From Alphaproteobacteria bacterium (GTDB taxonomy: Bacteria > Pseudomonadota > Alphaproteobacteria > Rs-D84), in assembly GCA_017549445.1 (NCBI GenBank), contig JAFYUU010000001.1, positions 16,332 through 80,331 on the forward strand: a stretch of DNA of 64,000 nucleotides, in the 5' to 3' direction. Shown here piece by piece: positions 1 through 64,000 of the stretch (positions are counted from its first letter, which is position 1; each line of letters starts with the position of its first letter). The notes beneath the pieces were generated by a model, which saw only the letters and a program-made list of their open reading frames with translations, ran no database searches and was not told the DNA's origin. The position numbers were made by a program, and so were the translations under genes.

Positions 1-57
1 CTCTTTCAGGGACGACTGCAACGCTGAAATCAAATCTGATTTTTCTTCGCGTCTCAT
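1..57 (-). CDS. rplJ: 50S ribosomal protein L10, first 19 codons only (gene runs off the window start)
   Basis: Reverse-strand ATG at 57-55 preceded by a GAAGGA RBS. Translation MRREEKSDLISALQSSLKE resembles L10 N-termini. Position follows the conserved rplK-rplA-rplJ order. Confidence 0.7.
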   Translation of the reverse strand, partial: MRREEKSDLISALQSSLKE

Positions 58-251
58 GTCTATTTTTCCTTCAAGCTTCTGTTTTGTTTAACTTTCCATC
101 CAGATTTGCATCTGGGTGGGGCCTTGTGTTCCTGCCCCAAAGAATTTTCTTTGTCTATGATGGCAATTAAGCAACGTCTTTTTCGTCACACCATCAGTCA
201 CGGACAGAAATCTGTTGACCGGTGACAGGATTTATCCCGCCACCGGTATTA
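58..251 (-). promoter_or_regulatory. Structured rplA-rplJ intergenic leader (possible L10 autoregulatory leader or attenuator)
   Basis: 194-nt untranslated gap with several stems: ACCGGTG 218-224 / CACCGGT 241-247; 96-105 / 110-119 (10 bp, one mismatch); GGGGC 118-122 / GCCCC 134-138. Long structured rplJ leaders are known, but the family was not verified here. Confidence 0.3.
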
Positions 252-926
252 TTATTTTGCTTCAATCTTCAAGCCAGGCCCCTGGGTTGTTGCAACAGAT
301 GCACCCAAGATATACTGACCTTTGACCGAAGATGGTTTAATCTTCTTCAACTGATCAATCAATGCATTTGCGTTTTCAACCAATTTGTCGGTTGCAAATG
401 ACATTTTACCGATACCAGCGTGAATGATACCCTTCTTTTCTGCACGGTATTCAATCTGACCCGCCTTGGCTGTTTTAACGGCTTCGGCGATGTTGTTTGT
501 GACCGTTCCCAATTTTGGATTTGGCATCAAACCCTTGGGGCCCAAGACACGTGCAATCTTGGACATTTTTGGCATCATATCTGGTGTTGCGATAACACGA
601 TCAAAGTTGATTTCGCCACCGGCAACCTTGTCAATCAGGTCCGCACCGCCAACAACATCGGCACCTGCGTTTTTCGCTTCTTCAACAGAATTTTCTGTGA
701 ATACAGCAACACGAACGCTTTTACCAGTGCCATGTGGCAATGACAACATACCACGGATATTCTGATCGGCCTTGGTCACGTCAACACCCAAACGGATGGC
801 GATTTCCAAAGATTCATCAAACTTTTTCGAGCAGAAAGGACGCAATGCTTCAATTGCATCAGCCAAAGTATAAACCTTGTCTGTGTCCAAAGTTGCCCAT
901 GTTTTTTGTCTTTTTGTAACTTTCAT
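252..926 (-). CDS. rplA: 50S ribosomal protein L1
   Basis: 224 aa. The sequence (...DESLEIAIRLGVDVTKADQNIRGMLSLPHGTGKSVRVAVF...) is unmistakably L1 and lies next to rplK. Confidence 0.97.
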   Translation of the reverse strand: MKVTKRQKTWATLDTDKVYTLADAIEALRPFCSKKFDESLEIAIRLGVDVTKADQNIRGMLSLPHGTGKSVRVAVFTENSVEEAKNAGADVVGGADLIDKVAGGEINFDRVIATPDMMPKMSKIARVLGPKGLMPNPKLGTVTNNIAEAVKTAKAGQIEYRAEKKGIIHAGIGKMSFATDKLVENANALIDQLKKIKPSSVKGQYILGASVATTQGPGLKIEAK

Positions 927-929
927 ATC

Positions 930-1361
930 TTATTCCTCCACCTTTACGCCCATAGAACGGCACTGACCCGCAACAATGTTCATAGCGGATTCAATGGTAG
1001 AGCAATTCAAGTCAGGCATTTTTGCTTCGGCAATTTCTTTTACCTGGGCCTTGGTCAATGTTCCAACAAAGTCACGACCTGGTTTATGAGAACCGATTTT
1101 CAGTTTCAATGCCTTTTTGATATAATATGACACAGGTGGCAATTTCATGATGAATTCGAAACTGCGGTCTGTATAAACAGTGATAATACATGGAATTGGC
1201 ATTCCTGGTTCTTTATCAGATGTTTTGTCATTAAACTGTTTGCAGAATTCTGCAATGTTCACACCGGCGGCACCCAATGCTGGCCCAATCGGTGGTGCAG
1301 GATTTGCCTGCTTGGCAGGGACGACCAGTTTGACCAATCCCTTGACTTCTTTCTTTGCCAT
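930..1361 (-). CDS. rplK: 50S ribosomal protein L11
   Basis: 143 aa with [30 protein letters not shown], the canonical L11 N-terminal domain. Confidence 0.97.
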
Positions 1362-1469
1362 TTGTTCACTCCATTTTTTTGGTTTGTGTCGTGGTTCGAT
1401 ATGGCGTATCTACCACGGTTTGGTGTGATTTTACTGAATATTTTTCAGAAAACCACAAAAAACTTTATA

Positions 1470-2009
1470 TTAAACTTTTTCTACCTGACTGAATTCCAAA
1501 TCCATACTGGTTTCACGACCAAAGACCAGAACCGTCACAGTCATTTTTTGTTTTACATTGTCAACTTCGGACGCAATACCGTTAAAGCCCGCAAATGGCC
1601 CATCGATAACATGAACCTCTTGTCCGACTGTGTATTCGATATCTTCGATGGCGACTGCACCCTCTTCTACCTGTTTTTGCAGGCGACGTGCTTCTTCTTC
1701 GCTGACCGCAATTGGTTTGTTTTTCGCACCCAAGAACATTACAACCTGGGGAATCTGACGAACCAATGTAAATGTTTCGTTATTCATTGTCATTTGAACA
1801 ACAATATAACCTGGAAAGAATTTCTTTTCGGATTTCACACGTTTACCGGCCTTAACCTCGGTCACTTCACGTGTTGGAACCAAAATTTCGCCAAAATATG
1901 CATTCAAGCGACGTTTATCAATTTGTTCACGCAATCCACGGGCAACCTTGTCTTCGCACCCGGTATGAACATTCACAACAAACCATTGCATTTTTTCTTC
2001 CATAACCAA
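1470..2009 (-). CDS. nusG: Transcription termination/antitermination factor NusG
   Basis: 179 aa with an NGN domain (QWFVVNVHTGCEDKV) and a KOW domain (VHVIDGPFAGFNGIASEV). Lies in the secE-nusG-rplK order. The start could instead be the internal MQWF at 1991. Confidence 0.95.
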   Translation of the reverse strand: MVMEEKMQWFVVNVHTGCEDKVARGLREQIDKRRLNAYFGEILVPTREVTEVKAGKRVKSEKKFFPGYIVVQMTMNNETFTLVRQIPQVVMFLGAKNKPIAVSEEEARRLQKQVEEGAVAIEDIEYTVGQEVHVIDGPFAGFNGIASEVDNVKQKMTVTVLVFGRETSMDLEFSQVEKV

Positions 2010-2027
2010 CTTCCTTCTGCGGTTTTT

Positions 2028-2210
2028 TTACTCAAAAATCCAATTTACCAGTGCATTCAGACCACTGTCGACAACAAAGAAAAACAATGCCGCCAGCCCT
2101 GAAAACACCAAAATCATTATTGTTGCATGAACAACACTGTCACGTGATGGCCAGACAATCTTGAACCATTCACTGCGAACCGATTTAATATATTCCAGCA
2201 TTTTTTTCAT
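2028..2210 (-). CDS. secE: Preprotein translocase subunit SecE
   Basis: 60 aa with a single C-terminal TM helix and an (R/K)SEWFKIVWPS motif. Sits between tRNA-Trp and nusG as in most bacteria. Confidence 0.85.
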   Translation of the reverse strand: MKKMLEYIKSVRSEWFKIVWPSRDSVVHATIMILVFSGLAALFFFVVDSGLNALVNWIFE

Positions 2211-2437
2211 AAAACACGTCCAATTTTATAAATACCTTGCGACTGACTGGCAGGGCCAGAAGGAATGTTCGACATCGCTATCGCTCTACCTCACCACTCG
2301 TAATGGTTTCGCTGCGTTTTTCCTTGCAAAACCAAACTCGTATGCGAACCCAACATCTTTTATCAATTCGGGTTCGATTCCACGCACGCCCGTTTCAGTC
2401 AGTTTTCCACAATACGCACAGGCGTATTCTGAAAAAC

Positions 2438-2511
2438 TGGCAGGGGCAGAAGGAATCGAACCCTCATCCGCGGTTTTGGAGACCGATATTCTACCGTTGA
2501 ACTATGCCCCT
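2438..2511 (-). tRNA. tRNA-Trp (anticodon CCA), CCA end encoded
   Basis: Hand-folded cloverleaf on the reverse strand. Acceptor AGGGGCA/TGCCCCT, anticodon loop CTCCAAA, T-arm GAGGG-TTCGATT-CCTTC, discriminator G plus CCA. 74 nt. Confidence 0.9.
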
Positions 2512-2695
2512 GTGAACTGCAACACCCGTCTTTTACACCGGCCTGCACATCGACAGTCCGTGCCAGAATAGCACACCGACATAAAAAATCAAGTGGAAAT
2601 ATTATAATATTTTTATTTTTTACTTGCAAGACCTTTTTGATACAACAGGATTACTTTCCGCAAATCAATAGTTTTTTGTTTTTGCAAATTTTTTC

Positions 2696-2725
2696 TTGCA
2701 TGACATGCCATTTTTTGTCTACAAT
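2696..2725 (+). promoter_or_regulatory. Sigma-70-like promoter for the virB8-B9-B10 operon
   Basis: TTGCAT (2696-2701), 18-nt spacer, TACAAT (2720-2725), ending 25 nt upstream of the GTG start at 2751. Confidence 0.35.
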
Positions 2726-2750
2726 CGTTTTAATCAAGGGGGAGAAATCC

Positions 2751-3434
2751 GTGCAAAATCGTGTAAAACCGCCAATTTTATTATCTCGACTGTTGGGACT
2801 GGTGCTGTGTGCAACACTGGTGGTGGCGATTGCCATGCTGACCGTTTTGGACGGAATGTTTCCATTGAACAAGGCACAGGTATTCTTTTTAACCACCAGA
2901 CCACGTGACACAATCGAGGTTAAACTGACCGACCTGCCCCCGACAGATGAAAATTTGGTTAAATACAAACGGGCTTTTATTCGTGAATACATCAAGGCAC
3001 GCAATGAAATTGTGCCTGACGCTGATAAAATGCGGGCAAAATGGAACAATAATGCGGGGGCATTGGTCAGAAACTGGTCCAGCGATGCAGTATTCGAGGA
3101 TTTTAGCAACACACGTATGTGGAACGCAATTATGTATGATGGGGCGGGATTTGATTGGTCTTGTCCGGTGGGATTTGAACGGGGGGCAATCGTCGCCAGA
3201 AGCAGTGATGATGTGTATGCTGTAAAATTCCGCTATTTTTGTGCAAATAATGATGGACAGATTGCACCAAAAGATTATACAATCGTATTAAAGTTAGATA
3301 CTGATGATACAAGTGTGACCAAGTGGGCGGACAGGATAAACAACCCATTGGGGATTCGGGTCACAGAATACAAGGTAGAATCTGTGGACGGTGATAAAAG
3401 TGTCACAACAGATCCACTGGAATTTGATTTGTAA
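2751..3434 (+). CDS. virB8: Type IV secretion system protein VirB8-like
   Basis: N-terminal TM helix (LLSRLLGLVLCATLVVAIAMLTVL) followed by a periplasmic domain with VirB8-type motifs (KRAFIREYIKARNEI; NNPLGIRVTEYKVE near the C-terminus). GTG 2751 with an AGGGGGAG RBS is preferred over the ORF-track ATG at 2637. Confidence 0.75.
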   Translation: MQNRVKPPILLSRLLGLVLCATLVVAIAMLTVLDGMFPLNKAQVFFLTTRPRDTIEVKLTDLPPTDENLVKYKRAFIREYIKARNEIVPDADKMRAKWNNNAGALVRNWSSDAVFEDFSNTRMWNAIMYDGAGFDWSCPVGFERGAIVARSSDDVYAVKFRYFCANNDGQIAPKDYTIVLKLDTDDTSVTKWADRINNPLGIRVTEYKVESVDGDKSVTTDPLEFDL

Positions 3435-3461
3435 GAAACAGAAAACGGAAGGAAGATAGGT

Positions 3462-4988
3462 ATGACATTCGTGAAAAATTGGAAGTTAAACGTATCGGCA
3501 ATTTGCCTGGGGGTGATGTTGGCAATGCCTGCGGTGGCAATTGAATACGGTGTGCAGACCGCATGGGACAACCCAAATGCCAATATGGCAAGTGGCAGTT
3601 TGAAACCTGGCTATGCCCAACTGACCTGGTCGGCGGGTTCTGTTTTACCAATCAAATTACGCAACGGTATGGCGACAATGGTCAATCTGCCAAATGGTGA
3701 ACAGATTGCAGATATTGTCGCAGGAAATGAATCTTTGTTCGATATTTCTGCACAACAGGGCGATCGCACAATGTTTTTGTCGCCTAAACCAGATAATATG
3801 GGGTCGGATACAAATCTGATTGTGACGGGGAAGTCCGGAAACAGATATATCTTTTATCTGCGTAGCGAACCATCTAATTCCAGTGAAATTACATATTCCC
3901 AGGTTGATGTTATGCTGGACGGAAATGGCAAATTGCCAGTTATAGCGGGAGCAACGTCTGGCGGTGGGATGAATTCGGTCTTTACAAAAACAGCAAAAAC
4001 AACTGCGTCAAATACAGTTGGGGTGGATGGCGAAGATTATGGTTGGATTAAATCGATGAAAATCGATCCGTCTGAATTTAGATTTGACTTGGACATTTTC
4101 GTTCCAAACCCAGACGACTATGTTATCGCACCAGAACGTGTGTGGCGTGACAGAATCTTTACATATATTGACTTTGGCGACAAGGTTATTGCAATGACAC
4201 AAAGACCGGTTGTGTCGCTGATGGTTGAAGGTGGCGAATCGCCCGTGGGATTCCGCACAGATGGCGAAGATGGTCGTCTGTTGATTGTCGAAGCGGTTGG
4301 CGATATGGTTTTAAGAAGTGGCCAAAGAATTGTATGCATCAAGAAACGTGAAAAACCATTCTTGATTGCTGATACTGCGTCTGTTATGGCCCTGGCCGAG
4401 GCGAACGTTGCACAAAGTATGTTGTCAGGACAATCGTTGAACAATATTGCATACACGGCAGATATGGCCGCAATGAGTGCAGGCACTTCTTACACAGGGA
4501 CCCCAATGTTTATGGGCAATACTGCGACCGTCAATCCAATGACGGGGGCTGGAACATATATGCCCGCAGGATACATGGCCCCAGCCGTTGGTGGTGGAAA
4601 CAAAGCAATGACAATGTTGCCAATTCAACGTGATACCGCCGGTTCTTATTTGCCACAGTCAAATATTCCACTGATTACCAGCAATCAGAGTGGCGTGGCG
4701 GTTGAATTGAAATCCGACCCATCGGTCAAGGCATTAAATGATTACTGGACAGGGTTGATGGCGAAATTTAGTGGCGAAAGTGGCCAAGGAATACTGACCA
4801 AATATAAAGATATGGTGTTCTTTGCCGTGGACGAAGAAGGTGTGGGCGACCTGGGCGAAGGGGCATCGACCGCACGTCTGTATCGTCTGCGTATTGGGCC
4901 ATTTGCAGATATCACAACAGCACAGGAACTGTGTGATCAATTGTTGAAATTCAGCGGTGCCAGTTGCAGTGTCGTCAGAATTCAATAA
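3462..4988 (+). CDS. virB9: Type IV secretion system protein VirB9-like with C-terminal SPOR domain
   Basis: Signal peptide (...VMLAMPAVA). VirB9/CagX N-domain (LPIKLRNGMATMVNLPNGEQIADIVAGNESLFDIS...TNLIVTGKSGNRYIFYLRSE) and C-domain (APERVWRDRIFTYIDFGDK...RLLIVEAVGDMVLRSGQRIVCIKK). The last ~100 aa look like SPOR (ARLYRLRIGPFADITTAQELCDQLLKFSGASCSVVRIQ). Confidence 0.8.
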   Translation: MTFVKNWKLNVSAICLGVMLAMPAVAIEYGVQTAWDNPNANMASGSLKPGYAQLTWSAGSVLPIKLRNGMATMVNLPNGEQIADIVAGNESLFDISAQQGDRTMFLSPKPDNMGSDTNLIVTGKSGNRYIFYLRSEPSNSSEITYSQVDVMLDGNGKLPVIAGATSGGGMNSVFTKTAKTTASNTVGVDGEDYGWIKSMKIDPSEFRFDLDIFVPNPDDYVIAPERVWRDRIFTYIDFGDKVIAMTQRPVVSLMVEGGESPVGFRTDGEDGRLLIVEAVGDMVLRSGQRIVCIKKREKPFLIADTASVMALAEANVAQSMLSGQSLNNIAYTADMAAMSAGTSYTGTPMFMGNTATVNPMTGAGTYMPAGYMAPAVGGGNKAMTMLPIQRDTAGSYLPQSNIPLITSNQSGVAVELKSDPSVKALNDYWTGLMAKFSGESGQGILTKYKDMVFFAVDEEGVGDLGEGASTARLYRLRIGPFADITTAQELCDQLLKFSGASCSVVRIQ

Positions 4989-5024
4989 TTCGGCCCAAAA
5001 AGCACTTTCGATTATCCCTAGCAG

Positions 5025-7478
5025 GTGGTGGACAACAGTATGAGCAAAATTAAACAGCAATTCAAAACGTGGCAGGCAAATACCCCTAAACGGGTGCAGT
5101 GGTTGTTGGTTGCGGTGGCGGGTGTCGTAATACTGATTTTATTGACACTGATTTTTATGCGTAAGGAAGAAAAAGTTATAGAAGAACGTGAAGCAATTCC
5201 CGCAGAACTGAAATTTAATCCAGGCGACAGTATAAACTGGCCCGATGTGTTGGTGGGCGAAACCAAAGAGCAGACAATAAAAATTTCTGCAAATGTCCCT
5301 GTTAAAATCGCCAAGGTGAATTTAACACAGGATATAAAAGGACTGACCGTCAAACAGACGTGTGCCAGCATCGCAGAAATCAGTGCAGAAACTGCATGCA
5401 CGGTGCGTCTGATTTATACCCCAACCGCACAGATGACACCGGTGGTGGTGCCGCTGATGTTGGATTGGTATCCGATTGGGGATTCGCCAGACATGAATAA
5501 AATGGCAAAAATTACAGTTGTGCTGGGGGCCCAAATGCCCGAGGTTCAGCAACCTGCCCCGGTGCCGGTTAAACCTGTTGTCGATACACCAACAGAAGAA
5601 GACAACACCCCCGTGTTTTACGATGAAGAACCAGAAGACGAGGAAGAATATTACAGACAAGTCCCCGTTAAAAAAACACCCGCAATCGCACAAGAAAATC
5701 CATTTGACGAATACGAACAAGACGAGGAGGATATACCACAAATCCCGTCCGAGGCGTGTTCGGATTTTGCAATGCCTGGATACGGGACATCGGGTCGGCA
5801 GACGGGTTGGATTAAACCTGTTGATGGTGCCTATTATTTTTATCCTTTCTCGGATACAGAGTGTAAAAATCCAACGGGGGTCTATAACCCAGATAACGGA
5901 ATTATCACTGACATCAAAAGCAAAGGTAAAAAAATTGGAACAGATGCAGAACATGTCGGCTTTGTCGGTATGTTGGGCGGGGCGATTCCAAAACTGTCTA
6001 ACCCAGTAAAATCCGCAGGTGTCAATCGGGCAAAGCAATTGACCACACAGGAATTGGGAACAATGGCAAGTTCCAGTGCTGGGGGCGGTATGGCACGTAT
6101 GGGGCAAGACGGGTTCGAGGCAATGAATGGCCTGATCAAAGAAGAAATTGATAAGGAAATTTATCTGGGGTCAGCAAGCGATAATTCACGTGTTTTGGCA
6201 TCAAAACAATACGACAGACAATTTATTCTGCGTCAGTATAAACCAATTCCTGCGACAATCGTGTCAGAAATTCGTGCCGATCCCGAAGCATTGAGAAACA
6301 ATCGCCTGCCTGTGCGTGCAACGGTTGATAGAAACGTATATTCAGACGATGGACGCAACGTGATTATACCAACGGGAACGTTGCTGTTGGGGTATATCTC
6401 GGGCGAATTGCCAGGGCCATACACATCAATCGGACGTATGGATATTAACTGGTATCAGTTTATACTGCCAAATGGGGTAGAGTTTAATTTCAAACAAGGA
6501 ACTGCACCATTTTCAGGCGATGCACAGGGTCGTTCTGGTATCCCAGGTTATGGTAGCACCGACTATATGGAGCAATTCTTTATGCCGATGCTGACCGCAA
6601 TTGTGCCGGCGGCGGTGAATCTGATTGCACCGGTCAGTGATGCGTTCGTAAATCAAATTGACCTGGATAACAATACAGTGGTGCAAAGCGGAACCGTGCG
6701 TTCGTCAGAAATGGCAAAGAACGAGATTATTACCGCATGGAATCAGGTTGCACAAAAACTGATTGTCGATATGATGGATAACACAACACCACCATTTTCA
6801 ATCGCAGCAGGAACACGTATAACCGTTTATTCGCCAGTGGATTTGGTCGCATCTTGTGGCGAGGAAGGAAGTGGTAAAAAATGTTCGTTAGGGTATGCGG
6901 ACAGTAATCGTTGGGACGAATGGCACAACAATGCAGATCTGAAGCAAGACGGTTCGTGGGTTGGTCAGGTTCGCAGTTTCAATTTGGCAAAATATTGCGT
7001 CAAGGACAATAACGGCAGGTGGGATATACAGCCAAATAGCGAAACACAGATAGCAAAAGAAGGATACGATTACAGATCTGTGTTATTCTATTGCCAATCA
7101 TTGAACTATCAGGCGATAAACAATGCCAAGCAAGATGCGGTCTATCAAAATCAACAGCAACAGTTCGCATCGCAGGAATATAATACCCAATCTACTGCCG
7201 GGGTGTCGGGGGCACAGACGGGTATTGTTGGCAATAAAACTTATAACGAACAAGTTTTGGGATTGACGTATAACGAAGATGGATCAATCGAAAATCCGTT
7301 TGAAGACAAAAAAGATGAAGTCACGGAAACGGTCGAGGTCGTCACATGCGATGGCGGTATAATGCCAGATGCAAATGGATGCTGTCCGGGGGAAACATAT
7401 ACCGATATGGGCGATCAAGGATTTAACTGTTGTCCAGATGCAGGTGGCGATTGTTTCCCACCAATCATAAATAACTGA
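5025..7478 (+). CDS. virB10: Type IV secretion system protein VirB10/TrbI-like, extended
   Basis: N-terminal TM helix, then a Pro-rich linker (PEVQQPAPVPVKPVVDTP). TrbI/VirB10 domain at aa ~395-607 (LPVRATVDRNVYSDDGRNVIIPTGTLLLGYISG...RMDINWYQFILPNGVEF...DAQGRSGIPGYGSTDY...AAGTRITVYSPVDL). A 210-aa C-terminal extension follows. The start may be ATG 5040, preceded by an AGGTGG RBS. Confidence 0.8.
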   Translation: MVDNSMSKIKQQFKTWQANTPKRVQWLLVAVAGVVILILLTLIFMRKEEKVIEEREAIPAELKFNPGDSINWPDVLVGETKEQTIKISANVPVKIAKVNLTQDIKGLTVKQTCASIAEISAETACTVRLIYTPTAQMTPVVVPLMLDWYPIGDSPDMNKMAKITVVLGAQMPEVQQPAPVPVKPVVDTPTEEDNTPVFYDEEPEDEEEYYRQVPVKKTPAIAQENPFDEYEQDEEDIPQIPSEACSDFAMPGYGTSGRQTGWIKPVDGAYYFYPFSDTECKNPTGVYNPDNGIITDIKSKGKKIGTDAEHVGFVGMLGGAIPKLSNPVKSAGVNRAKQLTTQELGTMASSSAGGGMARMGQDGFEAMNGLIKEEIDKEIYLGSASDNSRVLASKQYDRQFILRQYKPIPATIVSEIRADPEALRNNRLPVRATVDRNVYSDDGRNVIIPTGTLLLGYISGELPGPYTSIGRMDINWYQFILPNGVEFNFKQGTAPFSGDAQGRSGIPGYGSTDYMEQFFMPMLTAIVPAAVNLIAPVSDAFVNQIDLDNNTVVQSGTVRSSEMAKNEIITAWNQVAQKLIVDMMDNTTPPFSIAAGTRITVYSPVDLVASCGEEGSGKKCSLGYADSNRWDEWHNNADLKQDGSWVGQVRSFNLAKYCVKDNNGRWDIQPNSETQIAKEGYDYRSVLFYCQSLNYQAINNAKQDAVYQNQQQQFASQEYNTQSTAGVSGAQTGIVGNKTYNEQVLGLTYNEDGSIENPFEDKKDEVTETVEVVTCDGGIMPDANGCCPGETYTDMGDQGFNCCPDAGGDCFPPIINN

Positions 7479-7486
7479 TAATCATT

Positions 7487-7515
7487 ACCCGCCCGTGTGG
7501 CGGGTCATTTATTTA
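7487..7515 (+). terminator. Rho-independent terminator after virB10
   Basis: Stem ACCCGCC (7487-7493) / GGCGGGT (7499-7505) with a 5-nt loop, followed by CATTTATTT. Confidence 0.55.
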
Positions 7516-7549
7516 ACAAAGCGGATTTAATATTATGTCTTGTATTTGC

Positions 7550-7576
7550 CACGCATCAATGATGCGTGATTTTTTT
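7550..7576 (+). terminator. Second tandem rho-independent terminator
   Basis: Stem CACGCATC (7550-7557) / GATGCGTG (7561-7568) with a 3-nt loop, followed by ATTTTTTT. Confidence 0.55.
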
Positions 7577-7759
7577 ACCAAATCCCAATACATAAAATTT
7601 GGCGATACAGGTAAAAAGAATCGATTCGCAGGCCTTTTTACAAAATGAACAAAATGCCAGTTTATTGATTCGGTTATCAATCACAGGTTGTTTTGTTTTG
7701 TTTGCACAACTATTTAGGATATAAATCCCAAGACCACAAAAAAAACAAAGGAGAGAAGA

Positions 7760-8110
7760 ATGAACAATACACACGCAATATCTTTACACGCAGAAAAATT
7801 CCAAAGTGCAGAACAGATTTGGTTCTGGTTTCTGTATTCACGTGCAATTCGCAACAGTTTCGTGCGACAAAACAATAACACCAGACGAAAGATATGTGAA
7901 CTGGTTGATGTAGAAACACTGATTACTAAACTGTATCTGGCAGGCCGATTAAACGATGAACAACTGGTCGTGATGAAAAAATATGGTGATAAAAGACGTG
8001 CACCACATCAATATATCTGGACAGAAAACAGTGACGCAGACAAATGGAAACGGGCGATGGAGGTGCTGGAATCAGCATGCAAGGAACGTGGTTGGATAGA
8101 AGAACAATAA
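7760..8110 (+). CDS. Hypothetical small protein (116 aa), possible HTH-like region
   Basis: Strong RBS (AAAGGAGAGAAGA ATG). No antisense gene competes for the locus. The segment RLNDEQLVVMKKYGDKRRAP weakly resembles sigma-70 region-4 / LuxR-type helices. No firm family assigned. Confidence 0.6.
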   Translation: MNNTHAISLHAEKFQSAEQIWFWFLYSRAIRNSFVRQNNNTRRKICELVDVETLITKLYLAGRLNDEQLVVMKKYGDKRRAPHQYIWTENSDADKWKRAMEVLESACKERGWIEEQ

Positions 8111-8124
8111 AGGGGGTTAGGGAA

Positions 8125-8463
8125 ATGATTATTATTGCCTTTTCAGAAAAGACATCAAAAATACTGCCCAGAATTGTATGCAGAAAATTCAAGCACGTTG
8201 CACCAATAATTTGCAAGGGCGAGTATCTGGTTATGTTGCAATTTGTGCGACCGGGGGTAATAGAAAAAATCAAATTAAATAATCGTGATTTATCTGTCTT
8301 GGCACAGTTTGGATGGGTGTTTGTATATCTGCCAATCGAATTACCAAATGATTTTTCGACATGCAATATTTGGTCGTGTGTAGGCCTGGCAAAACGAGCC
8401 ACCGCAATACACGCCCCAATGATTCAAACACCCGATGCGTTGTATAAAATGATTTGTAATTGA
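8125..8463 (+). CDS. Hypothetical small protein (112 aa)
   Basis: ATG 8125 with an AGGGGG RBS lies 15 nt after the stop of the previous gene, suggesting an operon. The ORF-track start at 8044 overlaps the upstream gene and lacks an RBS. No recognisable motifs. Confidence 0.55.
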   Translation: MIIIAFSEKTSKILPRIVCRKFKHVAPIICKGEYLVMLQFVRPGVIEKIKLNNRDLSVLAQFGWVFVYLPIELPNDFSTCNIWSCVGLAKRATAIHAPMIQTPDALYKMICN

Positions 8464-8466
8464 AAA

Positions 8467-8488
8467 AAGTGTGCCAATTGGCACACTT
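8467..8488. terminator. Bidirectional hairpin terminator between the 8125-8463 gene and yidC
   Basis: Perfect stem AAGTGTGCC / GGCACACTT with an AATT loop, flanked by an A-run on the left and a T-run on the right. Confidence 0.7.
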
Positions 8489-8491
8489 TTA

Positions 8492-10063
8492 TTATTTTGT
8501 GGAACGCTTGATAATATACATTTGGGCGATACCAAAGATGTTCGATACCGTCCAGTATAAAACCAATCCTGCCGGCATCCATGCAAACATTATTGTGAAT
8601 AATATCGGCATCCAACGCATCATCTTTTGCGTCTGGGCAGTAATATCATTTTTATCCGCTGATTTGTTTTTCTGGGTATTTGCGGACTGCAAATACTGTT
8701 GCAGCCACATGGTCGCACCCATCAATATCGGCAGAATAAAATATGGATCCATTACCGCCAGATCAGATATCCATAAAAATCCTGCACTTCGCATTTGGAC
8801 GGATATCAATAACGCCTTATACAATGCAAAGAAAATTGGTATCTGAATCAGCATTGGCAAACAACCGGACATAGGTGATGTCTTGTGTGTTTGATATATC
8901 TTCATCATTTCCATCTGCAAACGCATCTTGTCGTTGGCATACAATTTCTGGACACGCTGTAATTCGGGTTGCATTTTCTGCATTGCAATCATCGATGTAT
9001 ATGATTTGCGGGTCAATGGCCACATCAAGAAACGCAGTATCAATGTCATCAAAATAATTGCAACACCATAATTCATTACCAATGCATTTAACGTGTTCAG
9101 AATCCACAACATTGGACGTGCCAAAAATCCAAACCAACCGTAATCAATACTGCTGTCTATGCCAGGGATTTTTGCGTTGGCGGTGTCCAGGTTGGACTGA
9201 ACCAATGGGCCTGCATACAGGTTATATTCCACATCCAGTGTTGCACCAGCCAAGACCGTTGTCGCATTTGATGCGGTATTTGACGTGAACAGGTCGCCCG
9301 TCTTTTTTATCGTCATTGTCTGGTCTGGGGTGGAAATGTTTGCGACAGTTTCCCAATACTGGTCCGCAAAACCTGCAAAACCATTTGTTGTGTTATAGGC
9401 ATAGGAACGGCGTGATAACTTGTTCCAATTTATTCTGTCTAAATCAGAGTTTTCATAGACAATCGCACCAGTGGCAACACCTGCGGACTGATTTTCAGCA
9501 GGCACACGAACAATGCGTGCGTATGGGGCAATCGAAATGTCATGACCGGTCGTGTTGCGGATTGTGTCGGAGACACTGATTACATAATCAGATACCGTAA
9601 TCGTGCGGGTAAATTCTACACCGTCTGGATTACGCCAGGTATATGTGTTATCAGATGTGGTATTCCACACGGTCTGGGCCGTAGGTGCAGTGGTGCCAAC
9701 CGCAACAATACCAAATTCAGCATGGGCATCTGGGCCAGACAGTAATGAGACAGGGGACGGGTCAGATGCACTGACTGGAATACCCAATAATTTTACATCT
9801 GAAATACGCAGTCCCTGGACGGTGACATCTATTTTATCTGATGTAATTGCATGTGTTGGAACCGCAGACAAATCAACAACAGGAATATTTTCAGATGAAA
9901 CATTTTCCGCTGACTGTTTAGGCGACATAAACTGCCCCAGGGCCCACCAAGATAATAAAAACAGTATGCACCACCACAGAAAACCAGAAAGGGGTTTCTT
10001 GGTTTGTTTCTTATCGGCCTGCCACTGGTTGAAACCAGAACTCTTATCCATAAATTGAACCAT
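8492..10063 (-). CDS. yidC: Membrane protein insertase YidC
   Basis: 523 aa with an N-terminal TM helix, a large periplasmic domain and a conserved C-terminal core (MQKMQPELQRVQKLYANDKMRLQMEMMKIYQTHKTSPMSGCLPMLIQIPIFFALY). Confidence 0.95.
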   Translation of the reverse strand: MVQFMDKSSGFNQWQADKKQTKKPLSGFLWWCILFLLSWWALGQFMSPKQSAENVSSENIPVVDLSAVPTHAITSDKIDVTVQGLRISDVKLLGIPVSASDPSPVSLLSGPDAHAEFGIVAVGTTAPTAQTVWNTTSDNTYTWRNPDGVEFTRTITVSDYVISVSDTIRNTTGHDISIAPYARIVRVPAENQSAGVATGAIVYENSDLDRINWNKLSRRSYAYNTTNGFAGFADQYWETVANISTPDQTMTIKKTGDLFTSNTASNATTVLAGATLDVEYNLYAGPLVQSNLDTANAKIPGIDSSIDYGWFGFLARPMLWILNTLNALVMNYGVAIILMTLILRFLMWPLTRKSYTSMIAMQKMQPELQRVQKLYANDKMRLQMEMMKIYQTHKTSPMSGCLPMLIQIPIFFALYKALLISVQMRSAGFLWISDLAVMDPYFILPILMGATMWLQQYLQSANTQKNKSADKNDITAQTQKMMRWMPILFTIMFAWMPAGLVLYWTVSNIFGIAQMYIIKRSTK

Positions 10064-10082
10064 AATTATTTACACCTTTGTT

Positions 10083-10610
10083 TTATTTTACATTCTTCAT
10101 ACACCGACGACGGGCATAAATCCAACTGATTAAATATAGACCAACACCACACACAATGCAAATGTCCGCAAAATTAAATGCAGGATAATGCCAACCGCCA
10201 ATATGAAAATCCAAGAAATCAACAACCGCACCAAAACGGATTCTATCTATTAAATTGCCAATCGCACCACCGGCAATCAAGGCCAATGGAACACGTTCGT
10301 AGTTTGCACATCTGCAAAACAGATAATATAAAATTCCGCCAATTATCCCGCCAGTCGCAAATATCAATATAATCGGCAGGTATTCCCCCAATGCATTAAA
10401 CATTGAAAACGCAGTGCCAAAATTCCACGTGAATACTATGTTGAAAAAGTTTGTGACATATGCCATCAAGTATGGATTTGGAACCAATTCCCACGCATTG
10501 CCAACTGGAAACCAAGAACCTGTTATCAGGAATAACAAATATCCCTTGGTAAATAAATCAAGAACAATTACACCAAAAATTATCCCTAATATTGATAATG
10601 TGCGTTTCAT
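10083..10610 (-). CDS. lspA: Lipoprotein signal peptidase (signal peptidase II)
   Basis: Motifs FTWNFGTAFSMF and IGGAIGNLIDRIRFGAVVDFLDF...FNFADICI. The start MKRTLSILG at 10610 (GGGGAA RBS) is preferred over the ORF-track start at 10649. Confidence 0.9.
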   Translation of the reverse strand: MKRTLSILGIIFGVIVLDLFTKGYLLFLITGSWFPVGNAWELVPNPYLMAYVTNFFNIVFTWNFGTAFSMFNALGEYLPIILIFATGGIIGGILYYLFCRCANYERVPLALIAGGAIGNLIDRIRFGAVVDFLDFHIGGWHYPAFNFADICIVCGVGLYLISWIYARRRCMKNVK

Positions 10611-10675
10611 TTTTCTATTCCCCAATTTTGTATGCAGAAAATATAACAATATCAGGCAATAAAAGCAAATAAAAT

Positions 10676-10698
10676 GTCCCCAAATGGGGACTTTTATT
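10676..10698 (-). terminator. Intrinsic terminator after the kef-type gene
   Basis: Stem GTCCCC/GGGGAC (10676-10691) with a 4-nt loop. U-rich tract on the transcribed (minus) strand. Confidence 0.55.
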
Positions 10699-10699
10699 A

Positions 10700-12409
10700 T
10701 TATTCTTGTTTATCTGTAATTTGCGAATCCATATGCTTGTAATTATCGGAACGCATTTCTTCCAACAGGGAACGTATCTTGTTTTCAGATACACCCAAAT
10801 GCGACAGAACATTGCGGCCAAGAAATAAAGAGGACTCAATCGTTTCAGGCATCGCATAGGCAACACCTTCACGCAACAGGGCTCGTGAATCCGCCAGATT
10901 TCTGGCACGGGCAAACACAGGCACACGGGGAGCAATCGATTTTATCATCAATACCGTTTGACGGGCAGAATGTGCATTGTCCAGTGCAACCACAACCGCA
11001 CGTATAGAACGGGGCTTTAACCCAAATTCACGCAAAATATCCGCATTAGACGTGTCGCCATAGACAACGTTAAAACCATTTTCACGTGCCATCATAACTG
11101 TGCTGACATCTAAATCAATCGCAATGTATGGAACCTTGCGGGCGGACAACATTTGGGCGACAATCTGTCCCACACGGCCAAAGCCACAGATGATAACCTG
11201 GGGTTTGATATCAGGGACATCGTTTTCCAAATCACGGGTTCTGCGTTGAGCAGGCAAACGACCCGCACGCCACATCTTGTCATAAATTGCCAGCAATATT
11301 GGCGTCATCATTATCGATAAAACAATTATTGCAGACAAGATTTCTTGGTGTTGGGGTGGGATTGCGGAAATGCCACTGGTTCGCATGGTCTGCAACATCA
11401 GCAATCCAAATTCACCGCCCTGGGCCAATATCAGTGCAATCATCATCGCATCCGAGATAGGAACACGGCGGACACGGGCAACAACAAATATCGCCAAGAA
11501 TTTAACCGCAATCAATCCAACGACACCTGCAACGATAATATACCAATTGGTGAACAGCATTGGCAGATTAAAGCCCATACCAAGGGTGATAAAGAAAAAT
11601 GCCAAAAACATTGATGCATAAGGACTGATTTGTGCGTCAATCTGATGGCGATAGACCGTTTCTGACATCAGCATACCCGCCATAAACGCACCCAGCCCCG
11701 CAGGCAATCCCATCAAATCCAACAACACCGCCCAGATTACTATGTTCAGCATTACGGCCAGCAAAAAGGCCTCTTTGGATTTTAGTTTGGCAACCATACT
11801 AAGCAGTGGTGTCATTACAAAACGTCCCAAGACAACAACACCAACAATCAATGCCACAGATATAACAAAAACGTCAATCGCACTGGCCCCAAGGTTAAAG
11901 GTCTTGCCTGCGAACACTGGCAACATTGCCAAAAGCGGAATAGACAATAAATCTTGGAACAATAAAATTGAAAATGTCTGGCGACCCATGGTGGTGTTTA
12001 ACTGATTACGATCCGTCAATAAATCAAGGGCAGATGATGTGCTGGACATTGCCAACATCAAGGCAACCATTATGCATCCCATCATTGTCCAAGTGGTAAT
12101 CCCAAACAGCAACGGGAACAACATTATTGCAACCATCATTACCTGGGCCAGACCAAAGCCAAATATCGTGCGACGCATATTCCACAGACGGCGGATATTT
12201 ATTTCCAGACCAATCGTGAACCATAAAAACAATATCCCCATATCGCCCAGAAATGACCAGGTATCAGTCAATTCGAACAAATTGAAAACATAAGGACCGG
12301 ATAAAATACCCGTGAACAAAAATGCAACCAACGCACCAATCTTGGCACGACGCAGGCAATACACCAAAACAAATATTATGCCCAGAAACAATAAAACCGA
12401 TATTGGCAT
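10700..12409 (-). CDS. CPA2-family K+/H+ antiporter (KefB/KefC-like) with TrkA-N domain
   Basis: 569 aa. The N-terminal ~380 aa form a polytopic Na+/H+-exchanger-type domain. The C-terminal part is a Rossmann fold (VIICGFGRVGQIVAQML). Confidence 0.85.
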   Translation of the reverse strand: MPISVLLFLGIIFVLVYCLRRAKIGALVAFLFTGILSGPYVFNLFELTDTWSFLGDMGILFLWFTIGLEINIRRLWNMRRTIFGFGLAQVMMVAIMLFPLLFGITTWTMMGCIMVALMLAMSSTSSALDLLTDRNQLNTTMGRQTFSILLFQDLLSIPLLAMLPVFAGKTFNLGASAIDVFVISVALIVGVVVLGRFVMTPLLSMVAKLKSKEAFLLAVMLNIVIWAVLLDLMGLPAGLGAFMAGMLMSETVYRHQIDAQISPYASMFLAFFFITLGMGFNLPMLFTNWYIIVAGVVGLIAVKFLAIFVVARVRRVPISDAMMIALILAQGGEFGLLMLQTMRTSGISAIPPQHQEILSAIIVLSIMMTPILLAIYDKMWRAGRLPAQRRTRDLENDVPDIKPQVIICGFGRVGQIVAQMLSARKVPYIAIDLDVSTVMMARENGFNVVYGDTSNADILREFGLKPRSIRAVVVALDNAHSARQTVLMIKSIAPRVPVFARARNLADSRALLREGVAYAMPETIESSLFLGRNVLSHLGVSENKIRSLLEEMRSDNYKHMDSQITDKQE

Positions 12410-12439
12410 TTTCCCCCCTTCCCCGGTGATATAGTTTAA

Positions 12440-13264
12440 CTATAACAAATCATCGGCCAGCAATGCAAATGTTTTGGGCGATAAATTCTCGGCCCGTTCG
12501 GTGCCAGTCAAACCATATTTTTCCCACGCAACACCTGGTATAATCGCACGTATCATCTTGCGACGTTGGCCAAATAATTTGGCGGTGATTTGTTCTATCT
12601 TGTCCAGATTTTTTATTTCAGAAATTTTAGACGCATTTGGAATTATTTGGACAACGGCACTTTGCACCTTGGGACGGGGAACAAAGGCAGTATTTGGAAC
12701 ATCAAATAAAATTTTTGCGTCCGCAATCAACGAGGTCAAGACCGCCAACCGACCATAATGTTCGGCCCCTGGGGTGGCGGTGATACGTTGGGCAACCTCT
12801 TTCTGGAACATCAATGTTAAGGATTTTATTTTTTCGCCACTTGCAATTTTCTGCAACCAACCAATCAGCAACTGGGTGCCGACATTGTATGGCAAATTTG
12901 CACATACCGCATATTCAGCCAGACCCAATTTAGAAAAATCTACACGCAGTGCATCATCGTATATCACGTCTAATCTGCCGTTCGATGCATCAATCACACG
13001 GGATAAAATTGGCTGGGTCGTTTTGTCTTTTTCAATTGCGATAACACGTGGTGCGTTCGCCATTAAAATTGCACGGGTAAGACCGGCGGGGCCGGGTCCA
13101 ACCTCGACCACGGGGGTGGTAGAGATATCAGGAACACTGCGGGCAATGCGACCCGTCAGATTCAAATCAAATAAAAAGTTCTGGCCAAATTGTTTCTTGG
13201 GTTCAAGACCACAATCACGCATCATTTCCGATACGGGTGGCAATGTTGATACTGTGTCCGTCAT
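12440..13264 (-). CDS. rsmA: 16S rRNA (adenine1518/1519-N6)-dimethyltransferase
   Basis: 274 aa with FGQNFLFDLNLTGRIA and the SAM motif VVEVGPGPAGLTRAIL. Confidence 0.93.
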   Translation of the reverse strand: MTDTVSTLPPVSEMMRDCGLEPKKQFGQNFLFDLNLTGRIARSVPDISTTPVVEVGPGPAGLTRAILMANAPRVIAIEKDKTTQPILSRVIDASNGRLDVIYDDALRVDFSKLGLAEYAVCANLPYNVGTQLLIGWLQKIASGEKIKSLTLMFQKEVAQRITATPGAEHYGRLAVLTSLIADAKILFDVPNTAFVPRPKVQSAVVQIIPNASKISEIKNLDKIEQITAKLFGQRRKMIRAIIPGVAWEKYGLTGTERAENLSPKTFALLADDLL

Positions 13265-13857
13265 AGTGTTTTACGTCCCCCAAATGCTAGTGTCAATGTG
13301 CCATCATCAATATAGTCCAATTCGCCCCCCAATGGCACACCAGATGCCAATTCGGTGAACGATACATCTGGGACATTTCCGATAACCGACATAATGTAAT
13401 GCTGGGTCGTTTTGCCTTCGACCGTATTGGGCAAGGCAAAAATAATTTCTGTAATCTTTTCAGATGAAATACGTCCTGGCAATGTGGTCAGGTTCAGGTC
13501 TTGGGGTAAAATCCCCCCTGCCCCCGACAGCAAACCGCCAATAATGTGATAGCGGCCATGAAATACGGACGATTTTTCCAATGTCCAAACGTCTGCCAGA
13601 TCACGAACAATGCATAACTGGCCATTGGCACGGTTTGCGTCCCTGCAAAATTCACATGCATTGTCACGGTCGGTCAAAACACCACAAACAGGACACGGTG
13701 CAATCGATTCAGACGCATCCAACAATGCCGCTGCCAAGGCAGAACTGCGACCTGTTTTATCCTGCAACAGCGATAAAACTATGCGTTGACCACCACGACT
13801 GCCCACACGGGGTAATTTCGCAAATAACTTAATCAACTTGTCAATTTTTGGATTCAT
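13261..13857 (-). CDS. recR: Recombination protein RecR
   Basis: 198 aa with an HhH N-terminus (LPRVGSRGGQRI), a C4 zinc finger (CPVCGVLTDRDNACEFC) and a Toprim domain. Confidence 0.93.
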   Translation of the reverse strand: MNPKIDKLIKLFAKLPRVGSRGGQRIVLSLLQDKTGRSSALAAALLDASESIAPCPVCGVLTDRDNACEFCRDANRANGQLCIVRDLADVWTLEKSSVFHGRYHIIGGLLSGAGGILPQDLNLTTLPGRISSEKITEIIFALPNTVEGKTTQHYIMSVIGNVPDVSFTELASGVPLGGELDYIDDGTLTLAFGGRKTL

Positions 13858-13869
13858 AAAACAAATACC

Positions 13870-15114
13870 CTAGTGAAAAACAAAACTGTCAATGCCGTGT
13901 TCTGATGCCGAGTTTTTCAGATGCTGGGCAAAATTCTCGCTTAGGCCATTGGCACGAACACGATACATACCGTTGGGGGCCGTTTCGACAACCGCATCTA
14001 TGCCCAAGGTATTTTTGACACGGCCCGCATGGGACATAGCGGTGTTATATGAAGAAAACGCACCAAACTGAACCCCTGTTGTGCCACCAGAATTTGTCGT
14101 AGACGCAGACACGACATTGTTTGTCGTTGCATAAGACGGCATTGCATTGGCAGATGCCGTGTTGTATGCACCACTGAACGTTTGGGCGGGTTGTGGGTTT
14201 GGATACGCCACAGGTTGCGGTTGTGGCGGAACAGGTGCAACCGGTTGGGCATCATAGGTTGCCGCAGGCGGGGGTGGCGTGTGCGTTGCAGGCGACGTTC
14301 CCAATATCGCAAATCCTTTGTTCAACAACTGGGCCGCAACGTTGGCACGGACATCCTTGCTTTCTGCACCCAAAACAACCGACATTAAATGAGAATTGCC
14401 ACGATGGGCCGTTGCAACCAATGAATACTTGGATTTCTTGGTATAACCCGTTTTCATACCATCGCACCCATTAAACGACCCCAGCAGACGGTTGCCGTTG
14501 GTATAGGTTTTCCCGTTATAGGTCCAGGTCTTGATTCCAAAATATTTCCAATACTGGGGGAAATGTTTATAGACCGCCATAGACAACAGGGCAATATCAC
14601 GTGCCGTTGACATGTGGTCGTCATTTGGCAGACCTGATGAATTCTCGAAATTAGTGCGGGTTAAACCGATTTCGTGGGCAACACGGGTCATCAGTTGGGC
14701 AAAGGTTTCTTCCTGGCCACCCTTTAAGTTTTCCGCCAGCACACGTGCAATGTCGTTTGCACTGGTGACGGCAACGGCCTTGATCGCATCTTCGACACGT
14801 ATCTTACTGCCTGCACTGACCCCCAGTTTTACTGGTTCGGCACTGGCCGCAGATTTGGAAACAATCAGATAGTCATCAAGCGATAAACGACCATGTTCCA
14901 GTGCATCAAACGTTAAATATAGTGTCATTATCTTGGTCAATGATGCAGGATAATTTAATTCGTTGGCGTTTTCCTGGTATAAAACACGCCCCGTGTCCAT
15001 ATCCGCAACCAAGGCGGCACGATACTGGGCACCAAAAAGTGGGGTCGCAAACAAACACGCAAATAAAATTAGAAAACGCATTCTCATCAGGAACAGTTTA
15101 GTAAATTTTATCAC
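13870..15114 (-). CDS. D-alanyl-D-alanine carboxypeptidase (PBP5/6, peptidase S11) with C-terminal SPOR domain
   Basis: SxxK (ASLTKIMT), SxN (TSAND) and KTG (KTGYT) motifs. A Pro-rich linker is followed by a SPOR-like end (GVQFGAFSSYNTAMSHAGRV...GMYRVRANGLSENFAQHL). Confidence 0.88.
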   Translation of the reverse strand: MIKFTKLFLMRMRFLILFACLFATPLFGAQYRAALVADMDTGRVLYQENANELNYPASLTKIMTLYLTFDALEHGRLSLDDYLIVSKSAASAEPVKLGVSAGSKIRVEDAIKAVAVTSANDIARVLAENLKGGQEETFAQLMTRVAHEIGLTRTNFENSSGLPNDDHMSTARDIALLSMAVYKHFPQYWKYFGIKTWTYNGKTYTNGNRLLGSFNGCDGMKTGYTKKSKYSLVATAHRGNSHLMSVVLGAESKDVRANVAAQLLNKGFAILGTSPATHTPPPPAATYDAQPVAPVPPQPQPVAYPNPQPAQTFSGAYNTASANAMPSYATTNNVVSASTTNSGGTTGVQFGAFSSYNTAMSHAGRVKNTLGIDAVVETAPNGMYRVRANGLSENFAQHLKNSASEHGIDSFVFH

Positions 15115-15130
15115 ACACGGTCAACAACTA

Positions 15131-15154
15131 AAAAACGCCCAAATGGGCGTTTGT
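15131..15154 (-). terminator. Intrinsic terminator after pyk
   Basis: Stem AACGCCC/GGGCGTT with an AAAT loop. U-run on the minus strand (AAAAA on plus at 15130-15134). Confidence 0.6.
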
Positions 15155-16525
15155 TTAATCCAAGGTTCGCAAACTGATTTTATCTTCATCAACGATAACC
15201 AATTTGCCCATATTGATATTAAAACGACGTGCGGAATTAAACGCATCACGCATACCGAATAATTCTGGACTGTATATTGGGAACACGCCACGGGCCAGAC
15301 ACAACTGGTTCGCAACGACAGATTCATTACAGACCGCAACAATTGGAATATCTGGTTTGCGACAAGATATCTGAATACAAGCAGACGTATCACGGGCAAA
15401 CACAACAATCGCAGACGCACGGTTAAGGTATGCCATTGACGCAACAGAACGTGACCAATCGTTTTCGGGAATATTTTCCACGCGTGACCAATCATATGGA
15501 TTTGCAATCGCATCCATGTCTGCATGCGACAAGATTTTATACATCGTGTCAATCACATTTACAGGATTGATACCGATTGTTGTTTCTTCGGACGTCATGG
15601 TCGAATCCGCACGCAGGTATGCCGTGTTGGCAACGTCTGTAATTTCGGCACGGGTGGGGAATTCACTGTTCACCATAGAACCCAACATTTGTGTCGCAAC
15701 AATTACAGGTTTGTTCATCTTGCGACATTCACGAATAATATGACGAGAAATAGCAGGCACGGCCTCGAAAGGAACCTCGACTGCAAGGTCGCCACGGGCA
15801 ATCATTATACCGTCAGATGCAGATGCAATATCTGTGATACGATCAACCGCATTTGGCCGTTCTATTTTCGCAATGATTTTTATCGGGTGAGATGTGCGGG
15901 CAGTGATGAAATCACGAACCTCGGCAATGTCTTCGGGACGTTGCACAAACGATATTGCGACATAGTCGGGTTTCTTGGTAATCGCATATTCCAAATCCGC
16001 ACGATCCTTGGCCGTTAAAACTGACGTTGAAATTTCTGTGTCGGGCAGATTAAATCCACGACGTGACCAAATCTCGTCCCCACGAATAACGGTTGTTTCA
16101 ACACGGTCTGGGGACACAGAATCAACACGCATTTCAATCTTGCCATCGTTTAACAAAATACGTTCGCCAACATGCAAAGATGACAAAACGTCCGCATCAG
16201 GCAACTGGACACGGGTTTCGTCACCTGGGGTGTCGTCATTGTCAAAAACAAATCGTTGGCCGATGGTCAGTTTATATTTGCCTTCGGTCTTGAAATTACC
16301 AATACGGTGTTTTGGCCCCTGAACATCAATCATAATCGCAACGGGAATCCCCAATTTTTCAGACACAGAACGTATCATGTCGATTTTTGCACCCTGAACA
16401 TCGCCGGTATCATGACTGAAATTCAAACGACACACGTTCACACCCGCAGAAATCATACGGGTTAGGATTTGTTCATCTTCGCACTTTGGACCAATCGAGG
16501 CCGTAATTTTTGTGTATTTGTTCAT
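15155..16525 (-). CDS. pyk: Pyruvate kinase
   Basis: TKITASIGPKCE...GVNVCRLNFSHD, MIARGDLAVEVP and VIVATQMLGSM motifs. The start MNKYTK at 16525 (AGGAAG RBS) is preferred over the ORF-track start at 16573. Confidence 0.93.
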   Translation of the reverse strand: MNKYTKITASIGPKCEDEQILTRMISAGVNVCRLNFSHDTGDVQGAKIDMIRSVSEKLGIPVAIMIDVQGPKHRIGNFKTEGKYKLTIGQRFVFDNDDTPGDETRVQLPDADVLSSLHVGERILLNDGKIEMRVDSVSPDRVETTVIRGDEIWSRRGFNLPDTEISTSVLTAKDRADLEYAITKKPDYVAISFVQRPEDIAEVRDFITARTSHPIKIIAKIERPNAVDRITDIASASDGIMIARGDLAVEVPFEAVPAISRHIIRECRKMNKPVIVATQMLGSMVNSEFPTRAEITDVANTAYLRADSTMTSEETTIGINPVNVIDTMYKILSHADMDAIANPYDWSRVENIPENDWSRSVASMAYLNRASAIVVFARDTSACIQISCRKPDIPIVAVCNESVVANQLCLARGVFPIYSPELFGMRDAFNSARRFNINMGKLVIVDEDKISLRTLD

Positions 16526-16604
16526 ATTTTTTCTTCCTGTTTTTCTTGATTTTTTCGTTTTATGGTATATCATATCTGAGGTAAATAAACAAGGGGAAAA
16601 CGGA

Positions 16605-16853
16605 ATGAAACAAGCAAATCATGGTGCAATCGATAATCAACAGTTGGTCAGCATTATCGAAAGAATTGAAAAGTTAAACGAAGATTCTGCCGCAATCGCC
16701 GCAGACATCAAAGAAATTTTTAGCGAAGCAAAATCTGCCGGATTTGACCCTAAATATATCCGCCAGATGATACGTCTGCGTAAAATGGACCCAGATGAAA
16801 TCGACGAAGTGGACGAACTGACACAAATGTATCGTAATGCGTTGGGGCTGTAA
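16605..16853 (+). CDS. gapR: GapR-like nucleoid-associated protein (DUF2312)
   Basis: 82 aa. QQLVSIIERIEKLNEDSAAIAADIKEIFSEAKSAGFDPKYIRQMIRLRK aligns by eye with Caulobacter GapR. ATG 16605 has a GGGGAAAA RBS. The ORF-track start at 16512 is antisense overlap with pyk. Confidence 0.85.
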   Translation: MKQANHGAIDNQQLVSIIERIEKLNEDSAAIAADIKEIFSEAKSAGFDPKYIRQMIRLRKMDPDEIDEVDELTQMYRNALGL

Positions 16854-17167
16854 TGAAAACATTTACAAAACGCACAGAAGATTTTGTATGTGCCAACTGT
16901 GGCACGGCGGTTCAGGGCAATGGATATACCAACCATTGCCCGAATTGTTTGTGGTCAAGACACGTGGACAATAATCCCGGCGACCGAGAATCAACGTGCG
17001 GGGGCATGATGAAACCGATTTCTGTTGAAACAGACGGGGGCAGATTTGTTATTACGCACAGATGTGAAAAATGTGGTAAAACAATTCGCCAAAAAACGTC
17101 CGACACAGATAATATGGACGCAATTATACAAATCAGTCAAAATAATTCTTTTATTTTTGGAAAATAA
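16853..17167 (+). CDS. RNHCP domain-containing zinc-ribbon protein
   Basis: 104 aa with FVCANCGTAVQGNGYTNHCPNCLWSRHVDNNPGDRESTCGGMM...CEKCGK. Its ATG overlaps the gapR stop (TAATG). Confidence 0.75.
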   Translation: MKTFTKRTEDFVCANCGTAVQGNGYTNHCPNCLWSRHVDNNPGDRESTCGGMMKPISVETDGGRFVITHRCEKCGKTIRQKTSDTDNMDAIIQISQNNSFIFGK

Positions 17168-17190
17168 AAAACCGCCGTTTGGCGGTTTTT
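17168..17190. terminator. Bidirectional terminator between the RNHCP gene and pyrG
   Basis: AAAAACCGCC-GTTT-GGCGGTTTTT, with an A-run and a T-run flanking the stem. Confidence 0.75.
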
Positions 17191-17209
17191 ATTATCTGCC
17201 ATGAACCCA

Positions 17210-18784
17210 TCAATGTTTATGTCGCAATGCAGCGGCAATAAATGCATTAAACATAGGGTGACCCGAATATGGACTGGATTGAAATTCGGGATGAAACTGG
17301 CCCGCAACAAAGAAGGGATGATCAGGAATTTCTATAATCTCGGGCAGTTTGCCATCGGGACTGAGACCTGATATTTTCATGCCTGCCTGCTGGAATTTTT
17401 CACGCAGAGAAACATCCATTTCATAGCGGTGGCGGTGCCGTTCGCTGATTTCTGTTTTTCCATAGATTTGGTGGGCACGACTGGACGGACTTATCACACA
17501 AGGATAAGCCCCCAGACGCAGTGTTCCACCCATATCTTCGGCATCGCAATCGGCCATAATATCAATTACTGGGGTGCAGTTTTTCGAGAACTCGGTCGAG
17601 TCCGCATCCGCTATACCCAATACATTGCGGGCAAATTCTATCACAGCAACCTGCATGCCCAGACATATCCCCATGTATGGCACACGATTTTCACGTGCAT
17701 AATTTGCCGCCGATATTTTTCCCGCAACACCACGATTACCAAATCCACCAGGAACCAAAATCCCATCCAGACCCGTGCATTCGTCTGCTGAAAAACTTTC
17801 GGCATTTATCTTTTTAATCTTAACATGCACGTTATTTTGGATACCGGCATGGAATAATGCCTCGTTCAAGGATTTGTAAGCATCGGGAACCTCGAAATAT
17901 TTGCCGACAACACCAATGTGAACCGTTGGCAAGTCCGCAGACAGATGATGTTCTATCTTTTGGAAACGGGTCATGTCGCCAGTTGCACTGGGCAAACCAA
18001 AGTGTTCGGCAATTATGTCAAATACATGTTGGCCTTCGTATGCCAATGGAATTTTGTAGATGTTATCAACGTCAATTCCACTGATTACGTTTTGGGCCGG
18101 CATATTACAGAACATTCCAATCTTGGCACGTTCGTCCGATGTCAACATTCGTGGTGTGCGGACAATCAGCATATCTGCCTGAATCCCGTTTTCCAGTAAT
18201 CTGCGAACAGACATCTGGGTTGGCTTGGTTTTCAATTCGCCCGATTTTTCCAAATAAGGTGCCAGGGTTAAATGCACAAACATAACGTTGCGACGACCAA
18301 CCTGGTTGGCAAACTGGCGTATCGATTCAAGGAATATTTGGCCTTCGATGTCGCCAACCGTGCCACCGATTTCACATACAACAAAGTCCGTGTCCGTTGG
18401 TGCCGATATGTATTCTTTTATCTTGTTCGTGACGTGCGGTATCATCTGGACAGTCGCCCCCAGGTAATCCCCGTGACGTTCCGCATTCAGAACGTCCCAA
18501 TAAATGCGTCCGCCAGATACCGAATCGTTTCGGGATAACTGTGCCCCCAGAAAACGTTCATAATATCCCAAGTCCAAGTCCGTTTCATAACCATCGTTGG
18601 TGACGTAAACCTCGCCATGTTGAAAAGGGGACATTGTCCCCGGGTCTATGTTAAGATATGGATCAAATTTGCGTGCGTGAACCGTATAACCCCGGGATTG
18701 AAGAAGGGCGCCACACCCTGCCGCTGCGACGCCCTTGCCTAAACTGGATACAACCCCACCTGTGATAAAAATGTATTTCGCCAT
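17210..18784 (-). CDS. pyrG: CTP synthase
   Basis: 524 aa with MAKYIFITGGVVSSLGKG... and a glutamine amidotransferase C-domain (GICLGMQ, HRHRYE). Confidence 0.97.
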   Translation of the reverse strand: MAKYIFITGGVVSSLGKGVAAAGCGALLQSRGYTVHARKFDPYLNIDPGTMSPFQHGEVYVTNDGYETDLDLGYYERFLGAQLSRNDSVSGGRIYWDVLNAERHGDYLGATVQMIPHVTNKIKEYISAPTDTDFVVCEIGGTVGDIEGQIFLESIRQFANQVGRRNVMFVHLTLAPYLEKSGELKTKPTQMSVRRLLENGIQADMLIVRTPRMLTSDERAKIGMFCNMPAQNVISGIDVDNIYKIPLAYEGQHVFDIIAEHFGLPSATGDMTRFQKIEHHLSADLPTVHIGVVGKYFEVPDAYKSLNEALFHAGIQNNVHVKIKKINAESFSADECTGLDGILVPGGFGNRGVAGKISAANYARENRVPYMGICLGMQVAVIEFARNVLGIADADSTEFSKNCTPVIDIMADCDAEDMGGTLRLGAYPCVISPSSRAHQIYGKTEISERHRHRYEMDVSLREKFQQAGMKISGLSPDGKLPEIIEIPDHPFFVAGQFHPEFQSSPYSGHPMFNAFIAAALRHKH

Positions 18785-18861
18785 AAGAAGCCCCCTTATG
18801 GAATTTTATCATAGGAAATTTTCCGTTGCGGTGCAATCAAATAAATTCCTATACTGGCCGT

Positions 18862-20775
18862 ATGCAGAATTTGGCGAAATATCAAGATAATAATTGGTTT
18901 GGATGGGGCACAATCGCATTGGCGGGCGGTGCCGGGTTATACTTTGCAATGCAACACGAACCGTATATCCCATACCCATACATCTTGGCCGTTTGTTTGT
19001 GTGCGATTACTGCATGGGGACGAGTGCCAAAATTTTTGCGGATTATCACAACATTTTTATTCGGATTTGTTTATGCGTTTATCTTTACAAATCAGATAAA
19101 CACTCCGCAGATAAATTCCACAATGCGAAATGCTGAAATAGTCGGTCAGGTGTATAAGACAGATATCGCAAACAATAAAAAACGTATTTATATCCAAACA
19201 GATGACAATATGCGTGTGCGTCTGACCGTGGGCGATGATATCACAGTCCCCAACACAGGCGATACAATAAAGGCAACTGCAACACTGTTTCGACCAGCAG
19301 GCACATACGCACCAGAAACATTTGATTATGCACGATGGGCATACTTTAACAATCTGACGGCAACGGGGTATATTTCGGACTGCGTTATTACAAGGCCTGC
19401 ACGTGGGTTCAATATAAATTCCTGGCGTAATAAAATACATGAACGGGCGAATTCTTATCTGGTTGATGCGTTGGTGTTGGGGTATAAAAATGCGGTGCCT
19501 GACACAGACAGTAAAATTTGGACCACAGCTGGCGTGGGACACGTGTGGTCAATCAGTGGTTTTCATATGACACTGGTCGGTGGGTGGATTTTTGCAATAT
19601 TCTTTTTAATTTTTCGTGCAATACCGTATGTCACCAGACGTATCCCTGCCAGAATCCCAGCGATTATATGTGCATGGATTGGACTGGGGATTTATTTGTT
19701 TATTTCTGGGATAGATGTGGCAACGGTGCGTGCTTTCTTGATGACAACGTTGGTGTTTATGGCGTTTATTTTGGGACGAAGGGCATTTTCAATGCGAAAT
19801 GTATGCTTGGCATTTTGCATTATATTTTTATTAAATCCACACTATGTTATGCAACCTGGGTTTCAACTGTCTTTTTCCGCAGTGTTTGGACTGGTCTGGT
19901 TCTGGGACGAACGGCCGTTCGTTCAACGCAGTTTCACACAAAAGGTTTTACATGCAATTTATGCAACAATTATAACGTCTGGGGTTGCGACCGTTTTTAC
20001 CGCACCGTTCGTTATTGCACATTTTTATTCAATACCAATTTATGGACTGATTGGGAATCTGATATTACTGCCGATATTTTCATTTGCAATTATGCCGTGT
20101 GTTATGTTTGGGGCAATTGGGATTGATGTGGGTGTCAAATGGGCACACGGTATTTATGATTGGGCTTTGACAATAGCAACACAAATTTCCGACCTGCCAA
20201 TGGCAACTGTCACAATGCCACACACTCCAAATTCTGCGACGGTGTGTTTTATTCTGGGGCTGGCCACGATTATATTTATCAAAAATGCAAAGTATAAAAT
20301 CAATCATATAATCGGATGGGCTATCATCTGTGTGGGCGTGGGGATTGTTGCACTGCAAAGCAAGCCCATATTTATGTCAACGTTTGATAACACAGTGGTG
20401 GCATTCAGAAATGATAAAGACAATTTAATTTTTAACACAACCAGTTCTGCAAATCACTATTTTGCGTTTGATACATTTTTGCAACTAAATGGTCAACCCA
20501 CAGATTCAACACGACACAAACAAAAGTGCAAACGTGGTGTGTGCGAATTTACAAATGGCACAATTAAAATTGTTCAGGTATCACGATTTATTCCTTTGAT
20601 GAAAAATCTGAACAATTGGTGCAATGACAAGAGCATAACATATATTGTATCGCACCTGAAAATTGATGCACCAAATTGCAATCACAAAATTTTAAGTGGC
20701 GGAATTATTATCTATGATAACGGACAAATTAAACGGACGAAGTATGGTCGTCGCTGGCATAATCAGCACGGATAA
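18862..20775 (+). CDS. comEC: ComEC/Rec2-family DNA internalisation channel protein
   Basis: Polytopic protein whose core block TAGVGHVWSISGFHMTLVGGWIF matches the ComEC competence domain. No HxHxDH metallo-beta-lactamase motif was seen in the C-terminal region. Start uncertain (TTG 18826 or ATG 18862). Confidence 0.75.
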   Translation: MQNLAKYQDNNWFGWGTIALAGGAGLYFAMQHEPYIPYPYILAVCLCAITAWGRVPKFLRIITTFLFGFVYAFIFTNQINTPQINSTMRNAEIVGQVYKTDIANNKKRIYIQTDDNMRVRLTVGDDITVPNTGDTIKATATLFRPAGTYAPETFDYARWAYFNNLTATGYISDCVITRPARGFNINSWRNKIHERANSYLVDALVLGYKNAVPDTDSKIWTTAGVGHVWSISGFHMTLVGGWIFAIFFLIFRAIPYVTRRIPARIPAIICAWIGLGIYLFISGIDVATVRAFLMTTLVFMAFILGRRAFSMRNVCLAFCIIFLLNPHYVMQPGFQLSFSAVFGLVWFWDERPFVQRSFTQKVLHAIYATIITSGVATVFTAPFVIAHFYSIPIYGLIGNLILLPIFSFAIMPCVMFGAIGIDVGVKWAHGIYDWALTIATQISDLPMATVTMPHTPNSATVCFILGLATIIFIKNAKYKINHIIGWAIICVGVGIVALQSKPIFMSTFDNTVVAFRNDKDNLIFNTTSSANHYFAFDTFLQLNGQPTDSTRHKQKCKRGVCEFTNGTIKIVQVSRFIPLMKNLNNWCNDKSITYIVSHLKIDAPNCNHKILSGGIIIYDNGQIKRTKYGRRWHNQHG

Positions 20776-21487
20776 AATACAGGCCAGATGCAGGGGCCGT
20801 TGGGCCGGCAGAACTGCGATTCTTGGCGGATAAAATTTCATCTATATCGTATGGCTTGCCCAGACCGATTTCAATCAATGTGCCAACAATATTACGAACC
20901 ATGTGATGCAAAAATGAACGGGCAGAAAATGAAAAGATAATTTCATCGCCCTGTTGCGTGATTTCAATTTTATCCAATGTCTTGATGGGGGATTTGGCCT
21001 GACACTCGGACGCACGGAAACTGGTAAAATCGTGATTGCCAATTAAACGCAGGGACGCACGACGCATTGCGGAAACGTCTAATTTTCGTGGCACCCAATA
21101 AACACGATTGCGGGCCAAGACCGGGGCCGATGGACGGTTCAGAACCACGTATTTATAATGACGAGATGTGCAATCAAATCGGGCATTAAATTCATCGGAA
21201 ACAATTTGACAGTCAATCACAGATACTGGTTTGCCCGTCAGATAAAAATTTACCGCACGCATAACCGTGTTGGCAGATGTATCGCCCGGCAAATCAAAAT
21301 GAGCCGTCATCGCAACCGCATGAACACCTGCGTCTGTGCGACCCGCACCAACGACATCAGGACGAACACCACAAAACTGATAAATCGCATCTTTCATCAA
21401 TGATTGAACAGACGGGCCCTGGCGATTTTCCTGCCAGCCGATAAGGTCGGTTCCATCATATTCTAAAATTACTTTATATCGTGTCAT
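20729..21487 (-). CDS. truA: tRNA pseudouridine(38-40) synthase TruA
   Basis: MTRYKVILEYDGTDLIGWQ and the catalytic GAGRTDAGVHA motif. The start at 21487 is preferred over the ORF-track start at 21559, which overlaps fmt. Confidence 0.9.
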   Translation of the reverse strand: MTRYKVILEYDGTDLIGWQENRQGPSVQSLMKDAIYQFCGVRPDVVGAGRTDAGVHAVAMTAHFDLPGDTSANTVMRAVNFYLTGKPVSVIDCQIVSDEFNARFDCTSRHYKYVVLNRPSAPVLARNRVYWVPRKLDVSAMRRASLRLIGNHDFTSFRASECQAKSPIKTLDKIEITQQGDEIIFSFSARSFLHHMVRNIVGTLIEIGLGKPYDIDEILSAKNRSSAGPTAPASGLYFIRADYASDDHTSSV

Positions 21488-21504
21488 CTTGAACGCCGTG
21501 TTGT

Positions 21505-22311
21505 TTATTCGCCATACTTTATTTCGGCACCGTGCAGGCCGTTTAGAAAACTTTTCCAATCCATTGGCATTTTCCCAGCGGGCTGAATCCGAAGGATTTT
21601 CAATTCATCGTTTTCAATTCTTGTTTCCAATATCTTGACATCTGTGCCACTGATTTTTGTGCGACCCGAACCCAGGGCACGAATCTGATTATGGATTTGG
21701 GTTGCTGATTTTGACCAATCAATAATTTCATCCGTGCCAGTCCATTTGTGCGTATATGTTGGTGTGCCAATCTGAGGCAAGGCAGGATATTGTGATGGGT
21801 TTGACAAGTATTCAATCAAAATTTCCGAGCCGATTTTTGACACCAGTTTTTCTATCGTTTCATTTGTATCGTTTTCGCCAATTGGAAATTCCCGACAGAT
21901 ATGAATATCGCCTGCGTCCAGTTCCGCCGTCACGTCCATCAGGCATACACCTGATTTTTTATCACCGTTATAAATCGCTGTGCGAATTGGCGATGGCCCA
22001 CGATAGGCGGGCAACAAACTGGGGTGAATATTGACACAAGGTGCTGATGACAAAACATTATCCCGCAAAATAACACCGTATGAAATTACCACTATCATAT
22101 CTGGTGTATAATTATATTCGTTGATATTTGTGTGCAAGGTCAGATTGTTTTCCACCGCCCAATTATGAACAGGTGATGGGGTCATAATCTGTTTGCGACC
22201 CGTGGGTTTGGGGGCACGGGTAAAGACCGCCATTATTTCATGACCTGCGTTTTTTATTGCATCAAAAATCGGAACGACAAATTCGTTTGTCCCCATTAAA
22301 ACCAGTTTCAT
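21505..22311 (-). CDS. fmt: Methionyl-tRNA formyltransferase (short form)
   Basis: 268 aa with the HPSLLPAYRGPSPI motif. Its start overlaps the def stop by 4 nt. Confidence 0.9.
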   Translation of the reverse strand: MKLVLMGTNEFVVPIFDAIKNAGHEIMAVFTRAPKPTGRKQIMTPSPVHNWAVENNLTLHTNINEYNYTPDMIVVISYGVILRDNVLSSAPCVNIHPSLLPAYRGPSPIRTAIYNGDKKSGVCLMDVTAELDAGDIHICREFPIGENDTNETIEKLVSKIGSEILIEYLSNPSQYPALPQIGTPTYTHKWTGTDEIIDWSKSATQIHNQIRALGSGRTKISGTDVKILETRIENDELKILRIQPAGKMPMDWKSFLNGLHGAEIKYGE

Positions 22312-22808
22312 TTGCGACGTCTCACTTTTCTCATAACCATTTCACGACGCACAGGCGACAGATGGTCGATAAACAATACACCATCAAGGTGATCCGTTTC
22401 ATGTTGCACAATGCGTGCAGGCAATCCCATCATCTGGGCTGATAATTGTTTGCCCGTTTCGTCCGTCCATTCAACGATTACCGAACTGGGGCGGGTGACG
22501 TTGGAATAAACCGGCAGGTCGTCAGACCCAAGAACCGACAAGCAACCTTCTTCCATGGTGCATTTATCTTCGCCATAGGATACAATGCGTGGGTTTATCA
22601 TACGAAAGACCTGTTTGGAATCTGGATCCATCATAACCAGGAAACGAGATAATATCCCAACCTGGGGGGCTGCCAGACCAACACCGTTTTGTTCCTCCAT
22701 CATTTTGACCATTTCGTCCATTGTGGACAGCAGTTCAGGTGTGATGGCAGATACCGGGTCACATTTGGTCCGCAAAACTAAATCCCCACAAAGTTTCATT
22801 TGCAACAT
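22308..22808 (-). CDS. def: Peptide deformylase
   Basis: The three signature motifs are present: GVGLAAPQVG, EGCLS and HETDHLDG. Confidence 0.95.
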   Translation of the reverse strand: MLQMKLCGDLVLRTKCDPVSAITPELLSTMDEMVKMMEEQNGVGLAAPQVGILSRFLVMMDPDSKQVFRMINPRIVSYGEDKCTMEEGCLSVLGSDDLPVYSNVTRPSSVIVEWTDETGKQLSAQMMGLPARIVQHETDHLDGVLFIDHLSPVRREMVMRKVRRRK

Positions 22809-22849
22809 TTATAAATCCTTTTATAATTATTCTAGCAAAGGATTGAGAA

Positions 22850-23731
22850 ATGACAACTTATATTTTCGTATTATTGTTTATTATTATTGGCTTGCTGTTT
22901 GTGTTGCTGATGCGACGGCCGACGGTTGATATTTCTGCACTGCGTGAAGACAATGCACGGTTGCGGGAACGGTTGGCAGAACGGCTGGGGGTGCTGGCAC
23001 AAAATGCAAACGAATTGAAAAATATCAGTGGCGATATTGCAAACTTTAAGAATATTTTAATGGGAAACAAGCAGGCACGTGGAACATTCGGCGAAAGACA
23101 ACTGGAAGATTTGGTCGCAGATGTTATGCCACCAGAAACCTATGAATTTCAATACGTGTTGCCAACAAATGTGCGACCAGATTGTGTAATTCGCCTGCCC
23201 TATCCGCCAGGCGATATGGTAATTGACAGCAAATTCCCACTGGAAGCATACAATCGTATGCAGGAAAATCCAAATGACGGTCTGGCACGGAAACAGTTCG
23301 AGGTCGATGTCAGACGACACATAGATGCAATTGCAGATAAATATATTATCCCAGGGGTGACGGCGGATTCTGCGATGATGTTTATTGCGTCTGAATCAAT
23401 ATTCGAGACACTGCATCGGCAATTTCCAAATACAATTGAATACGGTGCAAAACAAAAGGTCTTTATCGTTTCGCCGGCAACACTGTGGGCAACGTTGAAT
23501 ACGATTCGTGCGGTGCTGTCAGATATAAAAATTAAACGTGTCGCAGGACAGATAAAAAAAGAACTGGATTTGCTGTTGACAGATTTGGGACGACTGGCCG
23601 ATCGGGCGGACAAGGTTCAACAGCACTTTGCCCAGGCACAAAATGACATTGATTTGTTGCAAACATCAATAGGCAAAATTTCGCCACGGGCTGAAAAAAT
23701 GCGGGCAATGGATTTTGGCGAAGACCAATAA
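22850..23731 (+). CDS. rmuC: DNA recombination protein RmuC (short)
   Basis: N-terminal TM helix and coiled coil, then an RmuC core (FGERQLEDLVADVM...RPDCVIRLPYPPGDMVIDSKFPLEAY...VFIVSPATLWATLNTIRAV). Confidence 0.85.
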   Translation: MTTYIFVLLFIIIGLLFVLLMRRPTVDISALREDNARLRERLAERLGVLAQNANELKNISGDIANFKNILMGNKQARGTFGERQLEDLVADVMPPETYEFQYVLPTNVRPDCVIRLPYPPGDMVIDSKFPLEAYNRMQENPNDGLARKQFEVDVRRHIDAIADKYIIPGVTADSAMMFIASESIFETLHRQFPNTIEYGAKQKVFIVSPATLWATLNTIRAVLSDIKIKRVAGQIKKELDLLLTDLGRLADRADKVQQHFAQAQNDIDLLQTSIGKISPRAEKMRAMDFGEDQ

Positions 23732-23739
23732 AAATGGTG

Positions 23740-24015
23740 CTATTTCTTGGATAGACGTTTTTTAGTTTTCTGGGGGGCTTGGTCCCCCAGAATTTGCATC
23801 TGCATTTGTAATATTAAATCTTCTTTTTCGTGAATTTGGCGAAGCAAATCTGTGTTTTCCAGTTTAATCTTTTCCAAGGCCTGACGGCTGACCACCAGTT
23901 GGGACGACATCTTGCGATTTCTGTCACGGTTCAACAGGTATGTAAATAATGCCCCCAGTATCGCACCACCTGATGCACTGACAAAATCAAAAAATGTTTC
24001 CATCGCATATGCCAT
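23740..24015 (-). CDS. Hypothetical small membrane / coiled-coil protein
   Basis: 91 aa with one TM helix (GGAILGALFTYLL) and a coiled-coil tail. There is no clear RBS and no homology was recognised. Confidence 0.4.
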   Translation of the reverse strand: MAYAMETFFDFVSASGGAILGALFTYLLNRDRNRKMSSQLVVSRQALEKIKLENTDLLRQIHEKEDLILQMQMQILGDQAPQKTKKRLSKK

Positions 24016-24055
24016 GGAAACATTTTAACACGAACCATATTTTTACACACTAGGT

Positions 24056-24652
24056 CTATTTTCTCATTCCTGTTTTGCGATTTATCCAGACCTGTTCATC
24101 GGCGATTTCCATCAAGGGCATATCCGATTTACTGTCCGAATAAGAACGGACAACATCAGGGATTATCTTGTTCTGTTTTGCCCATTCATCCAGTGCATAA
24201 ACCTTTTTCACACCCCAACAAATACGTTCGTATTTCCACGGTTTTTCTTTGTTCATTTGGGATGTAATTACTGCATCGAATTTCATATCACGAACCAATT
24301 GGGGAACCAGATAATCGGTGCTGGCAGAAATCAAGACAACCTTGTGCCCACAATCACGTTCGTATTGCACACGTTCCTTGGCCCAGCCAAAGCGTTCACG
24401 TTTATGCTGGCGGATGAAATCAGGTGCATATTTTTTTACCATGTCACGGGTTAAAAAACGGCGAATATTTTCACGCCACCACAGACCGTGCGGACGTATC
24501 CAACGCAAAACACCACAGACCATCATCAATGGCAAATACAACCATGGACGGATAGAATGCTTGAAACAATATCTGGCAAATTCCACATTGGAATCACGGG
24601 CAGATAGTGTGCCATCAAAATCGAATACAACAACAGTAGTTTTTCTTAACAT
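24056..24652 (-). CDS. HAD-superfamily hydrolase (subfamily IB-like)
   Basis: Motif I VVFDFDGTLS at the N-terminus. SASTDYL (motif II-like) and SDSKSDMPL (motif IV-like) are also present. Confidence 0.7.
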   Translation of the reverse strand: MLRKTTVVVFDFDGTLSARDSNVEFARYCFKHSIRPWLYLPLMMVCGVLRWIRPHGLWWRENIRRFLTRDMVKKYAPDFIRQHKRERFGWAKERVQYERDCGHKVVLISASTDYLVPQLVRDMKFDAVITSQMNKEKPWKYERICWGVKKVYALDEWAKQNKIIPDVVRSYSDSKSDMPLMEIADEQVWINRKTGMRK

Positions 24653-24710
24653 GAATTTTTACCTTTTGTTTGGTCGGCCAGATTATAGCAGGCACAATAC
24701 AAAAAAAGCA

Positions 24711-24735
24711 AATAAAATCCCCCAAACGGGGGATT
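24711..24735 (-). terminator. Intrinsic terminator after the RND pump gene
   Basis: Stem AATCCCCC/GGGGGATT (24716-24735) with an AAAC loop, followed on the minus strand by TTTTATTT. Confidence 0.65.
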
Positions 24736-24737
24736 GG

Positions 24738-27700
24738 TTATTTTCTGATACTTTGCCACCAATTACGTAATTTTTCCATCAAGAAGAACAATGCAGGTGT
24801 CAGGGTAAATGTCCATATCAAACTGGCCAGCATACCACCAATCATAACCGCACCCATGGCAACCTTCATACCGTCTGTTGACCACAGTTGTGGCACCATA
24901 CCCGCCATAACCGCAATAGATGTCATCAACACCATACCACGTTTGTCCTGTAATTCAGACCACAGGGCGGTATAGGCATCTTCGCCACGGGCGACACGGT
25001 TGACCGTTGGTTCCAAAACCAAAATGTTATTATTCACCACCAATCCAACCAACATAACAAATGCCAACATCGCACCAACGTTCATGGACGCACCAGACAA
25101 GAACATCAGGATAAACACACCTGCAAAACTGGTGATGATTGATGTCGCAATCGTGAACGGATGAATCAAGGAATTCAATATCGCCGCCAACAACATAAAT
25201 GTCAATATCGTTGCCAACAAGAAGGCATTTCCGATTTCTGTGGTCGTTTCGCCCTGAATTTCGGACATGCCACCAAATTCGGCATAGTATCCCGGTTGCC
25301 AATCAATCTTATTCAGGTTTGATTGAATCTTGGCCTGAACCGGGCCCATGGTAGATTTACCGATATTGATGTCAATTTCGGTTAAACGTTCTTTGTCCTT
25401 GCGACGAATTTCAGGTGTGGCAGATGCGGTTTCAACACGACCCACCGCAGACAGTGGCACCATACCCTTTTGCGAATTTACATACACAATGTCGAACATA
25501 GAAACATTTTTATATGCTTCGTCAAATTCCAGAACAATCGGATATTCTTCGCCGTTTTCTTTGTATTTATAATCGTCATTTCCGAACAAGGCCGTTCGCA
25601 GTGTCGTGCCTGCATAGGCATTTTGCACACCCCAGAAATTCATCTTTTCTTCGTCTGGGATAAACTGATATTCGTTTGCAGGGGCCTGTTGTGCCAATAC
25701 CGCCGATTGAACTTCGGGGATTTGGTTGGTCATATCGATAATCTGGTCGGCATATGCATTGCGAATTGCATCGTCTGGGCCAAATACGTTCAAGACCAAG
25801 TCCGCAGATACACCCGCATTTGATGACTGACCCGCACGGATTAAAACCTGGGCATCGGGAATATCAGACAAAGATGGCAACATTGCCTGGGCCAATTTCT
25901 TGTCCGAGATATCACGTTCGGACACATCGACCAATTCAACCTTAATCGATATGTTTTGCAGGCCACGTTCACCAATCTTGACGGTGGTGGATTTTACCTC
26001 GTCAAATTTGTGCAGACGTTCTTCTAACTGCTGGGCAATGGACAAGGATTTTTCATACGTCGAACCCATTGGGGCACGCACTGTCAATGTGATTTCGTTG
26101 GCATCTGTTGATGGCGAAAATTCATTTCCAACAAACTTCATCAACATAGATGACCCAATCAAAACCGCAATTGCCAAAATCAATACTTTGCCTGGGTTGG
26201 AATACTGAAATTCATACCATTTACGCAGACCGGTCTTTTCGACTTTTTCAGGCGATGACTTCTTTGCCTTTGACTGTTTTTCGCCACCGGTCAGACGCAA
26301 AAACTTGGCAATCATCATTGGTGTCAATGTGAACGAGAATAGCAATGACAACAGTGTCAGATACACAACCGTCATACCAAACTGCATCATAAACTTGCCC
26401 ACAATACCGCCCATAAATGCCAATGGCAAGAACACCACAACGTTCGTTCCAACACCGGCCAAAACAGATACAGCAACCTTTTTCGTTCCGTCAATAGATG
26501 CGTCTTCGGGCGATTTGCCGGCACGCATTTCTTGCAGGGCGGACTCAATCAAAATAATCGCATTCGACACCAACGTTCCCAAGGCAGACGAATATGCCAA
26601 CAATGTCATCGCATTGACGGTAAATCCAGATCCGTCCATAAAGAAGAACCCTGCAACCAATGATGCTGGAATCACAACGCCTGCGATAACAGTGGAACGC
26701 CAGTTGCGGGTAAATGCCAACAATACCAATACCGTCAGCAAGATACCCAAAACAATCGAATTGATTGTGTCGTTTGTTTCATCAGATACCGCCGTGGACG
26801 AATCATAAACGATTTCCATTTCAGCATCAGGAAAACGGGATTTCAAGTCGGCCTGATATTCAGGCATTTTTTTACGCAATTCTTGCGATATTTTAATTGC
26901 ATTACCGTCAGACGATTTTACAACAGATGCAATCACAACGTCTTGACCATTATAACGGGCACCGTTTTCGATTTCACGTGCACTGTCGGTAATTGTTGCG
27001 ACATCGGATAACTTGAACTTTTGTCCTTCGACCGTGGTCAGCCCCAGATTGCTGATTTCATCAATGGACGCAAATTCACCAATAAAACGCACGTTGGACG
27101 AATCTGTGCCGGCTTCTATCTTGCCACCGGGGACGTTCAAATTACGATTACCCAATGCGGATACAATATCCATAATTGTGACACCATGGGCGGTCATCAA
27201 TTCTGGATCCATTGCAATACGAACCGCACGTTGGCGACCACCAAAAATTGATACACTGGCCACACCATTGATACCCGTGATTTTGTTCGACAGAACGTCA
27301 TCGACATATTCTTCCAATTCACGTGCATCAGCACCGTGCAGTGTGATGTCCACCACCGCTTCTTGTAATGGATTTAATTTTTCCACAACCGGTTGGTCCA
27401 TATCGGTTGGAAATTCTGAAATCAATGCGTCTAACTTTGTCTTAATTTCAGATGCTTTGTCATTTACATTTACACCCAGGTTAAATTCAGCCAAAACCAT
27501 ACCGCTGTTTTCATAACCGTATGATGTCAGATTCTTTAACTCGGCCACTTCGGAAATGGCATCTTCGGCACGTTTTAGAATCTGGGATTCCATTTCAGAT
27601 GGCGAGGCACCCGGATAAACAAAAGTCGATGTCACAATTGGAAAGTCCAATGATGGTGTGCGTTCTATGTTCATCTTTGGAAAAGATACAAATCCCAAAA

Positions 27701-27761
27701 TGACCCAGAACAAAACGAACATCAATGTGGTGACTGGTCTGCGAACAAAAAATTTCAACAT
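24738..27761 (-). CDS. RND efflux transporter, AcrB/AcrD/AcrF family
   Basis: 1007 aa with an N-terminal MLKFFVRRPVTTLMFVLFWVILG and two large periplasmic loops separating blocks of TM helices. It is the last gene of the marR-tolC-mfp-RND operon. Confidence 0.92.
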   Translation of the reverse strand: MLKFFVRRPVTTLMFVLFWVILGFVSFPKMNIERTPSLDFPIVTSTFVYPGASPSEMESQILKRAEDAISEVAELKNLTSYGYENSGMVLAEFNLGVNVNDKASEIKTKLDALISEFPTDMDQPVVEKLNPLQEAVVDITLHGADARELEEYVDDVLSNKITGINGVASVSIFGGRQRAVRIAMDPELMTAHGVTIMDIVSALGNRNLNVPGGKIEAGTDSSNVRFIGEFASIDEISNLGLTTVEGQKFKLSDVATITDSAREIENGARYNGQDVVIASVVKSSDGNAIKISQELRKKMPEYQADLKSRFPDAEMEIVYDSSTAVSDETNDTINSIVLGILLTVLVLLAFTRNWRSTVIAGVVIPASLVAGFFFMDGSGFTVNAMTLLAYSSALGTLVSNAIILIESALQEMRAGKSPEDASIDGTKKVAVSVLAGVGTNVVVFLPLAFMGGIVGKFMMQFGMTVVYLTLLSLLFSFTLTPMMIAKFLRLTGGEKQSKAKKSSPEKVEKTGLRKWYEFQYSNPGKVLILAIAVLIGSSMLMKFVGNEFSPSTDANEITLTVRAPMGSTYEKSLSIAQQLEERLHKFDEVKSTTVKIGERGLQNISIKVELVDVSERDISDKKLAQAMLPSLSDIPDAQVLIRAGQSSNAGVSADLVLNVFGPDDAIRNAYADQIIDMTNQIPEVQSAVLAQQAPANEYQFIPDEEKMNFWGVQNAYAGTTLRTALFGNDDYKYKENGEEYPIVLEFDEAYKNVSMFDIVYVNSQKGMVPLSAVGRVETASATPEIRRKDKERLTEIDINIGKSTMGPVQAKIQSNLNKIDWQPGYYAEFGGMSEIQGETTTEIGNAFLLATILTFMLLAAILNSLIHPFTIATSIITSFAGVFILMFLSGASMNVGAMLAFVMLVGLVVNNNILVLEPTVNRVARGEDAYTALWSELQDKRGMVLMTSIAVMAGMVPQLWSTDGMKVAMGAVMIGGMLASLIWTFTLTPALFFLMEKLRNWWQSIRK

Positions 27762-27788
27762 GGTATTTCCCCCGTAATAATTTATGAA

Positions 27789-28397
27789 TTATTTTACAAC
27801 CTGAACACGTTGGCCCTGATCAACATGCGACAAGATTACAATATCGCCATCACGCAGGCCGTTTGTGATATATGCATTTTCAGAATCCTGTTGTGAAACA
27901 GTGACAGTGCGTGCAGACGCAACACCATTATCTACAACCATTACTGTATTGTCCAAGACCGCATACACAGGAACAAAATAACCCGTGGCGGAATATTGGG
28001 CATACTGCAAACCGTCCGACACACCAGATGTGCGAACAACGTGCATACCACTGTCCCAATCAATGTTTGATGATACAGACACAATCTTGCCGTCCCCTAT
28101 TTTTTGACCGGGACGCAGTTTTGATGCACGGGCCCCAGACACCAATGCACGGTTATTTTTTACAGATACAGGTTCACGCAAAACACCATCTTTGCGTTCA
28201 ACCGTTATTGCATGCACAGGTGTGCCATGTTCAATGGCGACACGTGATGCGTTAAATACGTGGCGAGAATTTTCTTCAGCCACCGCTGCAAAGCGAAACA
28301 CAACCCAACCAATCAATGCAACAAACAACAAGATTGTTGTAAATCGTTTCGTCTTTTTTGTTCCAAGTGCTTCTTTTACTTTTTCCATTTTTTTCAC
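27789..28397 (-). CDS. Efflux periplasmic adaptor (MFP)-like protein, unusually short
   Basis: 202 aa with an N-terminal TM anchor, then beta-rich segments (GQKIGDGKIVSVSSNIDWDSGMHVV; YFVPVYAVLDNTVMVVDNGVASARTVTV; DGDIVILS). Sits between the tolC-like and RND genes. Confidence 0.65.
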   Translation of the reverse strand: MKKMEKVKEALGTKKTKRFTTILLFVALIGWVVFRFAAVAEENSRHVFNASRVAIEHGTPVHAITVERKDGVLREPVSVKNNRALVSGARASKLRPGQKIGDGKIVSVSSNIDWDSGMHVVRTSGVSDGLQYAQYSATGYFVPVYAVLDNTVMVVDNGVASARTVTVSQQDSENAYITNGLRDGDIVILSHVDQGQRVQVVK

Positions 28398-28407
28398 CCA
28401 TTATAAA

Positions 28408-29742
28408 TTAGTTTGCCAGTTTCTTGATTGACTGTTCTGACATTAAAATATTGTATTTCATATTTAACAGTGCCATATCCAACTGATACAGGCCGGCGGA
28501 CACATCCGCCAATTCAACCGCAGACGTTTGACCTGCACCAAATCTGTCCTGGGAAAACTGATATGCCTTGGCCGCCAGGTCTCGAGCATCTTCCAATTTT
28601 GCCAGATTACCACGCAGATGATTATACTGCTTGATGGCATTGTCATATTTTTCCGAAGTCAATTTGCGGGATTTATCTAAATCCTGACGAACGGCTTCGG
28701 CATTCATGGCCTGGATTGTGGCATTGGCACGGTTCAGACCACCTGAAAAGATTGGAACCTGCAATGCGACACCAACCGATGCGGACTGAGATCCCTTGGT
28801 ATCAAACATATGTCCAATGTCACCCGCCATGGAATAATAACTGTATGATGCAGTGGCCGCCAATGTTGGATAGGCGTTTGCACGCTGGGAACGGGCATTG
28901 CGTTCATACATATTTATTTGTTCTGTTAAGATATCCCATTCTGGGGTTGATTCCAGTTTTTCTGGCACAGACAATGGACCAAAGGTTTGTGGGAACTGGT
29001 CAGTTAAAATTAGTTCTTCGTCTAAATCAATCCCCGCCATGATTTTCAACATTCTGTGTGCGGTATCACGATTAAATTTCGCATCAGACAAATTGATTTC
29101 TTTGGACGCAATATCTGATTCAATTTTAACCAGATTACTGCGGTTGGCACGACCTGCCGCCGTTAAACGACGACGGGCAGAACGGGCGTTGTTCAAATCA
29201 TTTTGTGCCAGGGCAACAATTTCATCGGTCATTTTGGCCGTCCAATACAGGTTAGCACCGGCATAGGCAACCTCGCGACGGGTCAATTCACGGGAAGAAT
29301 CTGCCATCTTGATTGCAGATTTTACCGATTTGACCGCATTGCCGATTTTGCCAAACGTATAGATTGGCTGGGTCAAAGACAGACCGGCCGTGAATATATT
29401 GTCCGGCATTTCAAATGATATAGATTGACCGTCCAATTCAGCCGACAACATACCACCCAATTCTGGTGGCAGGGTTATCGCACGTGAAGAAAATGGCTTT
29501 TCCACATTTACCATATTGCTGTAAGATACGGTTCCGTCCAACTTGAACCAACGATTTGCATTTACCGCATCTAATTGTGCCTGGGCCCGGTCAACGTTGG
29601 CGTTGGCACGTTTCAGATCATTAGATTCGGCAATCACACGTTCAACCGCATCTGACAAAGACAAATCCAGTGCATACGACGGCGTGACAATTACCCCCAT
29701 ACAAATCGCCGATATAAAAGATACCACTGCTGATTTACGCAT
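28408..29742 (-). CDS. TolC-family outer-membrane efflux protein
   Basis: 444 aa with a signal peptide. N-terminal LSLSDAVERVIAESNDLKRANANVDRAQAQLD and a two-repeat OEP architecture. Confidence 0.88.
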   Translation of the reverse strand: MRKSAVVSFISAICMGVIVTPSYALDLSLSDAVERVIAESNDLKRANANVDRAQAQLDAVNANRWFKLDGTVSYSNMVNVEKPFSSRAITLPPELGGMLSAELDGQSISFEMPDNIFTAGLSLTQPIYTFGKIGNAVKSVKSAIKMADSSRELTRREVAYAGANLYWTAKMTDEIVALAQNDLNNARSARRRLTAAGRANRSNLVKIESDIASKEINLSDAKFNRDTAHRMLKIMAGIDLDEELILTDQFPQTFGPLSVPEKLESTPEWDILTEQINMYERNARSQRANAYPTLAATASYSYYSMAGDIGHMFDTKGSQSASVGVALQVPIFSGGLNRANATIQAMNAEAVRQDLDKSRKLTSEKYDNAIKQYNHLRGNLAKLEDARDLAAKAYQFSQDRFGAGQTSAVELADVSAGLYQLDMALLNMKYNILMSEQSIKKLAN

Positions 29743-30184
29743 TACCCTTCTCCATCTTGGTTAAAATTTTATTCATTGTTTTCAGTGCCGACGTCAATTC
29801 CATTTCATCTTCATGTGACAGGCCAGAAAACATCTTTTCAACGCCATTGCGAAATGTATCCATTGCATCAGATGCCAATTTTGCACCAGCATCCGTCACA
29901 GAATACCATGTATTACGGCGATCATGTTCGTCAACCGTGCGTAGCACCAATCCGTCTGTTTCCAATTTGCGAAATAACGCACACAAATTTGGGGCAGACA
30001 CAAATTCACGACGTGCAATGTCTTTGAGCAATGCACGTCCACCCTGGTGCAGGCGAACCAAAATCGACATCTGTTGACGTGGAAAACCCGATAACTGCGA
30101 CTGATCAATACGCAGACGATCGGCATATTTATCCAACAGCCATATATTCGATTCCATAAGACGAACAAATTCCTTGCGTGACAT
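29735..30184 (-). CDS. MarR-family transcriptional regulator
   Basis: 149 aa with a winged helix (QMSILVRLHQGGRALLKDIARREFVSAPNLCALFRKLETDGLVLRTVDEHDRR). Overlaps the tolC-like start by 8 nt. Confidence 0.88.
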   Translation of the reverse strand: MSRKEFVRLMESNIWLLDKYADRLRIDQSQLSGFPRQQMSILVRLHQGGRALLKDIARREFVSAPNLCALFRKLETDGLVLRTVDEHDRRNTWYSVTDAGAKLASDAMDTFRNGVEKMFSGLSHEDEMELTSALKTMNKILTKMEKGNA

Positions 30185-30340
30185 TTTATTTTCCTTTATA
30201 ATTGATAGGATTGCAAAAACGTTAAAAATCTTAATTATTATAAATATGAATAATTTTTTTTCAAGTGCTTTTTTCAGAAAATTTTATTTTTTTTCTAAAA
30301 TTCTGTGTCTCAAGCCAATAATAAATATCACACCAAGTTT

Positions 30341-30368
30341 TTGACAATCGGATTTTCGGGGATATAAT
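30341..30368 (+). promoter_or_regulatory. Perfect-consensus sigma-70 promoter (TTGACA-16-TATAAT) directly upstream of the 30378 ATG
   Basis: TTGACA 30341-30346, 16-nt spacer, TATAAT 30363-30368. The ATG begins 10 nt after the -10 box and there is no SD sequence. Confidence 0.6.
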
Positions 30369-30377
30369 TGGGCTGAT

Positions 30378-31760
30378 ATGACCAAGTTTTTGGATACTGA
30401 CAAATTTTTCTATCATGGAACACGGGCAGAATTTGATACCTTTCGCCCGCTGTCGCATTTTGGGTCTTTGCGGGCGGCACAACATATTCTGACACGGCCA
30501 CAAACACTGGAAGAAGAAGCGTTTGATTTTTTGAGTTCTAAAATTAGGCAAATGTTTTCCAAAACATGCCTGAACGAACACGAAAAGAAAATTATCCCTG
30601 TAAAACTGAACCTGACCAATACATACGAATTACAGGACAAGCACGCCGTTCACGATTATAAATACTATTACGATACTATGTGCCACCACGTGACACAGGA
30701 TTTGGGGTTGGACGGAATCCCAAAGTTCGTTGACGTTATATTTATGGAACCGTTTTCTATGTCAGATTCCGCGGTGATTTCGGAACTGATGACGGACAAC
30801 CTGTATTTGCCAACAACAAACAGATATGAAAATGTAAATCATTTAACTGCCCAGCGAATGATTCACTATTTCGAAACAATGGGATACGACGGATTCCACT
30901 ATGTCAATATGCATGAAGATATTGGACACATATCTTATATTCCGTTTAGACCATGCAACATCATTCGACAAGACCGTCAAATCATCGCACCAGAAAAACC
31001 AAACACTATTATCACCGCACACTATGACACGGACGATATTCGTCAGGCAACATGGGGCGAAAATTGGGCCATACGACACGAGAAAAAATTTCACACCCAG
31101 GTGCAACAATATCAACAAAATTTGCTCTGCCCAAATTTGATTGCCGATAAACAGGACACAAAAGAATACTGGGTGCGGATATTAGAAACAGATTTATTGC
31201 CAAAACTGGAAAAAATAACAAACCAGTCCAGATATGGGTATCACGGTCTGACACATACGGAACAGGTTGCACTTTACGGGATTGACATTGCGATTGCGTG
31301 CCAATGCGATGTATTGCCAGTGCTGTTGGCGTGCGGACTGCACGACGTGGCACGAACAAACGATAAATACTGCGAAGAGCACGGGCCACGTGCCGTGCCA
31401 ATCGGGGATAAATTTATTACACAGCATTACCCAAATATGCTGCCAGCAGAAAAGAATAAAATTCTGAATGCGGTGCGTAATCATACCATCGGACGCAAGG
31501 CCCCAGATATAATTTCTGCGTGTCTGTGGGACGCAGACAGAATACGTCTGTCGTGGGAATATGGATTCAGACCTGAATTCTTTTCGACTAAATTTGGTTT
31601 GCATCTGGCGGGGCTGGACAAAGAAGAACAAAAAGAATACATAAAAAATCAAAATAATATGCTGGTCAGATTGGGGTTAAAAACCAAGAAACAAATTGCA
31701 CACGAGCAAAGAATAAACGCAATTCAACGTGATACGGTTTTCAGCCCCAAGACCAAATAA
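30378..31760 (+). CDS. Hypothetical two-domain protein: N-terminal ART-like (tentative) plus C-terminal HD-domain phosphohydrolase
   Basis: 460 aa with no signal peptide. The C-terminal part carries HD motifs (YHGLTHTEQV...LLACGLHDVARTND...CLWDADRIRL). The N-terminal part has FYHGTRAEFDTFRPLSHFGSLRAA and YDGFHYVNMHEDIGHISYIPFRP, reminiscent of H-Y-E ADP-ribosyltransferase-like modules of polyvalent proteins. Confidence 0.6.
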   Translation: MTKFLDTDKFFYHGTRAEFDTFRPLSHFGSLRAAQHILTRPQTLEEEAFDFLSSKIRQMFSKTCLNEHEKKIIPVKLNLTNTYELQDKHAVHDYKYYYDTMCHHVTQDLGLDGIPKFVDVIFMEPFSMSDSAVISELMTDNLYLPTTNRYENVNHLTAQRMIHYFETMGYDGFHYVNMHEDIGHISYIPFRPCNIIRQDRQIIAPEKPNTIITAHYDTDDIRQATWGENWAIRHEKKFHTQVQQYQQNLLCPNLIADKQDTKEYWVRILETDLLPKLEKITNQSRYGYHGLTHTEQVALYGIDIAIACQCDVLPVLLACGLHDVARTNDKYCEEHGPRAVPIGDKFITQHYPNMLPAEKNKILNAVRNHTIGRKAPDIISACLWDADRIRLSWEYGFRPEFFSTKFGLHLAGLDKEEQKEYIKNQNNMLVRLGLKTKKQIAHEQRINAIQRDTVFSPKTK

Positions 31761-31808
31761 TAAAACACTTGCAAAAAGCGGAAATATAAGTATAATCATT
31801 GTCGCTAT

Positions 31809-31882
31809 TGGGGTGTCGTCTAATGGTAGGACAAGAGATTTTGGTTCTCTTTATCATGGTTCGAATCCGTGCGCCCCAACCA
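31809..31882 (+). tRNA. tRNA-Gln (anticodon UUG), CCA end encoded
   Basis: Hand-folded: acceptor TGGGGTG/CGCCCCA, anticodon stem AGAGA/TCTCT with loop TTTTGGT, T-arm CATGG-TTCGAAT-CCGTG, discriminator A plus CCA. Confidence 0.9.
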
Positions 31883-31891
31883 GAAATTAAA

Positions 31892-31915
31892 TCGCCCTTG
31901 TAGGGCGGTTTTTTG
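31892..31915 (+). terminator. Rho-independent terminator after tRNA-Gln
   Basis: Stem CGCCC/GGGCG with a TTGTA loop, followed by GTTTTTTG. Confidence 0.7.
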
Positions 31916-31992
31916 TTGATTTTGGTGGGGCTTTTCGGCATCATCTGTATCAGTGGGGGACTGGGGACGAGCAACAAACGGATAATCGGGTT

Positions 31993-32778
31993 ATGGACAC
32001 GTTGAAAATTACGCTAAATTCGTCTTGGTTACGGTTGCACAAATCCATCGCAACACCAGTCAATTTCTTGTTCAAATCTAAACACGAACGTGAACAGCAC
32101 AGATACGAAGAATGTTTATTCCTGACACAATCTGGGAATAATTTAATCTATACAACCCTGACGGGGCGGTATGCCGTCCAACAATGGGAAGCGGTCGATT
32201 TCGACCTGCCATGGCCCATAACCATCAACACGGCAACTGTGCCGTATAAAATAAAAAGCAATCGGGCATGTTTGGAAATCCCGTCTTGCACAGGTTCGGC
32301 ATTAGAAACATTCTATGACACAAATCGCCCTGCGTTTATCAAAGGTTCTGATTTACAAACAACGATTATCGCAATTGATGGGCGACGTGCAAACATTGAA
32401 TTTATCAAGCCATATGGGCGGTTAGACAAACTGAATCAGATTATTAAAACGGTTGAGGAAAATCCCTTTACCGATTCCAATCAATATCAATGGTTCACAC
32501 GGGACAACGGGGGTAAAATTGACTATTGCGAAATCAGCAAAATTTATAAAACTGTCCTGGGGCAAGACGTCTTCGAATACGAATATCTGCGTTATCCAGG
32601 TGACACGATAATAATGCAACGCATCAATGAACTGCACAAAGCGGTGGACCGTTATGGCACGCTGGAACGAGTGGTAGAAAATGGATTTGATGAATTCACG
32701 TATCGTTTGCCAATCGCATTATTCAAGAAGGCAACACAAACTGTTATCTGGCAAGGCATTCCCGTGCGGGTTAGATAA
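31993..32778 (+). CDS. Hypothetical protein (261 aa)
   Basis: Long ORF in an otherwise unoccupied interval. No signal peptide, TM helix or recognisable motif, and the RBS is weak. Confidence 0.5.
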   Translation: MDTLKITLNSSWLRLHKSIATPVNFLFKSKHEREQHRYEECLFLTQSGNNLIYTTLTGRYAVQQWEAVDFDLPWPITINTATVPYKIKSNRACLEIPSCTGSALETFYDTNRPAFIKGSDLQTTIIAIDGRRANIEFIKPYGRLDKLNQIIKTVEENPFTDSNQYQWFTRDNGGKIDYCEISKIYKTVLGQDVFEYEYLRYPGDTIIMQRINELHKAVDRYGTLERVVENGFDEFTYRLPIALFKKATQTVIWQGIPVRVR

Positions 32779-32793
32779 TTTATTTAGAAGATA

Positions 32794-33717
32794 CTAGTTG
32801 AACAAAATACTGTTGGGGCCTTGAAAATCCTTGCCCAGTAGGTTTACCGTCCCTACACTTTCCGCATGATAACGACCACCAATAAAGCCACTGCCGTGTG
32901 TCATTACCCCCATAGTATCACCAGAAACATTGAAAACGCCACCACCGGAATTGCCACTCCAGGCCTGACAATCAGTCAAGATACCATCGCTACTGTATCT
33001 GCAACGCGATTCCTTCAGATTTGCAGTGTCTCGCAATATATCGTTACGATAAGCAGAATCTAGTTGACGGATAAATGATGCACCATCAGGCATATACACA
33101 CCAAAGGTAGATGCTTCAGATGATATTTCTTTAATCTCGGGCGAGGCGGGATTGTGTTCTTTTAAATATTGGACATATTTCTCTTTAAGTTCCCAAATTT
33201 CTGTGTCACTCATCACCCTTAACGCACCGTGACCAATCACACGAACGTCATAATTGACGATGAACGAACCACGGGGTGCACGTGCAATTTGAACATGCGG
33301 AACTTCATCGGATTCTGGAACAGTATACACAGCCCAATCCCCCAGAAAATCCATAACATTATCGCCCAACTTGTGCTTGTGAACAGCGATTATTTTACCA
33401 CTGGACGTTTTTATATTGATTGTAGCATACGGTATGTTTTTGCGATCCACTGCACAATGTCTGGCTGTAATCATGTATAATTTTTTTTGATGCCGGACAA
33501 TTGTTCCTGTGCAATACACAAAATTACCATTTTCAATCAATGCCACAACCGAACTATACGGCACTGTCGAACGTTGACTGGCAGACACATAACAACGTCT
33601 ATCAATGGTGTATTTGTCTGGATCGGAACAGCCATCAGTGGCACCCGCATGTAAAATGCCTGGACATAGCAATACAAAAAGCATACACCGAATATTCACG
33701 GTATCATATTTTATCAT
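32794..33717 (-). CDS. Secreted trypsin-like serine protease (S1 family)
   Basis: Signal peptide (CMLFVLLCPGILHAGA). Catalytic His context ITARHC and catalytic Ser context WSGNSGGGVF. Confidence 0.75.
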   Translation of the reverse strand: MIKYDTVNIRCMLFVLLCPGILHAGATDGCSDPDKYTIDRRCYVSASQRSTVPYSSVVALIENGNFVYCTGTIVRHQKKLYMITARHCAVDRKNIPYATINIKTSSGKIIAVHKHKLGDNVMDFLGDWAVYTVPESDEVPHVQIARAPRGSFIVNYDVRVIGHGALRVMSDTEIWELKEKYVQYLKEHNPASPEIKEISSEASTFGVYMPDGASFIRQLDSAYRNDILRDTANLKESRCRYSSDGILTDCQAWSGNSGGGVFNVSGDTMGVMTHGSGFIGGRYHAESVGTVNLLGKDFQGPNSILFN

Positions 33718-33763
33718 ACTTTGAAGAATTTATAAACCTTATTTCTTTTTTTATGATTATGTG

Positions 33764-33883
33764 AAGCAAAACAGCATTGTTGGTGCATGCAGTTTGGTAA
33801 ATAAAAAGTTCTTTGATGAAAATGTTATTCTGGTTGGGATACCTGCCCAGGTTAAAAAGCACGGCATCCAATGGGAAAGATGA
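33764..33883 (+). pseudogene. Remnant of the 3' end of a left-handed beta-helix (hexapeptide-repeat) acetyltransferase gene
   Basis: The frame reads KQNSIVGACSLVNKKFFDENVILVGIPAQVKKHGIQWER-stop. This matches the usual C-terminus of LbH acetyltransferases (..S.IGAGSVVTKD.P.N.V..G.PA..IK). A stop codon lies 13 codons upstream, and there is no start codon or N-terminal part. Confidence 0.4.
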
Positions 33884-33954
33884 TTTATAAAAATCCAAGG
33901 CAATAAAACTTGTCTTGCGGGGTGGGGATAAATGTTTCATACTGATAGGCAGAG

Positions 33955-35280
33955 ATGAAAAAATATTGTATCCCGATTTTCTTGATTTGTATCACGACTT
34001 TCTGTAAAGCAAAACAGATTGAGATGACACCAGTTCAGGCAATTAAAACCGCTGGTGAATTTATTGATGTGGGGGACATGGAAAATGCCTGGCAGATTTT
34101 AACACTGATGCCAGAAACGAACAATCAGGCAATCGAGATTGAAAGAAAATTCTTGAAAGCACAAATCCTGCAACAGCAAGGCGACCCACAGGGGGCCATA
34201 AAATTATATCAACAGATTTTAGATAAAAATCCAGAACTGGCACGGGTGCGGTTCGAGTTGGCAGTATGCTATATGCAAACAAAACAATGGCAACGGGCCG
34301 ATTGGCACCTGCGGTTGGCAATGGCGGACGATGCACTGGGGACTGATGCAAAACAGGTCATGAACGCATACAGATATATTGTGCGACAAAACAAACGGTG
34401 GAACGTATGGTTTAATGTTGGACTGGCCCCCGATAACAACATAAACAATTCCGTTGCTGGACAAGAATGCGTGTCCACAATCGTGGGGCCTGTGTGCAAC
34501 AGATTGAACAAGCCGGAATCTAGCATCGGATACAATGCAACAGTGGGTGGTAATCACGAATTTGTCTTATCTGGTCGGTGGCGATGGAAGTCACAGGCAA
34601 ATTTAGACACAAACATTTATCATAAACATAAATTCGATGAATTACATATTTCTGCCCAGACGGGCCCAAGATTTATCTGGGAAAACGGGGACGTGTGGTT
34701 AGCAGGAACAATCGGACGCAGATGGTATGGTTGGGAAAGATATAACTGGTATGCAGGGGCAAAAATTGCAGGGCAATTTGATTTATCAAATAAACTGGGG
34801 TTGGGGTTGAATCTGCAATTCACAAACAACAAATATGATTTATATGATGAATTCTTTTCAGGACAAACCTATTCGGCAAACATACATACAATGTACGCAT
34901 TTAATTCCAGTATCTACACCGTATTCAAGACAGGAATAATTCGGGAAAATGCACGTAGTGATATGTATTCTTATACGCAACCATACGTGGCGGTGGGTAT
35001 GGGGGTGCAATTACCATACGGATTTAATGTTTATGCAGAACCTGCGGTGTATCTGTCAAAGTATGACGCACCACAATGGACAATACAAGATAACAACTTT
35101 GCACAAATCACCGAACGAAATCAGACATGGCGATATATGTTGGCGATTTCCAACAATAATATCAGGATTTGGAATACTGTGCCGATGATTACATTTGCAT
35201 ACACGAAACGTGATTCTAATATCTGGCAAAGACAATATGAAAAAGCATCGATTGCAATCACACTGACCCAGCGTTTTTAG
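33955..35280 (+). CDS. Slam-like outer-membrane protein (TPR N-domain plus DUF560-type beta-barrel)
   Basis: Signal peptide, then TPR-like helices (AIKLYQQILDKNPELARVRFELAVCYMQTKQWQRADWHLRLA). The C-terminal ~280 aa show an alternating beta-strand pattern (WNVWFNVGLAPDNNINN...) ending in the aromatic terminus TLTQRF. Confidence 0.6.
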   Translation: MKKYCIPIFLICITTFCKAKQIEMTPVQAIKTAGEFIDVGDMENAWQILTLMPETNNQAIEIERKFLKAQILQQQGDPQGAIKLYQQILDKNPELARVRFELAVCYMQTKQWQRADWHLRLAMADDALGTDAKQVMNAYRYIVRQNKRWNVWFNVGLAPDNNINNSVAGQECVSTIVGPVCNRLNKPESSIGYNATVGGNHEFVLSGRWRWKSQANLDTNIYHKHKFDELHISAQTGPRFIWENGDVWLAGTIGRRWYGWERYNWYAGAKIAGQFDLSNKLGLGLNLQFTNNKYDLYDEFFSGQTYSANIHTMYAFNSSIYTVFKTGIIRENARSDMYSYTQPYVAVGMGVQLPYGFNVYAEPAVYLSKYDAPQWTIQDNNFAQITERNQTWRYMLAISNNNIRIWNTVPMITFAYTKRDSNIWQRQYEKASIAITLTQRF

Positions 35281-35308
35281 TTGACAATTATTTTTACTGT
35301 ATTATAAT
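35281..35308 (+). promoter_or_regulatory. Second perfect-consensus sigma-70 promoter (TTGACA-16-TATAAT) directly upstream of the 35319 ATG
   Basis: TTGACA 35281-35286, 16-nt spacer, TATAAT 35303-35308. The ATG begins 11 nt after the -10 box and there is no SD sequence. The 7-bp inverted repeat TTGACAA (35281-35287) / TTGTCAA (35309-35315) brackets the promoter. Confidence 0.6.
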
Positions 35309-35318
35309 TTGTCAAAAA

Positions 35319-36281
35319 ATGAAAACCAATGCTAATCTTTCCAACCCCCACATCACGCCACACAGTGGTCCACGCCAACGCAATTTGGCGGCCGAGATTG
35401 CACGCAGCAATATCAAATATCTGAAACAGATAATCAACACCACGGACGAAAGGGGAAGAGAAGCATTGGCACCATGTCTTAGCCCCGAGATTTGGGTGAT
35501 GGCAAACAGTTCTTCGCCACAGGAAGTGATAAAAAAACTGGAACTGGCCATAAAACTGGATAAATACAGACCAAGGGATTTGTTTATCGAAATGTTTGCC
35601 ATTCATACAGATTTGGAATATGTCGGGGGCGAATTTTCAACATATAATCCACATCTGGCAAAAATGATGCGAAACATGGTCGCACCGCAACAGATTCTGG
35701 ACGAAATATTGATGGATATTCACACCAGTTGCCTGCAAGTTGCCGAACAATATGCGTTGGATTGGCAATATGTTATACGCAAAAATCAAATTATGATGAT
35801 GCATGCAAAAAAGCAGGGAAAAACGGGCAATAAAGACGCAATGGAACTGTTCTTGGATTCGATAACACAAGATATGCTGGCACTGTATGGTATTCCAGGA
35901 AATTTGCTGGCCGTCAAGGTTGTGGACAGTTGGAATCAGGTGCCCAAACACATGAGAAATAATCTGGATAAACAGGCATATGCTATTTTAACAACGTTCA
36001 AAGGCACTTCTTATGCTGAAATTCATATTCACAGGCAACGTATCTATAACAATAGTCGTGAAACAGACAAGTTCTGTCGGGTAATATCGGCACTGGCACA
36101 CGAATTTGGGCATTACATTGATGAAATTCAACCAAATCATGGGGCACTGGGCGAACAAAAGGCATATCTGGGAAACCTGTTCGATGACGTGGCGGACTAT
36201 GAAGACAAGCCAACCGAAGAAAGTTCCGCATGTATAGGAGAAATAGTTTATCGAAAACTGAGCCAATCAAAGTTAAGATAA
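35319..36281 (+). CDS. Hypothetical protein with C-terminal HExxH zinc-metalloprotease-like motif
   Basis: 320 aa with no signal peptide. The motif ISALAHEFGHYIDE lies ~60 aa from the C-terminus. Confidence 0.55.
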   Translation: MKTNANLSNPHITPHSGPRQRNLAAEIARSNIKYLKQIINTTDERGREALAPCLSPEIWVMANSSSPQEVIKKLELAIKLDKYRPRDLFIEMFAIHTDLEYVGGEFSTYNPHLAKMMRNMVAPQQILDEILMDIHTSCLQVAEQYALDWQYVIRKNQIMMMHAKKQGKTGNKDAMELFLDSITQDMLALYGIPGNLLAVKVVDSWNQVPKHMRNNLDKQAYAILTTFKGTSYAEIHIHRQRIYNNSRETDKFCRVISALAHEFGHYIDEIQPNHGALGEQKAYLGNLFDDVADYEDKPTEESSACIGEIVYRKLSQSKLR

Positions 36282-37019
36282 TTTTTTATCTTCTGATGAA
36301 TAATACAGACGTGTGTATTCACGCATTACATCAACCACCATGCCACGAAATCCCAGTTTATCCCAATAATGAGATGCAGTGTAAAGACCAACGCTGAAAT
36401 CGTTAAAGCCCACACATTCCCAGTCAATAAACCCAACTATGTCCATCGTTTCGGGATTTAAAATAAAGTTTCCACCAATATCATTATGAAACCAACCGTG
36501 CATAAAAGATGGTGCTTGGGTCGGGACAGATTTGTATTTGCGGATTGATACCGGATCTGCGATACCCGTTTGATAAATGAACAGGGCAATTTGGTTTGCA
36601 ATATGATAACGATTTGCCAAATACGCAGAACGTGGAATCTGGTCCAGGGTGACACCTGGGAAAAATTCGTATTTCCGAACCGCCAGACCGTTAAAGTCCA
36701 AAATCTGCATTTGGGGAATCTTCATTGAAATCTTTTTCCGCAGTGCATCGGTTATATCACGTTCACGTTCTGCACGTTCACGACCATTGTCCAACAAAGG
36801 AAACTTGAACGCATAACGTCCGCCCGCCAAAACAATAAAGTTCTGGCACCCCCAACCAACACAGGTGGTCAGTGGAATTTTAGAATCGTTAAAGTAAGAA
36901 CGCACAAATTTTACATACTGACGTGTATTATAACGCAAACGAACACGCACCAAATTGCGACGGGCACGACCCGGGATAAAACCACAAACGATATTAGAAA
37001 ATAAATTACGTATATTCAT
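36273..37019 (-). CDS. Aminoglycoside/choline-kinase-like phosphotransferase (APH family)
   Basis: 248 aa with the catalytic-loop motif WFHNDIGGNFIL and the metal-binding FIDWE motif. Confidence 0.7.
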   Translation of the reverse strand: MNIRNLFSNIVCGFIPGRARRNLVRVRLRYNTRQYVKFVRSYFNDSKIPLTTCVGWGCQNFIVLAGGRYAFKFPLLDNGRERAERERDITDALRKKISMKIPQMQILDFNGLAVRKYEFFPGVTLDQIPRSAYLANRYHIANQIALFIYQTGIADPVSIRKYKSVPTQAPSFMHGWFHNDIGGNFILNPETMDIVGFIDWECVGFNDFSVGLYTASHYWDKLGFRGMVVDVMREYTRLYYSSEDKKLS

Positions 37020-37036
37020 TTGTATTCTGAAAAATT

Positions 37037-37111
37037 TGGCAACCCCAACGGGAATTGAACCCGTGTTACCAGAATGAGAATCTGATGTCCTAACCGCTAG
37101 ACGATGGGGTC
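37037..37111 (-). tRNA. tRNA-Glu (anticodon CUC as read), CCA end encoded
   Basis: Reverse strand: acceptor GACCCCA/TGGGGTT, the D-arm GTCTAGCGGTTAGGAC typical of tRNA-Glu, anticodon stem TCAGA/TCTGG with loop TTCTCAT, T-arm ACGGG-TTCAATT-CCCGT. Confidence 0.85.
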
Positions 37112-37173
37112 ACGTATTGGGATTCTACACACTGTTTATATTTTTTGCAATCGTTTTGTGTGATGTTTTTCAT

Positions 37174-37200
37174 AAAAAAATGTCCCAATTGGGACATTTT
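37174..37200 (-). terminator. Intrinsic terminator after the suhB-like gene
   Basis: Stem AAAATGTCCC/GGGACATTTT with an AATT loop, overlapping the stop codon. U7 run on the minus strand. Confidence 0.7.
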
Positions 37201-37906
37201 AGATTTCTACTTTGCCGTTCGTGGCAATTAAATCCGCCATCATTTCGATTTTTCCGCCGGCCTCGCGGACAAGCAAATCGCCCGCCGCAATTTCTGCATA
37301 ATCCAATGCATCAGATACAAATGCGTCTAATTTCCCAGCAGCAACCCATGCCAAATCCATCGCAGGGCAACCCGTCCGCAGTGCATTTTCACCAATCATT
37401 GGGCGATTGTCAGATGTGTTATACGCAACCGTCAATTCTGATGGTTCAGTAATATTAGATACACGGATACGCGCCGAATGATATGCCGAATAAACATATG
37501 CACCACGACCGTTTTCCGCATAGTATAAACGTTCATCTATTGGCGAATAAACCAACGCAATTTGCGTTTCATCGTTGGAACGCAGTGCCAAAGATATTGC
37601 AAAATGCGGATTTCCACGAACAAAATTCGATGCACCAGACAGGGCCAAGACAAATTCGTCACGACCGTCACCTTCACGGGTTATTTCTGGTGTCAACAGA
37701 CCCGCAGATGGACGAACCAACAACAGGTCTGACAATATACTTTCTTCGATACGGGATGCGGCCTTGGCCACAAAATCACGTGCACCACGCAGGGATTGTT
37801 GCAGATTTTCAACCTCGCCAAAGTCATGACGCAATGATACGGCCGTCCGCTGTAATGCCATGAACATCTTGTTTAATTCGGTCGAACCCTTAATCAACAA
37901 TTCCAT
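37199..37906 (-). CDS. Inositol monophosphatase/SuhB-family protein with degenerate active site
   Basis: 235 aa that aligns by eye with SuhB (PHFAISLAL; ALDLAWVAAGKLDAF; AAGDLLVREAGG). The metal-binding block WxIDPxDGTxNF reads FVLALSGASNF instead. Confidence 0.7.
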   Translation of the reverse strand: MELLIKGSTELNKMFMALQRTAVSLRHDFGEVENLQQSLRGARDFVAKAASRIEESILSDLLLVRPSAGLLTPEITREGDGRDEFVLALSGASNFVRGNPHFAISLALRSNDETQIALVYSPIDERLYYAENGRGAYVYSAYHSARIRVSNITEPSELTVAYNTSDNRPMIGENALRTGCPAMDLAWVAAGKLDAFVSDALDYAEIAAGDLLVREAGGKIEMMADLIATNGKVEI

Positions 37907-37931
37907 TTTCCGCCCCCATCAGACGTATAGA

Positions 37932-38144
37932 TTAAAACTTGAACCCTGCGAATTTGCTCTTGAACTCGGCCGCACGTTGACCCTTTTCACCAGCATTAGA
38001 ACGCTGACCTGTCCAGGCAGAATGATTCAAATTGTCTGTTGATAAAACCAAGTCCTTTTTAACAGAAGAATACATTTTAACAGTATTGCCATCCGTCATT
38101 GTGACGTTGATTTCATGATATTCTGGATGAATTCCTTGTTTCAT
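37932..38144 (-). CDS. rpmE: 50S ribosomal protein L31 (Cys-free type)
   Basis: 70 aa with MKQGIHPEYHEINVTMTDGNTVKMYSS...HSAWTG. No zinc-ribbon cysteines. Confidence 0.9.
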   Translation of the reverse strand: MKQGIHPEYHEINVTMTDGNTVKMYSSVKKDLVLSTDNLNHSAWTGQRSNAGEKGQRAAEFKSKFAGFKF

Positions 38145-38233
38145 TTTATTACCCTTTTATAAAATATAAGCCCGTTTATTATATTTGTTTTTTTTCATAA
38201 ATCAAGCAATATTAGCATTTTATGTGCCTGATT

Positions 38234-38743
38234 TTAATAACGGCCAATGCAACCCAGATAGGAATTGCCCGTTGATTCAAGAACATTTATAAACTGGCTT
38301 TGATTTTTTCCAGAAAATAGTGCCAAAATCGTCCCGGCATCCGTTGCCAACATATCCGCAACAGTCGCAATCCCGGCATTCATTTTCTTGAAAAAACCAC
38401 TGGTTGGGTAAATTTCTGCCGCCAACAACTGGTTCGAACCACGGGGTTTGGCACGACGGTCTGATTCTATGACCATCAGCTGACACTCGGGCGAGATGAT
38501 AACCTTGTCCGTGACGACCGCACCGCCACCCAGCAATTCACCCCACCAACCCGTCGATTCGCAAAAGACAGGATAATATACACACGCATCTGGATTCTGG
38601 GCCAACAGGTCCGCCAAATCCAAATCACCCGTTACCACGCTGGGCATAACACCCGTTGCGGTATTTATAACCTTGCGAGACAACTGATACGTTGGATCAG
38701 TCGTTGTCTTGCGTGGCCAATAAAGAATCGGAAACTGTTTCAT
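38234..38743 (-). CDS. Hypothetical protein (169 aa)
   Basis: ORF filling the gap between the VirB6-like gene P0 and rpmE on the same strand. No RBS and no motifs recognised. Confidence 0.5.
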   Translation of the reverse strand: MKQFPILYWPRKTTTDPTYQLSRKVINTATGVMPSVVTGDLDLADLLAQNPDACVYYPVFCESTGWWGELLGGGAVVTDKVIISPECQLMVIESDRRAKPRGSNQLLAAEIYPTSGFFKKMNAGIATVADMLATDAGTILALFSGKNQSQFINVLESTGNSYLGCIGRY

Positions 38744-38813
38744 TGCTAAGAATTATATCAGATTCGGAGATTACAAAAAAGGGGGGCAGGTTAAATAAAG
38801 GGCTTGCATTTTT

Positions 38814-40094
38814 TTATTTTGTAATTTTTTCGTAATATCCCTTGATGCCATTCCATAAAATATTGATGTCTTTTTTCGCCTTGTCATAGAATTCTTGGGA
38901 TACGCTGACGTTAAATATCGTCTTGATTAAAGCCGGTATCATCGTCATAAACATCGCAATAAACACACCCAATAACACAATCGTTATCAGCGAATCGTTT
39001 CGCATCATCAGACCATCAAGCAGAATCGTCGAATCGTTTTGTTCAAATGCCAACTGTAATCTGAACACACCGTCCCAAGTCCCAAATACAGCGTTCAGAA
39101 ACATTACTGAAAATGTTAAAAACACACCCGTCAGGGCCAGACCCAACGCACCATTTACGGCACTGTCCACAATGGCAGGCATACCCTTGGAATGGGCACC
39201 CTTGGGGAAAAGTTTCCAATCGGAAAACAACCAGGACATCAGCGTCAGGGGCAACAAGATTAAATCCATACCAATCTTGACGAAGATTTCCAGAAAAAAC
39301 AGCGGTATCGGCAACAGGGCGACAAAAAACAGAACCATTACCAATAATCCTGCAAAGAACATTGGAACATTTGGAAATATCGGAATATCCCACATAATTT
39401 TATGCATATAACGTTCATTAAATGCCATACCCATCATTGTCCAGCCAACCGTCATTCCCAGCGATGTCATTTGATGGACATTTGCCAACTGGCACGTCAG
39501 ATTGTGACGCAGGCGGGGCGAAAACGCACCGCCGTCTGGGGATGTTTTATCCGCCAGGGCCGTGGCAACAATGCACGTGTCAAAATTAGAATCGTCCGTT
39601 ATAACATGGTTGACCGCCAGCCCCACGTTAAACACCGGGGTAATAACAATATCTGATATCATTCGGGGCAGTGGCGTGACCAACAAAATACATATTATCG
39701 CAGTTCTGACAAATTTAGTGGTGAATTGTGTGCCAATGGCAGAAGGCGATTCGGGTGGTGTTCCATTGAAATATCCCGACAATAATTTCCAAGCCATCCA
39801 GACCGCAACCAGTGTCAAAATAATTGGAATCATTGCCGAACCAAGACCAGAATAAACACGGGGTAAAAATCCAGACAGGGTCGAGATAATGTCTGAAAAC
39901 ATTTGGCAAGACCAACAACTGGAAAAGAATTTCATCGCATCGACCATGTTGACGGGGGCGACACTGCGGTATATTGAAAAACCCGCCAAAGTCCCCAGGC
40001 CTGCAATACCGACCGCAATCCAGGGAGCAACCGCCCCTGCCCCGATTGGCAGAAAGGATAAAAACACTATCCAAAATTTTTTTAATCGATTCAT
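38814..40094 (-). CDS. Polytopic membrane protein, paralog P0 of the array (VirB6/TrbL-like, tentative)
   Basis: Using the start MNRLKKFWIV at 40094, the protein is 427 aa. The 74-codon upstream extension in the ORF track is antisense to the neighbouring gene P1. It has many hydrophobic helices, a CWSC motif at residues 60-63, a central loop with a Cys pair, and an amphipathic charged C-terminus. It shares this architecture with 40169-45380. Confidence 0.6.
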   Translation of the reverse strand: MNRLKKFWIVFLSFLPIGAGAVAPWIAVGIAGLGTLAGFSIYRSVAPVNMVDAMKFFSSCWSCQMFSDIISTLSGFLPRVYSGLGSAMIPIILTLVAVWMAWKLLSGYFNGTPPESPSAIGTQFTTKFVRTAIICILLVTPLPRMISDIVITPVFNVGLAVNHVITDDSNFDTCIVATALADKTSPDGGAFSPRLRHNLTCQLANVHQMTSLGMTVGWTMMGMAFNERYMHKIMWDIPIFPNVPMFFAGLLVMVLFFVALLPIPLFFLEIFVKIGMDLILLPLTLMSWLFSDWKLFPKGAHSKGMPAIVDSAVNGALGLALTGVFLTFSVMFLNAVFGTWDGVFRLQLAFEQNDSTILLDGLMMRNDSLITIVLLGVFIAMFMTMIPALIKTIFNVSVSQEFYDKAKKDINILWNGIKGYYEKITK

Positions 40095-40104
40095 TGCTTT
40101 TAAG

Positions 40105-40134
40105 TATATCACATTTTGTCCCAAATGTGATATA
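40105..40134. promoter_or_regulatory. Perfect 12-bp inverted repeat (candidate operator) in the divergent P0/P1 intergenic region
   Basis: TATATCACATTT (40105-40116), TGTCCC spacer, AAATGTGATATA (40123-40134). The right arm overlaps a TATAAT box (40131-40136) facing P1. The left arm ends 10 nt from the P0 start codon. Confidence 0.5.
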
Positions 40135-40168
40135 ATTGAAAAGATAAATATTATAAAGAGAGAATAAA

Positions 40169-41416
40169 TTGCGTCGTTTTTTTGCAACAGCACTGTTTTT
40201 TGTGGGACTGGCGTTGATGCCTGGTGCTGGGCACGCAGATTTAATTCAATCGTTTGACCTGTCGCCCGTGGTGCCAACTGTGTTGGACGCAATGATGATG
40301 GTCGCAACGGGAACATACGAATACTTTGTTCAAGATGGATGGGGAATTATACAGTTGCTGATTTGGGGATTTTTGGGATTCTCGATTGCACTGGGGCTGA
40401 TTAAAATGTATTTCCCAAAACAGATTCTGCAATTTGTTGGTTTTTCCGGCGGTGGCGAAATGTGGGATGGAAAGGCCACACCAAAAAATATGATAGAAGG
40501 AATACTGAAACCAGGATTGCGTGCAATTATTGCGGTGATTTTCCTGTTGCAGATTAAACCTGTGTTTATGACAAACTGGATATTAAATCCGTTTTTAGAA
40601 TTTGGTTCGATTTACACACGTGTTGTGCTGGGCACAATGAACGAAGCAAATATCGTCAACCCTGAAAAAGTGACCTGCCCCGCCGACATCGTGGAAAAAG
40701 CATGGATTTCTGAAAAGTCCTGTGAATTTTTGACCCAACCTGTTGCAGACCTGTCACACGCAAACAACCAGGTCATTCGCCGGGGAATTCAATTTATGAA
40801 ACAAGGTTTGCGGGGTATGCTGACACTGTTTTCACATAACGGTGGGGAAAACCTGATGAACCTGTTGTCGGGTATTGTAATTATCGTCACGTTCGCTGGG
40901 TGCAATTTATTTATGGCACTGTTGATTATCCAGGCAATCTTTAATCTGGGGATTGCAATTATACTGTATCCATTTAACGTCCTGGTGTGGGTGATAAAAG
41001 ACGACAAGGACTGGTTCAATCTGTGGCCCGCATTCAGCAATATCGTCAAGGCACTGCAAGATATAATAATTACGATGATTTCTTGTGCATTTATACTGTG
41101 CATAAACGTTGCAGTTATCAAGGCGTTGTTCCAATGGAACTCGTCCGTGTTCGTTGCTGCGGCAGGCGGAACCGCATCAGGTAATATTCCAACCGTTGCA
41201 AATAACGCAATGGGGTTCGGACAACATTCTGTGCTGATAATTTCTGCAATACTGACGTTCTATATCATGAAACGTGTGTTCGATGTCACGCAAAGTCAAT
41301 TAAAGGCATACACAGGAGGTATGGACGGACTGTATAACACGGTTAAATCTGATGCCAAGGCAACCGTCAGCATTGTTAAAGACCTGGGGAAAAAAGTTAA
41401 AGGATTGTTTAAGTAA
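40169..41416 (+). CDS. Polytopic membrane protein, paralog P1 (VirB6/TrbL-like, tentative)
   Basis: 415 aa with a TTG start after an AAAGAGAGAA RBS. Cleavable-looking signal peptide (ALFFVGLALMPGAGHA), several TM helices, a central Cys-pair loop (CPADIVEKAWISEKSC) and a charged C-terminal tail. Confidence 0.6.
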   Translation: MRRFFATALFFVGLALMPGAGHADLIQSFDLSPVVPTVLDAMMMVATGTYEYFVQDGWGIIQLLIWGFLGFSIALGLIKMYFPKQILQFVGFSGGGEMWDGKATPKNMIEGILKPGLRAIIAVIFLLQIKPVFMTNWILNPFLEFGSIYTRVVLGTMNEANIVNPEKVTCPADIVEKAWISEKSCEFLTQPVADLSHANNQVIRRGIQFMKQGLRGMLTLFSHNGGENLMNLLSGIVIIVTFAGCNLFMALLIIQAIFNLGIAIILYPFNVLVWVIKDDKDWFNLWPAFSNIVKALQDIIITMISCAFILCINVAVIKALFQWNSSVFVAAAGGTASGNIPTVANNAMGFGQHSVLIISAILTFYIMKRVFDVTQSQLKAYTGGMDGLYNTVKSDAKATVSIVKDLGKKVKGLFK

Positions 41417-41421
41417 ATATC

Positions 41422-42639
41422 ATGGACGAACTGATGCGTAATTTTGTTGATAAAACAGTCCAGTGTTGGGGATGCGAATTGTTTGATCGCCTGTTCCAGG
41501 TTATCAATGTGGCCGTGACCGCCGTGTATGACAATATCGCACAGTTCTGTATGATACTGATGTTGGTGATATTTGCGTTTATGATTCTGAATGCATTTTA
41601 CCAGAATATGAAGGCACTGCACGATAACAAGTCGCCAGATACGTGGTATAAAAAGTCGGTCCAAAAAGCATTTGTAAATTCTGCGTTCGTGTTGGCACTG
41701 TTGGGATTGGGTGTGACGGTGCCACGACTTATCACAACAATAACGTTCGAGCCAGTCGCAACAACCACACAGTTGTATTCCCAGGCAATAATCGGTATGA
41801 ATCAAGATGAAATAAATGAACGGGTCACATACCAGCCAATCAAATTGGATAATACTCAACAAGAGATGTTTTTCAGACCACAACTGCGTGACAGGGTTAT
41901 CTTGTTGATGAAGACAACCATCGCAGAATTTCAATCCTATATCAAACTGGGTATAGCGATGATGGACAAGGCATTTTCTTGGGACGCACTGTTAAAGTTC
42001 GGTTTGGGGTCGATTATGAAACATGTCGCACTGTTTATGGCGGGGCTGTATATGTTTATCACGTTTATGCGGATTTTTATGCAATACTGTTTTAGATTCG
42101 CAGACGTTATTGTGGCAATGGCTATGTTCGCATTTTTCTTTCCGCTGTCGCTGATGATGATGGCATTCAAGGGCGTAGAGCATGTGCCAGATTGGCTGAC
42201 ACATTTTGGCAAAGGGGTCGGGACAGATCAATTCAAGAAACTGGTAAATGCAATTGTGGCATTGGCTTCGTGCGTAATTACATACACCGTGATTATGGTA
42301 ATATTGGCCAAGTTCTTTTCTGACCCAGATGTCGCAAGTGTTGGACTGATGGAAAAAATTACAACAGGACAGATTTTCGAGTCCGATTTGTCACTGGAAA
42401 ATTTAGAAGATATAACACTGGTAAAAACTGTTATACTGACATACGTTATGGTTTTCATTTACAAACAAATCCCACAGGTGACTAAAACAATCCTGTCGGC
42501 ATTTAATGTGGGTGAAGAAACAAGTTTAAGTGACCAATTGGCAAAAGACGCAGAACGTTTGGTCACGGTCGCAGCACAGGGTGCCGTCAAGGTCGGAAAA
42601 ATTATCGCATCTGGTGGCGAAGAAAAAAAAGATGAATAA
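41422..42639 (+). CDS. Polytopic membrane protein, paralog P2 (VirB6/TrbL-like, tentative)
   Basis: 405 aa, starting 5 nt after the P1 stop. CWGC motif at residues 15-18 followed by TM helices. C-terminal tail ...GGEEKKDE. Confidence 0.6.
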   Translation: MDELMRNFVDKTVQCWGCELFDRLFQVINVAVTAVYDNIAQFCMILMLVIFAFMILNAFYQNMKALHDNKSPDTWYKKSVQKAFVNSAFVLALLGLGVTVPRLITTITFEPVATTTQLYSQAIIGMNQDEINERVTYQPIKLDNTQQEMFFRPQLRDRVILLMKTTIAEFQSYIKLGIAMMDKAFSWDALLKFGLGSIMKHVALFMAGLYMFITFMRIFMQYCFRFADVIVAMAMFAFFFPLSLMMMAFKGVEHVPDWLTHFGKGVGTDQFKKLVNAIVALASCVITYTVIMVILAKFFSDPDVASVGLMEKITTGQIFESDLSLENLEDITLVKTVILTYVMVFIYKQIPQVTKTILSAFNVGEETSLSDQLAKDAERLVTVAAQGAVKVGKIIASGGEEKKDE

Positions 42640-42648
42640 AGGCAGATA

Positions 42649-44079
42649 ATGAAAGCAAAACTGATTCTGTTGGCATTAAAAATATTTATGGTTGCCGTCA
42701 CTTTGGGGATTGGTATTTGGTATCTGTCTTCGTCAATCGGTGGTGGGGCATTGACATACACCAGTGTTGATAATTTCTTGATAGCAGTTGGGGCAACAGA
42801 TGGAGATGTCGCAAGTGTCAATGGTTGTTTCCTGTGCAGGTATTTAACCGATTTGTTCACGGTGCTGGGGGACGCAACGGGAATGTTCTGGGAACGGATG
42901 TTGAATATACTGTTGGTGCTGATGGCGTTGGGGTTTGGTCTGTTTATGATTATAACGGGGGTTAAACATGTGTGGGAAGCACTGAAAGATTCTGGAAACA
43001 ACCCAAAGACAGACGATAAACGCATAAATGCAAAACCATGGGTTGATAAAGTTGTTAAACAGGGTATTCGGGTGTTATTTGTGTCGGCACTGTTGGGTGG
43101 TTTGGCATTTGGCGGAACAGATGCACTGCGATTTATTTCTAATTTGATTATCACACCTGTGTTATATGTGGGGGCAGAACTGGCGATGATGGCCAGTGGT
43201 ATTTCGGATGGAGCAACGTGCGGTGCATTAGCCACATCAGGCAATGAAATTCTGGGACCTGTGTTGGGGTCATTTATGTGCGTAATTGGAAATATAAACA
43301 GTGTTATCCTGGCTGGGGCATCAGGGGGATTTGCGTTGATGAACTATGCCTGGTTAGGCATGGGGGGCGGTGCGTTCACGTGGATTGCAGGACTGGGGTT
43401 GGTGCTGATGTTTCTGATGATTGGTTTTGATTTGTTCTTTCAGATTCTGTCCGTGATATTCAAACTGATTTTCGTAATTATCTTTATGCCGTTCCTGTTG
43501 GTTGCATACGCATTCGAAGGGGCATGGAAGGTTGCGGGGGGACTGTTCAAAAGTGGTATCAATATGGTGGTCAAATCCGCCGTGCAAATTGTTATTGTCT
43601 CGTTAAAGGTTGTTATTATTTATGCAACCGTGGCATATGCATCTGATGCATATATGCCAGGGCCTGTTGATGGATACAGTGCAATCTTGCCACCGATAAT
43701 GGGTATGGGGCCGGAAAATCCAGATACACAGACAATGGCGGTTATTGATGTGTTCGCACAGTGCGAAAAAGTCGGACTGAGTGATGGCGAAATGGATAAA
43801 GACAAATTCACAGAATGTTTCAATGAAAAAAAATCCCAGGTAGAAAGTGTTTATCCTGATGCGTTTGGTTTCTTGGACGATGGGTGGGATTTCTTGGTTA
43901 TGATGTTTGGATTGTTCTTTATTTATTTCTATGTAATCAAGGCACGGGTGGATAATATCATCGGTAAAGAATCGTCTGAACAGTTTGACTTTGGCGGGCA
44001 GTTAAAATTACTGGGGCAGAAAATCTGGGCCGTGCCAAAGCAAATCGGTGAAGCAATCGCCAAAGCAGTGGAATCTTAA
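42649..44079 (+). CDS. Polytopic membrane protein, paralog P3 (VirB6/TrbL-like, tentative)
   Basis: 476 aa, starting 9 nt after the P2 stop. N-terminal TM helix, CFLC at residues 60-63, Gly-rich TM helices, and an extra Cys-containing acidic loop (CEKVGLSDGEMDKDKFTEC). Confidence 0.6.
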   Translation: MKAKLILLALKIFMVAVTLGIGIWYLSSSIGGGALTYTSVDNFLIAVGATDGDVASVNGCFLCRYLTDLFTVLGDATGMFWERMLNILLVLMALGFGLFMIITGVKHVWEALKDSGNNPKTDDKRINAKPWVDKVVKQGIRVLFVSALLGGLAFGGTDALRFISNLIITPVLYVGAELAMMASGISDGATCGALATSGNEILGPVLGSFMCVIGNINSVILAGASGGFALMNYAWLGMGGGAFTWIAGLGLVLMFLMIGFDLFFQILSVIFKLIFVIIFMPFLLVAYAFEGAWKVAGGLFKSGINMVVKSAVQIVIVSLKVVIIYATVAYASDAYMPGPVDGYSAILPPIMGMGPENPDTQTMAVIDVFAQCEKVGLSDGEMDKDKFTECFNEKKSQVESVYPDAFGFLDDGWDFLVMMFGLFFIYFYVIKARVDNIIGKESSEQFDFGGQLKLLGQKIWAVPKQIGEAIAKAVES

Positions 44080-44081
44080 AA

Positions 44082-52604: not shown

Positions 52605-54773
52605 TTATTGTTCCTGGTTATTTTTTTCTTCTTCCATGTCAGCAGGACGTTTCCAGTCACGGATATCTTGAATCCAAGAATCTTGCATACACTGTTCACG
52701 CAGGGCGGCAGAATTCACCTTGGATTTATCGCCGTATAAGGTTCCGGCTTCAATGCTGGTCTTGATAACAGCAACCATATCAGATGTTGCACCCGTGCCG
52801 TTCAAGATTTCGTTCAATGTCACGATGTTGCGACATGTGTTTGTTGTGTAATCTTGGGTGTTCAGACATTCGGTATTATCAGGTTCATCAATAACGGCCT
52901 TGAACTGTGCCATGGACGGATTACAAATCATTTCTTCATAGCAGTGTGGAACGTTTGATATCTGGGCACAATATGTCTTGATACGTGCAGTTGGCCAGTT
53001 TTCATTACTGCTGGAAACTTCTTCATAGCAATCGTAGATTTCACTTAAACATTCGTTAAAGTTTGTGCCGGCCGTGACCGCCTTGCTTAGAATCGTTTCG
53101 ACTTCTTCGTTATAGAATTCCAAACGTTTTTGTTGCAGGGCCTGTTGGGCGGCAACCTTTTGATAGCCAATGTTCTGGGCCGTGGCACGCAGTTGTTCAC
53201 CATATGCATCACAGTCCGCATTCGCATCCAGTGCATATTTCTGCATAATACTGCGACGAGCATCGGCAACGGGCTTACGCAAACTGTAATACGGGTCACC
53301 AGATGCAGACGTATAACCAAAACATGTCGCAGAATTTGACAATGTATAGTTAGAATTTGGTGTAATGAAATTCAATGTGTATTCGCCAGTATTATTGCTG
53401 GTCACACTGATAACACTGTTATAGTTATATGGACACTGGGATTGACCATTGCCACAGTATGTGTTGTTTGGACGACCGCAGGCCTCGTAAATGCCGTTAA
53501 AGCAACTGTCCAGAACACGATTACATACGTTGTTATGTGCATATTCGAACAGTTCATAACCCCACGTTTCCGCCAAGGAATCCTTTATCGCATCATCTGT
53601 TCCCAGATTTGCAATCGTGCCACCTATACCAGACAAACCACCAACAATGTCGGTCAGTGTGCTGAACGCATCGGTCAATTTATCCCTGTCATCGGTCAGA
53701 ATTGTGATTGTTTGTTCCTTGGCATCGGCCCAGGCCTGCAATGAGGCCAAGATATCAGAACTGTTGCCGTCTATGTTATCGATATCAAATCCAAAATTGT
53801 TCCCCGAGGATTCACAATATTTTGGTTTAGCACAGGTTTCGGCCCCTTCGTAGATACCGTGACTGGTGCACCATTTGTATGCATCGGAATCGACACTGCC
53901 CGTGGTCCAAGAACCGTCTTTATATGCATCCTGCCAAGAAACGCAGTTCATAACCTTTTCTGCATCGGTCAGCATAAACGCCTGGGATACGTCTTTACCC
54001 TTGTTCGCAATCAACAGGGCCAATTCACCAGAAACCTTAATCAATTCTTCGTTTGCGGTTTCAAGGGCGGCTTCGGCCTCGGCAAATGCTTTGACACGAC
54101 CGGCACATGCACAACGGCGTTGGGCCGCATTACGTGCCGTGCAAATTTCGTCCATACAGGTATAATATGATTCCATACAGTTGCTGTATGCATCGGCAGA
54201 AATCAGACCAGTTGTAGGATCGATAATATTGGAATAATTACCCGTGTATAATTTGTTCGACAGGTATGTATATGTGTTTGATGTTGCAATCGCCTTGGAC
54301 CCACGGATTGCACTGCCCTGGTGGGAAACACGTGCAACATTGGTGGCGTCACGACCACGAACCGCACGATTTGATGCAGATACCGTCTGAGGGGTTACGG
54401 TGCGTGTTGCCGTGCGAGATACGACATTACGGGCAACCGTTGCACGTGACGCATTTGACACATTACCACGATTATTAGAACGAGATACAACATTACGAGA
54501 TGCAACCGAACGGGAAGGTGTTTTTGCATTCGCTGTTGTGCGATTTACAGTGTTTGCAGTGGTGTTATTGCGTGGACTGGCCCGACCTGAACGTGCAGGG
54601 GTGCCCGCACGATTTGCCTGGGGACCATAGAACACGTCGTTCATTGGGGCAATCGGATCCGCCCACACCGAACGCATTGACATCAATGTCGAACAAGTTA
54701 AAAATGCACCACCCAGCAAAAACACCGTGCCAATGGCATTTTTACAACAATCTGTTATTTTACGAGTTTTCAT
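52605..54773 (-). CDS. Secreted cysteine-rich protein, paralog C (divergent)
   Basis: Start MKTRKIT at 54773 with a GGAGGGAAGGA RBS. Signal peptide (...LMSMRSVWA), an R/S/T/N-rich region with SRNVVSR repeats, then CMESYYTCMDEICTARNAAQRRCAC and many further Cys. Confidence 0.8.
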   Translation of the reverse strand: MKTRKITDCCKNAIGTVFLLGGAFLTCSTLMSMRSVWADPIAPMNDVFYGPQANRAGTPARSGRASPRNNTTANTVNRTTANAKTPSRSVASRNVVSRSNNRGNVSNASRATVARNVVSRTATRTVTPQTVSASNRAVRGRDATNVARVSHQGSAIRGSKAIATSNTYTYLSNKLYTGNYSNIIDPTTGLISADAYSNCMESYYTCMDEICTARNAAQRRCACAGRVKAFAEAEAALETANEELIKVSGELALLIANKGKDVSQAFMLTDAEKVMNCVSWQDAYKDGSWTTGSVDSDAYKWCTSHGIYEGAETCAKPKYCESSGNNFGFDIDNIDGNSSDILASLQAWADAKEQTITILTDDRDKLTDAFSTLTDIVGGLSGIGGTIANLGTDDAIKDSLAETWGYELFEYAHNNVCNRVLDSCFNGIYEACGRPNNTYCGNGQSQCPYNYNSVISVTSNNTGEYTLNFITPNSNYTLSNSATCFGYTSASGDPYYSLRKPVADARRSIMQKYALDANADCDAYGEQLRATAQNIGYQKVAAQQALQQKRLEFYNEEVETILSKAVTAGTNFNECLSEIYDCYEEVSSSNENWPTARIKTYCAQISNVPHCYEEMICNPSMAQFKAVIDEPDNTECLNTQDYTTNTCRNIVTLNEILNGTGATSDMVAVIKTSIEAGTLYGDKSKVNSAALREQCMQDSWIQDIRDWKRPADMEEEKNNQEQ

Positions 54774-54860
54774 ATATCCTTCCCTCCGCATCTGGTATCG
54801 CCCAGAAATCCGGTCTTTTTACACGCACACGTGGGACGCAATGCGTGTATACTTTGTATA

Positions 54861-54889
54861 ATTATAACATTTTTCGACTGGTCTGTAAA
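54861..54889 (-). promoter_or_regulatory. Sigma-70-like promoter for Cys-rich paralog C
   Basis: On the minus strand: TTTACA (54889-54884), 17-nt spacer, TATAAT (54866-54861), about 90 nt upstream of the start codon. Confidence 0.4.
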
Positions 54890-54928
54890 CAACAAATAAC
54901 CCGCCCAAACGGACGGGTTATATTGATT

Positions 54929-57589
54929 TTAGTTCTTTCTTGGGAACCGAACTGCGGCCTGGGCAGCAGCCAGACGTGCAATTGGCACACGGAACGGAGA
55001 ACAAGACACTGAATTAAATCCAACCTGATGGAAGAATTCAATCGAGTCAGGATCACCGCCATGTTCACCACATACACCCAGATGGATATTTTCACCCTTG
55101 GTGTTGCGGGCCTTTTGGACAGCGTCTTTAATCAGCAGACCAACACCCAAACGATCAACAGATGCAAATGGATCTGCAACGTATACACCACGGGCACGAT
55201 ATTCGTCCAAGATTTTGGCCGTATCGTCACGTGACATACCCAATGTTGTCTGGGTCAGGTCGTTTGTTCCAAATTCGAAGAATTCGCAACTTTCTGCAAT
55301 TTCATTTGCCAGAACCGCCGCACGTGGCAATTCAATCATTGAACCAACCGTGTATTCAATGCTGTCACCCGTTTCAGCAAACAATGATTGGGCCGTGGCA
55401 TCGATAACCGCCTTGACGATATCGACTTCTTTTTTAGAACCAACCAATGGAACTTCGATTTCTGGGAACACACGGATTCCGTTCTTTTTACATTCCAGCG
55501 CAGCCGACAAAATCGCACGTGTTTGCATTTCGCAAATTTCTGGGTATGTAATCGCCAAACGGCAACCACGATGACCCAACATTGGATTCTGTTCATGCAA
55601 TGCTTCTGCACGGGCCTTGATGAATTCTACGGACTTGCCAATATGTTTGGCCAATTCTTCGATTTCTGCATCGGTATGTGGCAAGAATTCGTGTAATGGT
55701 GGGTCAATCAAACGAATTGTGACCGGCAGACCGTCCATAATCTTGAACAATTCAACAAAGTCAGCACGCTGATATGGCAACAATTTTGCCAATGCAACAC
55801 GGCGACCGGTTTCGTCTTCGGCCAAAATCATTTCACGCATATCCTGGATACGGGATGGGTCAAAGAACATATGTTCTGTTCGTGCCAAACCGATACCTTC
55901 GGCACCAAAATCACGTGCCTGTTTTGCATCTTTTGGCGTTTCAGCATTTGCCTTGACCGTCAATGTTTTGATTTGGTCAACCCATTCCATCAATGTTCCA
56001 AAATTACCCGTCAGTTCAACAGATACAGTTGGGATTTTACCTTCGATAATCTGGCCCTTGGCACCGTCAATAGAAATCCAATCGCCTTCGTGGATAACTG
56101 TGCCATCTGTTGTTTTCAAGGTTTTGGCTTCGTAATCAATTTTGATATCAGGTGAACCAGACACGCATGGCGTTCCCATACCACGGGCAACCACAGCCGC
56201 ATGTGATGTCATACCACCACGGGCAGTGATAACACCCTGGGCTGCATTCATACCAGCGATATCTTCTGGGGACGTTTCGATACGAATCAACATAACCTGT
56301 TTGCCTTCGGCCGCCCATTTTTCTGCGTCTTCGGCATTAAACACTGCCTGACCAACGGCCGCACCTGGGGATGCAGGCAGACCTGTTGCAATAACACGCT
56401 TTTGGGCCTTGGGGTCCAACATTGGATGCAACAAGTGATCCAACTGGTCTGCACCAACACGCAAGATTGCTTCTTCTTTGGTCAACAGACCTTCTTCCAC
56501 CATTTCAACCGCCATACGGACAGCAGCGGCAGCAGTGCGTTTACCATTACGGCACTGCAACATCCACAATTTGCCATGTTCGATTGTAAATTCCATATCC
56601 TGCATATCTTTGTAATGACGTTCCAATTTTTCACGAACATCACACAGTTCTGCATAGACAGATGGCATTGCTTCTTCCAAAGACAGACGACCGGAATCAT
56701 CTTTGCTCATTGGTTGCGGTGTGCGAATACCCGCCACAACGTCTTCACCCTGGGCATTTATCAAGTATTCGCCATAGTATTTGTTTTCACCGGTGGCTGG
56801 GTCACGGCTGAAACACACACCCGTGGCACTGTCGTCACCAGAATTTCCGAACACCATTGCCTGGACGTTCACAGCGGTTCCCCAATCGGCAGGAATATTA
56901 TTCAATTTACGATATGTGATGGCCTTTTTGCTCATCCAAGAGCCGAACACCGCACCAATTCCCAATTTCAACTGTTCCCATGGATCCTGTGGGAATACTT
57001 TACCAATTTTGACACCGATTTCCTTGAACTTTTCAACCAATTCTTTCAGGTCTTCTGCGGTCAGTTCTGTGTCCTGTTTATAACCCTTGTCTTCCTTCAT
57101 ACGTTCCAGTGTATGTTCGAACAAATCAATGTCTGCACCCATAACAACGTCACTGAACATCATGATAAAGCGACGATAGGAATCATATGCAAAACGTTCG
57201 TTGCCAGAAATCTTGGCCAATGCACGAACCGTTTCGTCATTCAAACCCAAATTCAATACTGTATCCATCATACCAGGCATTGATACACGTGCCCCAGAAC
57301 GAACAGATACCAACAATGGATTTTCCAGATCCGCAAACTTTTTACCCATAATGGATTCCACGTGTGCAATACCGGCACGCACCTGGTCCATCAAATCAGA
57401 CGGATATGTTTGATTGTTTTCATAGTAGTATGTGCAAACCTCGGTCGTGACGGTAAAGCCCGCAGGAACAGGCAAACCAACCAGGTTCATTTCGGCCAAA
57501 TTCGCACCTTTGCCACCCAGCAGATTTTTCATATCTGCCTGACCTTCGGCCTGGCCATTACCGAAAGTGTATACCCATTTGTTGCTCAT
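54929..57589 (-). CDS. ppdK: Pyruvate, phosphate dikinase
   Basis: 886 aa with MSNKWVYTFGNGQAEGQADMKNLLGGKGANLAEM, a phosphohistidine domain (GGMTSHAAVVARGMG) and a PEP-utilising C-domain. Confidence 0.97.
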   Translation of the reverse strand: MSNKWVYTFGNGQAEGQADMKNLLGGKGANLAEMNLVGLPVPAGFTVTTEVCTYYYENNQTYPSDLMDQVRAGIAHVESIMGKKFADLENPLLVSVRSGARVSMPGMMDTVLNLGLNDETVRALAKISGNERFAYDSYRRFIMMFSDVVMGADIDLFEHTLERMKEDKGYKQDTELTAEDLKELVEKFKEIGVKIGKVFPQDPWEQLKLGIGAVFGSWMSKKAITYRKLNNIPADWGTAVNVQAMVFGNSGDDSATGVCFSRDPATGENKYYGEYLINAQGEDVVAGIRTPQPMSKDDSGRLSLEEAMPSVYAELCDVREKLERHYKDMQDMEFTIEHGKLWMLQCRNGKRTAAAAVRMAVEMVEEGLLTKEEAILRVGADQLDHLLHPMLDPKAQKRVIATGLPASPGAAVGQAVFNAEDAEKWAAEGKQVMLIRIETSPEDIAGMNAAQGVITARGGMTSHAAVVARGMGTPCVSGSPDIKIDYEAKTLKTTDGTVIHEGDWISIDGAKGQIIEGKIPTVSVELTGNFGTLMEWVDQIKTLTVKANAETPKDAKQARDFGAEGIGLARTEHMFFDPSRIQDMREMILAEDETGRRVALAKLLPYQRADFVELFKIMDGLPVTIRLIDPPLHEFLPHTDAEIEELAKHIGKSVEFIKARAEALHEQNPMLGHRGCRLAITYPEICEMQTRAILSAALECKKNGIRVFPEIEVPLVGSKKEVDIVKAVIDATAQSLFAETGDSIEYTVGSMIELPRAAVLANEIAESCEFFEFGTNDLTQTTLGMSRDDTAKILDEYRARGVYVADPFASVDRLGVGLLIKDAVQKARNTKGENIHLGVCGEHGGDPDSIEFFHQVGFNSVSCSPFRVPIARLAAAQAAVRFPRKN

Positions 57590-57728
57590 TAGTTCTCCTT
57601 TTAGAATTAAAACGCCAAAGGATTGTGGGGTATGATTGACCTAATTGCAAGAAAAAAATCGGATATTTTTTCTTTTTTATTATAAAAGAAGCCGTTTTAT
57701 TTTATAATGCATTCAACGGATAGGAATT

Positions 57729-58199
57729 ATGAGTTTTAGAAAAAGTTTTTTTATTGCATTATTGATTTCTGCATTTCCAGCAATTACACAGGGGGCAACA
57801 CTTCCCACGTGCACACGGGAACAAATGAGATTGTTGTATTCATCATCTAAAAACTGTCTGAATACCATTACCACATCGACCGCTTCCCTATATGTATGCT
57901 GTCCAGTATGCACGGCATCATCAGCAACCATACCCGCATGCCCGAATCTGGATTGGTTGTATAACTCTTTGACCGGACTTTGCGAGCGACAATCAGAACT
58001 ATCAGAAGACGATACAGGATACATGGAAGAAACATTTGGAACCTGTGAACCTACATCAAGCGAATTAGAAATCAAGACAATTTATTACAGCAAGGAATAT
58101 GCCACACCAGACAACACAACAACCTGTTTGCGTCAATTCCAAGAAGAAAACCCAGAACTTGACCCATCTTTGCCAACGGTCCCAGACATAAAACAATGA
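57729..58199 (+). CDS. Small secreted cysteine-containing protein
   Basis: 156 aa with a signal peptide (ALLISAFPAITQGA), a Cys-rich mature part (CCPVC, CPNLDWLYNSLTGLC) and an acidic C-terminus. Overlaps the next gene by ATGA. Confidence 0.65.
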   Translation: MSFRKSFFIALLISAFPAITQGATLPTCTREQMRLLYSSSKNCLNTITTSTASLYVCCPVCTASSATIPACPNLDWLYNSLTGLCERQSELSEDDTGYMEETFGTCEPTSSELEIKTIYYSKEYATPDNTTTCLRQFQEENPELDPSLPTVPDIKQ

Positions 58200-59167
58200 A
58201 CAAGATAACCATTGCATTTTTATTATCAACATTGACAATACCTGCGTTTGCAGATTGTGTTTCCTTGGGCAAAAATTATGTCAGTTGCAAACCGGGGTAT
58301 TTTCTGCCTTTGACAGCATTTGGGCAAGAATCCAAATGCACACCATGTCCGTATGGACCATATGGTGAAGAAGACAAAGGACAAACTTCACCAGACAGAA
58401 ATACCGGTGGGGTTGTGGTCTGCACGACGGCGGAATTTGTCGGCGACAATGGATATTATAAGTATATTGGATATACCAAAACTTTTCATGCATGCAATGC
58501 GGGATATTATCTGAATAAAGCAACGTTTGGAGGGGCGTGCACGAAATGCCCAGACAATGGGAAATCGGTGGATAAAAATTCCGAAGGGATTACTGCGTGC
58601 ACGGGAATGTATGATGCAACGGGATGGTATGTATTTAATACAGATGGCACAAAAAAATATACAAAATGTGTGGCAGGGTATTATCTGGAAAATGCAAAAT
58701 GCGAACCATGTCCAGACGGAACAACTTCGCCGAATGAAAACACGGGCGGATTGGACAGTTGTAAAATAAGCAGTGATAAAACAGGATACTATCAAGAAAA
58801 AGATGGCAAGAAAATTTATTCTATGTGCAAGGCGGGATATTATTTAACCAGCGAAAAAACATGCGTTGCGTGTCCCGACCATGGAACATCACCAGACAAA
58901 AATCCCAAGGGAATCACCGCATGCACAGGAATGTACACTTCAACAGGGTGGTATGAATTTGATGCAAGCGGTGTTGCAAAATATATCAAATGTGTGGCGA
59001 ACTATTATCTGAAAAACGCAGCGTGCAATTCTTGCCCCAGTGGTGGAAAATCGCCAGATAAAAACACAGGCGGAATTACCAGTTGCTATACCATAGCCGG
59101 AACAGGAACAGACAATACTGGAAGATTCGAAACCAAAAAAAATACCGAATGTCATTATGTGGAATAA
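58196..59167 (+). CDS. Secreted protein made of CxxCP cysteine-rich repeats (GCC2/GCC3- or TNFR-like)
   Basis: 323 aa with a signal peptide (TLTIPAFA) and 22 Cys (my manual count). It contains five copies of C-x-(A/P)GY(Y/F)L-x(n)-C-x2-CP-x(n)-G-x-S(P/V)(D/N)-x-N-x(n)-G-x(2-3)-C. Confidence 0.75.
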   Translation: MNKITIAFLLSTLTIPAFADCVSLGKNYVSCKPGYFLPLTAFGQESKCTPCPYGPYGEEDKGQTSPDRNTGGVVVCTTAEFVGDNGYYKYIGYTKTFHACNAGYYLNKATFGGACTKCPDNGKSVDKNSEGITACTGMYDATGWYVFNTDGTKKYTKCVAGYYLENAKCEPCPDGTTSPNENTGGLDSCKISSDKTGYYQEKDGKKIYSMCKAGYYLTSEKTCVACPDHGTSPDKNPKGITACTGMYTSTGWYEFDASGVAKYIKCVANYYLKNAACNSCPSGGKSPDKNTGGITSCYTIAGTGTDNTGRFETKKNTECHYVE

Positions 59168-59190
59168 AAAGCGTCCAATCGCACGCTTTT
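59167..59190. terminator. Bidirectional terminator between the repeat protein and the pta/ptb-like gene
   Basis: Stem AAAAGCGT/ACGCTTTT with an 8-nt loop, followed by TTATTTTT. Confidence 0.6.
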
Positions 59191-60152
59191 TATTTTTGCA
59201 TACGGCACGCACAGGCAATCGAATATAACTTGGACAATTTAGAATCCGAACGTGAATTTACGATAATCGGTGCAGTCGCCCCCATTACAATTCCGCCAAA
59301 TACCCAATCTCCGAATTGAACCATTGCCTTGATGGTGTTATTGCCGGCCTCGATATTATGAAACATCAAGACGTCCGCCTGACCTGCAACAGGGTCTGTG
59401 ACACCCTTAATCCGTGCGGCATCTGGGGATACGGCAATGTCAAATGCCAGTGGCCCCGAGACAATACAATCGGCAATCTCGCCCCGTTGATTCATCTGTT
59501 GCAGGGCAGTTGCATCAACCGTTGCCTGCATCGCAGGATTTAATGTTTCAACCGCACACAGGCACGCAACACGAGGCATATCAACACCCATGTGTCGGGC
59601 AAATGATACGGCATTATTTATTATGTGAACCTTGTCCGATAATGTTGGATACATAATCATCGCAATATCGGTTAAAAACAGTGTTCGGTCATACTGACCC
59701 GAATACATTATTGCAACGTGCGATAATTTGCCAGGACCACGAATACCCGTTTCCCGATTTAGTGCGGCACGCAATATGTCTGCTGTGTGAATATGGCCCT
59801 TCATCAAAATATCGGCGTGACCGTTTCTGACCAGACGGACCGCCATTTCTGCGGATTTTATATCTGATTGACAATCGATAATCTTGAATTGCGATATATC
59901 TAAATCGTTTTCAGATGCAACCTGGGCGATACGGGTGGAATCGCCACACAAAATCGCCGTGGCAAAATCCAATCGGTTCGCCATAACAACCGCCGACAAG
60001 GCGTCTGCGTCATCAGCACAAGCCAGTGCAATTGTACGTGGACTGTCGGGACGCATTGACATCAATCTTGAAATAAATTTTTCTTCCATTTCTGCTTTCT
60101 CTTCGGGGGCAAGCATAGGATCTTTTGCCACATTTGGCAAGAAAAATCCCAC
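59190..60152 (-). CDS. Phosphate acetyl/butyryl-transferase family protein
   Basis: 320 aa. The overall pattern matches the PTA_PTB family (..ALACADDADALSAVVMANRLDFATAILCGD...ADILMKGHIHT...GQADVLMFHNIEAGN...). Confidence 0.75.
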   Translation of the reverse strand: MGFFLPNVAKDPMLAPEEKAEMEEKFISRLMSMRPDSPRTIALACADDADALSAVVMANRLDFATAILCGDSTRIAQVASENDLDISQFKIIDCQSDIKSAEMAVRLVRNGHADILMKGHIHTADILRAALNRETGIRGPGKLSHVAIMYSGQYDRTLFLTDIAMIMYPTLSDKVHIINNAVSFARHMGVDMPRVACLCAVETLNPAMQATVDATALQQMNQRGEIADCIVSGPLAFDIAVSPDAARIKGVTDPVAGQADVLMFHNIEAGNNTIKAMVQFGDWVFGGIVMGATAPIIVNSRSDSKLSKLYSIACACRMQK

Positions 60153-60178
60153 ATAAAAATGTGGGAATTTATTCCTGA

Positions 60179-61210
60179 TTATTTTTGACGACCCTTGGCA
60201 CGATCCAGCAGTAATCCCAGTGGCACCGTCTGGGGTTCGCCATCACCAACCGCATAGGTTATATCATGTATTGGTGTGAAATGATTCTTTTGCCAGTGAC
60301 TGCCATGAGTAAATCTGACCATACTCAAATTTTCCAGCAATGGAATGTTCTGGCGACCATACTGGATATAATTCAGGCAATACCGTGATGCAGGGGTGCG
60401 ATACAATACTATACTGCCATCGGCAAATGGCTGTTCCGATATGATGTAATGAACGTCTCTTAACGCAACACCGTGACGCAAATCCAAATCGTAAAACCAG
60501 ACAGCACCATTGGCACGATGCTGGATATATGGGCCAGATGGGATAATTTGTAAATCAGATATCGCATTCAAGACAACATTGCCGTGTTGCATGTCGATTA
60601 TGCTCTGTTTATCTGGGGATACATCAGGATATATTTTTGCAGGCCCACAGCATAATTCAGCCGTTGGGACCGCAATATATCGATTATTTATTACATTGGT
60701 CAGGGGTTCAACCGAACGACCTATTTCCAGACAAGGACGACCATTTTTTTCAACCTGACGCAGGGGCAAATTACGTGCATATACGCCAGTTTTTACGTCA
60801 TAAAAGGCACCTGTTAAATATCCAGACCGGTGGGCATAGGGTTCCAGATGTAAAACAGTATCCGCACCAGATGGCGAGTGTTCCAAATATTCCGGCAGGT
60901 TTATAGCCGAGATATACTTTGTGCCATATTTTTTATCATCGTATCTTTTTCCTGCGTCCAAATCGCCCTGGATTTCCAGATTTATTTTCTGGGGCGAATG
61001 GATTTGTGGATATACCGCAATCTGTGGTGGGGTTTCTTTTTTATATTCAACACGGGTAAAAATGTGACCGCCGGGATAAACATGCACCCATGGTAATAAA
61101 GCACACGAATTATACCACGTGTCTTTATATTCTTCGGGCAGGTAAAACGTATCGACATAACCAAGACGGTTTTCAAGTGTTTCGGGGTAAGGCCACTGTT
61201 TTTTACTCAT
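60179..61210 (-). CDS. Hypothetical protein (343 aa)
   Basis: Start MSKKQWPYP at 61210 with an AAAGGAA RBS. No signal peptide and no recognised motif. Confidence 0.55.
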   Translation of the reverse strand: MSKKQWPYPETLENRLGYVDTFYLPEEYKDTWYNSCALLPWVHVYPGGHIFTRVEYKKETPPQIAVYPQIHSPQKINLEIQGDLDAGKRYDDKKYGTKYISAINLPEYLEHSPSGADTVLHLEPYAHRSGYLTGAFYDVKTGVYARNLPLRQVEKNGRPCLEIGRSVEPLTNVINNRYIAVPTAELCCGPAKIYPDVSPDKQSIIDMQHGNVVLNAISDLQIIPSGPYIQHRANGAVWFYDLDLRHGVALRDVHYIISEQPFADGSIVLYRTPASRYCLNYIQYGRQNIPLLENLSMVRFTHGSHWQKNHFTPIHDITYAVGDGEPQTVPLGLLLDRAKGRQK

Positions 61211-61338
61211 TATAAATTCCTTTGTTGTATTCTGTATTCCCACCCACACCGATATTACTATAACAATGCAATTTTATCCGTGCAAGGGTTTTAATACCTG
61301 TATTTATCAATGGTGGACAGTGATATAATCGGAGTATA

Positions 61339-61830
61339 ATGAAACAGTCCAGACATTTTAATCTTGCATCGGCGGTCGTGCTGGGGATGCATGATGCGTT
61401 GGTATCGCTGACGGGGTTGATTGCAGGATTGACCTTTGCGGATATGGAACGGGGAACAATTGTAATGACGGCGATTATTGCGTCTGTCACGGCAGGTCTG
61501 TCGATGAGTGCGTCAAACTATCTGGCAGAAAAGTCCAATCAAAATAAATACGCTCTGCGTGCAGGTGCGATTACAGGGACCGCATATATTGCGACCAGTA
61601 TAATTCTGGTGTCGCCATATTTGGTTGGGTATCGGCCATATTTGGCACTGATATTTACACTGATATTGGTGGTGGTAATTATATTTGGATGCAATCTGGT
61701 TATTTGCAGACGACAGAACAAAAAGTTCTGGCGACATGCGATAGAAATGCTGGTTATATGTGGTGCGGTATCAATAATATCATTTTGCATTGGCGAAATC
61801 GCCAAACACACCCTGGGGATAGATGTGTAA
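61339..61830 (+). CDS. VIT1/CCC1-family metal transporter (membrane domain only)
   Basis: 163 aa with AVVLGMHDALVSLTGLIAGL and SMSASNYLAEKS motifs and several TM helices. There is no N-terminal ferritin-like domain. Confidence 0.7.
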   Translation: MKQSRHFNLASAVVLGMHDALVSLTGLIAGLTFADMERGTIVMTAIIASVTAGLSMSASNYLAEKSNQNKYALRAGAITGTAYIATSIILVSPYLVGYRPYLALIFTLILVVVIIFGCNLVICRRQNKKFWRHAIEMLVICGAVSIISFCIGEIAKHTLGIDV

Positions 61831-61973
61831 ATAAAATCACGCCACGGGTTAGTGTGGCGTGTGATACAGGTTTCTTTTCCCCCCCGCAGGAATCACTATA
61901 TCAGATGGGAATTTGATAACAAATAGGATACTTGTCGGGAAAAATTTAACCGCCACATGGGCGGTTGTAGATA

Positions 61974-62204
61974 TTAGTGTATCTTGCTCTCGTCGCCGAT
62001 GCAATGAGTATACTTTAACATATCACGTTTATGCTTGGCAAACAGGGCCTGTGCCTCGTCCAGAGTATGACGGACAGAACGGGTCACCCATACCAAGTCA
62101 GCACGCATACGCTGGGTCGTAGAGATTACGTAGTGACCACCAACCATTTCCAACACCAAGGAATCGGTCTTTTGTGTATAAATTTCCAGTGCTTTGTTCG
62201 ACAT
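61974..62204 (-). CDS. Hypothetical small protein (76 aa)
   Basis: AAAGG RBS upstream of the ATG. A hairpin AACCGCC/GGCGGTT (61950-61968) lies downstream. No homology recognised. Confidence 0.45.
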   Translation of the reverse strand: MSNKALEIYTQKTDSLVLEMVGGHYVISTTQRMRADLVWVTRSVRHTLDEAQALFAKHKRDMLKYTHCIGDESKIH

Positions 62205-62291
62205 CTTGTTGCCTTTGCTGTATTAGTGTGCAGGAATTGTATAGACAATCCAACAAAAGTCAAGTAAAAACAACCAAGAATCAATCTGGGT

Positions 62292-64000
62292 TTATTCCTG
62301 AATAAATCCACCGGACTGCATTCGCCACAGACGGGCATACTCGCCACGTTTACGCAATAATGCGTTATGGGTTCCCTGTTCAACGATATGACAATCTTTT
62401 AACACAATAATCCTATCCATATTACGCAAAGTTGACAGACGGTGGGCAATCGCAAGTGTGGTGCGACCACTGGCCAATTCATCAAATGACTTTTGGATAC
62501 TGGATTCGGTCTCACTGTCAAGGGCGGATGTGGCTTCGTCCAGAATCAATATAGGCGAATCCTTGAGAAATGCACGTGCAATCGCAACACGCTGGCGTTG
62601 ACCACCAGACAGTTTTATGCCACGGTCACCAACCATAGAATTATATTTCTTGTCTGTTGACATGATAAAGTCGTGGGCCATCGCACGACGAGATGCAGTT
62701 TGGATTTCTGACAGGGTCGCATTATGTTTGCCATAGGCAATGTTTTCACGCAATGTGCGATTAAACATCGTTGGTTCTTGGGGAATAAATGAAATCGCAT
62801 TACGCAAGGAATCCTGGGATACAGTGCGAATGTCTTGGCCGTCAATCAATATGTTCCCGTGGGTCGGATCATAAAAACGCATCAGTAAATTTACCAATGT
62901 TGTTTTACCCGCACCAGATGGACCAACCAATCCAACACGTTCGCCACACTTGATTTTCAGATTGAAATTCCGCAGAATCCATTTGCGTTTATAACGAAAT
63001 GATACATTTCTGAACTCGATTTTGCCACAGGTGACATTTAACGCAGGGGCGTTGGGAATGTCAGATACATCAATCGGCACAACCAATTCTTTATATGCCT
63101 TGGCCGCAGCCCCCAGTTTGTCCGAAATGGTCGGGACCTGGTTCATAATCTGACCAATTGTCCCCATAACTGTAAAGAACACAGAATTTGTAAATACTAT
63201 TTCGGCAATCGTTATCGCATCGTGCATGTATAACCACGCACATAAAAACAGGGTCAAACCATATGATAAATCCCATAATATAATCGGAACACCACGAAAG
63301 AAACGCTGGATAAACCAAGAATGAATTGTGGTGGTAATTGTCTTTTGACGAGAGGGTTCCAAATAACGGCGTTCATGTCCCGCACCAGAAAACAGTTTCA
63401 CAACAGAAAAATTAGAAATACTGTCTATGTTTTTACCTGACAATTCACTGGCGGCGGCACTGGCCGTTTTTGATGCACGGGTCATTGGCTTTATCATACG
63501 CCAACTGTATATCGCACGAAACACAAACACAAAACCAAATATAAATGCAACATAGGTGTTGATTGAAAATATTAAACCTACGTTTATCGCCACAACCGCC
63601 AACAGACAGATAATTCGCCAAAACTCGTCCACGGCACGAAAACCATCTGCGACATACATGATTTGTGTGTGAACCTTGCCCGACATGCGACCTGTCCAGA
63701 AAGACATGGACTGGGAATGAACATAATCGTTCAAGACAACTGATATTTTATTCTTTATCTTGGGGGCCCACCGTCCCAGAAACATTTCACGCAACAACAT
63801 ACTGCTGTCAATTATCAACAGTAAAACTGTTATCAAAATAATCGTTGGCATGGCATGTTGGATAAAGGTCATGTCAGGTGGGACTGGTTGCTCGAACAAA
63901 GCGATAAACCAACGTTGGAAATTAGGAAACAGAACACCGTCCATCGCAACAATGAAAAAGAATATCGCCCACGCAATCAATGCCCCAACAGCCCCTGGCA
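62292..64000 (-). CDS. ABC transporter, fused permease/ATPase (MsbA-like exporter), 5' end beyond the window
   Basis: Six-TM exporter domain plus an NBD with Walker A GPSGAGKTT, signature LSGGQRQR and Walker B ILILDEATSALD. The reading frame stays open to position 64000, so the TTG start at 63980 in the ORF track is doubtful. Confidence 0.9.
   Translation of the reverse strand, partial: PGAVGALIAWAIFFFIVAMDGVLFPNFQRWFIALFEQPVPPDMTFIQHAMPTIILITVLLLIIDSSMLLREMFLGRWAPKIKNKISVVLNDYVHSQSMSFWTGRMSGKVHTQIMYVADGFRAVDEFWRIICLLAVVAINVGLIFSINTYVAFIFGFVFVFRAIYSWRMIKPMTRASKTASAAASELSGKNIDSISNFSVVKLFSGAGHERRYLEPSRQKTITTTIHSWFIQRFFRGVPIILWDLSYGLTLFLCAWLYMHDAITIAEIVFTNSVFFTVMGTIGQIMNQVPTISDKLGAAAKAYKELVVPIDVSDIPNAPALNVTCGKIEFRNVSFRYKRKWILRNFNLKIKCGERVGLVGPSGAGKTTLVNLLMRFYDPTHGNILIDGQDIRTVSQDSLRNAISFIPQEPTMFNRTLRENIAYGKHNATLSEIQTASRRAMAHDFIMSTDKKYNSMVGDRGIKLSGGQRQRVAIARAFLKDSPILILDEATSALDSETESSIQKSFDELASGRTTLAIAHRLSTLRNMDRIIVLKDCHIVEQGTHNALLRKRGEYARLWRMQSGGFIQE

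Follow-up and report, generated by a model that had tools for sequence, protein, structure and literature searches.

The locus at positions 57729 to 59167 of the window (the whole stretch of DNA analysed, 64,000 nucleotides) is one copy of a conserved two-gene cassette, genes A and B, so far without annotation. Profile and motif comparisons identify protein B as an internally expanded member of the cassette family. Strains also differ strongly in one half of the locus, which is hypervariable. Both points had been missed in an earlier reading of the DNA from its letters (here, the sequence-only reading). The preferred interpretation, held at a probability of about one half, is that A and B would form a translationally coupled, exported complex in which a recognition head varies and a stalk is conserved, encoded by a cassette conserved in Candidatus Enterousia/Rs-D84.

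The two-gene cassette, its family and its insertion site

The locus comprises the following features:

57590..57728, no strand: divergent intergenic region between ppdK (minus strand) and gene A (plus strand)
57729..58199, plus strand: gene A, predicted exported Cys-rich partner, 156 aa, 9 Cys; signal peptide at about residues 1-22; E 2e-21 with the A-family HMM
58196..59167, plus strand: gene B, predicted exported protein, 323 aa, 22 Cys; five domains with the single-module family HMM; full-sequence E 7e-61 (HMM from single-module proteins) and 1.9e-63 (HMM from the family alignment)
59166..59197, no strand: putative terminator hairpin AAAAAGCGT-CCAATCGC-ACGCTTTTT, -13.8 kcal/mol, z -2.9

Both open reading frames lie on the plus strand, and the start codon ATG of B overlaps the stop codon TGA of A (ATGA), as the sequence-only reading had stated. 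Each product begins with an n-h-c signal-peptide pattern with an AxA-type site; as read from the sequence, cleavage is predicted between ...ITQG and A in protein A and between ...AFA and D in protein B. The description of the pair as a two-gene operon for secreted Cys-rich proteins holds. A lipoprotein nature was considered and rejected: the A and B family sequences contain no lipobox on reading, the residue at -1 of the first Cys being mostly L, I, E or T.

A Shine-Dalgarno-like AGGA is located 8 nt upstream of the ATG of A. The ppdK/A intergenic region contains a single weak sigma-70-like match (57607-57636); the promoter consensus scan yielded 7 matches versus 5.1 expected from shuffling and was not above background. 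The hairpin at the other end carries a stretch of A at one flank and a stretch of T at the other. It sits where B and pta converge, between their stop codons, and is probably a shared bidirectional terminator. It was not flagged by a simple terminator consensus scan, which itself was not above background.

Profile searches recovered 50 clusters for B and 53 for A, all of them hypothetical proteins. The few clusters with a source name are assigned to Alphaproteobacteria bacterium, Pseudomonadota bacterium and Candidatus Enterousia intestinigallinarum. Neither family extends beyond Alphaproteobacteria of the gut that belong to the Candidatus Enterousia / order Rs-D84 type. Such bacteria are common gut inhabitants of humans, ruminants, horses and chickens; their genomes are smaller than 1 Mb, they lack respiration, and dependence on a partner organism has been proposed for them (PMC12306168). 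A HMMER scan of 1.84 billion representative proteins with B returned just 35 matches at E ≤ 1e-3. With few exceptions these are about 90-120 aa long and composed of a signal peptide and one module, as in the gut-alphaproteobacterial family. No relative of the 323-aa B was found among GTDB species representatives at the 8-mer level, and the cassette is absent there; conserved-motif pattern scans of IMG/VR viral contigs gave no relative of A or B.

A typical A protein is secreted, about 115-145 aa long and contains 11 Cys. A typical B protein is secreted, about 90 aa long with 6 Cys, is encoded 0-25 nt downstream of A or overlapping it, and consists of one module C-K-P-G-Y-Y-L...C-x-x-C-P...G-T-S-x-D-x-N-x-G-G-I-x-x-C followed by a C-terminal hairpin D-x-T-G-x-F/Y...C. 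The B protein of the window shows the signal peptide, the cap Cys, the CKPGYYL...CxxCP...GTSxDxNxGGIxxC module and the D.TG.F/Y...C.Y tail of the family. Its A protein shows the signal peptide, the core CCP...CP.GW...C.R...DS.GYY.QNYGTC and an odd number of Cys (9, as in 6 of 47 family members; 39 of 47 have 11), with the family motifs CCP...CP.(G/D)W...GLC.R...D.TGY...(Y/F)GTC.PT. Each of the 27 loci examined has A immediately 5' of B, both on one strand, with an overlap or a gap of at most 25 nt. These loci span at least 7 distinct gene neighbourhoods, a count that leaves out loci from the metagenome scan. The NCBI locus tags DD611_00970 and DD611_00975, members of the A+B family, also adjoin.

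Gene A had no match in Pfam, NCBIfam, PADLOC or PHROGs; B had none in NCBIfam and no meaningful one in PADLOC or PHROGs. Several apparent relatives were discarded. P0004 (687 aa, eight stretches), from the search of representative proteins, is a false positive for B, made of treble-clef zinc-finger repeats (DUF4379/DUF723). P0019 and P0027, in contrast, count as bacterial relatives with several modules. Longer B proteins of 150-230 aa (P0006, P0014, P0016, P0031 and P0053) are apparent only. On detailed inspection P0053 was an over-extended ORF call and P0016 a frameshifted read-through of the A gene; by eye, P0006, P0014 and P0031 look like the same artefacts. An sGsDstGxY hairpin motif is common to A and B (hhalign 94% probability over 14 columns), which is insufficient for paralogy of the two. 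The A profile had weak PDB matches solely to bovine ultralong-CDR antibody heavy chains (E 0.0035-0.25), judged to be compositional.

The ppdK gene of the window is 95% identical to that of Candidatus Enterousia MAGs from ruminant gut. The cassette is a lineage-specific insert between pta and ppdK; in four other Enterousia genomes the spacer between these genes is only about 110 bp long and carries the same terminator and promoter sequence. The insertion point is marked by the ppdK-proximal intergenic part, CCGATTTTTTTCTTGCAATT...CCCCACAATC...AGGAG, which other Enterousia genomes share. The chromosomal site of the cassette differs from lineage to lineage.

The sequence-only reading had counted five disulfide-rich exported proteins within 11 kb, among them three large paralogs beyond ppdK. 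The count stands: Cys content is 3.3-4.3% in the three proteins at 48217-54791 and 5.8-6.8% in A and B, versus about 0.5-2.5% in most other ORFs of the window. The link is positional only. The three paralogs also adjoin ppdK in Enterousia genomes without the cassette at that site, and since the cassette was inserted between pta and ppdK in this lineage, its closeness to them is not conserved. A functional link was rejected because HMM comparison found the proteins unrelated and other genomes do not keep this neighbourhood.

Module architecture of protein B and its likeness to eukaryotic domains

From its N-terminus, protein B comprises a signal peptide (about residues 1-19), the cap Cys C21, five modules of four Cys each and a hairpin tail that contains the final Cys, C319:

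58256..58423, plus strand: module 1 (residues 21-76), equivalent to the N-terminal half of single-module family proteins
58424..58600, plus strand: module 2 (residues 77-135), first unit of the first super-repeat copy
58601..58762, plus strand: module 3 (residues 136-189), 61% identity with module 5
58763..58924, plus strand: module 4 (residues 190-243), 42% identity with module 2
58925..59086, plus strand: module 5 (residues 244-297), 61% identity with module 3
59087..59164, plus strand: C-terminal hairpin tail YTIAGTGTDNTGRFETKKNTECHYVE, matching the conserved single-module C-terminus CY.P.G...D.TG.F.Y...C.Y

The five motif copies claimed before were recovered exactly by a regular expression, as units at residues 31-76, 100-135, 158-189, 211-243 and 266-297. 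Five CxxCP motifs were never attained in 20,000 shuffles of B. The super-repeat reported earlier is likewise real: residues 115-189 align without gaps to residues 223-297 with 63% amino-acid and 66% nucleotide identity. Such sequence comparison indicates that B of the window lineage is lengthened from one to five modules through internal duplication: one unit is followed by a two-unit block present in two copies. The five-module protein still has the N-terminal cap and the C-terminal tail of the family. Hairpin tails of the B type also terminate other secreted proteins in related genomes.

The Cys/Gly/aromatic spacing C..G.Y...C..CP.G...G...C, of the PF07699 type, occurs in B as five tandem units. 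The resemblance to GCC2_GCC3, TNFR, furin-like and VSP repeats proposed in the sequence-only reading holds at the level of borderline profile matches, without a significant fold or profile match. With PF07699, B scored 22.6 bits (E 8.8e-5) against a Pfam gathering cut-off of 23.1. Three close homologues of B all match Ephrin_rec_like, the best at E 1.9e-5, which by calculation should be just over the cut-off; among single-module relatives 5 of 41 match, at best with E 0.0039. Further borderline Pfam matches were to TNFR_ELAPOR1_6th (E 0.0018) and Furin-like_2. The TNFR_c6 model (PF00020) matched only 2 of 41 B family members, at E of at least 0.19. The VSP model (PF03302, threshold 31.4 bits) did not match B of the window and matched 4 of 41 relatives at E of at least 0.0037, versus E 4e-32 for true VSP-type ORFs from metagenomes.

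A sequence search of the PDB gave weak matches to TNFR1, HVEM, R-spondin and EphA2 (TNFR1/HVEM at E 0.08-0.25). A single-module structure model had a pLDDT of 83-91 in the mature part, and about two thirds of its top 50 Foldseek matches were Cys-rich domains of TNFR, EphA2, ELAPOR1 or class C GPCRs, with a non-significant best E of 0.74 and query TM-scores of 0.25-0.36. The five-module AlphaFold model reached a pLDDT of 62 and is therefore unfit for fold claims; its top matches were clostridial CROP repeats (unrelated; E 0.025-0.09), a hint from modelling that the GW/GY hairpin linkers of B may resemble solenoid hairpins. From sequence patterns and the single-module model, the B module would be a disulfide-stapled beta-hairpin rod of the TNFR, ephrin-receptor or furin-like kind. 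Rods of this shape are used elsewhere for protein or glycan binding.

These matches could mean that the B module was derived from a eukaryote, for instance a gut protist with VSP, furin-like or GCC2_GCC3 proteins, and mimics or engages eukaryotic surface molecules. This origin is unlikely. It would agree with the borderline matches to Ephrin_rec_like, TNFR_ELAPOR1, Furin-like_2 and VSP, with the supposed partner dependence of the host lineage, and with an hhalign probability of 95.7% between the B module profile and VSP-type repeats from metagenomes (probably protist); that alignment covers only 24 columns, and the match is inflated because the repeats had been picked with a motif regular expression. 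Against it, the 1.84 billion representative proteins include no close eukaryotic relative of B, which leaves the eukaryote-to-bacterium transfer suggested earlier without support and gives no evidence for a recent one. The best matches outside the family have E >1e-5 and look mostly bacterial, the G+C content of the cassette is that of the surrounding genome, partner A resembles nothing eukaryotic, and convergence is easy for short Cys-rich hairpins.

Strain variability and proposed function

One further feature was delimited by comparing the window with the allele at locus L003:

57756..58575, plus strand: hypervariable segment of about 820 bp, covering mature A, the B signal peptide, module 1 and most of module 2

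In 100-bp windows the segment has 36-54% DNA identity to the L003 allele and its flanks have 96-100%, the block being known from this one strain pair. In the protein alignment, identity of B resumes at about residue 115-128. Overall identity is 37% for A and 70% for B, against 98% for pta and 97% for a neighbouring 356-aa protein. The dN/dS ratio is about 1.3 for A and 0.35-0.68 for B; pta has values of 0.04-0.08, and the 356-aa neighbour has 0.17-0.18. A also diverges faster than B across the family (mean identity 0.44 versus 0.60).

Under the preferred interpretation, A and B would be exported by Sec and oxidatively folded. A Sec signal peptide guarantees delivery to the periplasm only. Since the two are always adjacent and often translationally coupled, they would work jointly, probably in a complex located at the envelope or on the surface of the cell. 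The analysis turned up no A-B fusion as proof of physical contact between them; P0035 was considered and rejected, as the A HMM does not match it, and it thus gives no Rosetta-stone support. A and modules 1-2 of B would be exchanged as one block between near-identical strains, with modules 3-5 and the tail staying conserved. Given this pattern, the most likely arrangement would be a conserved stalk or anchor, formed by modules 3-5 and the tail of B, that carries a variable recognition head made of A and the B N-terminus. The complex may serve as a device, under diversifying selection, for attachment to or recognition of a partner cell or host surface. A more specific version is doubtful: A and B would dock as a polymorphic surface complex onto a partner (protist, host cell or other microbe), the swappable block of A and the B N-terminus would set partner or strain specificity, and the B modules would either have been acquired long ago from protist VSP or GCC2_GCC3 proteins or mimic them.

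Adhesion is not alone in fitting the hypervariable pattern: any arms-race function, such as that of a toxin or phage receptor, would fit equally well. The pair could accordingly be a secreted antagonistic system, B being a disulfide-stabilised antimicrobial or cytotoxin, A a co-toxin, chaperone or exported immunity protein or antidote, and the variability a toxin-immunity arms race. The proteins are indeed small, exported, Cys-rich and fast-evolving, the variable block consists of one whole gene and the adjoining part of the other, and the site of the cassette differs among lineages. What makes such a weapon improbable is that both proteins have predicted cleavable signal peptides with no cytoplasmic or membrane immunity-like gene alongside, that PADLOC, PHROGs, Pfam and NCBIfam gave no toxin or bacteriocin family match, and that five tandem modules are typical of stalks or adhesins, not of toxins. 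Moreover, an entire order with extremely reduced genomes has retained the cassette, as would be expected of a core function more than of an accessory weapon.

A structural role is very unlikely. Periplasmic or outer-membrane-associated A and B would stiffen the envelope through disulfide cross-links, like chlamydial Cys-rich proteins. Structural proteins are seldom swapped as hypervariable alleles between near-identical strains, and dN/dS values of 0.35-1.3 are rare for them; A and B have no lipobox and no Pfam similarity to chlamydial Omc families, and Rs-D84 genomes encode normal rod-shape and peptidoglycan-synthesis machinery (PMC12306168). Such a role would nevertheless suit two exported Cys-rich proteins, predicted to be co-transcribed, with several others encoded nearby, and the Cys count of A is odd in 45 of 47 family members, so that one thiol would stay available for a bond between molecules. 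Chance ORFs or decaying pseudogenes, suggested by the missing annotation and Pfam family and by the A gene of locus L001, which is broken by Ns or a frameshift, are already refuted by conservation: invariant Cys, Gly and aromatic columns across about 50 clusters per family, A next to B in every one of the 27 loci, a set of five CxxCP motifs that no shuffle reached, and a dN/dS of B below 1.

The cassette, kept despite extreme genome reduction and encoding receptor-like proteins predicted to be exported, with sharply bounded hypervariability at strain level, is a concrete candidate for partner-interaction machinery. If the docking complex is real, it would be the first molecular handle on the attachment of Enterousia/Rs-D84 to whatever they live on. 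The analysis defines two protein families without a Pfam or NCBIfam model, documents a bacterial family built on a Cys-rich module in the style of TNFR and furin-like domains, and adds a clear-cut example of a protein whose module number grew from one to five.

Comparison with known systems

The TraA/TraB pair of Myxococcus is a polymorphic cell-cell recognition system of exported proteins encoded by a two-gene operon, with a stalk of tandem Cys-rich repeats and a strain-variable specificity part. Its hallmarks are a PA14-like variable domain, a C-terminal sorting tag and a partner with an OmpA domain. The analogy with A and B is functional only: there is no sequence relationship, Pfam searches gave no PA14 or OmpA domain of the TraA/TraB type, and A and B are far smaller. 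Chlamydial OmcA and OmcB are a small and a large Cys-rich envelope protein encoded in one operon of an obligately host-dependent bacterium with a reduced genome. A and B are likewise Cys-rich and predicted to be co-transcribed and exported; they differ in having no sequence similarity to the Omc proteins, in not being lipoproteins and in being hypervariable between strains.

Giardia VSPs (PF03302) and protist CXXC-rich antigens share with B a repeated C-x-A-(N/G)-Y-Y-L-x-x-G-x-C-x-x-C core in an exported protein, and the profiles match locally over 24 columns. Surface variation would be a common theme, as a predicted property of A and B. VSPs end in a CRGKA tail; B ends in ...ECHYVE and shows no visible C-terminal transmembrane segment. 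B proteins have one to five modules, not dozens, and A and B vary by allelic replacement between strains, whereas VSPs switch among hundreds of paralogs.

The dominant weak structural neighbours of B are the GCC2_GCC3 (PF07699), TNFR (PF00020 and PF23091, TNFR_ELAPOR1_6th) and furin-like/R-spondin (PF15913) domains. Like B, these are short disulfide-stapled beta-hairpin modules of the pattern C-x-x-G-(Y/F)-(Y/F)...C-x-x-C-P-x-G...C, which form tandem extracellular rods. The TNFR Cys-rich domain has about 40 aa and six Cys, as many as a single-module B protein, in three disulfides of defined connectivity. B of the window lies under the Pfam cut-off of PF07699 and the single-module members far under it. 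The B unit adds a conserved GTSxDxNTGGI loop and the D-x-T-G-x-F/Y hairpin tail, and the B protein, in contrast to these domains, is bacterial, predicted to be Sec-secreted without a membrane anchor, and always paired with A.

Genes A and B and their families

Two overlapping genes for exported Cys-rich proteins, designated A and B, form the cassette in the window:

57729..58199, + strand, gene A, 156 aa, 9 Cys
58196..59167, + strand, gene B, 323 aa, 22 Cys

The stop codon of A and the start codon of B share an ATGA overlap, which agrees with the two overlapping ORFs and the coordinates of the sequence-only reading. Both N-termini, as read from the sequence, have the charged, hydrophobic and AxA-like layout of a signal peptide. 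The five motif copies and the super-repeat of about 100 aa claimed for B were likewise recovered. Exactly five units were found (residues 31-76, 100-135, 158-189, 211-243 and 266-297), five CxxCP motifs were reached in 0 of 20,000 shuffles, and the two super-repeat copies form an ungapped alignment (identity 63% in amino acids, 66% in nucleotides). This alignment, with identities of 61% between modules (4-Cys units containing CxxCP) 3 and 5 and 42% between modules 2 and 4, indicates that a two-module block was duplicated long ago. Between B and pta, whose stops converge, there is a hairpin of -13.8 kcal/mol (z -2.9).

A word-index search returned only two B homologues (92% and 70% identical), each on a short metagenome contig and flanked as in the window. 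When 1.84 billion representative proteins were scanned in full with HMMER, 35 B matches were obtained at E<=1e-3, most of them about 90-120 aa long and aligning to the N-terminal 90 or C-terminal 60 residues of B. In the small relatives a signal peptide and a cap Cys are followed by one module and a hairpin tail, and the Cys total is six; this count holds for 39 of 41 B members, as against 22 in window B, both of them even numbers. An HMM of the small proteins finds five domains in window B (full-sequence E 7e-61), so that B reads as a cap, five 4-Cys modules and a tail, an internally expanded member of its family. B has grown from one module to five. A B profile search yielded 50 clusters, all hypothetical proteins, the few with a named source coming from Alphaproteobacteria bacterium or Candidatus Enterousia intestinigallinarum.

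Wherever the context of a small B gene was fetched, a gene for a secreted Cys-rich protein of about 115-145 aa stands just before it, with a gap of 0-25 nt or an overlap. These partners have CCP...CP.GW...C.R...DS.GYY.QNYGTC in common with window A, and an A profile search yielded 53 clusters. With both HMMs, A was placed immediately upstream of B at every one of 27 loci, ten of them from an independent metagenome scan; adjacency is also seen in the NCBI locus tags DD611_00970 (A) and DD611_00975 (B). The surrounding genes vary (leuS/rpiB, trxB/dnaJ, RNase J/alaS, pnp/rpsO, prfA, ftsJ/rnhA, pta/ppdK). A and B have the short motif sGsDstGxY in common (hhalign probability 94%, 14 columns), and no A-B fusion protein was found. 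Mature A has an odd Cys count in 45 of 47 members (11 in 39; 9 in six, including window A), which implies a free thiol or intermolecular disulfide. The pair is a conserved, lineage-restricted cassette for exported disulfide-rich proteins, and an artefact is excluded. Since they are always adjacent and often coupled, A and B would act together. That they form a secreted toxin pair is an improbable alternative. Neither family occurs on viral contigs, and defence and phage models gave no match to either.

The C-terminal hairpin of B, CY.P.G..Y.DD.TG.[YF]EFT..CYY, also ends several other secreted proteins of related genomes, at these positions:

L090, 9739-10458, - strand
L084, 336-938, - strand
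L098, 9394-10122 and 5001-8147, + strand
L107, 4294-4875, - strand
L102, 3-1064, - strand

They include another small, divergent pair of 142 and 92 aa, a protein of 1048 aa in which at least eight B-like modules occur, and one with CarboxypepD_reg domains. From its recurrence, the hairpin may be a common anchoring, sorting or interaction element.

Insertion site, neighbours and strain variation

The spacer between pta and ppdK (54929-57589) was compared at loci L004, L006, L007, L008, L018, L022, L037 and L061, upstream of ppdK. In four other Enterousia genomes ppdK follows pta after only about 110 bp, with a terminator and a conserved promoter-like sequence; next to window gene A, the ppdK-side half of this spacer is retained. 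Unrelated inserts of 0.6-3.8 kb occupy the site in other genomes. The cassette is a lineage-specific insertion, and in Enterousia the spacer is a hot spot of variation. In the window (57590-57728 and 59168-59189) the insert splits the ancestral pta terminator. The inserts elsewhere include 450-530-aa proteins with a common GKKLPFYISSGTAGKT(D/E)VPTGKWEFFGGI. Window pta (59190-60152) is only 61-67% identical to that of Enterousia genomes in which ppdK identity reaches 95%. Their fetched 20-kb ppdK neighbourhoods contain no homologue of the 356-aa neighbour (60179-61249). The flanks of the cassette therefore differ in their evolutionary relationships, and the region is a mosaic.

No rRNA gene is present in the window. 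The adjoining ppdK is 89-95% identical to that of gut MAGs (yak, buffalo, horse and human) that bear the name Candidatus Enterousia sp. or Alphaproteobacteria bacterium. Enterousia, a member of the order Rs-D84, has genomes of 0.75-1.0 Mb without TCA cycle, respiration or most biosynthesis, and has been proposed to live as an obligate symbiont or parasite that may be joined to its partner by intercellular connections (PMC12306168).

A, B and three proteins on the other side of ppdK are the most Cys-rich full-length genes of the window:

48217-50382, - strand, large Cys-rich exported protein
50436-52505, - strand, large Cys-rich exported protein
52605-54791, - strand, large Cys-rich exported protein

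Each of the three has 23-31 Cys. The clustering of five such exported proteins noted earlier is correct as a count, but the link to the large paralogs is incidental: HMM comparison found no relationship to A or B, and the three are kept beside ppdK in genomes without the cassette there. No Pfam family matches them. Between the 721-aa and 689-aa proteins identity is 48%; the 728-aa one is a distant relative that matches only the N-terminal 231 aa (27%). All three evolve fast, with 40-65% identity in other Enterousia genomes where ppdK is 89-95% identical. Each has a long N-terminal region rich in Ser, Thr and Arg, and the 721-aa protein carries an additional EGF-like tail at its C-terminus (CVCLTGYEPWGTQCLRVCDPN...). 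Many window proteins lack a family assignment, among them four consecutive ORFs without a Pfam match at 40169-45380 (+; 415, 405, 476 and 432 aa), the 432-aa one a polytopic membrane protein with a signal-like N-terminus.

The homologous locus L003 matches the flanking DNA of the cassette in the window at 96-100% identity, and the proteins encoded by pta and the 356-aa neighbour gene are 98% and 97% identical. From about 57,756 to about 58,575 DNA identity drops to 36-54%, then returns to about 90-98%. This sharply bounded hypervariable block, known from this one strain pair, covers mature A (37% amino-acid identity), the B signal peptide, module 1 and most of module 2; modules 3-5 and the tail are near-identical. 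Among same-class alleles the cassette evolves faster than its neighbours, and family-wide A diverges faster than B (mean identity 0.44 vs 0.60).

Table. dN/dS among same-class alleles
pta: 0.04-0.08
356-aa neighbour: 0.17-0.18
B: 0.35-0.68
A: about 1.3 (few sites)

Likeness to eukaryotic Cys-rich repeats and proposed role

The sequence-only reading had likened the B repeats to GCC2/GCC3, TNFR and VSP repeats. B reached E 8.8e-5 with Pfam Ephrin_rec_like (GCC2_GCC3; 22.6 bits, cut-off 23.1) and E 0.0018 with TNFR_ELAPOR1_6th (18.6 bits, cut-off 33.2); close homologues also match Ephrin_rec_like, at best with E 1.9e-5. The 41 single-module relatives gave scattered weak matches only (E 0.004-0.05), to TNFR_ELAPOR1_6th (7), Furin-like_2 (6), Ephrin_rec_like (5) and VSP (4). 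Neither window A nor any of 47 A family members matched Pfam, and NCBIfam matched neither A nor B.

Structure prediction for five-module B, from a shallow alignment, reached a pLDDT of only 62 and had no PDB neighbour at E<=0.001; its weak neighbours were clostridial CROP or choline-binding hairpin solenoids and TNFR, EphA2 and CaSR Cys-rich domains. A single-module relative modelled from 41 sequences fared far better (pLDDT 83-91 over the mature part). About two thirds of its best 50 PDB neighbours were TNFR-superfamily, EphA2, ELAPOR1 or class C GPCR Cys-rich domains, with a best E-value of 0.74 and TM-scores of 0.25-0.36. Profile-to-PDB sequence searches returned the same TNFR/EphA2-like theme (E 0.04-0.2). 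Against VSP-type repeats picked by a motif regular expression, hhalign gave the B profile 95.7% probability over 24 columns only. These repeats were cut from long metagenome-scan ORFs that are genuine VSP-family members (Pfam VSP E 4e-32).

The comparison set comprised L110-L114 and L116-L118 (metagenome contigs Ga02567xx/Ga02568xx), with contig-spanning ORFs of about 400-1070 aa and CxxC/ANYYL repeats. With Pfam VSP, L110 and L111 score as true members of the Giardia VSP family (E 7e-18 and 4e-32). The ORFs, used for comparison only, probably come from protists in samples of the same kind.

The resemblance is real in motif and fold type and too weak for membership of B in the eukaryotic families, Ephrin_rec_like falling short at 22.6 against 23.1 bits. 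An ancient eukaryotic origin of B, the transfer that had been proposed for testing, or mimicry by B is considered unlikely. B would be a rod of the TNFR/furin-like type, and A with the B N-terminus a variable recognition head on a conserved stalk, serving in partner or host contact under diversifying selection. That A and B are structural envelope proteins, which export and disulfides would allow, is less likely still, given the divergent block.

Pfam and NCBIfam have no model for either family, whose named members all carry the annotation hypothetical. PMC12306168, the paper on Enterousia, makes no mention of cysteine-rich or secreted proteins, and other literature gave nothing relevant. The module type is already known, mostly from eukaryotes; new are the bacterial A+B cassette, its distribution, the expansion of B and the allele swap.
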